Part shown: positions 1-28,382 of the stretch, piece by piece | How positions within the stretch are numbered: the first letter of the stretch is position 1 | Layout: every line of letters begins with the position of its first letter | Source of the DNA: Candidatus Helarchaeota ASGARD archaeon Hel_GB_B | Lineage (GTDB): Archaea > Asgardarchaeota > Lokiarchaeia > Helarchaeales > HEL-GB-B | Assembly (NCBI GenBank): GCA_005191425.1 | Contig: SUPR01000042.1 | Location: 1 to 28,382, forward strand | DNA: 28,382 bases | Direction of reading: 5' to 3' | The notes under the pieces: model-generated | What the model saw: the letters and a program-made list of their open reading frames with translations, nothing else | Database searches by the model: none | What the model was told of the DNA's origin: nothing | Translations under genes and position numbers: made by a program

Positions 1-468
1 GTTTGGAGACATGGCGACTATATTGTTTATCATAGTGATACAAAAGGGATTACATTTTATGGTAGGTCAGATTCTGTTTTAAAACCATCAGGAGTCCGAA
101 TTGGAACATCTGAAATTTATAATATTGTTGAAGAATTAAACGAAATATCAGACAGCCTGGTTATTGGCCAAAATTGGAAGGGCGATCAACGTATAATTTT
201 ATTTGTCAAACTTGCACCGAATTACAAATTAACGGAAGATTTAAAGTTAAAAATCAAAAAGACATTGCGAAAAAATGCATCACCCAGACATGTCCCGGCA
301 TTAATTTTTGAGGTACCTGACATACCTTATACTTTTAGTATGAAAAAAGTCGAAAGTGCCATCACCAACTTGGTAAATGGTAGACCAATTTTAAATCGGG
401 GCGCATTGAATAATCCCGAATCGCTTGATTACTTTAAAAAATTATTACCCGAACTCCAAAAAGAATAA
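1..468 (+). CDS. Acetoacetate--CoA ligase (acetoacetyl-CoA synthetase), C-terminal part; gene begins before the window
   Basis: Frame +1 is open from base 1, extending the 265..468 ORF: VWRHGDYIVYHSDTKGITFYGRSDSVLKPSGVRIGTSEIY...SPRHVPALIFEVPDIPYTFSMKKVE...GALNNPESLDYF. WRHGD, GRSDxxLKPSGVRIGTSEIY and SPRHVP...PYTxSxKKVE are typical of this AMP-forming ligase subfamily. Confidence 0.92.
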   Translation, partial: VWRHGDYIVYHSDTKGITFYGRSDSVLKPSGVRIGTSEIYNIVEELNEISDSLVIGQNWKGDQRIILFVKLAPNYKLTEDLKLKIKKTLRKNASPRHVPALIFEVPDIPYTFSMKKVESAITNLVNGRPILNRGALNNPESLDYFKKLLPELQKE

Positions 469-634
469 CATAGAAAATAGAGAAATATAATTAACTCTGG
501 ATAAAAATTCTGGCTCTATCAAAAAATTAAATAAATAAAGAATAAATTTTTTAAAAATTGAAAAATTAAAAATTATAAAAAATGAAATTTGGATATTGTT
601 GAATAATCAAGATTAGGATATCTGGAGAATTTTA

Positions 635-852
635 ATAATAGCTTGAGATGTCTTATTTAAACAAATATTAAACAGAGAACTTAAATATTTTTATATTGAA
701 ACTGATGTTTTGGTCAGAAAATTACCCTTAAAAATAGACCTTATATTATTATCTCCGAAACACTACCTAAAACTAATAAATTAGGCTTATTTGTAAAATA
801 TTTATCTGAAATTAACATAATTGAATTTAAGAGTATTCATGATTTAATATAA
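635..852 (+). pseudogene. Degraded fragment of a PD-(D/E)XK nuclease-like gene
   Basis: Manual translation: IIA*(TGA 644-646, probably a former Trp)DVLFKQILNRELKYFYIETDVLVRKLPLKIDL, a frameshift near 743-745, then IIISETLPKTNKLGLFVKYLSEINIIEFKSIHDLI*(850-852). The E...P..ID...NIIEFKS..D pattern matches a PD-(D/E)XK-like family as I recall it. Confidence 0.5.
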
Positions 853-1022
853 AGGATTGTGGATATTCCCTAATAAATATTCGAAATTCAAATAACGTCA
901 AAAGAAGTTATAATTATATATACATGAACGAATTAAATTATAGAAAAATATAATTTTTCTGAAAAAATTACGCAAACAATAAAGAATTCTTATTAATTTT
1001 TGAAGAGAAAATTTTTTTTATT

Positions 1023-1028
1023 GGTGAT
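1023..1028 (+). promoter_or_regulatory. Shine-Dalgarno site GGTGAT
   Basis: GGTGAT lies 6 nt upstream of the TTG at 1035 and is complementary to the archaeal 16S 3' end. The same motif precedes the starts at 13019 and 18252. Confidence 0.7.
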
Positions 1029-1034
1029 AAAAAT

Positions 1035-2309
1035 TTGACAGAAACTAGAAAAGTTTGTATTATTGGAGGGAATACAACACCATTTGATTATAATAATTAT
1101 CATATGACAATTGAAGGAATGGCAGCTAATGTAATGCTCGAAACTATGGACGATTTACCTGAATTTAATTTAAGAGATATTGATTTTGTAATATATTCTC
1201 ATTTTTCAGTCCATTTTGGAAAACAATTATGCCCTGAATGGATAATACATGACCATTTAGGATTAGTCGGTGTTCCCCATTTTAGGGTTGAAAATGGAGG
1301 AAATACAGGTGGTTCAGCTCTTTATGCTGCTTATAGCATTGTAAAATCAGGCATTGCTGATGTCGTACCAGTAATTGGCTGGGAAACAATGGATAATGTA
1401 TCTCAGAGTCAAGGTGCAGAATTTATTGCTATTGCTGCAGACACTCGATACGAATTATTGGTTGGTGGAATATATCCAATTTTTTATGCTGCTGGCGCTT
1501 TAAAATGGATGAAAGAAAATAAATTCAAGGAAGAAGATTTTGCTCTTATTGGAATGAAAAATCGAAATAATGCAATGGATAATCCAAAAGCTCAATGGTA
1601 TAGAAATGAGCATAAATATTTAACTGTAGATGATGTAATGAATTCTCGATTAATTGCATATCCATTAAAAAAATATGATTGCTGTTTAATGTCAAGAGGA
1701 CTAGCTATAGTCTTAGTTTGTTCAGAAGAATATGCAAAAAAGGTTGCTAAGGATTCCGGATATATTACGATTGATGGAGCTGGACTCTCAAGTTGTACTA
1801 TTAGAGCTGGAGATAGGACTTCATTTCCAGGTTGGAATGAACGATATGGTAAGGGTTATCCAGACCTAACTGAATTCGCTGCTTGTAGAAACGCTGCAGA
1901 ACGGTGCTTCAAACAAGCTGGCATTCCATGGAAGGACTCATATAAATACATTGATGTCGCTGAAATTCATGATGCATTTTCTTCATCTGAAGCTCAAATT
2001 TACAAGGCATTAGGTTGGGCTGATGAAAATAATATTGCAGAATTCGTACGAAATAGAGAAACTTTTATGGGGGGTTCTATTCCGACTAATCCTGGAGGTG
2101 GACTTATGGGATATGGACACCCAGTCGGTGCAACTGGACTTATGAGTACTGTAGAAGTTTTTTATCAGTTAACTGGAAAAATTCCAGAGAAACATTTAAG
2201 CAAAAAAAGTGAAGTACCTGATGCCAGAGTTGGGTTGGTAAATTCACATGCTGGGACAGGTACTAGTATCTCAAATTTTATTTTAAGAACAGCCGAAGGA
2301 GGTAGATAA
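1035..2309 (+). CDS. SCP2/archaeal-type thiolase-fold protein lacking the catalytic cysteines (Ltp-like, possible aldolase)
   Basis: HDAF and GGLMGYGHPVGATG motifs and NAMDNPKAQ...YDCCLMSRG are present. The nucleophile loop reads RVENGGNTGG instead of RVExACASG. The gene abuts a DUF35 gene. Confidence 0.9.
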   Translation: MTETRKVCIIGGNTTPFDYNNYHMTIEGMAANVMLETMDDLPEFNLRDIDFVIYSHFSVHFGKQLCPEWIIHDHLGLVGVPHFRVENGGNTGGSALYAAYSIVKSGIADVVPVIGWETMDNVSQSQGAEFIAIAADTRYELLVGGIYPIFYAAGALKWMKENKFKEEDFALIGMKNRNNAMDNPKAQWYRNEHKYLTVDDVMNSRLIAYPLKKYDCCLMSRGLAIVLVCSEEYAKKVAKDSGYITIDGAGLSSCTIRAGDRTSFPGWNERYGKGYPDLTEFAACRNAAERCFKQAGIPWKDSYKYIDVAEIHDAFSSSEAQIYKALGWADENNIAEFVRNRETFMGGSIPTNPGGGLMGYGHPVGATGLMSTVEVFYQLTGKIPEKHLSKKSEVPDARVGLVNSHAGTGTSISNFILRTAEGGR

Positions 2310-2972
2310 ATGACTAACAAAAAAAACCTTAATTTACATGAAACCACAAGCCCACCAAAAATGAAAATAGTAAAAGAGTTTAGAGATGAAAATACCAAAG
2401 AAGTTGGTTTTAAATTTGTTGATTATTATATTTCAGAAGATAAAACATTATTTCAAGCACATTTACATTATGACCAGTTATATACGGTTAGATCAGCTGA
2501 ATTATCTCCTTATGCATTAGGTCTGCTAGAAGGAAAAATTATGGGCACTAAATGTCCAAAATGTGGTGATGTGTTCTTTCCTCCACGTGTAAATTGTTGG
2601 AATCTAGATTGTAAATTAACGAAGACTGAATGGATTGAACTTCCACAGACAGGAAAAGTACATACATATACCATTGCAGGCTGGAGCGGTAGATCATCCC
2701 TAAAAAGACTCCCATTTGTCCTTGCATATGTAATTCTTGACGGAGTAACTACCGCAGTTGCAAATGAAATTAGAGAAATTAATCCATGGAATGCTGAATT
2801 TAATATGCTTGTTAAGGTGAAATTTGTCCCTAAAGAACAAAGAGTTGGTGCTATAACTGATTTTTATTTTGTACCTGCTGATGATTGGAAACCTTCCCCT
2901 ATGAATCCCGAAAAAGAACGAATTAAAAAATTATGTGAACCCGTCTATAAATGGGTTGCATCTTTAAAATAA
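2310..2972 (+). CDS. DUF35-type Zn-ribbon/OB-fold protein (thiolase partner)
   Basis: GKIMGTKCPKCGDVFFPPRVNCWNLDC zinc ribbon, then GKVHTYT...PFVLAYVILDG OB-fold. ATG directly follows the thiolase TAA, with GGAGGT upstream. Confidence 0.9.
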   Translation: MTNKKNLNLHETTSPPKMKIVKEFRDENTKEVGFKFVDYYISEDKTLFQAHLHYDQLYTVRSAELSPYALGLLEGKIMGTKCPKCGDVFFPPRVNCWNLDCKLTKTEWIELPQTGKVHTYTIAGWSGRSSLKRLPFVLAYVILDGVTTAVANEIREINPWNAEFNMLVKVKFVPKEQRVGAITDFYFVPADDWKPSPMNPEKERIKKLCEPVYKWVASLK

Positions 2973-3103
2973 TTTTATATCTTTTTTTTCTATCATTTAT
3001 TTAAATCCTAATTTTTAAAATTAAATTAGAAAAAATTATTAATTAATCCAAACAATTATCTTTCTCCTTTTTTGAAAATAAAAAATATTTGATTTATTTA
3101 TTT

Positions 3104-4624
3104 TTAAAAAATTAACGGTTTATTAAATAAATCCAATTTTTTAATAGCTAACGAAATTTTCATTTTTTCAATCAAATCATTTTTTTCTTTTTTAATGGTG
3201 CTATTTTCTTTCAAATGATTTATAATTTTTGATTTAAAAATTCTGGCTAATTTAGGATAAGAACTTACTATGTTATTTAATTCGCGAGGATCATTTTCTA
3301 AATCATATAATTCTTCATGATGATTTTGCTCATTAATAATATATTTCCATTTAATAGTACGATATGATATTATTCGTCTTACTTCTCTATCATTTTTGTT
3401 AGTAAATTTGATGAAAAATTTCTTGTGATAAGTTTCAGAAAAAACTCCATCATTAATTGGATCATTTTGAATTTCTTTATCACCATCATATATCAAATCA
3501 GCAAAACTCTTCCCTTCGAAACTTGGATTAGGTGTTATATTTAGTAAATCAAGTATAGTCGGGGCAAAATCGCGCATATTAATAAGTGAATATATTTCTT
3601 TATTTTTCAATCCCTTCTTTTCCTTTAAATAATCACTGCTCAAAATGAGTGGGACTCTTAATAACTCATCATATAACTTTGCATTATGCCCAAATGAACC
3701 TCGTTCATTAAATTCATCACCATGATCTGCTGTAATAAATACCAATGAATTTTCTAGCAAATAATTATATTCCTTTTTTAGTACACCAAAAAATTCCTTT
3801 ATATTATCGTCTACATATCTTATTTCTGAATCATAGAGGTCTATTAATTTATTTACCATATTTTGTTCCCGTAATTTATTAATATAGTGTGGATGTTTTT
3901 GTATATATTTTATTTCTTTTATTGTAAGGTTTTTACATCCGATTAAATTAATAATTTCAGTAGAGGGAAAATATGGGTCATGTGGGTCCATTAAATGTAC
4001 CCATAAAAAAAATGGCTTTTTATCATGGTATTTATTAATATAATAGTCAATCCATTTTATTGCTTTCTGAAATAAATATCTAGCTTTTTTGTAATAATCT
4101 AACTTACCAATAAGCAAATTATAAAATGTAATAAGAAAATAATATTGTAGAGTTTTTGGGATATTTAACCCTTGGAGATAATCAATTATATTGACAGTAA
4201 GAGCTTTTTTATTAAGTACCTTATTTAAAACATAATTTTTAATTATGTTGTTTTCTTTTTTTAGCATTGAATCATAAAAAAGATTAAAACCTCTATCATA
4301 ACCATAAAATCGAGAAAGTAAAGGTGTAGAATGAATTGCCATATTAAAATACCCATTCGCTTGTAAAATTTCTGCTAACGTAATTTTGTTTTCAGGTAAC
4401 GGTGCATAACCACCCCTATGAAAAGGATAAGTGGATGTAAATATTGATGAAAAAGAGGGTGCTGTCCAAGGTCCATTAGTAATAACATTTCGGAAAAAAA
4501 TTCCTTCTTTTGAGAGATTTGATAAAAATGGTGTTGTATTTTTTTTATAATTCATTATATTTAAATGATCAAGTCTCAATGTATCGATTGTTATTAATAT
4601 CAAATTCTTTTTGTTATATTTCAT
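3104..4624 (-). CDS. Sulfatase-like alkaline-phosphatase-superfamily hydrolase/transferase (Thr at nucleophile position)
   Basis: LITIDTLRLDH, WTAPSFSSIFTSTYP, HLMDPHDPY, YDSEIRYVD, TADHGDEF, GH...LYDELLRVPLI, EELYDLENDPRELNN. Confidence 0.88.
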   Translation of the reverse strand: MKYNKKNLILITIDTLRLDHLNIMNYKKNTTPFLSNLSKEGIFFRNVITNGPWTAPSFSSIFTSTYPFHRGGYAPLPENKITLAEILQANGYFNMAIHSTPLLSRFYGYDRGFNLFYDSMLKKENNIIKNYVLNKVLNKKALTVNIIDYLQGLNIPKTLQYYFLITFYNLLIGKLDYYKKARYLFQKAIKWIDYYINKYHDKKPFFLWVHLMDPHDPYFPSTEIINLIGCKNLTIKEIKYIQKHPHYINKLREQNMVNKLIDLYDSEIRYVDDNIKEFFGVLKKEYNYLLENSLVFITADHGDEFNERGSFGHNAKLYDELLRVPLILSSDYLKEKKGLKNKEIYSLINMRDFAPTILDLLNITPNPSFEGKSFADLIYDGDKEIQNDPINDGVFSETYHKKFFIKFTNKNDREVRRIISYRTIKWKYIINEQNHHEELYDLENDPRELNNIVSSYPKLARIFKSKIINHLKENSTIKKEKNDLIEKMKISLAIKKLDLFNKPLIF

Positions 4625-4784
4625 TACTAATCATATTATTATTTTATATTTTAAATTATTTATTTCTAAAAGTTTGGTTAAAAATTAAATATTAAATATT
4701 AAAATAAACAATTAAACTATAATATTAAAAAAATAATAAATTTCTAATTTAATTTACCCTTTAAATTAAAAAGGTCGATTAAAT

Positions 4785-5987
4785 TTGAGAGAGATTGATA
4801 AATTTTGTAGGAATTTTATTGAAGATATATGCAAGAAATTTGGGCCTCGTCCTTCATGTAGTAAAAAATCGCGGCAAACTGCAATTTATATAAAAAATGA
4901 AATGCAAAAATATTGTGACGAAGTTTATGAAGATGAATTTTATGGTTTTCCAGGTTTTATGCAACCTTATATTGGATATCCAGTGCTTACTACAATTTTT
5001 TATATTATTGCAGTTATTGAATATTTATTTTTACCATTCATTTCATTTATTTTTATTATTTTAGCAATTTATGTTTCGGTTTTCAAACTATTTGCTTTAG
5101 AAGAATATGATTTTTTCTATTATTTTTATCCAAAAAGAAAAGGGATTAATATAATAGGAAAAATAATGCCAGAAAATGATAGTAAAAAACTGGTGATTTT
5201 CGGAAGTCACCATGATTCTGCATATATATTTCCATTATTTACAAAATGGAAAAAGAAACTCGTCTATTTTATATATATTATTACTCTTTTTGCAGCTATT
5301 TTTTTAATTTTAACAATTCTGCAATTAATATATAAGAACTTGCTATTTAATCTGCAAATTCTATTAGTCCTTCAATATTTAATTGTTATTCCTATAATTG
5401 GCTTTGGCTTTGTCCTTATATTTGGACTTTATTTTATTTCGCCTAAAAAGTCTCTTGGAGCTAATGATAATTTATCTGCTGTTTCAGTTTGTTTAGCTAT
5501 TGCAAAAAAATTGAAAGAAACCAAAAAATTAAAAGAAACTGAACTTTGGATAATCTCTTTTGATTCGGAAGAAAGCGGAATGCGGGGGTCAAAATTATTT
5601 GTAAAAAAGAACTTTGAAGAATTGACCAAAAGACTAACTGCTTGTATCAATTTTGATATAATTGGAGTCGATGATATAATATTATTACCGACCAAAGAAT
5701 CTATGTATCGCGCAACTCACTCACCAATAGTTTACAACAAATTTAAAGAATCTGCTGATAATCTTGGGATTAAAGTAGAAATTAAAAAACAGAGTTTCGG
5801 TGGGACAGATTCAGCGCCATTTTCAAGAAAAGGACTTAAAGCTGCATCGGTGCTCAGATTAAGTGAAAATGGTTTTCCAACTGTCTGGCATTCTACAAAT
5901 GATATACCTGAAAATATTGATGGAAAAAAATTAGAGGAAATTGTTAATATTTCATTAGAGTTTTTAGCTCTAATAGATAAACAATAA
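4785..5987 (+). CDS. Membrane-embedded M28/M20-family metallopeptidase
   Basis: Zn-ligand motifs GSHHDSA, GANDNLSAV, DSEESGMRGS, INFDIIG, GGTDSAPF and WHSTND, with inserted hydrophobic TM segments. Confidence 0.85.
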   Translation: MREIDKFCRNFIEDICKKFGPRPSCSKKSRQTAIYIKNEMQKYCDEVYEDEFYGFPGFMQPYIGYPVLTTIFYIIAVIEYLFLPFISFIFIILAIYVSVFKLFALEEYDFFYYFYPKRKGINIIGKIMPENDSKKLVIFGSHHDSAYIFPLFTKWKKKLVYFIYIITLFAAIFLILTILQLIYKNLLFNLQILLVLQYLIVIPIIGFGFVLIFGLYFISPKKSLGANDNLSAVSVCLAIAKKLKETKKLKETELWIISFDSEESGMRGSKLFVKKNFEELTKRLTACINFDIIGVDDIILLPTKESMYRATHSPIVYNKFKESADNLGIKVEIKKQSFGGTDSAPFSRKGLKAASVLRLSENGFPTVWHSTNDIPENIDGKKLEEIVNISLEFLALIDKQ

Positions 5988-5995
5988 ATTATTTT

Positions 5996-7366
5996 TTAAA
6001 TATCCTTAATATTTCCCACGAATTTTTGGCAATTTAATGGTAATTTGGTTAAAACCTCGACTTTTTTGCCCCGCTTTATTAATGTATTTTCAATTACAAT
6101 ATAATCAAAATTTGGGATAATTACATCGTCCCATTTATCTCCTATACCTCTTAAAGCTACATCGAGCATCATTACTATATTATTACCAAGAGGTTCTTCA
6201 GAATCAAGAGTGATAGCGCCATAAAATTCCTGACATTCCGTATATCCAGAATTATGAGTCCCAGTATATGGTTTTAAATCTTCTAAATTTATTTTTTTAC
6301 CAATTTTTTCAGAAACTTCCTTAGATTTAGACTTATAGAAATTCACCAATGCTTGCTCTTGATATTTAGCAGGTAAATTCTCTTCTGCAACTTTTATAAA
6401 AGCATTAAGACCCACTTTATATGCATCTTCAATAAAATCAAACCAATATTTTTGTTCTTTAGTAATATTATTAGGAGTATCTGTAGCTATGACCGACCTT
6501 CTAATGCAGCTATTTAATCCGTCTCTTTTGGGTGCTACGCCTAAATGTACATAATCGCCATCTTCAATTGCTCTATTCAGAGCTTCCCCGATTAGTGTCC
6601 TATTGGCTTCATTTGCACCTACCATCACTTTAAACCCGGATTCTTCAGCACCTAATTCTCTCTGAATAAAGTACCCCCAAGCAGCAACCTCCGTTTCTAG
6701 CATTCCCGGTTTTAATACAGCTAACATTCCTCGCATTGTTGCATCTGCTATAATACTTGCTTGCTCTATTAATTTCAATTCTATTTCTGATTTCTCATAT
6801 TTTATCTTGTAATAAATCTCTTGGGCATCTATAATACTTGAGCTCCCAAAATTATCATGTAAATAATCGATTATCCCGGCTGGAATAACTTGTCTTGGAG
6901 TTAATATACCGATCTTCTTTATCTCTCTTATATTTTTACCTGAAGCATCTTCAATTACATCAATTACTGTTTCTGCTTCTATTGGATACTTCTCATCTGC
7001 TAATTGTAATAATTCTACCTTGTGGACTTTAGACCCTGACCTAAAAGCTAATTGTTCAGCTACATATCCACCTTCTAGGCCAGCTATGATATGAAAACCT
7101 TTTTTACCAATTATCCCTGCAACAGGTTCAATAGTGATATTTGTATTACCACCTAAATATGGTACATCTCCATTATAATGTTCATTTGAATAAACAAATC
7201 CAATATCAATATCTTGAGCAGCTAAACTTTTATAGACAGTTTCCTGCCTTCTTCTATATTCATGTAAGGGAACTTCTAAATATGGGTTAATTAATGGCTG
7301 ATATTTTTCAATAACTTTCAGTACCATTTCAAATTCAGATTTTAACCTGTCCTTTTTAGTTAACAT
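5996..7366 (-). CDS. M24/creatinase (pita-bread fold) family protein with a non-canonical metal site
   Basis: Creatinase-like N-domain (EYRRRQETV...GDVPYLGG), then KSEIELKLIEQASIIAD...KPGMLETEVAA...GDYVHL...THNSGYTECQE...YIVIENTL. Confidence 0.8.
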   Translation of the reverse strand: MLTKKDRLKSEFEMVLKVIEKYQPLINPYLEVPLHEYRRRQETVYKSLAAQDIDIGFVYSNEHYNGDVPYLGGNTNITIEPVAGIIGKKGFHIIAGLEGGYVAEQLAFRSGSKVHKVELLQLADEKYPIEAETVIDVIEDASGKNIREIKKIGILTPRQVIPAGIIDYLHDNFGSSSIIDAQEIYYKIKYEKSEIELKLIEQASIIADATMRGMLAVLKPGMLETEVAAWGYFIQRELGAEESGFKVMVGANEANRTLIGEALNRAIEDGDYVHLGVAPKRDGLNSCIRRSVIATDTPNNITKEQKYWFDFIEDAYKVGLNAFIKVAEENLPAKYQEQALVNFYKSKSKEVSEKIGKKINLEDLKPYTGTHNSGYTECQEFYGAITLDSEEPLGNNIVMMLDVALRGIGDKWDDVIIPNFDYIVIENTLIKRGKKVEVLTKLPLNCQKFVGNIKDI

Positions 7367-7384
7367 TAATTTTACCCAATTAAC

Positions 7385-8458
7385 TCAGATTTTTAAAATT
7401 GAATCATATTGTTTAATATATCCTTCCCAATTTTTCTCTAGTAATGTAACTAATTTTTTATTTTTCTCCTTATAATTCTCTACAACATCTTTTGTATCCC
7501 CAGAAATATTCTCTATAATTGCTTCTGCTGCATTTTTTCCACTTATCAATGCTGATGGTATGCCTTCACCCATTATATTAAATAAATCTGCTGCCTCTCC
7601 CGTTAATAACACATTATTTTTTCCATGTAAATGTTTAAAAGTTGGGTCCTGTTTGAAAATATTTGTTGATACACAACCTTCCTTCCTTATCATTTTATCA
7701 AGTCTAAGGTTAAATCCTTCTTTTAAAAATTCGATGAATTTCGCTTGATATTTCTTAATATTTTTTCCTTTAATTGCACCTACACCTATTAATATTTGGT
7801 CTTCCTTTAAATTACAAAATGCATAACCTGCTGATAATTCTCGGTCCATAAAAGCATAAAAATATCTTGGGTCTAAATCAATTTTCCCGGTCCAATACTC
7901 TTGATATGCTATACCAGTTTCCCTTTTAAAATCAGGATAAATTATTTTTCTTGTCTTTCCTTTGGAACCATCTGCGCCAATGACATATTTTGTAGCATAT
8001 TCTTTTATTCTTTTTTCTCCAGAAATAGGATCAATATACCTTACTTTTACCTTGATGTATTCTTCAAAATTAATGTCTATCATCTCGGTCTCATCTTCGA
8101 CTACTGCCCCTGCTTTATTCGCTTCTATTGTTAACCAATAATCAAAGTCCCGCCTCCACACATTATAATATTTGTCTGGGATATCTATAAAATTGTTTCC
8201 AATTTTAAATTGTACCTTTATTCCCTTACCAACTTTTGGTCTTGTACATATCGCTTCTGGAAACTTTAACCCTAACTTTTTCAATATCTTTTGAGACCCT
8301 CTAGAAATCAGCCCAGAGCAAATTTTGTGGCGAGGTAATTTTTCTTTCTCTATAATCAATACATTTATACCTTTTCTCGCTAAAACTAACCCCGCTGCGC
8401 AACCCGCAGGCCCAGAACCTATTATTATTACATCCCAAATGTCTGCCAAATTAATCAC
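7385..8458 (-). CDS. Geranylgeranyl-reductase-family FAD-dependent oxidoreductase
   Basis: DVIIIGSGPAGCAAG, EKEKLPRHKICSGL, RRDFDYWL, VIGADGSKG, LLTGEAADLFNIMGEGIPSALISGKNAA. Confidence 0.88.
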   Translation of the reverse strand: MINLADIWDVIIIGSGPAGCAAGLVLARKGINVLIIEKEKLPRHKICSGLISRGSQKILKKLGLKFPEAICTRPKVGKGIKVQFKIGNNFIDIPDKYYNVWRRDFDYWLTIEANKAGAVVEDETEMIDINFEEYIKVKVRYIDPISGEKRIKEYATKYVIGADGSKGKTRKIIYPDFKRETGIAYQEYWTGKIDLDPRYFYAFMDRELSAGYAFCNLKEDQILIGVGAIKGKNIKKYQAKFIEFLKEGFNLRLDKMIRKEGCVSTNIFKQDPTFKHLHGKNNVLLTGEAADLFNIMGEGIPSALISGKNAAEAIIENISGDTKDVVENYKEKNKKLVTLLEKNWEGYIKQYDSILKI

Positions 8459-9079
8459 TAATTTTATTTACTATTTTATAATTTTTAATTCAAATCTTTT
8501 AAATTCTTTTTAGAAAATGCATCTGTTTCTTTTATTTTAAAAAATATTTATCAAAAGTTCTTTTTAAATCTATTTTTGATTTTCTATCTATTATCACTAT
8601 CTTACTAATATTGAAAACAATAAATAGATGTGAATATCTCCTTTTATATTTAAATTACGGAAAAATCGTAATTTTATTAAAAAATTAGCTATTTATTACT
8701 AATAAAATCATATCCTTCATTTTTCAAATTTTCCAAATTTCAAATAAAAAACTTGAACGCTATTTTCATGAATAAAAAGTTGTATTCAATTCCAAATAAA
8801 CAGCATTTTAACTAATTTAATTGTCAAAATAAATCATTATTATATATTTTTATAATTATTTAGGATAAAATTTTAAAAAATAAAGGATAAAATTTATAAT
8901 TTCATGGATTGAAGTAATAATAAAGAAAAATTTTATAACAATAAATATTATATTGATCCTAAATAACCAATAATTAAAATATAATAATTAAAATGTTAAA
9001 ATAGAAATTAATACGATGTTTTCCAAGAAAATATAAAATATAATTTTAGGGTTATTTATTAATTATTTTCAAAATATAA

Positions 9080-9592
9080 TTGAAGGTATTGGCATTGGCG
9101 TACGATATACATTCAAGTCCTTGGAAAAAAGTAAATGAAGCATTAGGAGCGGGAAAAATGCTTATTTTAGTAGGAGTTCCTATTTATTTGATTATGATTT
9201 TTATTAATAGTTTTTTTTTCCCCACTTGGAAATTTCCTATTGTCTCGACTTTATTTAATTTTATATTAGGTCTTGTTATACTTATTACCGGGTTCATTCT
9301 TTTTGCGCGAGTAATTCCATGGATAATTCGCATAAATAAAACTGGAGAATTATATACCAATGGGCCATTTCGATATGTTAGGCACCCATTATACTCGGTT
9401 ATACTCTGTATTATTATTCCAGGAATTACTATCTTACTGGAATTGATTTTGACTTTGATTTTTCTTCCTACTATGTTAATCCTTTTTCATTTTATAATTA
9501 AGAACGAAGAAAAACTTCTTTTGGAAAAATTTGGCGATGAATATAAAGATTATATGAAAAAAACAAAACGAATTATTCCTTGGATATATTAA
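9080..9592 (+). CDS. Isoprenylcysteine carboxyl methyltransferase / PEMT-family membrane methyltransferase (true start uncertain)
   Basis: Several TM helices, LYTNGPFRYVRHPLYS, and EEKLLLEKFGDEYKDYMKKTKRIIPW. Confidence 0.85.
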   Translation: MKVLALAYDIHSSPWKKVNEALGAGKMLILVGVPIYLIMIFINSFFFPTWKFPIVSTLFNFILGLVILITGFILFARVIPWIIRINKTGELYTNGPFRYVRHPLYSVILCIIIPGITILLELILTLIFLPTMLILFHFIIKNEEKLLLEKFGDEYKDYMKKTKRIIPWIY

Positions 9593-9746
9593 ATAAAACC
9601 AAATCTTTTTTTTAATTTTAAATTATAAATACTATTTCTAAATAATCTAAAGTCAATTAAAAATAAGTTAAAACAATTTATAAGAAGTATGGATTAAATT
9701 TAAACTTAAAAATAAAAAAATACTACATTGAGAAAAAAAAGGAAAG

Positions 9747-11138
9747 TTAGAACATGTAGTTTGTCTTCATTTTTCTATATTTTTTGAAAAATAACATAAC
9801 CCCCATTAGGACTAAACTTGAAATTACCGTATAAAATAAAAGTCCTGGGATTTGTTCAGTTGTAGTAGTCTGAATGGGTGGGATTTTATGAATTATTGTA
9901 TTGTTTTTAATAATATTTGTTACATTTGCATCGGTTGGATATATGGAAGGGTATTTATTGTAAATAAACCAATTAAAGGTGATTGTGTTATTTTGCGCCA
10001 AATTGAGAATCTCAAGTCCATAGCCCAAATTAAAAGAAACATTATTCAGACAAATAGTATTGTTATAACTCCGTTGAATAAAAATTCCATCGTTTGAATT
10101 ATTATTAATAATATTATATCTAATATCAGAAAAATTAACCCATTCAATATATAGCCCGGTAAATGAATTTTTAAAAATAGTATTATTATTGATCGTTATA
10201 TTATCAGAGTGTCCAAGATATATGCCAAAATAATTATTAATGATATTATTTAAAATTATTGTAGTATTATCGGAATTATCAGCGAGTTGGATTCCATTTG
10301 AGGAATTTTCAATGGTACAATTTTGAATCAGAATAAAAGATGAATTTATTAGTGTAATTCCATAAGTATATAAATCTTTTTTTACATTTTCAATACTGTT
10401 ATTCTCGATTTTATTATAATTTGAATTTTGTAAATCAATTCCATCTCCATGGATATCATTTATTAGATTATTCGTGATGTTATTATGCCCTGAATTTACT
10501 ACTAATATACCAAATCCAGGAAAGGGCCCTAATGCACAATGACCAATTTTATTTTTATCAATTTTATTCCAGTTGCTATTATTCCATAACCGAATGGCGT
10601 CATAATTAGTATTAAAAATCGAATTATTATAAATTAAATTGAAAGACGAATTATAGAGTTCGATTCCATAAGATTTCTCATTCATCATTATATTGTCTGT
10701 AATATTAATATACGACGAGTTCGTTAAGTGGACAGGGATATGTGTTGATATTGAGAAGTTATTTCGTTCAATAACTCCATTTGATACATTATTCAACCAT
10801 ATTCCATAATATCCTTGAATTGTAGTGCAATTTCTTATTATAAAGAACGCATTTGTATTATTTATATTAATGGAAAATGTCTTACTGGGTCCAGGTAGAT
10901 TTGCTTCTATTATAAGATTTTCGATAACATAAGGATCAGTACTTAAGCCATTACCGCTTGATGCATATTTTGTAAAATCAGTATTGCTTGTTATATTTAT
11001 TGATTTAGTCGTAGAAATAGTTATTATGGAGGGTATTGATTCATAATTCGTTTTTACATTTTTTATATATATAAAACCTATAAATGATACTAGAAAAAGT
11101 AAATTGATAAAGATTATTTTTAGAATATTTCTATTCAT
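9747..11138 (-). CDS. Secreted right-handed parallel beta-helix (NosD/CASH-like) surface protein with C-terminal sorting tail
   Basis: N-terminal signal, GNGLSTDPYVIENL, many GIxLxNSxxNxIxxNxI repeats, and a TTTTEQ-IPGL-TM-KKYRK tail. Confidence 0.85.
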   Translation of the reverse strand: MNRNILKIIFINLLFLVSFIGFIYIKNVKTNYESIPSIITISTTKSINITSNTDFTKYASSGNGLSTDPYVIENLIIEANLPGPSKTFSININNTNAFFIIRNCTTIQGYYGIWLNNVSNGVIERNNFSISTHIPVHLTNSSYINITDNIMMNEKSYGIELYNSSFNLIYNNSIFNTNYDAIRLWNNSNWNKIDKNKIGHCALGPFPGFGILVVNSGHNNITNNLINDIHGDGIDLQNSNYNKIENNSIENVKKDLYTYGITLINSSFILIQNCTIENSSNGIQLADNSDNTTIILNNIINNYFGIYLGHSDNITINNNTIFKNSFTGLYIEWVNFSDIRYNIINNNSNDGIFIQRSYNNTICLNNVSFNLGYGLEILNLAQNNTITFNWFIYNKYPSIYPTDANVTNIIKNNTIIHKIPPIQTTTTEQIPGLLFYTVISSLVLMGVMLFFKKYRKMKTNYMF

Positions 11139-11315
11139 TTTAATCGCCCATAATTTTATTTTTGATTCTTAATTTAAATTAATTATTTTTATTTACAACA
11201 TGCAAATTATTTATTTTTTGTGGATCGGAATTATATTTTAAGTTGATTGTATCGAAATGTGTAAAAATAACTAAAAAATAAAAGTTTTTAACTCCATTAT
11301 ACTTTTTAATTTTAT

Positions 11316-12956
11316 ATGAAAATTGGAGATATTTTAAGACATTTTTCTATTAGAGAACCAGATAAATTAGCTCTTATTACAGAAGATAGGCGATTTACTG
11401 CTAAAAAATTAAATTATTGTGCAAATAGCTTGGCACATTATTTATTAAAAATAGATACTAAGCAAGGTGATAGGATAGCAATTTTACATAGAAATGGCTA
11501 TCAAATAGTAATTTCTTATTTCGGAATTGTTAAAACAGGAGCAATTGCAGTTCCTCTTAATTATCAACTATCCCAAAAAGAGCTAGAATATTGCTTAAAT
11601 GATTGTAGCCCGCTCGTATTAATTTATGATGATGTTGAATATGGAAATTATATAAATGCATTTAAGAAAAATTGTCCTTCTATTAAGTATTACGTTAATA
11701 ATTCAGAATTTGATAAAATAATCATTGAATATCCTATTGAAGAACCTAAATTTGATAAAAATGGGAATAAAATCAAGTTAAATAAAAATGATACTGCTTT
11801 TATTTTATATACTGGTGGCACTACTGGCTTCCCAAAAGGTGTAATGTTATCTCATAATAATTTGGTGACTACGATGTTAGCGACAGCTTCAAAAATGTTG
11901 CAGGACCTGAACCAAACACCTAAAGAGAGGAAGTCTGAAGGTTTTTTTGCTTCTTTTGAAGAGAAGTCAGGCGTATTCTGTACTGATATGCCTATTTTTC
12001 ATGCAGGAGCTACATATGGTCTGTTCGTTGCTTTTTATTCTGATTATACTTTTGTAACTCATAAAAAATTTGATCCAATAAAGATGTTTAAAACAATTGA
12101 AAAAGAGAAAGTTACACTATTACAATTAGTGCCCACTATGATTATTCGATTAATGGACAAATTTAAGGAGGGACAAAAATATGATCTTAGTAGTTTAAAT
12201 ACCATATTATATGGAGCTGCCCCAATTCACTCTAAAACCCTTAAAAATGCTATAGAACTTTTTAAAAAAATTAACCCAAAAATCCATTGGACCCAAACTT
12301 TTGGTGCAACCGAAACAGCAGTTCCAGTTACTACCTTAAGCTGGGAAGACCACTATGCAATCGAAGAAAAAGACCGTAATGACCTTTTAAGATCTGCCGG
12401 TAAGCCAATTCAAGGAGTTGAAATCAAAATTTTGGACTTTAATGGAAATGAATTACCACCAGGTCAAATCGGTGAAATTTGGGTAAAAGGTAATGGAATT
12501 ATGAAAGGATACTGGAATAACGAAGAAAAAACTAGAGAAGTAATGAAAAATGGCTGGTATAATATGGGTGATATGGGCTATCTAAATGATGAAGGTTATT
12601 TGTTCATTATGGACCGCTCCAAAGATATGATTGTTTCTGGCGGAGAAAATATTTACTCAAAAGAAGTTGAGAACGCCATTATTCAACACCCGGGCGTTAA
12701 AATTTGTGCTGTAATTGGTATTCCAGACGAAAATTGGGGCGAAGTGGTTTGTGCTATCATAGTCCCTGAAAAAGAATATGAAGGACGACTTACTGAAAAT
12801 GAAATTATCAACCATTGCGAAAAATTAATTGCTAAATATAAGAAACCCAAAAAAGTTATCTTTAGAAACTCAATCCCTGTCTCACCTCAAGGTAAAATTC
12901 TAAAAAAGAAATTAAAAGAAGAATTCTGGAAAGGTAAAGACCGTAGAATAGTCTAA
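11316..12956 (+). CDS. Long-chain fatty-acid--CoA ligase (AMP-binding family)
   Basis: LYTGGTTGFPKGVMLSH, FGATE, GEIWVKG...MKGYWNN, WYNMGDMGYLNDEGYLFIMDRSKDMIVSGGENIYSKEVE, PQGKILK. Confidence 0.93.
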   Translation: MKIGDILRHFSIREPDKLALITEDRRFTAKKLNYCANSLAHYLLKIDTKQGDRIAILHRNGYQIVISYFGIVKTGAIAVPLNYQLSQKELEYCLNDCSPLVLIYDDVEYGNYINAFKKNCPSIKYYVNNSEFDKIIIEYPIEEPKFDKNGNKIKLNKNDTAFILYTGGTTGFPKGVMLSHNNLVTTMLATASKMLQDLNQTPKERKSEGFFASFEEKSGVFCTDMPIFHAGATYGLFVAFYSDYTFVTHKKFDPIKMFKTIEKEKVTLLQLVPTMIIRLMDKFKEGQKYDLSSLNTILYGAAPIHSKTLKNAIELFKKINPKIHWTQTFGATETAVPVTTLSWEDHYAIEEKDRNDLLRSAGKPIQGVEIKILDFNGNELPPGQIGEIWVKGNGIMKGYWNNEEKTREVMKNGWYNMGDMGYLNDEGYLFIMDRSKDMIVSGGENIYSKEVENAIIQHPGVKICAVIGIPDENWGEVVCAIIVPEKEYEGRLTENEIINHCEKLIAKYKKPKKVIFRNSIPVSPQGKILKKKLKEEFWKGKDRRIV

Positions 12957-13018
12957 TTTAACTAATACCTTGTAAATTTTCGTATTTATACTATTTTTCA
13001 CTAAGTTTTGGTGATTTT

Positions 13019-13702
13019 ATGCAATTTGAATTTGATGACGCAATTAAAAAGAGGTTTAATAATTTAGGCGTTGGAATGGTGAAGTTAACTGTCGCCTCTA
13101 ATATCCCAAAATTACCCATTGATGACTTAAAAGATGCCGTTTATAATGAAGTTAGATCAAAATATAACTTGATTAATTTGAAAAATAATCTTAATTTTAG
13201 GTTAAACCGCGATTTTTTCTGGAGTATTGGAATTGACCCAACGAAAAAACGCCCTGCTTCAGAGGCATTAATCCGAAGGATACTTAGAGGTAAAGAAATC
13301 CCTCATATTAATATTTTTGTTGACCTTTACAATTTAATTTCAATTAAACATGAAATTGCAATCGCGGGATTTGATTATGATAAAGTTTCTGGTAAAATTA
13401 CTATGCAATTCGCCACTCCAAATCAAAAATTCCTCGGCATCGGAATGAAAACGCCAAAATTATTGTCCGGCAATGAAATTATCCTTACTGATGAAACTAA
13501 TAGGATTATTGCAATTTATCCATATAGAGATGCAGATTATTCAAAATTAAGTAATTCAACAAAAAATCTTCTTCTACTAACTTGTGGAGTTCCCGGACTT
13601 TTAACTGATAAATTGATCGAATCCACCGTTGACCTTTATAACACATTTAAAAAATATTTAAACGCAAAAGGTAATTATACTATTTTCCAAATAAATGAAT
13701 AA
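13019..13702 (+). CDS. Stand-alone B3/4 domain protein (PheRS-beta editing-domain-like)
   Basis: GIDPTKKRPASEALIRRILRG, INIFVDLYNLISI, FDYDKVSG, YPYRDADYSK; GGTGAT at 13010-13015. Confidence 0.88.
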   Translation: MQFEFDDAIKKRFNNLGVGMVKLTVASNIPKLPIDDLKDAVYNEVRSKYNLINLKNNLNFRLNRDFFWSIGIDPTKKRPASEALIRRILRGKEIPHINIFVDLYNLISIKHEIAIAGFDYDKVSGKITMQFATPNQKFLGIGMKTPKLLSGNEIILTDETNRIIAIYPYRDADYSKLSNSTKNLLLLTCGVPGLLTDKLIESTVDLYNTFKKYLNAKGNYTIFQINE

Positions 13703-13778
13703 TTCAAAGGTTATTTAGGGAAAAATATATAATATCTAGCGTGGGATATAGAAAGTAACGAAAGAAGAGGTTAAACTT

Positions 13779-15617
13779 TTGAGTAAAAAGTTAACTATGG
13801 CACAAAGGGTTTTGAAGAAATTCTTTTATTTATTTTTGATATTTTCAGTTATTTTAGGGAGTATAAACATTATGAGTTTAAGTTTAATTAATCCATTTGA
13901 AAAAAAATATGTAATTTCATTGTATCACTTTAATTCGCAATTTGTGCCAAGTATAAATGATTTTTTAGGGGTTGAAAAAAATATAATAAATGAAAGTATT
14001 CGCGGAATTTTAGATATGTATATGAGGCATCCAAGTTGGAAATTTGATATAGAAATATCGGGAATTTGTTTAAAAGTGATGCACGATAATTATTCGGATG
14101 TTTTTAATAAATTAAAAATATTGGTCGATAGAAATCAATGTGAACTAATTTTATCACCATATAGTGAGCAATTGAGCATAGCTTTTACATATATAGATAT
14201 GATAAAGTCATTTAAATTATCACAAGAACTGGCTAAGTCATATAATATTACGTATAGTAATGTTCTTTTTTTACAAGAGAACCAATTTCACACTGCATTT
14301 CCAATTTTAAAGAAATTAGGGTATGAAATTTTTTGTGTATCAGGAGATACTTTTAGATATTATGATGTTAATAATATTAAACCTGAAATGGACTATAGCT
14401 ATAATAATGAAACAGTAAATTTAATGGTCACCACATTTCCGAGCGAAATTTTTCCTGTAAAAATATATGGTAGTATAGAAATAGTTTTCAGGTGGTATGG
14501 AGATGGAGAGGCATCAAATACAAATTCAGGGATGGGAAATGCGGATCCGAATGAGTTTAAATTAGAACCTGAGAGGATGACAATACATGAAGAACGAGGA
14601 AATATTTTAGAATTCTTGGGTTTTAATTTTATTAAAGTGAGTGATTGGGTTTCAATTGCAAAATCCAATAGTTTGACTTCAGTACTTACAAAAATAGTAC
14701 CGGACTCGACTTGGAATACATTTGCTTCATTTGGAGCATATCAATGGATGGGTTTTAATTATAAAAAAGCAGATAGAAATGAAACAGAGAATGATGGATT
14801 TATTAGGGCTGATAATTATAGGACACGAAATAAAATATTAGTGGCGGAGTCATTGTTTACATATTATAACAATACTTTTAATACGACATTTAGAGAACAA
14901 ATGAAGACCAACTTAAAATTGGCGTGGGAACATCTTATGTTGGCTGAAGTTAGTGATGCGACTGGCTGGGAACCAAGAAAAGAAGAGTGGGAATATTCAA
15001 TTTTCCATGATAATCAAGCAGTAAGAATAGTCAATTCTACAATAAACGCGATTAAAAGAGTTGTTAATATAACAACAGCACAAGTATTTACATTAAATAA
15101 CACAGTTATAAATAATTCAGCCAATTTTGTGAATCTAACAAAAAGCAGTATTAATCTTAGTGCATTACCAATCAATATTAGCGTTGAAGGTAGTAATTAT
15201 ACGGTTCAAGCCTTTAATAATACGTTTAACAATTATTCATTTTATTCAATATTGTTAAATATAAAGCCGTCCATTCTTCATAAAATTCATTTCAATGTGA
15301 GCAATATAAAAAACATTACATATTCGCCCTCCTTATTAGAAAATCAGACGCAAATGTTATTTAGGTCAAATTATTCCAGAAAATTATTTTTACCATTAAC
15401 AAATGGTCTAATATACGTAAATGGAGTTGGAATTATAAGAAATAATTCAAGACATTATGCTTCGATTTGTTGGGATATAAATACTAATGAGATTTATCAA
15501 ATGGAACAATATCAAGAACATAATATTTCTGTTGAGTTTTTCGTTTTGAAAAGTGATATAAATACATGTTTAAATTTGGCAAATATAATAAATACATATC
15601 CAATAAAAGTGATATAG
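13779..15617 (+). CDS. Membrane-anchored/secreted GH57-like (polysaccharide deacetylase/GH57 barrel) protein
   Basis: N-terminal TM, SLYHFNSQF, ELILSPYSEQL, FLQENQF, WYGDGE, HLMLAEVSDATGWEP, and an Asn-rich C-terminal half. Confidence 0.65.
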   Translation: MSKKLTMAQRVLKKFFYLFLIFSVILGSINIMSLSLINPFEKKYVISLYHFNSQFVPSINDFLGVEKNIINESIRGILDMYMRHPSWKFDIEISGICLKVMHDNYSDVFNKLKILVDRNQCELILSPYSEQLSIAFTYIDMIKSFKLSQELAKSYNITYSNVLFLQENQFHTAFPILKKLGYEIFCVSGDTFRYYDVNNIKPEMDYSYNNETVNLMVTTFPSEIFPVKIYGSIEIVFRWYGDGEASNTNSGMGNADPNEFKLEPERMTIHEERGNILEFLGFNFIKVSDWVSIAKSNSLTSVLTKIVPDSTWNTFASFGAYQWMGFNYKKADRNETENDGFIRADNYRTRNKILVAESLFTYYNNTFNTTFREQMKTNLKLAWEHLMLAEVSDATGWEPRKEEWEYSIFHDNQAVRIVNSTINAIKRVVNITTAQVFTLNNTVINNSANFVNLTKSSINLSALPINISVEGSNYTVQAFNNTFNNYSFYSILLNIKPSILHKIHFNVSNIKNITYSPSLLENQTQMLFRSNYSRKLFLPLTNGLIYVNGVGIIRNNSRHYASICWDINTNEIYQMEQYQEHNISVEFFVLKSDINTCLNLANIINTYPIKVI

Positions 15618-16040
15618 TTGATCAAAATGGAAGATAATAAAGGAGTAGATAAAAAAGAAAATAAATACAGACTAAATTATCTTAGAAATTTTATACTAAT
15701 TTTTGGTATTTTTTACATTTTATTAGGGATTTTTTTCTTTTTATTTATTACAACAATAAATGCTTTTGTTCCAGTTGAATATATCACATATTTAAATGAA
15801 TTTGTTGAAAGTTCAAATCCATTTAATTTTGGTATTTTCTTTTTATTTACGGATGTCGGACTAATTTTTATAATGATCGGAGTATTATTTTTAATAGAAT
15901 TTATGTTAATAATTTTTAATATTTCACAATTTAAGTTTCTGGGGATAATAATAAGTATTTTACAAATTTGGCTTTTTCCATTAGGGACATTTGCAGGTTA
16001 TTTAATAATATCTGAATTATTACATGTAAAAAAACAATAA
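15618..16040 (+). CDS. Small integral membrane protein (probable start ATG 15627)
   Basis: Three to four hydrophobic segments ending in FPLGTFAGYLII; AGTGAT at 15608-15613. Confidence 0.7.
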   Translation: MIKMEDNKGVDKKENKYRLNYLRNFILIFGIFYILLGIFFFLFITTINAFVPVEYITYLNEFVESSNPFNFGIFFLFTDVGLIFIMIGVLFLIEFMLIIFNISQFKFLGIIISILQIWLFPLGTFAGYLIISELLHVKKQ

Positions 16041-16200
16041 AAAAATAGTTAGAATAAAGTTTCAAGTGTAAAATATAAAAATTATTATGTAATAAATGTA
16101 ATAAATGCTTTTATTTAATGCTAATTTATAAAATATGATTAATAAGCAAATTTTAAAATGACGAAATTAAAAGTAAATTTTAATTTTAATTTAATTTGGT

Positions 16201-17721
16201 ATGAAGATGAAATTTAAGACAAGAAATATAGACATAACATCACTGGCATTTAAAAATGTAGTACTCCTGAATAAACAAGATTCAGAGATGTTGGAAATCA
16301 AACCTCATGATAGAATATTGATTAAATACGAGAATAAGAAAATTACAGCAATAGTAGACATAACAAGTAGTCTAATTAAGCCAGGATATATTGGATTGTA
16401 TAAAAATATTTATGATATTTTAAAGGTATCTGAAGGGACTGAAGTAGAGGTCGAGTTAACATCAGCTCCAGATTCAATTAAATATATTCAAAATAAAATG
16501 ATTAATCAAACTCCATATACCCGAAATCAATTGGATGCTATTCTAAGAGATATTTATGACAGAGATCTAAGCATAATAGAGATAAGTGTATTTTTAATGG
16601 CACAGGAATATATCCCTTTAAATTCGGAGGAAATAGTTGATTTAACAAAAAGTATGGCAGAATTAGGTCAAATAATAGATTGGGGTGATAAAACAATATA
16701 TACAAAGCATTCAATAGGCGGTGTCCCTGGAAATAAGGTAAGTCTTTTAATAGTCCCAATAATTGCAGCAAGTGGTCTGTTAATCCCGAAAATAAGTACA
16801 AGAGCAATAACATCCCCATCAGGTACTGCAGATACGATGGAAATATTTGCGCCAATTGAATTTAGTGGAAATGAAATAAAAGAAATGACCTTAAGAAGTA
16901 ATGGTGTGATTTGTTGGGGCGGAAAATTAGACTTATCACCAGCAGATTCTATAATAACATCTGTAGAAAGGATGCTAAATTTAGACCCTGAGTCTCAAAT
17001 TATTGCATCAATTTTAAGTAAACAAATTGCACTTGGTGTGAATAAGATGGTATTAGACTTACCCCAAGGTGCCCATACAAAATTAAAAACATTAGATGAA
17101 GCAAGAAAATTTTCACATAAAGTTATTGACATAGCTGATCGAGTGGGAATAGAATTAGAATGTGGAATTACATATGGCGGACAACCAGTTGGTTATAATA
17201 TTGGCCCAGCTTTAGAAGCAAGGGAAGCCTTAGAAACATTAATGGGTCATGGACCAAATAGTTTAATTGAAAAGTCTATTGAGCTAGCAGGAATATTATT
17301 AGAATTAAGCGGTAAGGTAAAAAAAGGAGGATATTATATTGCTGAAGAAATCCTTAGATCAGGGAAAGCTCTCAAGAAATTTAGAGAAATAATAGAAATA
17401 CAAGGTGGAAACCCAAATATTAAGCCAGAGGATATATCAATTGGAGAATATACATACGATTATTTAGCAGAAACTGAAGGATATATTAAAAATATATCAA
17501 ATGGTTTGATAAATAAAATATCTAGGCTTTGTGGAACGCCAAAATATAAAGGAGCAGGCATCAAATTGTTTGTTAAAGAGGGACATAAGATAGCAAAAGG
17601 TAAAAAACTTATGAGAATTTATGCTGAAAAAGAAGAACATTTAACCAATGCATTAAAACTAATTGAAAAAGAAAAACCAATATATATTGAATCAATGCTG
17701 TTGGATAGAATTGGTAGATGA
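16201..17721 (+). CDS. deoA: AMP phosphorylase (archaeal thymidine-phosphorylase family)
   Basis: N-terminal extension typical of AMP phosphorylases, KHSIGGVPGNK, RAITSPSGTADTME, GQPVGYNIGPALEAREAL, KYKGAGI. Confidence 0.93.
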   Translation: MKMKFKTRNIDITSLAFKNVVLLNKQDSEMLEIKPHDRILIKYENKKITAIVDITSSLIKPGYIGLYKNIYDILKVSEGTEVEVELTSAPDSIKYIQNKMINQTPYTRNQLDAILRDIYDRDLSIIEISVFLMAQEYIPLNSEEIVDLTKSMAELGQIIDWGDKTIYTKHSIGGVPGNKVSLLIVPIIAASGLLIPKISTRAITSPSGTADTMEIFAPIEFSGNEIKEMTLRSNGVICWGGKLDLSPADSIITSVERMLNLDPESQIIASILSKQIALGVNKMVLDLPQGAHTKLKTLDEARKFSHKVIDIADRVGIELECGITYGGQPVGYNIGPALEAREALETLMGHGPNSLIEKSIELAGILLELSGKVKKGGYYIAEEILRSGKALKKFREIIEIQGGNPNIKPEDISIGEYTYDYLAETEGYIKNISNGLINKISRLCGTPKYKGAGIKLFVKEGHKIAKGKKLMRIYAEKEEHLTNALKLIEKEKPIYIESMLLDRIGR

Positions 17722-17728
17722 TAATCAA

Positions 17729-18190
17729 ATGTTGTTTGACCCAAAATTAGTTAGAAACGTTCCAGGTTGGAAAAACGCCCCAGTTCCTGCATGTTATGGT
17801 GGGGATTATCGTTCTTTAACTTTTTGTTGTCACCCAGATTATAAATTATCATTTAGTTATAAGTGTAATCGGGATTGGATATTAAAAAAAATAGGACTGA
17901 CTAAAGAAGAATTCATAAAGATAAAAGAGGATTTCTCCGAGGAACAAGGCTGGTATGCTCCGACTGTATGTTTTAGAAGTTTGAGTTATTGTTGCATGAG
18001 AAGAGGGGGCTGTCCAGGAGACCGAGATAATGTTTTAAAAGCATTATATCCAAGAAAAAATTTTGATGATACACTAAAAGAATATTTTAAAAGGAAACGG
18101 ATATTAGCAATCAGACTTTTAAAAGCAGCAAGAAGACAAGACCTTGTAAAGCCATATATAGAATTTGAAGAAAATAATGAGTCGGATTAA
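17729..18190 (+). CDS. Methanogenesis marker 9-like Cys-rich domain protein
   Basis: WKNAPVPACYGGDYRSLTFCC...YKC...IGLTKEEFIKIKEDF...VCFRSLSYCCMRRGGCPGDRD has 8 Cys with two [FY]CC motifs. The start is moved from 17663 to ATG 17729, 7 nt after the deoA stop, to remove a 59-nt overlap. Confidence 0.8.
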   Translation: MLFDPKLVRNVPGWKNAPVPACYGGDYRSLTFCCHPDYKLSFSYKCNRDWILKKIGLTKEEFIKIKEDFSEEQGWYAPTVCFRSLSYCCMRRGGCPGDRDNVLKALYPRKNFDDTLKEYFKRKRILAIRLLKAARRQDLVKPYIEFEENNESD

Positions 18191-18251
18191 TATTTATACC
18201 AAAATATTTTAAATACGAATTAATGTCATTTAATTATCAAGGTGATTAATA

Positions 18252-18779
18252 TTGAGCAAAAATGGAATACGTAATAAGGCAGAGGATAAGATAGACCCAA
18301 AAATGATAAATTTTTATCTCAAAAAAGCGAGGTTCGCTATGCGAGATGAGGATTATAATCAGGCCGTAAAGTATTATAGGTTAGCAGCTAAATGTTCAGC
18401 AAAAGCAGGAGATACTCAAAAAGAGAAAATTTTTAATAATAGAGCAAATGAAATTATTAAAGAATATAAGTTGGAAGTAGAAGTAGAAAAAGAGAAAACA
18501 TTTAAAAAGAAAAAGGTTATACAACGTAAAAAAGAAAAAATTAGAATTACAAGTCAAAATATTTGGGGTTTTATTATAGCCATTATAATTATATTATGTG
18601 GATTAAGTGGTCTTATCTTTGAAATTATCTTTTTACCAAATTCATTAACTCTTAATGATATGTATTTTTATTGGGGTGTAGGGGCTACTATTGAAATTAT
18701 TTCAGTTATCATAATAATTTTTATTTATAAGATTTTGATAAAACCACCAGAAATTGAAGAAGAGAAAAAGAAGAAATAA
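18252..18779 (+). CDS. Hypothetical membrane protein (helical TPR/MIT-like N-terminus, two C-terminal TM helices)
   Basis: KKARFAMRDEDYNQAVKYYRLAAKCS helical motif, a charged linker and two hydrophobic segments; GGTGAT at 18241-18246. Confidence 0.7.
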   Translation: MSKNGIRNKAEDKIDPKMINFYLKKARFAMRDEDYNQAVKYYRLAAKCSAKAGDTQKEKIFNNRANEIIKEYKLEVEVEKEKTFKKKKVIQRKKEKIRITSQNIWGFIIAIIIILCGLSGLIFEIIFLPNSLTLNDMYFYWGVGATIEIISVIIIIFIYKILIKPPEIEEEKKKK

Positions 18780-18801
18780 AGTTAAAATTTTATTTAACAA
18801 T

Positions 18802-19776
18802 TTATTTTTTACCATTTACTTTTCCTTTTTTAGCAGGCTTTTCTTCTTCAGTTGTTTCAGATTCTGTTTCGTCCATAATAATTTTAGGAGCACCTTTTTT
18901 CTTTTCCATAGGTACTATTCCTTTTTTAATTTTTTCATCAGACAGTTTGTAAGTAGTTTTAGATACCATTTTAGAAGGTTCGTCTTCTTCAATTATTGGT
19001 TCAACGATATGATATTCTGAATGATAAACTTTATTTTCAAGTTCATAGATCAGTTCAATCCAAGGAGGTGGGCTAACCGGATCCCAATTTTTTATTGTTT
19101 CGAGGCAATTTTCAGGTGTTCCTAAAATATCAATGAGTTCTTTTGGAAATTCAATCATAGGTGGATATGGAAATGTAGAGAAATCAACGATTACTTGATA
19201 ATGAACTTTCATACTGGCAGATAAATATAATCTTACCCTAGTTATTGTATTATCAAGAAATTCTGCAGGGTATTGTTCCATTAATTCAGCTGCATATTGA
19301 GCAATTAAACCATCTCTTCGATATCTCTCTTCACTAGCTGCAGTAATTTTTGTTTTTTCTTCTACAGTGTGGTCTAATTTTTCAAGTTCAGCATTGGTGG
19401 CTGAAGCTCGAATTATTCTATCAAGTTCATTCTCAAATTCTTGAAGTTCATCAAAATTTACATCATGATTTGAGATATCACCTAACAAACTATGAAATAG
19501 ATTATAAGAGTAAATCAAATATTTTTCTAATTCTTTGACGGAAATATCAAGAGATCCACCTAGAATAAGAATTATGTCAGAAAAATTTGCAAAAATCATT
19601 TTTAAATCTGGTGTTCGCATTATTTTATAAGTTTTGTCCGGTTCTCTCTGAACGAATGGAGAATAATTCCGAAATAAAATTATAAATGGTTGGATGTCTT
19701 CAAATTTGCCCCAAAAATCTTTAAAAAATATTACCTTATTGTTATTCTTTTGTATAATGGAAACTAAATGAATCAC
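18802..19776 (-). CDS. Putative longin-like + E2/UEV/RWD-like two-domain protein with charged tail
   Basis: The N-terminal ~122 aa have a longin-like pattern (MIHLVSII...VIFFKDFW...ILILGGS...ELEKYLIYSYNLF...FENELDRII). Residues ~155-250 contain VIVDFSTFPYPPMIEF...NCLETIKNWDP...WIELIYELE, which resembles the UBC fold. The CDS is confident; the domain call is by eye. Confidence 0.6.
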   Translation of the reverse strand: MIHLVSIIQKNNNKVIFFKDFWGKFEDIQPFIILFRNYSPFVQREPDKTYKIMRTPDLKMIFANFSDIILILGGSLDISVKELEKYLIYSYNLFHSLLGDISNHDVNFDELQEFENELDRIIRASATNAELEKLDHTVEEKTKITAASEERYRRDGLIAQYAAELMEQYPAEFLDNTITRVRLYLSASMKVHYQVIVDFSTFPYPPMIEFPKELIDILGTPENCLETIKNWDPVSPPPWIELIYELENKVYHSEYHIVEPIIEEDEPSKMVSKTTYKLSDEKIKKGIVPMEKKKGAPKIIMDETESETTEEEKPAKKGKVNGKK

Positions 19777-19918
19777 GGTTATACACTTTAAAATTTCTAT
19801 TAAAGTATTAAGATAATTATTTATTAATGAAATCTAATTATAAATTAAAATTATTATAAAATTTATATTAATTCATTCAATTATCAAATTATCTTTATAA
19901 AAGGAGTAGAAAAATAAA

Positions 19919-21169
19919 ATGTCTGAAAAAACAATATTTGAGAGTATCAAGGAAAAAATTGATGAATTAATTCTTGGTAGACGGTATTTGATAAGTGAAA
20001 TGGGAAAGTTGAAGATTTCAGTTGATAAGATGGCTCAGGTTAATTTAGGTGATATTAAAGGATTGTTTGATGAATTTAGGACAAATGTTTCTAGTTTAAC
20101 TCAGATGGGAGCGCAATTAAACCAGATTTCAGATTTAACAAATAGTTTAAGTTTGATGAGTAATTCAATAAAAGAAATGCAGACAGCATTTTCAAGTCTT
20201 TCGGACTTGAGAGGAATTTCTGACCAGATTATGAAGAGTGCAACGCAAATTTCAAATTTACAAAATGCCTTAACAGAAATCAGAGATTCAATTCGCGGGT
20301 TAAACGAACTAAAGGAAGGTTTTGAAGCAACATTAGCAACTTTAGGAGAATTCAGAATAGCAATGAATGGGTTGAAAGAAACTATGGATAAATTAACGAG
20401 TTCTTTCGAAGGAATTGCATCATTAGCTGAACTAGGGACACTAGCTAAAACTTTAAAACCGGATATTGCAGAATTAACTGAAGCTATGTCAGGAATTCGC
20501 GAGCTGAGGTCGGCAATCTCAGATCTTGCAAAACAAACTGCATCAATTGGAGATATGAAAGTATTAACTTCAGAATTGAGAGTTGCGATGAGAGAAATCC
20601 GAGCTTCAGTTGCGGGGGCGCGGGCAGCTCCAGCACCAGTATCAACAAGTGCTCCAACACCATCAATTCCGAAACCTACAATGGTAGTAAAAAGGCCAAG
20701 CACAACTGCCAAGACAACTACATCTACTACTACAAAAGTTGAATCAAAGCCAATAGTATATTCAGCTGGCAGGACTAAACTTGAAACACCAACAGCTAGT
20801 CCAGTTACATCATCAGCTCCATCGCCTAAACCGCAAATAGCGTCCAGCGTTAAGCAAGCTGCATTACAATCTGAGGCCAAATCCGCTGCTAGTAAAGCCA
20901 AGAAAGTCCCGGATATCGTAGAAGAAGTTTTTACTTTGATTGTTCAAAGAACACAAGGTGGCGCAGATGCACATTCCTTGGCTAAAGTTATCGAAAACGC
21001 AAGAGACACAATATCTAAATCCTGGAAATGGCATCCAAGTCTTTATGAATTAGGAACATTTGCTAGAAAACTTCGTACTAATTTTAAAGAAAGCGAATTA
21101 CCAAGTCAAGAAATTATTCAATTGTTAATGCAAAAGATCGACGAATGGAAAGAGAAAATGGCTGAATAA
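19919..21169 (+). CDS. Hypothetical protein: long repeat coiled coil, Pro/Thr/Ser/Ala linker, C-terminal four-helix domain
   Basis: Long ORF with AAGGAG upstream. Amphipathic periodicity over residues ~5-233, a low-complexity linker ~234-330, and a helical C-domain with a WKWHPSLYEL motif. Confidence 0.85.
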   Translation: MSEKTIFESIKEKIDELILGRRYLISEMGKLKISVDKMAQVNLGDIKGLFDEFRTNVSSLTQMGAQLNQISDLTNSLSLMSNSIKEMQTAFSSLSDLRGISDQIMKSATQISNLQNALTEIRDSIRGLNELKEGFEATLATLGEFRIAMNGLKETMDKLTSSFEGIASLAELGTLAKTLKPDIAELTEAMSGIRELRSAISDLAKQTASIGDMKVLTSELRVAMREIRASVAGARAAPAPVSTSAPTPSIPKPTMVVKRPSTTAKTTTSTTTKVESKPIVYSAGRTKLETPTASPVTSSAPSPKPQIASSVKQAALQSEAKSAASKAKKVPDIVEEVFTLIVQRTQGGADAHSLAKVIENARDTISKSWKWHPSLYELGTFARKLRTNFKESELPSQEIIQLLMQKIDEWKEKMAE

Positions 21170-21190
21170 TTTTGAATTTTATTCAAATTT

Positions 21191-21874
21191 TTAAAATATT
21201 AAACTAAATTTAGCTTTTTTATTTTCTATTATTTTTGTTATTCTAGACGGATACAAACCGGAAACTAAAAAACACGATGTTTTGTATTTCTTGATTAAAA
21301 TTGGTAAATATTTGTCAATACAACTGGTACCACTCATTTTTAATAGTTCATCAGCGGATATTTGAGATATAAATTTAGCGTTTGAGAATTTATTAGGGTC
21401 TTTATCAAAAAGACCGTCCACATTTTTTACTAAAATAATTTTGTTGATTTTTAACTCTTGAGCAATAAAATATGCAATCGAATCACTTGTTATTTCCCAA
21501 GAATGAGGCAAAATATCATTATTTAGAAGATATTTAAAAGGTAAAAATATGGGAATCATCAAATCATTTTCCGCCTTCCATTTAGAATAGTTTAATTTCT
21601 CTATATTTGATACTAATAACGATTTTGTTAATTGCGTGTGGAGGAGATATCCAATTAAATTCATTGATAATATAGCCATAAAATGGCTGTGCTCAGCTTT
21701 TAAATTAAATTCTTTATCGATTAATCTAACATTATCAGCAAATAGCCCACCACCTGGAATAATAATAAAAGGATGAAGTGAATATAGTTTTTCAAGATGA
21801 TTACAGAGGTTCTTAAAAGATGTGGGGTCATTAACTAAACTACCACCGATTTTCAATAAAGCTTTAAAAGACAT
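21191..21874 (-). CDS. mfnE: Amino-acid-kinase-family protein, probable 5-(aminomethyl)-3-furanmethanol phosphate kinase (methanofuran biosynthesis)
   Basis: LLKIGGSL, IIPGGGLFADNVR, HFMAILSMN, LPHSWEITSDSIA, KNVDG; 6 nt downstream of mfnF. Confidence 0.8.
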   Translation of the reverse strand: MSFKALLKIGGSLVNDPTSFKNLCNHLEKLYSLHPFIIIPGGGLFADNVRLIDKEFNLKAEHSHFMAILSMNLIGYLLHTQLTKSLLVSNIEKLNYSKWKAENDLMIPIFLPFKYLLNNDILPHSWEITSDSIAYFIAQELKINKIILVKNVDGLFDKDPNKFSNAKFISQISADELLKMSGTSCIDKYLPILIKKYKTSCFLVSGLYPSRITKIIENKKAKFSLIF

Positions 21875-21880
21875 AGATTA

Positions 21881-22939
21881 TTACCTTTTAATTAGTTTTT
21901 GTTCTAATAAAAGAGCAACGGCTGCACTAGGAGCAACAATTCCGCCATTTTCACCTAAAATTTCATTTAAATTTATTATTTTTTTAAAACCATATCTTTT
22001 AGCTGCTTTTCTAGCTAAAAATTCAGCTCCAATTCCAGTAATTATTATTAAAAAATTTTTAAAATCAACTACGTATGATGATCTAAGTCTGTTAAATACT
22101 TGCATTAGCCCAACTTGAATTTGGGCAATCTGTTGTTCATAAATATATCTAGCTATTGTCATTATTTCTTTTTTAGACAGCATCTCAATATCTGCACAAA
22201 TAACTCTTGAAATACGTGCTAATGAGTCTTTTTTGTTTTTTTCTCTTCCATCGGCAGGATCAGAAGTATATTCGTCTTCAGAAATATGTCCTAGAACTAA
22301 ATGGACATCAGCTGACAGGGCAAATTTTTCGGATGAAACCCTACAATTTTTATTTTTATAAGGGACATAGTGAGTTATTGAAGGAATTTCACTTCTTAAA
22401 ACACCAGTATAAACCAATTCACCAGATAATAATCTATCTGGGTCAGTTTTTCCAAGACAAACCGGCTTACCATTAAGAATAGGTATAACATCAGTAGTAG
22501 TGCTCCCGACATCGATTAAAATGCAATTTTTATAAAATAATCCGACATATTTTGATGTTGCTACCCAATTTGCAGCTGCAACTTGAAGTGGATATTTTAA
22601 TACAGTATTAAATTTGATGAATTCTCCAAATATATTGATAAAATAAATTTTATCTTCCATGTCGTAAAAAGCTTCTCGTAATGATTTTGATATTTTTAAA
22701 ATCCCTTCTCGTTTAGTATAAAATGCGTCAGATAATTCAGCAGTCATTGTAACAGCTATTGCTTCGATATCCTGGCCCTGTATGACCTTTGTGCTTACTT
22801 CTTTTATAATATCAGGTAATAAACTTAAATCTTTAGTCCAAATAGGATAATATTGCATGTATTTATTTTTCAATTTTCCTTGATCTATTAAAGAGGCTTT
22901 TATGTTTGCTCCACCAATATCTAGTCCTAAAATATTCAT
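21881..22939 (-). CDS. mfnF: Hydantoinase-A/ASKHA-fold methanofuran synthase (H4MPT-linked C1 transfer Orf9 family)
   Basis: ILGLDIGGANIK, AVTMTAELSDAF, AAANWVAT, DVGSTTTDVIPI, RLLSGELVYTG, SSEKFALSAD, LARISRVICAD. Confidence 0.88.
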   Translation of the reverse strand: MNILGLDIGGANIKASLIDQGKLKNKYMQYYPIWTKDLSLLPDIIKEVSTKVIQGQDIEAIAVTMTAELSDAFYTKREGILKISKSLREAFYDMEDKIYFINIFGEFIKFNTVLKYPLQVAAANWVATSKYVGLFYKNCILIDVGSTTTDVIPILNGKPVCLGKTDPDRLLSGELVYTGVLRSEIPSITHYVPYKNKNCRVSSEKFALSADVHLVLGHISEDEYTSDPADGREKNKKDSLARISRVICADIEMLSKKEIMTIARYIYEQQIAQIQVGLMQVFNRLRSSYVVDFKNFLIIITGIGAEFLARKAAKRYGFKKIINLNEILGENGGIVAPSAAVALLLEQKLIKR

Positions 22940-22948
22940 TGTAATGAC

Positions 22949-24193
22949 CTAATAATATAATTCATTTTTATTACCTTGTGGTTTAAGCTCTTCTATTCCA
23001 TTTTTATTTATTAATATAACAGCAGGTAACGGAAAACTAAACCTAAACGACCACGTTAAAGTATATGCTCCCGCATTGGCTACGGCAATAATATCTCCGG
23101 ACGAAACACCTGCGGGAGATGGATAGTTCTTAGCAAGGATGTCAATATCAGTAGGGAGACATCCTTTAATAGATATTTTATTTTTATGAGGTTTGTCAAG
23201 TTTATCGGTAAAAATAAATCTAAAATTCGATTTAGATGCCTTGGGTAAAATATGGTCTCCAGCATCAACTAAAATCCAGTTTTCCTTACCAATTTGGAAT
23301 GTATTATGCACCTTCATAAGTAATAACCCGGTATTTCCTACAATATAACGACCAGGCTCAAAATTTATTTCGATTTTATCCCAATTTTCTTGTAAAATAT
23401 CTTTTAAAGAATTTAAAAAAGAACTTAAATCATCTTCTGAAAAAACTCCTGCTTCTGGAAAACCGCCACCTAAATTTAATTTGGGAATTTTAAATCCAGC
23501 ATTTTCAAATTTCTCATAAACGTCTAAAATATATTTTATATGTTTAATACGCGGCTCATTTTTTAATATTTGAGTCCCTATATGATAATGGAGCATAGTT
23601 AATTTTAGGTTTTCACAAACAGATAGTAATTTGAGCATTTTTTTAAATGTTTCAGGAGTATATTCAATACCCGAAAAATGAGAATAATCAAAACTTTTTA
23701 ACCTTATAGCAATTTCTTGTTTAAGACCATTTTCTGCCATAAATGTATTTACTCTCGATAACTCTTTAATCTGCGATATTACTAATGTTTCGATTCCGTA
23801 TTCTTTTACGTAATTTAAAATTGAGTCTGAAATGTAAATACCAGAAAAAATTGTCTTTTTCGATTTACATGTTCTTGCAAGTTCCATTTCACTGATTGAT
23901 ACAACTTCAGCCCCTAAACCCTCTTGTGAAATTATATCACAAATTTTTTGCAAATAATTCGTTTTAAATGAATAATAAATATTATAATATTTAAAATATT
24001 TACTTAGAAGCCTAATAAAAACGCGGCAATTCTTCCTGACCTGGTCTTCTAAGAATACATAAAGAGGAGTAGTGTAGTTTTTTAGTAATTCAGGAATAGT
24101 CCTATCATAAATTAATAATTTACCATTTTTTATGGCAAGAGATTCATTATTTAAATATCTAGATCTATATAACCTGCTTTTAACATCTCTCAA
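22949..24193 (-). CDS. Fold-type III PLP-dependent decarboxylase (DAP/ornithine decarboxylase family), atypical specificity loop
   Basis: TPLYVF, YYSFKTN (PLP Lys77), HYHIGTQ, LNLGGGF, FEPGRYIV, NAGAYT. The usual GPxC[ED]xxD motif reads GCLPTDID. Confidence 0.85.
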   Translation of the reverse strand: MRDVKSRLYRSRYLNNESLAIKNGKLLIYDRTIPELLKNYTTPLYVFLEDQVRKNCRVFIRLLSKYFKYYNIYYSFKTNYLQKICDIISQEGLGAEVVSISEMELARTCKSKKTIFSGIYISDSILNYVKEYGIETLVISQIKELSRVNTFMAENGLKQEIAIRLKSFDYSHFSGIEYTPETFKKMLKLLSVCENLKLTMLHYHIGTQILKNEPRIKHIKYILDVYEKFENAGFKIPKLNLGGGFPEAGVFSEDDLSSFLNSLKDILQENWDKIEINFEPGRYIVGNTGLLLMKVHNTFQIGKENWILVDAGDHILPKASKSNFRFIFTDKLDKPHKNKISIKGCLPTDIDILAKNYPSPAGVSSGDIIAVANAGAYTLTWSFRFSFPLPAVILINKNGIEELKPQGNKNELYY

Positions 24194-24230
24194 ATTTGTG
24201 TATACCTCAACTTCTTACAGAATAATTATT

Positions 24231-25484
24231 CTATTCATAAAATGATAAATAAATTTCTTCAATCTTTTTTGAAACATTTTCCCATGTCTGATTTTTTATT
24301 TTTTGATATCCATTATAACCCAGTTCATCTCTTAGTCCCGGATTTTTTAGTAGTCTAACTATTGCATTACCTAATACATTAGGCGCCCCAAATGGAACTA
24401 AAATACCGTTGTGATTATTCTGGATAATTTCCGGAGTTGCACCAATATTTGCACCAATTACTGGTTTTTTACAAGCAAATGCTTCTAAAAAAGCAATTCC
24501 ATATGCATCACTTCTTGACGGCATTACATAAATATCAGATGCCATAAATGAACTAATTTTTATTTTAATATTGTCATATGGGACAACTCCAATATTTATA
24601 ATATGTTTTTTATAATCGCTTTTTAATTTTCCTTTTTCTATATTAAATGCTTTTGTACTTGGCCCAATAAACATAAATACAACATCGGGTACTCTTTTTA
24701 TGACATATTTAATTGATTTTAAAATGTGGATTGCACCTTTTTCATAATTTTTATATCCACAGAATAGTACTAATGGCTTTGAATTTATCCCGAATTTTTG
24801 CCTGAGTTTTTTGGGTTTAGCTCTTGTGAATTTTTTAATATCAACACCCATTTTTATCAATTTTATCTTTTTATCAAACCTTTTAATACCACCATGATTG
24901 ATAATGTATTGCGCCTCTAATTTACTACAAACCAAAATCATGTCAAAAAATTTCAAAATTCTTAATAAAGAAGGATTTTGATATCTTTTATTAGCAAAAT
25001 GAAAAAATGGAGTAGTTAAGGTTGGGACCCTTTTCATTTTTCCAGCTATTAATGCAAATAAATTTGTAGCAAATGGAAAACACGTAGAATGTATAATATC
25101 TGAATTGATGCTAAGAAGAAATTCTAATAAATCCGGGCAATATGGCCCATTAATCAAAAGATTATATGCATCAATTAGGGGGTTCCTGAACCGCCCAATT
25201 TGTTTTAATAATTTTTTAATCGTTTTATACTCGATTAAAGGAAATTTATTTATAAAATAAGAATATTTAATAGGAAATCTAAATATGGGGACATTATTTA
25301 TTTGAGAATATTTACTTTCGATTATTTTCCCCTTAGGTGTCCCAAAAGCTCTGAAATCTAATGCATTAGAACATAAAACTTTGATTTTATGTTTTTCTAT
25401 TAGATGTTCGGAAATTTTTTGAAAATATAATTCAGAACCAGATATCGCAGGAAAATAACGCTGGACTACATGTGATATATTCAT
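24231..25484 (-). CDS. GT4 (GT-B) glycosyltransferase
   Basis: RYFPAISGSELYF, KMGVD, YKNYEKG, VMPSRSDAYGIAFLEAFACKKPVIG, NGILVPFG. Confidence 0.9.
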   Translation of the reverse strand: MNISHVVQRYFPAISGSELYFQKISEHLIEKHKIKVLCSNALDFRAFGTPKGKIIESKYSQINNVPIFRFPIKYSYFINKFPLIEYKTIKKLLKQIGRFRNPLIDAYNLLINGPYCPDLLEFLLSINSDIIHSTCFPFATNLFALIAGKMKRVPTLTTPFFHFANKRYQNPSLLRILKFFDMILVCSKLEAQYIINHGGIKRFDKKIKLIKMGVDIKKFTRAKPKKLRQKFGINSKPLVLFCGYKNYEKGAIHILKSIKYVIKRVPDVVFMFIGPSTKAFNIEKGKLKSDYKKHIINIGVVPYDNIKIKISSFMASDIYVMPSRSDAYGIAFLEAFACKKPVIGANIGATPEIIQNNHNGILVPFGAPNVLGNAIVRLLKNPGLRDELGYNGYQKIKNQTWENVSKKIEEIYLSFYE

Positions 25485-25522
25485 TGTTTTAACAATATAA
25501 TATGATGTTTTAAAAATTTAGC

Positions 25523-25552
25523 CATTAAACAATTTAACATTAAACAATTTAA
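25523..25552. repeat. Perfect 15-bp tandem duplication (CATTAAACAATTTAA x2)
   Basis: Read directly at 25523-25537 and 25538-25552, in the 70-bp spacer between two co-oriented genes. Confidence 0.85.
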
Positions 25553-25554
25553 AA

Positions 25555-25848
25555 TTAAAGTTGATTAATTTTTTTTACCGATACAACCAAATTTTTATCG
25601 TACTCATTGTTCCACCTGTTTAATCGGTTTTTGATTATATAACAACCTATGCATTGATAGCCATACTTTTCAACTACTCGCTTTTGCGCTTCATCAATTG
25701 ATTCTATAGCAAGCTTTACAAAATCCTTCAAATAATAATCTTTTTCTTGTAAATAATTGAAAACTATATTACTCGGATAATAGAAAATATCTTTCTTTCC
25801 ATTTGATAACTCGACAGAAACGGTTACTATTGGCAAATCTTGTATCAT
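25555..25848 (-). CDS. MSMEG_0570-family-like small protein
   Basis: VELSNGKKDIFYYPSNIVFNYL...YYLKDFVKLAIESIDEAQKRVVEKYGYQC matches my recollection of the family pattern WPDG...YSPS.V...L....YP..DF......AL..AS.RV..KYGF.C. Confidence 0.65.
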   Translation of the reverse strand: MIQDLPIVTVSVELSNGKKDIFYYPSNIVFNYLQEKDYYLKDFVKLAIESIDEAQKRVVEKYGYQCIGCYIIKNRLNRWNNEYDKNLVVSVKKINQL

Positions 25849-26202
25849 CCTTTACATTATTATATTTTTTAAATTCTAAAAATCCTTAATAATAATTTAA
25901 AAAATTAAGTGATTATCTTTTATTTTCTTAAATATTTAAGTTTTATTTATGATTATTATGAAATAATTAGTTAAATATAAAATATCTATTATTTGTTCGT
26001 TTAAAATGACATTAATAATAAATTATTTATTTTCTAATCTTGTAAAAAATCTTCAATTCGATTTAATAGACTTATTTTTTTAGAAGGAAAATCATTATTT
26101 AAAAATAAATAACAAGGATTATAGAATTTAAATAAAAAAAAGAAAAATAATGAAATTAAAATTATTGAATTTTATCTTTAGAATTCAAAAAAAATAAAAA
26201 AA

Positions 26203-26754
26203 TTAAATTATATTCTTATTTAGGCTATTATTTTTCCGCACTTTTAAAAAGTAAAATAGTCCAATACAGCCAATTAGTCCAAAAATCAAGTAGACAATTT
26301 GAAATCCTGGAATACCATAGAAAATCGAAATATCCAAATAAAATGATGCATCACCAGTACCACTAAATCTTTTAACGCGGATGTAATAATATCCAGAAAA
26401 GGAACAATATGCACCACAAGTATCCGCAGTTCCAGTGTTTGCCGAACTATCAATTAATGATTGACTTGGAGAATATAACCTAAGATCAAGGTCAAAACTT
26501 GAAGAGTAAGTTAGGATCACTTTTAAAAAGTGATTAGAACTACAATATATTTTATAATATGCATAATCGTCTGAACTATAAAGAATGTCGGAGTGAGTTC
26601 CAGTATAAAGGATTTCTGCAGAACTAAAATCATCCCCATAGCCATTTGAAATAGGTATCATATATAAAATGGGAAATACGATAAATAACAATGTTATAAT
26701 GAAAAAGATATTAATTTTTGTATGAATTCTTTTTAACATTTTAGCCAGCCACAT
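26203..26754 (-). CDS. Small surface protein: signal peptide + single PPC (pre-peptidase C-terminal) domain + IPGF-TM-basic sorting tail
   Basis: DDYAYYKI...LTYSSSFDLDLRLYSPSQSLIDSS...SGYYYIRVKRFSG...FYLDI, then IPGFQIVYLIFGLIGCIGLFYFLKVRK. Confidence 0.8.
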   Translation of the reverse strand: MWLAKMLKRIHTKINIFFIITLLFIVFPILYMIPISNGYGDDFSSAEILYTGTHSDILYSSDDYAYYKIYCSSNHFLKVILTYSSSFDLDLRLYSPSQSLIDSSANTGTADTCGAYCSFSGYYYIRVKRFSGTGDASFYLDISIFYGIPGFQIVYLIFGLIGCIGLFYFLKVRKNNSLNKNII

Positions 26755-26955
26755 TTCAATTTAAAATTTGTATGTAATTTATCTTGAATAATAATTATCC
26801 CAAAATTTCTATAAATAATTTGTGTGAAAATATCAAAAATTAATTTTAGAAAATTTCTTGATAAAATCATTTTTTAATTTAAAGAAACAATACTCAAATT
26901 CAAAAAATTTCAATTCAAAAATTATTTAGAAATGAATAAGTAGGAAAAAACAGTT

Positions 26956-27645
26956 TTGAAACTTGCTAAAATAATAGAAAAAGCCATATTTCTTGAAAGA
27001 CCAAATCGATTTGTGGCTATTGTAGAAATAAACGGAGAAAAGAAAGCAATTCACGTCCCAAATCCAGGAAGAATGAAGGAATTACTTATTCCTGGAAAAG
27101 AAGTTATTTTGAGAAAAGCTAATAACACAAATCGCAAGACCGAATATGATTTACTGGGTATAATTGAGAATGGAGTCCATATTTCGCTTGATTCCAATGC
27201 ACCTAATAAAATTTTTAAAGAAGCAATATTATTAAAAGAGATTAAAGATTTTTGCGATATTATAAGTTTTAAATCGGAAATTAAATATAAAAACAGTAGA
27301 TTGGATTTTTTGCTAATAAATAATCTTGGAAAAATTTACATGGAAATTAAATCGTGTACGCTCGTAGAGGACGGTATTGCGAAATTTCCTGATGCACCCA
27401 CAGTTAGAGGTTTACGACATTTAAATGATTTAGAAGAACTTGTGCTAAATGGAAACAGAAGTGCAATAATTTTTATAATTCAAAGAAATGATGCCAATAG
27501 TTTTATGCCAAATGACAAGACAAACCCGCTATTTGGAAGGAAATTAAGAACTGTTTCAAAGAGTGGAGTGGAAATTTATGCCTATAAATGTAAAGTAAAA
27601 TTACCCTACATTAAACTTGATGAAAAAGTTAAAATTGTTTTATAA
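26956..27645 (+). CDS. sfsA: DNA/RNA nuclease SfsA (sugar fermentation stimulation protein)
   Basis: FLERPNRF, HVPNPGRMKELL, SRLDFLL, MEIKSCTL, FPDAPTVRGLRHL, FIIQRND. Confidence 0.95.
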   Translation: MKLAKIIEKAIFLERPNRFVAIVEINGEKKAIHVPNPGRMKELLIPGKEVILRKANNTNRKTEYDLLGIIENGVHISLDSNAPNKIFKEAILLKEIKDFCDIISFKSEIKYKNSRLDFLLINNLGKIYMEIKSCTLVEDGIAKFPDAPTVRGLRHLNDLEELVLNGNRSAIIFIIQRNDANSFMPNDKTNPLFGRKLRTVSKSGVEIYAYKCKVKLPYIKLDEKVKIVL

Positions 27646-27831
27646 ACGGGAATTCCACCAATTCTAAAATAAATTAACTCTTAATATTAAAATGAATGAC
27701 TTTATAAAAGCCCACATTAAATATAGACAGTTTAGATTTACATTTAAAATTTCAGTAAATTAAAAAGAAGGTTTGATATTAAAAAAATTATAGTTAATGA
27801 CAATGAAATAGTAAAAAAATTTAAAAGAGAA

Positions 27832-28230
27832 TTATATATTAAATATCTCTTTAATATCATTTTGGAGAAAAATATAATCAACAATTAAACCAAAAAAGAC
27901 AAGACAATATAAAATAGAAGCACTAATAATAAGATACCATGCTATTTTTCGTTTTGATTTTAGTGCAAGAATTCCACCACTTAGTGATAAAAAAGCGGTT
28001 ATTTGCGACATTGGGATAAGAAATAAAATTGTAGCATAGATCTGAGCGATTGTAATAAAAGTATCTCCGGCGCAAAATCCACCATTTTTAAAAATTAACT
28101 TTATAACATTGATTATTATAGAAGGATTTTCAATGTGGAGTATTAATATCCCAATACCAAGTACAAATAAAAAAATCCCTGCGATTATATAAAATATTGA
28201 AATCAATTTTATTTTAAACAATGCTTTCAT
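27832..28230 (-). CDS. Small hypothetical membrane protein
   Basis: Three hydrophobic segments; GAGGT SD at 28242-28238, 7 nt before the ATG. Confidence 0.7.
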   Translation of the reverse strand: MKALFKIKLISIFYIIAGIFLFVLGIGILILHIENPSIIINVIKLIFKNGGFCAGDTFITIAQIYATILFLIPMSQITAFLSLSGGILALKSKRKIAWYLIISASILYCLVFFGLIVDYIFLQNDIKEIFNI

Positions 28231-28253
28231 TTTTTAAACCTCGATTTTAATAT

Positions 28254-28328
28254 AACACGTTTCAAGGGGCTACCTTGATATCTGGTTTAACCTGAAACTT
28301 TTTATTAAACCATCATCTAATTCGTGTT
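28254..28328 (-). ncRNA. Structured cis-RNA element, candidate eukaryote-like SECIS (AUGA...GA core) inside a multi-helix junction
   Basis: Minus strand reads AACACG-AATTAG-ATGA-TGGTTTAA-[TAAAAAGTTTCAGG]-TTAAACCA-GA-TA-TCAAGG-[TAGCC]-CCTTGA-AA-CGTGTT. It contains three perfect helices (6, 8 and 6 bp), with ATGA/GA flanking the 8-bp stem. Confidence 0.55.
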
Positions 28329-28344
28329 TTCTTTTTGACTAAAT

Positions 28345-28382
28345 TTATCCTCATCCAGATGGAATAGATGCGTGAAAAATAT
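28345..28382 (-). CDS. 3' end of a gene entering from outside the window; candidate selenoprotein ending ...IFHASIPSG-U-G
   Basis: ATT TTT CAC GCA TCT ATT CCA TCT GGA TGA(28353-28351) GGA TAA(28347-28345). This frame has A/T-ending codons like the rest of the window, unlike the other two frames. A SECIS-like hairpin follows. Confidence 0.45.

Follow-up and report, generated by a model that had tools for sequence, protein, structure and literature searches.

A longin domain joined to a predicted non-catalytic E2-like domain in a protein family of the Helarchaeales

The locus and its reading frame

The window, meaning here the whole stretch of 28,382 nucleotides from Candidatus Helarchaeota archaeon Hel_GB_B that was analysed, has a G+C content of 25-33% and carries on its minus strand an open reading frame (18802-19776) of 324 codons, uninterrupted from a GTG. 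The gene, whose product is called P0001, is transcribed away from a second gene that encodes a coiled-coil protein. The features of the two genes and of the spacer between them are as follows.

18802..19776, minus strand: whole CDS of protein P0001, 324 aa plus stop, GTG start (open frame, orthologues)
19399..19776, minus strand: longin domain, residues 1-126, predicted order beta-beta-alpha-beta-beta-beta-alpha-alpha (AF2, Pfam, Foldseek, VIA)
19342..19398, minus strand: helical linker, residues 127-145, of lower confidence (pLDDT ~73 at 131-140; AF2)
19018..19341, minus strand: predicted pseudo-E2 domain (UBC-fold, UEV/RWD-like), residues 146-253 (AF2, Foldseek, VIA)
19159..19173, minus strand: F202-P-Y-P-P206, the family [YF]-P-x-x-P motif with E2-type spacing; P203 and P206 nearly invariant (alignment)
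19105..19107, minus strand: codon of Cys224, the sole Cys of P0001, not conserved (alignments)
19063..19086, minus strand: W231-D-P-V-S-P-P-P238; the W and P236 nearly invariant (alignment)
18985..19020, minus strand: acidic motif S253-EYHIVEPIIE-E264, opening the tail (orthologue alignment)
18805..19017, minus strand: disordered Lys/Glu-rich tail, residues 254-324 (pLDDT 48-68; AF2)
19777..19918, no strand: AT-rich divergent spacer of 142 bp between the P0001 gene and the coiled-coil gene
19919..21169, plus strand: linked coiled-coil gene, 416 aa, candidate partner (linkage in several lineages)

The GTG start was backed by orthologues that begin at the matching aligned position (e.g. MIHIV, VIHTT). 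Since orthologues at 42-77% identity were found, one in all seven genomes of the order, the gene was taken to be real and under selection. Two plus-strand ORFs that overlap it (18754-19020 and 19350-19538) were regarded as artefacts that arise antisense to an AT-rich gene. The other genes of the window are archaeal and include those of an AMP phosphorylase, proteins of the amino-acid-kinase, hydantoinase and methanofuran types and a GT4 glycosyltransferase. These neighbours are metabolic, and no trafficking or ubiquitin context was found among them in the window.

Searches with the whole protein sequence were also performed. No Pfam family was matched besides Fuz_longin_1, the single match in a direct PDB sequence search was a designed binder (E 0.22), and every score in an ESM Atlas feature search (<=0.77) was at the noise level.

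The N-terminal longin domain

P0001 was modelled by AlphaFold2 using an alignment of 85 rows. The mean pLDDT was 86, and the block means were above 93 over most of residues 1-250, 89 at residues 101-110 and 73-82 at residues 131-150; within the longin domain they were 89-98. Analysis of the model by DSSP gave strands at residues 2-9 and 14-20, a helix at 29-43, strands at 49-54, 59-64 and 68-74, and helices at 80-98 and 108-125. In residues 1-126 this order is that of the canonical longin topology, and in residues 1-125 it corresponds to the longin-like pattern that an initial annotation, made from the sequence, had described for the first ~120 amino acids. The Pfam model Fuz_longin_1 (PF19036), which has a cut-off of 26.1 bits, scored 28.3 bits with residues 1-135 alone and 25.5 bits, just under the cut-off, with the whole protein.

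Longin structures headed the lists of both fold searches. Foldseek returned zeta-COP (E 2e-5) as well as sigma-adaptins, VAMP7, Sec22b, BLOC-3 and MON1A. VIA, a search independent of Foldseek, returned VAMP7 with a Z of 14.3 (rmsd 2.4 over 117 residues), SYBL1 with 14.1, the CPLANE chain 7q3d_C with 13.9 (19% identity) and Sec22 with 13.7, followed by a Lokiarchaeial roadblock-longin protein at 10.3 and Mon1 chains at 9.9-10.7. The VAMP7 and CPLANE matches and the Fuz_longin_1 score agree with the fold claimed by the initial annotation, and on the predicted structure we firmly assign the N-terminal domain as a longin domain. Its nearest affinity in sequence is with the LD1 type of Fuzzy/Mon1/HPS1.

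The C-terminal domain

Residues 146-253 were also modelled alone (AF2, 83 rows) and gave a pLDDT of 88. The predicted topology consists of a long alpha1, four strands, two short helices and one long helix. With this domain the best 50 rows of Foldseek were E2/UEV chains (top E 2.6e-3, TM 0.54). The list of VIA was headed by the UEV-like domain of VPS37A (Z 9.8, rmsd 2.3 over 98 residues), and below it came E2s at ~9, FANCL at 8.8, the RWD of GCN2 at 8.7 and 8.4 and the UEV of TSG101 at 8.4; lower rows held RWDD1 and Mms2 (8.3), the UEV of Vps23 (8.0), a chain of Fts-Hook3-FHIP1B, BRE and Knl1. These Z values of 8-10 are moderately above the background of 7-8 stated for VIA. Because they are near background, the fold call rests on the consistency of the match lists together with profile links. 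Nearly all of the best 50 rows in both searches were UBC, UEV or RWD proteins, which bears out the E2/UEV-like fold that had been proposed for this part of the protein.

The profile links were as follows. In Pfam the isolated C-domain of P0001 had no match to any model of the UBC superfamily (UQ_con, UEV, RWD). Among the 83 isolated C-domain pieces of the family only BRE was found, weakly and in six members (best 8.6e-4), and RWD (PF05773) matched neither P0001 nor any of the pieces; the UQ_con and RWD matches obtained with whole family proteins stem from other copies within array proteins. Searched against the PDB, the family profile gave marginal matches to a Plasmodium chain deposited as a putative E2 (E 0.018) and to BRE (E 0.27), in alignments that span the YP..P and L..LKNW segments. 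The same profile found the first copies of tandem-array proteins with an iE of ~1e-11 to 1e-13, and these first copies themselves pass the Pfam UQ_con model (46 bits). The last copies of the arrays, which pass RWD, were found weakly in two of the nine arrays examined (P0022 and P0013; iE ~0.006).

In the alignment of 83 C-domain sequences P203, P206, W231, P236 and E247 are nearly invariant. The segment starting with W231-D-P is, as we read it, similar to the 'W-S-P' segment that precedes the crossover helix of E2 enzymes. The spacing of the RWD motif is YPxxxP, and [YF]-P-x-x-P and W-[DN]-P are of the E2/UEV type. The family has the [YF]-P-x-x-P spacing, and the YPxxxP spacing of RWD proteins was not found in it. 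Judging from the model and the profiles, we regard the C-domain as a UEV/RWD-like pseudo-E2 and assign it to no single Pfam family.

Homologues and relatives of the C-terminal module

A word-indexed search returned seven close relatives at 42-77% identity. The contigs that encode relatives of P0001 bear the label Candidatus Helarchaeota or Helarchaeales, and a full-length orthologue was present once in each of the seven genomes of the order (six genera, three families). A profile of the orthologues was also run against a sample of ~200 genomes from the whole phylum. No full-length match was found there beyond the order; the search gave many matches to the C-domain, in ORFs mostly of 550-600 aa, and two to the longin domain only. 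An exhaustive phmmer search over 1.84 billion representatives yielded 83 proteins at E <=1e-3. The two-domain (N + C) architecture was seen in ~25 of these (representatives at 50% identity), and the remaining matches have the C-terminal module alone, frequently in tandem. Remoter fusions of longin and pseudo-E2 domains in other Promethearchaeota were also obtained with phmmer, for example P0044 from a MAG labelled Promethearchaeota. In the named database records that were consulted, proteins of the fusion family are entered as 'hypothetical protein'.

The tail of P0001 (~70 aa) bears a conserved SEYHIVEPIIEE motif in which S253, E254, H256, E259, P260, I261 and E263 are invariant among the orthologues (S-E-x-H-x-x-E-P-I-x-E). 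Orthologues at 42-46% identity carry at the C-terminus a zinc ribbon, CPNCG...C..CG, which replaces the tail of the P0001 type.

Seven genes with the pseudo-E2 module were found in the Hel_GB_B genome, that of P0001 included. Two of the products (C178 and C152) have three copies of the module and a C-terminal RING-like finger, in a FANCL-like layout, one (C144) has two copies, and three of ~255 aa (C179, C115 and C123) combine the module with a coiled coil and a helical tail. The genome has ~25 longin ORFs, and P0001 is the only fusion of a longin with a pseudo-E2 domain. A canonical cluster lies on contig C128, with genes for an E2, ubiquitin (C128:60827-61027), a UEV-type protein (~260 aa) that matches UQ_con, and Vps28. 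A further E2 is encoded on C17, and SAMP/ThiS-like Ubls on C61 and C142. Among Asgard proteins more widely, the inactive E2 fold is reused in a larger group that includes P0001, where it is combined with a RING finger, a coiled coil or an ABC module.

Outside the orthologues, the closest relatives of the C-domain were found in pseudo-E2 arrays with a terminal RING-like finger, where they are the middle copies (phmmer 1e-12 to 1e-16). Because the nearest relatives sit in RING-bearing arrays, the C-domain may be tied to the ubiquitin system. The C128 cluster and, in one lineage, the gene of a ThiS-type Ubl directly after the orthologue were counted in favour of this tie as well. Another explanation is that it is a pure RWD module for dimerisation or scaffolding, comparable to those of kinetochore RWD proteins, GCN2 or RWDD1 and without a tie to ubiquitin, and that P0001 is simply a subunit of a longin complex. 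The domain is short (~108 aa) and has an alpha-4beta-alpha-alpha layout, the RWD domains of GCN2, RWDD1, RWDD2 and Knl1 scored Z 7.1-8.7 in VIA, and paralogues in the genome join the module with coiled coils, as in kinetochore RWD proteins. However, the [YF]-P-x-x-P spacing is that of E2 and not the YPxxxP of RWD, the W-[DN]-P segment is like that of E2 and UEV proteins, and the position of the nearest sequence relatives within RING-bearing arrays speaks against a scaffold with no ubiquitin tie. We consider the RWD explanation possible but unlikely.

The linked coiled-coil gene and the neighbourhoods of distant homologues

The protein encoded divergently from P0001 has at its N-terminus a conserved motif, TIFExIKEKIDE..GRRYLISE.GKLK; the repeated coiled coil that follows is joined by a Pro/Thr/Ser linker to a helical domain of ~90 aa, also conserved, at the C-terminus. 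Genes of this family adjoin, or lie within 1-6 kb of, genes for fusion proteins that are only ~20-35% identical to one another. At locus L001 the coiled-coil gene is adjacent and divergent to a longin + pseudo-E2 gene, and in a Helarchaeota MAG the locus tags of the fusion and the coiled-coil protein follow one another directly (ACTSPY_06440 and ACTSPY_06445). The distance is 3.2 kb in L027/L036 and 6.3 kb in L033, and in L023 and L026, two loci of Promethearchaeota with fusions ~20% identical to P0001, the coiled-coil gene is one to two genes off. It was not found in the ~2-16 kb flanks of the orthologues of ~45% identity (L002/L034 and L035), nor in the flanks of L025, a member of a subfamily of 250 aa. 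The linkage is recurrent, not universal, and it offers the strongest hint of a partner. A complex prediction with residues 1-260 of P0001 and the full coiled-coil protein gave a score of 0.00, which weighs neither way.

Other neighbours were noted at more distant members of the family. In L027 a ThiS-type Ubl ending in AGG is encoded 4 bp after the orthologue. In a run of genes conserved among distant loci, the fusion gene comes with two genes for proteins of unknown family (~450 and ~145 aa), one for a small winged-helix protein, two for coiled-coil proteins and one for a Roadblock/LC7 protein. A Rag/Arf-type GTPase is encoded near the operon of distant family members.

The longin domain could be the active part of a GEF or GAP platform for a Rag/Arf-like GTPase of the genome, built on the model of the LD1 of Mon1-Ccz1 or Fuzzy-Inturned, with the pseudo-E2 domain only stabilising the complex. 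Such a platform is consistent with the Fuz_longin_1 match, with the CPLANE and Mon1 chains (18-19% identity to the N-domain, Z 9.9-13.9 in VIA), and with the Roadblock/LC7 gene in the operon of distant members and the GTPase gene near it. P0001 has one longin domain, in contrast to the three of TLD GEFs; the tri-longin layout of Rab GEF subunits (Mon1, Ccz1, Fuzzy, Inturned, HPS1/4) is absent, as the rest of the AF2 model is a UBC fold and a disordered tail. There is also no GTPase gene near the P0001 gene in the window, and the strongly conserved surface motifs of the pseudo-E2 domain (W231, P236, E245 and E247) suggest that this domain has a ligand of its own. The GEF/GAP role therefore appears doubtful for P0001.

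We also considered whether P0001 and its divergent neighbour could form an alternative ESCRT-I-like module, in which a UEV-type receptor is combined with a Vps28-C-like domain that contacts ESCRT-II. The UEVs of TSG101 and Vps23 scored Z 8.0-8.4, the linkage to the coiled-coil gene is recurrent, and Asgard proteins with Vps28-C and longin domains have been described (PMC10936438). However, the C-terminal domain of the neighbour, tried as a Vps28-C domain, had no Pfam match at E up to 10, including to VPS28; a genome-wide search with PF03997 yielded only the gene on C128, hhalign against the genome's own Vps28 gave a probability of 0.2, and a PDB profile search was empty. The combination of UEV, stalk and steadiness box and the ESCRT neighbourhood typical of Vps23/TSG101 were not found for the P0001 gene in Pfam and in the window, P0001 matched only Fuz_longin_1 with no sign of a steadiness box, and the canonical E2/ubiquitin/UEV-type/Vps28 cluster is located elsewhere, on C128. 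An ESCRT-I-like module is, in our opinion, quite improbable.

Cys224 and catalysis

P0001 contains a single Cys, residue 224 (codon 19107-19105), which lies within PENCLETIKNWDP. Both strings given in the initial annotation (VIVDFSTFPYPPMIEF and WIELIYELE) were found in P0001, and HPN was absent as it had stated. By eye, and within one residue of register, C-L-E-T-I-K-N-W-D-P parallels the C-L-D-I-L-x-x-x-W-S-P of E2 enzymes, and Cys224 had been taken to occupy the catalytic position of E2 enzymes. By motif register it is near this position, but a Cys is found there in only one of the 83 sequences. The most frequent residues of the column are S (13), A (12), L (11), K (7), I (6), T (5) and N (5), and Cys occurs in P0001 alone. 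In close orthologues it is replaced by S, A or T, and by S or A at 75-77% identity, so the conservation check that the initial annotation had itself named turned out against the Cys. Invariant around the column in the orthologues are PYPP, ILG, L-x-T-I-x-x-W-D-P, P236, W239 and E-L-E. An HP[ND] motif was found in none of the 83 C-domain sequences.

Because Cys is present in P0001 alone and HPN in none of the 83 sequences, a catalytic role of Cys224 was rejected. The alignments indicate that the C-domain is a non-catalytic pseudo-E2 in which Cys224 is a one-off. Two alternatives had been offered for this domain. A non-canonical conjugating module is refuted by the unconserved Cys224 and the lack of HPN in the family, and a non-catalytic module of the UEV type stands, with a UBC fold, no conserved Cys and no HPN. 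An active non-canonical E2-like conjugating enzyme working via Cys224 could draw on the UBC fold and on the likeness by eye to the E2 catalytic segment, but with the Cys absent from the other 82 sequences, including orthologues at 75-77% identity, HPN nowhere in the family and P0001 without a Pfam UQ_con match, it is hardly credible.

Discussion

The best structural match to the C-domain of P0001 is the UEVL domain of VPS37A of ESCRT-I (PDB 8e22; PMC10942982, PMC11748760). Like the C-domain, it is a UBC fold of compact form that lacks a catalytic Cys; it acts as a targeting module on a trafficking protein. The two differ in that the identity is 9% and that VPS37A has a Mod(r)/ESCRT-I core instead of a longin domain. 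The UEVs (Mms2/Uev1 and TSG101/Vps23) and BRE/BRCC45 likewise have a UBC fold without the active-site Cys and HPN; their structural Z against the C-domain is 7.3-8.4, and the E-values in sequence are marginal (0.018-0.5). We know of no longin fusion in the UEV or BRE families. The FANCL-like arrays of Asgard archaea, publicly labelled by automatic annotation as 'RWD domain-containing protein', carry three to five tandem copies together with a RING-like zinc finger but lack a longin domain, whereas in P0001 the module is present once and a zinc finger is missing. The longin domain of P0001 has its topology and fold in common with LD1 of Fuzzy/Mon1/HPS1, VAMP7, Sec22b and the sigma/zeta adaptins. 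Unlike SNARE longins and adaptins, P0001 has no SNARE motif, transmembrane anchor or adaptin partner context.

The reading that we favour, and consider on balance probable, is that P0001 is a non-enzymatic longin + pseudo-E2 adaptor conserved across the Helarchaeota/Helarchaeales order. We class it as a new domain architecture assembled from known parts. The initial annotation had described a eukaryotic-signature fusion of a trafficking module with a ubiquitin-type one; the longin and UBC folds of this description were recovered in the models and searches, and its conjugating option was not.

Longin domains are pairing and GTPase-docking platforms. Pseudo-E2 domains bind ubiquitin, E2s, substrates or peptides, as in Mms2, TSG101, FANCL, BRE and kinetochore RWD proteins. 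By analogy, P0001 would be a soluble two-domain adaptor without enzymatic activity, in which the longin domain may pair with another longin or roadblock protein or dock on a small GTPase or a coat-like partner. The pseudo-E2 domain would provide a putative protein-binding surface, either for ubiquitin, a ubiquitin-like modifier, an E2 or a RING protein, or for a peptide motif. It would follow from these inferred roles of the two domains that P0001 connects a regulatory platform of the GTPase/longin kind with a step of ubiquitin-type recognition. It probably works together with the product of the adjacent coiled-coil gene. It is also conceivable, although we would give it little chance, that P0001 and the coiled-coil partner are an unrecognised Asgard module that wires ubiquitin/SAMP-like recognition to a longin/roadblock small-GTPase platform. 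If this were true, the module would represent an archaeal link of precursor type between ubiquitin signalling and the regulation of membrane traffic, distinct from ESCRT-I.

Domains of trafficking and of ubiquitin/ESCRT systems are known to be shuffled in Asgard genomes, which gives architectures peculiar to single lineages (10.1101/2020.10.19.343400), and Asgard longin domains joined to Vps28-C and to adaptin appendages have been reported (PMC10936438). The longin ESPs of Asgard archaea described there, among them longin-Rag GTPase fusions, come from the same phylum as P0001 and follow the same theme of domain shuffling. The longin + pseudo-E2 architecture was not found in the available portions of this literature on Asgard multidomain ESPs (10.1101/2020.10.19.343400, PMC10936438). 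Work on the origins of the kinetochore (PMC6601020) recorded one RWD-like sequence from Asgard archaea. Our literature search found no paper in which Asgard archaea, RWD and longin domains occur together, and a longin + pseudo-E2 fusion was described nowhere that we found.

P0001 is a well-defined and easily expressed candidate, with its mechanism at the stage of a hypothesis. Asgard archaea are studied for the origins of the eukaryotic trafficking and ubiquitin systems, and P0001, as predicted here, unites one hallmark domain of each of these systems in one conserved polypeptide. Its ligands, if found, would show whether recognition of the ubiquitin type was tied to the longin/GTPase machinery before eukaryotes.

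Domain arrangements of P0001 relatives

The pseudo-E2 domain of the window protein P0001 is found in several other arrangements in the same genome (Candidatus Helarchaeota archaeon Hel_GB_B, G000). The paralogues at loci L006 and L008 are arrays:

G000:C178:8970-10256, reverse strand: three tandem pseudo-E2 domains, then a Cys/His-rich RING-like finger
G000:C152:14060-15205, reverse strand: three tandem pseudo-E2 domains, then a Cys/His-rich RING-like finger

Both have a FANCL-like layout, which is shared by the related proteins P0012, P0013, P0019 and P0023 with 4-5 pseudo-E2 copies. The paralogues at loci L007, L009 and L011 were found to carry an N-terminal coiled coil followed by a single pseudo-E2 domain and a helical tail, a layout reminiscent of coiled-coil plus RWD kinetochore proteins. 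These and a further ORF, at locus L010, are as follows:

G000:C179:9173-9952: coiled-coil plus pseudo-E2 paralogue, ~255 aa
G000:C115:14735-15514: coiled-coil plus pseudo-E2 paralogue, ~255 aa
G000:C123:25316-26074: coiled-coil plus pseudo-E2 paralogue, ~255 aa
G000:C144:20983-21810, forward strand: two-copy pseudo-E2 ORF, reaching the contig end

Variation was also observed in the tail and in the longin domain. In the orthologues P0006-P0008 (42-46% identity; loci L002-L004) the tail is lengthened by Pro-rich repeats (PKGIPYP) and ends in a CPNCG...C..CG zinc ribbon, which is missing from P0001. A phmmer search with P0001 gave ~14 tandem matches to the longin-domain core (P0001 residues ~20-97) in P0087, a protein of 2059 aa which, judged by its sequence, is a giant longin-repeat array.

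Gene neighbourhoods

The divergent neighbour of P0001 (window 19919-21169, forward strand) is a conserved coiled-coil protein with the N-terminal motif TIFExIKEKIDE..GRRYLISE.GKLK. This motif and a C-terminal domain of ~90 aa recur beside longin plus pseudo-E2 genes in distant Asgard lineages, and the C-terminal domain is present in a second gene of the same genome (G000:C99:16828-17718). No similarity of the neighbour to Vps28 was detected by sequence.

In distant Promethearchaeota a conserved gene run surrounds the longin-pseudo-E2 gene (L026:4128-11106, also L023, L029 and L032), with these members:

~450-aa protein, no family assigned
~145-aa protein, no family assigned
longin-pseudo-E2 gene
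small protein with an HTH_45 winged helix
two coiled-coil proteins
Roadblock/LC7 protein
two further small proteins

At L026 a Rag/Arf-type GTPase lies ~4 kb upstream. Genes of the 250-aa longin plus pseudo-E2 subfamily (P0015 and P0017) are flanked by two kinds of neighbour at both loci (L025:1145-4494, L031:1702-4804): one codes for a GT4 glycosyltransferase, the other for an ArsA/Get3-type ATPase. The window also holds a GT4 gene (24231-25484).

Next to the orthologue P0009, from another Helarchaeota genome, a ThiS-family gene starts 4 bp downstream:

L027:6077-6367, forward strand: ThiS-family protein, 96 aa, C-terminal end ...PPVAGG

This protein is a ubiquitin-like modifier of the SAMP/Urm1 type with its di-glycine end exposed.

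Follow-up and report, generated by a model that had tools for sequence, protein, structure and literature searches.

The SECIS element described for Lokiarchaeota (lokiSECIS) consists of AUGA, a 9-bp stem, an 11-nt apical loop whose first five bases favour A and whose last base is G (usually AG), and then GA, and it lies in the 3' UTR close to the stop codon (Mariotti et al. 2016, PMC4989117). A core variant, AUGA_AA, has been reported for Helarchaeales (Huang, Xiao & Zhang 2024, PMC11227280). The latter study lists seven Asgard selenoprotein families (SelD, FrhA/VhuU, HdrA, FrhD/VhuD, Prx-like, AhpF-N-like and DsbA-like), found by homology to known families, and a 2026 review counts eleven in archaea and mentions no membrane or transmembrane selenoprotein. 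Penultimate or near-terminal selenocysteine (Sec) in a flexible Gly/Pro-rich tail is found in thioredoxin reductase (TrxR; C-terminal G-C-U-G) and in eukaryotic SelS and SelK, which are also small membrane proteins. The membrane thiol oxidoreductases DsbB and VKOR carry a C-x-x-C motif at the membrane boundary at the start of a transmembrane helix.

Here, we analyzed a 28,382-nt stretch of DNA (the window), an entire contig of a 3.5-Mb, 28% GC MAG (G000) of a Helarchaeales (Lokiarchaeia, Asgard) archaeon. The contig ends inside an unannotated gene that appears to represent an archaeal selenoprotein family that has not been described. Its product is predicted to be a small membrane protein with three transmembrane helices. 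The gene holds one well-supported Sec codon (TGA#1) and a probable second one next to its end (TGA#2), followed by an element that fits the lokiSECIS description. It shows no sequence relation to any of the known Asgard selenoproteins, and it was found from the sequence itself rather than by homology to one of them. Like HdrA and FrhD, it probably has more than one Sec codon served by a single 3' UTR element. Although there is no direct evidence of translation or selenium incorporation, confidence that this is a selenoprotein gene with a functional-type SECIS is high.

The interrupted reading frame and its homologues

An earlier note, made from the window alone, had proposed a candidate selenoprotein with a penultimate Sec and a SECIS-like hairpin downstream. 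The sequence is as that note described: minus-strand frame 3 reads I-F-H-A-S-I-P-S-G-TGA-G-TAA, ATGA follows 28 nt later, and the stem TGGTTTAA/TTAAACCA, the A-rich loop and GA are all present. However, since the contig stops inside the gene, the window alone could not decide the reading frame. To recover the gene, an exact-protein look-up of the downstream 132-aa gene was performed, which returned seven contigs from other assemblies that are identical over the overlap and run further upstream. In one of these (L010), gene callers leave a 570-nt gap between a PadR gene and the 132-aa gene. The proposed frame is open in that gap for 112 codons apart from two TGAs, and the chance of no TAA or TAG over that length is about 6e-4 from base composition. 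The other two frames at the contig end close within a few codons upstream in L010, and the opposite strand has no ORF longer than 36 aa. Counted from the ATG at L010:5031, the product has 99 residues, M…LGILTLIWQIIFEIFSITNLHHM-U-PLCAFGY…IPSG-U-G; the gene is otherwise described as encoding about 97 aa. The note had inferred that standard annotation would truncate the protein by two residues, but annotation instead misses the gene or calls fragments of it.

Table 1 Coordinates of features in the window and at related loci.
Feature	Position	Strand	Remarks
Last 11 codons, plus 2 nt of the preceding codon, of the apparent membrane selenoprotein gene (...N-I-F-H-A-S-I-P-S-G-U-G)	28348-28382	-	Rest of the gene lies beyond the contig end; read from identical contig L010:5031-5330
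TGA#2, probable penultimate Sec codon	28351-28353	-	Residue 98 of 99 counted from ATG L010:5031
TAA stop codon	28345-28347	-
Whole SECIS element, three-way structure	28254-28328	-	RNA fold
Basal helix, AACACG with CGTGTT	28328-28323 with 28259-28254	-
AUGA	28313-28316	-	5' half of the kink-turn-like SECIS core
9-bp helix II	28312-28304 with 28291-28283	-
Apical loop AAAAAGUUUCAG	28303-28292	-
GA	28281-28282	-	3' half of the SECIS core
Side hairpin CAAGG-UAGCC-CCUUG	28277-28263	-
Covariance model R1 hit	28262-28318	-	No non-standard pair
Downstream 132-aa membrane protein gene	27832-28230	-	Probably co-transcribed with the selenoprotein gene
Shine-Dalgarno GAGGT of the 132-aa gene	28242-28238	-
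SfsA-family gene	26956-27645	+	No evident link to the operon
183-aa protein with N-terminal and C-terminal hydrophobic segments	26203-26754	-	No evident link to the operon
tRNA-Sec-like gene (G000, outside the window)	C9:14937-~15122		Between SepSecS and the PSTK-like gene
Further three-way SECIS elements (G000, outside the window)	C167:2156-2210, C41:5764-5822, C122:8612-8667		Those on C41 and C122 follow hdrA-like genes
G003 orthologue, C-terminal codons	L018 (G003:C132) 333-347		CCA-TGA-GGA-ACA-TGA
G005 orthologue	L019 (G005:C10) 1468-1743	-	Extra in-frame TGA
G001-like variant contig	L025 3001-3234		In-frame 48-nt deletion

The upstream TGA#1, which could not be seen in the window and is the main Sec codon, sits in an H-x-U-P-x-C motif. 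Six-frame searches of related genomes that read through stop codons found the gene in G001 (same genus), G003 and G005 (same order) and G195 (another family of the class), and metagenome contigs L087 and L088 add two more. In all eight loci for which DNA could be read, from two GTDB orders within the class, the first TGA sits at the same column. It is flanked by invariant His(-2), Pro(+1), Cys(+3) and Phe(+5), at 34-55% overall protein identity. That pattern is not what a stop codon or a decaying gene would leave. One G001-like metagenome contig (L025) has an in-frame deletion that removes the residues from L-S-I-L-K-H-M-U through P-L-C-A-F-G-Y-T but keeps the C-terminal TGA-GGT-TAA; it may be a natural variant or an assembly artefact. 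A pattern search of metagenome contigs gave 135 hits and no relative, but the back-translated pattern used a Cys codon where the genes have TGA, so this says nothing about absence.

Most selenoprotein families have Cys homologues. An HMM search of 1.84 billion cluster representatives returned only nine proteins, all of which are fragments or translations that print W at the TGA, and no Cys form at the TGA#1 site (U37) was found among them. One distant, longer relative has Y-P-L-S at the site. The printed W raises the possibility that TGA is read as tryptophan (table 4 or 25), as in the ENA gene calls for database proteins P0002, P0003 and P0008-P0010, and in G005 an extra TGA (…RPPI-TGA-KAIV…) sits at the column where the G000, G001 and G003 proteins have Trp. 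However, for the two hits whose DNA was available, the W calls are translations of short contigs recorded as 'with_TGA=W', table 11 gives long intact ORFs throughout the window and genome, TGA ends 16.5% of long ORFs, and a complete Sec system and SECIS elements are present. A tryptophan reading is therefore considered highly unlikely, and these public gene calls hide selenoproteins as apparently ordinary ORFs. The extra TGA of G005 is either a third Sec or a tolerated TGG-to-TGA change that the 3' UTR SECIS rescues.

The 3' UTR element and the Sec machinery

Recoding in this lineage is expected to depend on a SECIS of the type the organism uses. The element in the window reads AUGA-UGGUUUAAU-AAAAAGUUUCAG-GUUAAACCA-GA (the last pair of the stem is U-G), with a loop that starts AAAAA and ends AG, as in the published lokiSECIS, although the loop is 12 nt rather than 11 nt. 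It continues with a side hairpin and a closing basal helix, giving a three-way shape that is not described for Loki in the sections of the two papers consulted here. In the same genome, the frhD genes with in-frame TGA (contigs C26, C41 and C167) and two hdrA-like genes share this architecture, as do frhD genes of six related genomes. At least the two hdrA genes on C41 and C122 have their own element upstream of frhD instead of sharing one. The core variant AUGA_AA is found in the G001 orthologue's element and in the further C41 element. In two frhD genes with two TGAs each (L072 and L080, from G004:C59 and G006:C57), AUGA-AGG-GAC is followed at once by the side hairpin; the main helix II seems to be missing, so their working SECIS may lie elsewhere.

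The motif by itself is not beyond chance in this AT-rich genome. A loose descriptor (ATGA, 8-11 bp stem, A-rich loop, GA/AA, side hairpin) finds 45 sites against 26-40 in shuffled genomes, the local fold has a z-score of only -1.5, and an Rfam scan of 27600-28382 at E up to 10 gave no SECIS family hit, as expected since Mariotti et al. report that standard tools miss lokiSECIS elements. These results, together with the gap left by gene callers, could suggest that the TGAs are stops in a decayed or non-coding region and that the hairpin is a chance AT-rich stem or an intergenic terminator upstream of the 132-aa gene. To address this, a covariance model (R1) was built from ten FrhD elements only. 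R1 hits the window's element at 25.2 bits (E 8.4e-6 in 64 kb), and with filters off it is the top hit directly 3' of all eight family genes, at 15-41 bits. A whole-genome search with R1 listed the training elements and one more but not the window's element; only 150 of 6119 first-look candidates were scored, so that list is not complete. On the alignment of the eight hits, all 15 pairs change on both sides, 93% of cells are paired, and the covariation score is 0.98 against 0.29 in shuffles. The alignment was fitted to the model, which favours the structure, but slid-partner controls fall to 0.28 or below. Given these results and the protein-level conservation spanning TGA#1, the non-selenoprotein explanation is very unlikely.

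The genome is also expected to encode Sec synthesis and insertion. SelB (276 bits) and SepSecS (482 bits) lie side by side on C9, with a PSTK-like gene (156 bits, below the curated cut-off) 13 kb away, and SelD has an in-frame TGA. Rfam (RF01852) and ARAGORN detect no tRNA-Sec in G000, whereas tRNA-Sec scores over the Rfam cut-off in G003, G005 and G195. A profile built from the tRNA-Sec genes of these three hits C9:14994-15081 (nhmmer E 4.5e-9). By eye, this tRNA-Sec-like gene has anticodon TCA, a 9-bp acceptor stem (GGCGTTCTG/CAGAACGCC) and what look like three introns (D-arm, anticodon loop and T-loop).

The penultimate TGA and the predicted role of the protein

The penultimate Sec, the specific claim of the earlier note, is the weaker of the two but is considered probable. 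The tail beyond helix 3 exists only in G000, G001 and G003, is 10-15 aa long, and has no conserved residue except its end, which reads TGA-GGA-TAA, TGA-GGT-TAA and TGA-GGA-ACA-TGA, respectively, although the adjacent UTR has diverged completely. The chance of GGN is about 0.02 per independent lineage at this base composition. A near-identical strain (L024) has TGT-GGA-TAA, encoding Cys, which only 2 of the 9 possible single-base changes of TGA would give, and no tail-bearing orthologue has TAA or TAG at that codon. TGA#2 lies 29-35 nt from the AUGA core in all three lineages, and the SECIS starts 22 nt or more after it, so a ribosome at that codon need not have unfolded it.

Alternatively, the gene may be a selenoprotein through U37 only, with TGA#2 as the true stop, a protein ending …IPSG, and GGA-TAA untranslated. 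In this genome, in 20% of the long ORFs that end in TGA, the next TAA or TAG lies within two codons. G003 would otherwise need UGA as Sec and, two codons later, UGA as stop, 20 nt before the SECIS core. In G005 the corresponding first C-terminal TGA aligns with a normal stop in L088 and is probably a stop, and the short-form members (G195, L087 and L088) have no C-terminal Sec at all. A TGA-to-TGT stop-loss adding two residues would also be neutral. On balance, the one-Sec model is possible but unlikely. A more speculative and doubtful reading is that this is an obligately Sec-containing, Asgard-restricted family whose mRNA gives UGA a position-dependent meaning. The lokiSECIS would recode any sufficiently distant in-frame UGA (the motif Sec, the tail Sec and the UGA that replaces a Trp codon in G005), and a UGA 20 nt or less from the core would act as the stop, as in G003. 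This would give a natural read-out of the minimal UGA-to-SECIS spacing in the archaeal lineage closest to eukaryotes. A VhuU motif search, meant to give a short-spacing control, found nothing.

Function is inferred only. The AlphaFold2 model (pLDDT 78) has three long helices with U-P-L-C at the start of helix 2. Lys and Arg residues cluster in the N-terminus and in loop 2, so that by the positive-inside rule both the motif and the tail would face the outside of the membrane. A C/U-x-x-C at a helix N-cap is the usual geometry of thiol oxidoreductases, and we tentatively suggest a selenol/thiol redox centre, possibly including the tail Sec, working like DsbB or VKOR or like the TrxR tail shuttle. 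However, the only recurrent leads are sub-threshold VKOR matches: PF07884 at 14.3 bits (E 0.046) against a cut-off of 27.5, two of the AFDB cluster rows, and PDB 4nv2 at rank 30. There was no DsbB hit, fold searches gave E of 0.3 or worse, and a PDB sequence search gave no significant match. The protein has three helices instead of four and no loop Cys pair, and there is no evidence of quinone use. The conserved His, Sec, Cys and a membrane Glu/Asp would equally suit a soft-metal site, although we consider this alternative less likely.

The likeness to TrxR, SelS and SelK raised in the earlier note is an analogy, and membership of those families is not supported. The tails read S-G-U-G, S-T-U-G and G-P-U-G-T, with no Cys adjacent to the Sec, and there is no flavoprotein domain. 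SelS and SelK probably have a single helix and a cytosolic tail, whereas here three helices are predicted with the tail outside, and no Pfam match to these families was found at E up to 10. The only neighbour conserved in all family loci examined is the downstream membrane protein of about 130 aa; its Cys is not conserved, and a role for that Cys as redox partner was rejected. PadR and ABC-2 exporter neighbours are conserved only in the genus of G000 and G001, and a DsbA-like partner (PF13462) was not found with this Pfam family in the 94% complete MAG.

The family has no Pfam match and is not among the seven Asgard or eleven archaeal selenoprotein families in the 2024 and 2026 papers, so the suggestion in the earlier note of a new family holds against this literature; the recoding mechanism and the SECIS class are already known. 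As far as these papers go, it would be the first integral-membrane selenoprotein family reported in archaea, with a probable tail Sec in one subclade reminiscent of TrxR, SelS and SelK. Asgard selenoproteomes have been catalogued by homology to known families, and a gene with no known relative and no Cys form found, which ordinary gene callers break into fragments, shows that the catalogue is incomplete. A SECIS model for the order finds such genes directly. The family carries 1-3 UGA codons per gene, shows a probable Sec/Cys difference between near-identical strains, and has one orthologue where UGA may serve as both Sec and stop. It therefore offers a way to test how a eukaryote-like 3' UTR SECIS chooses which UGA to recode.
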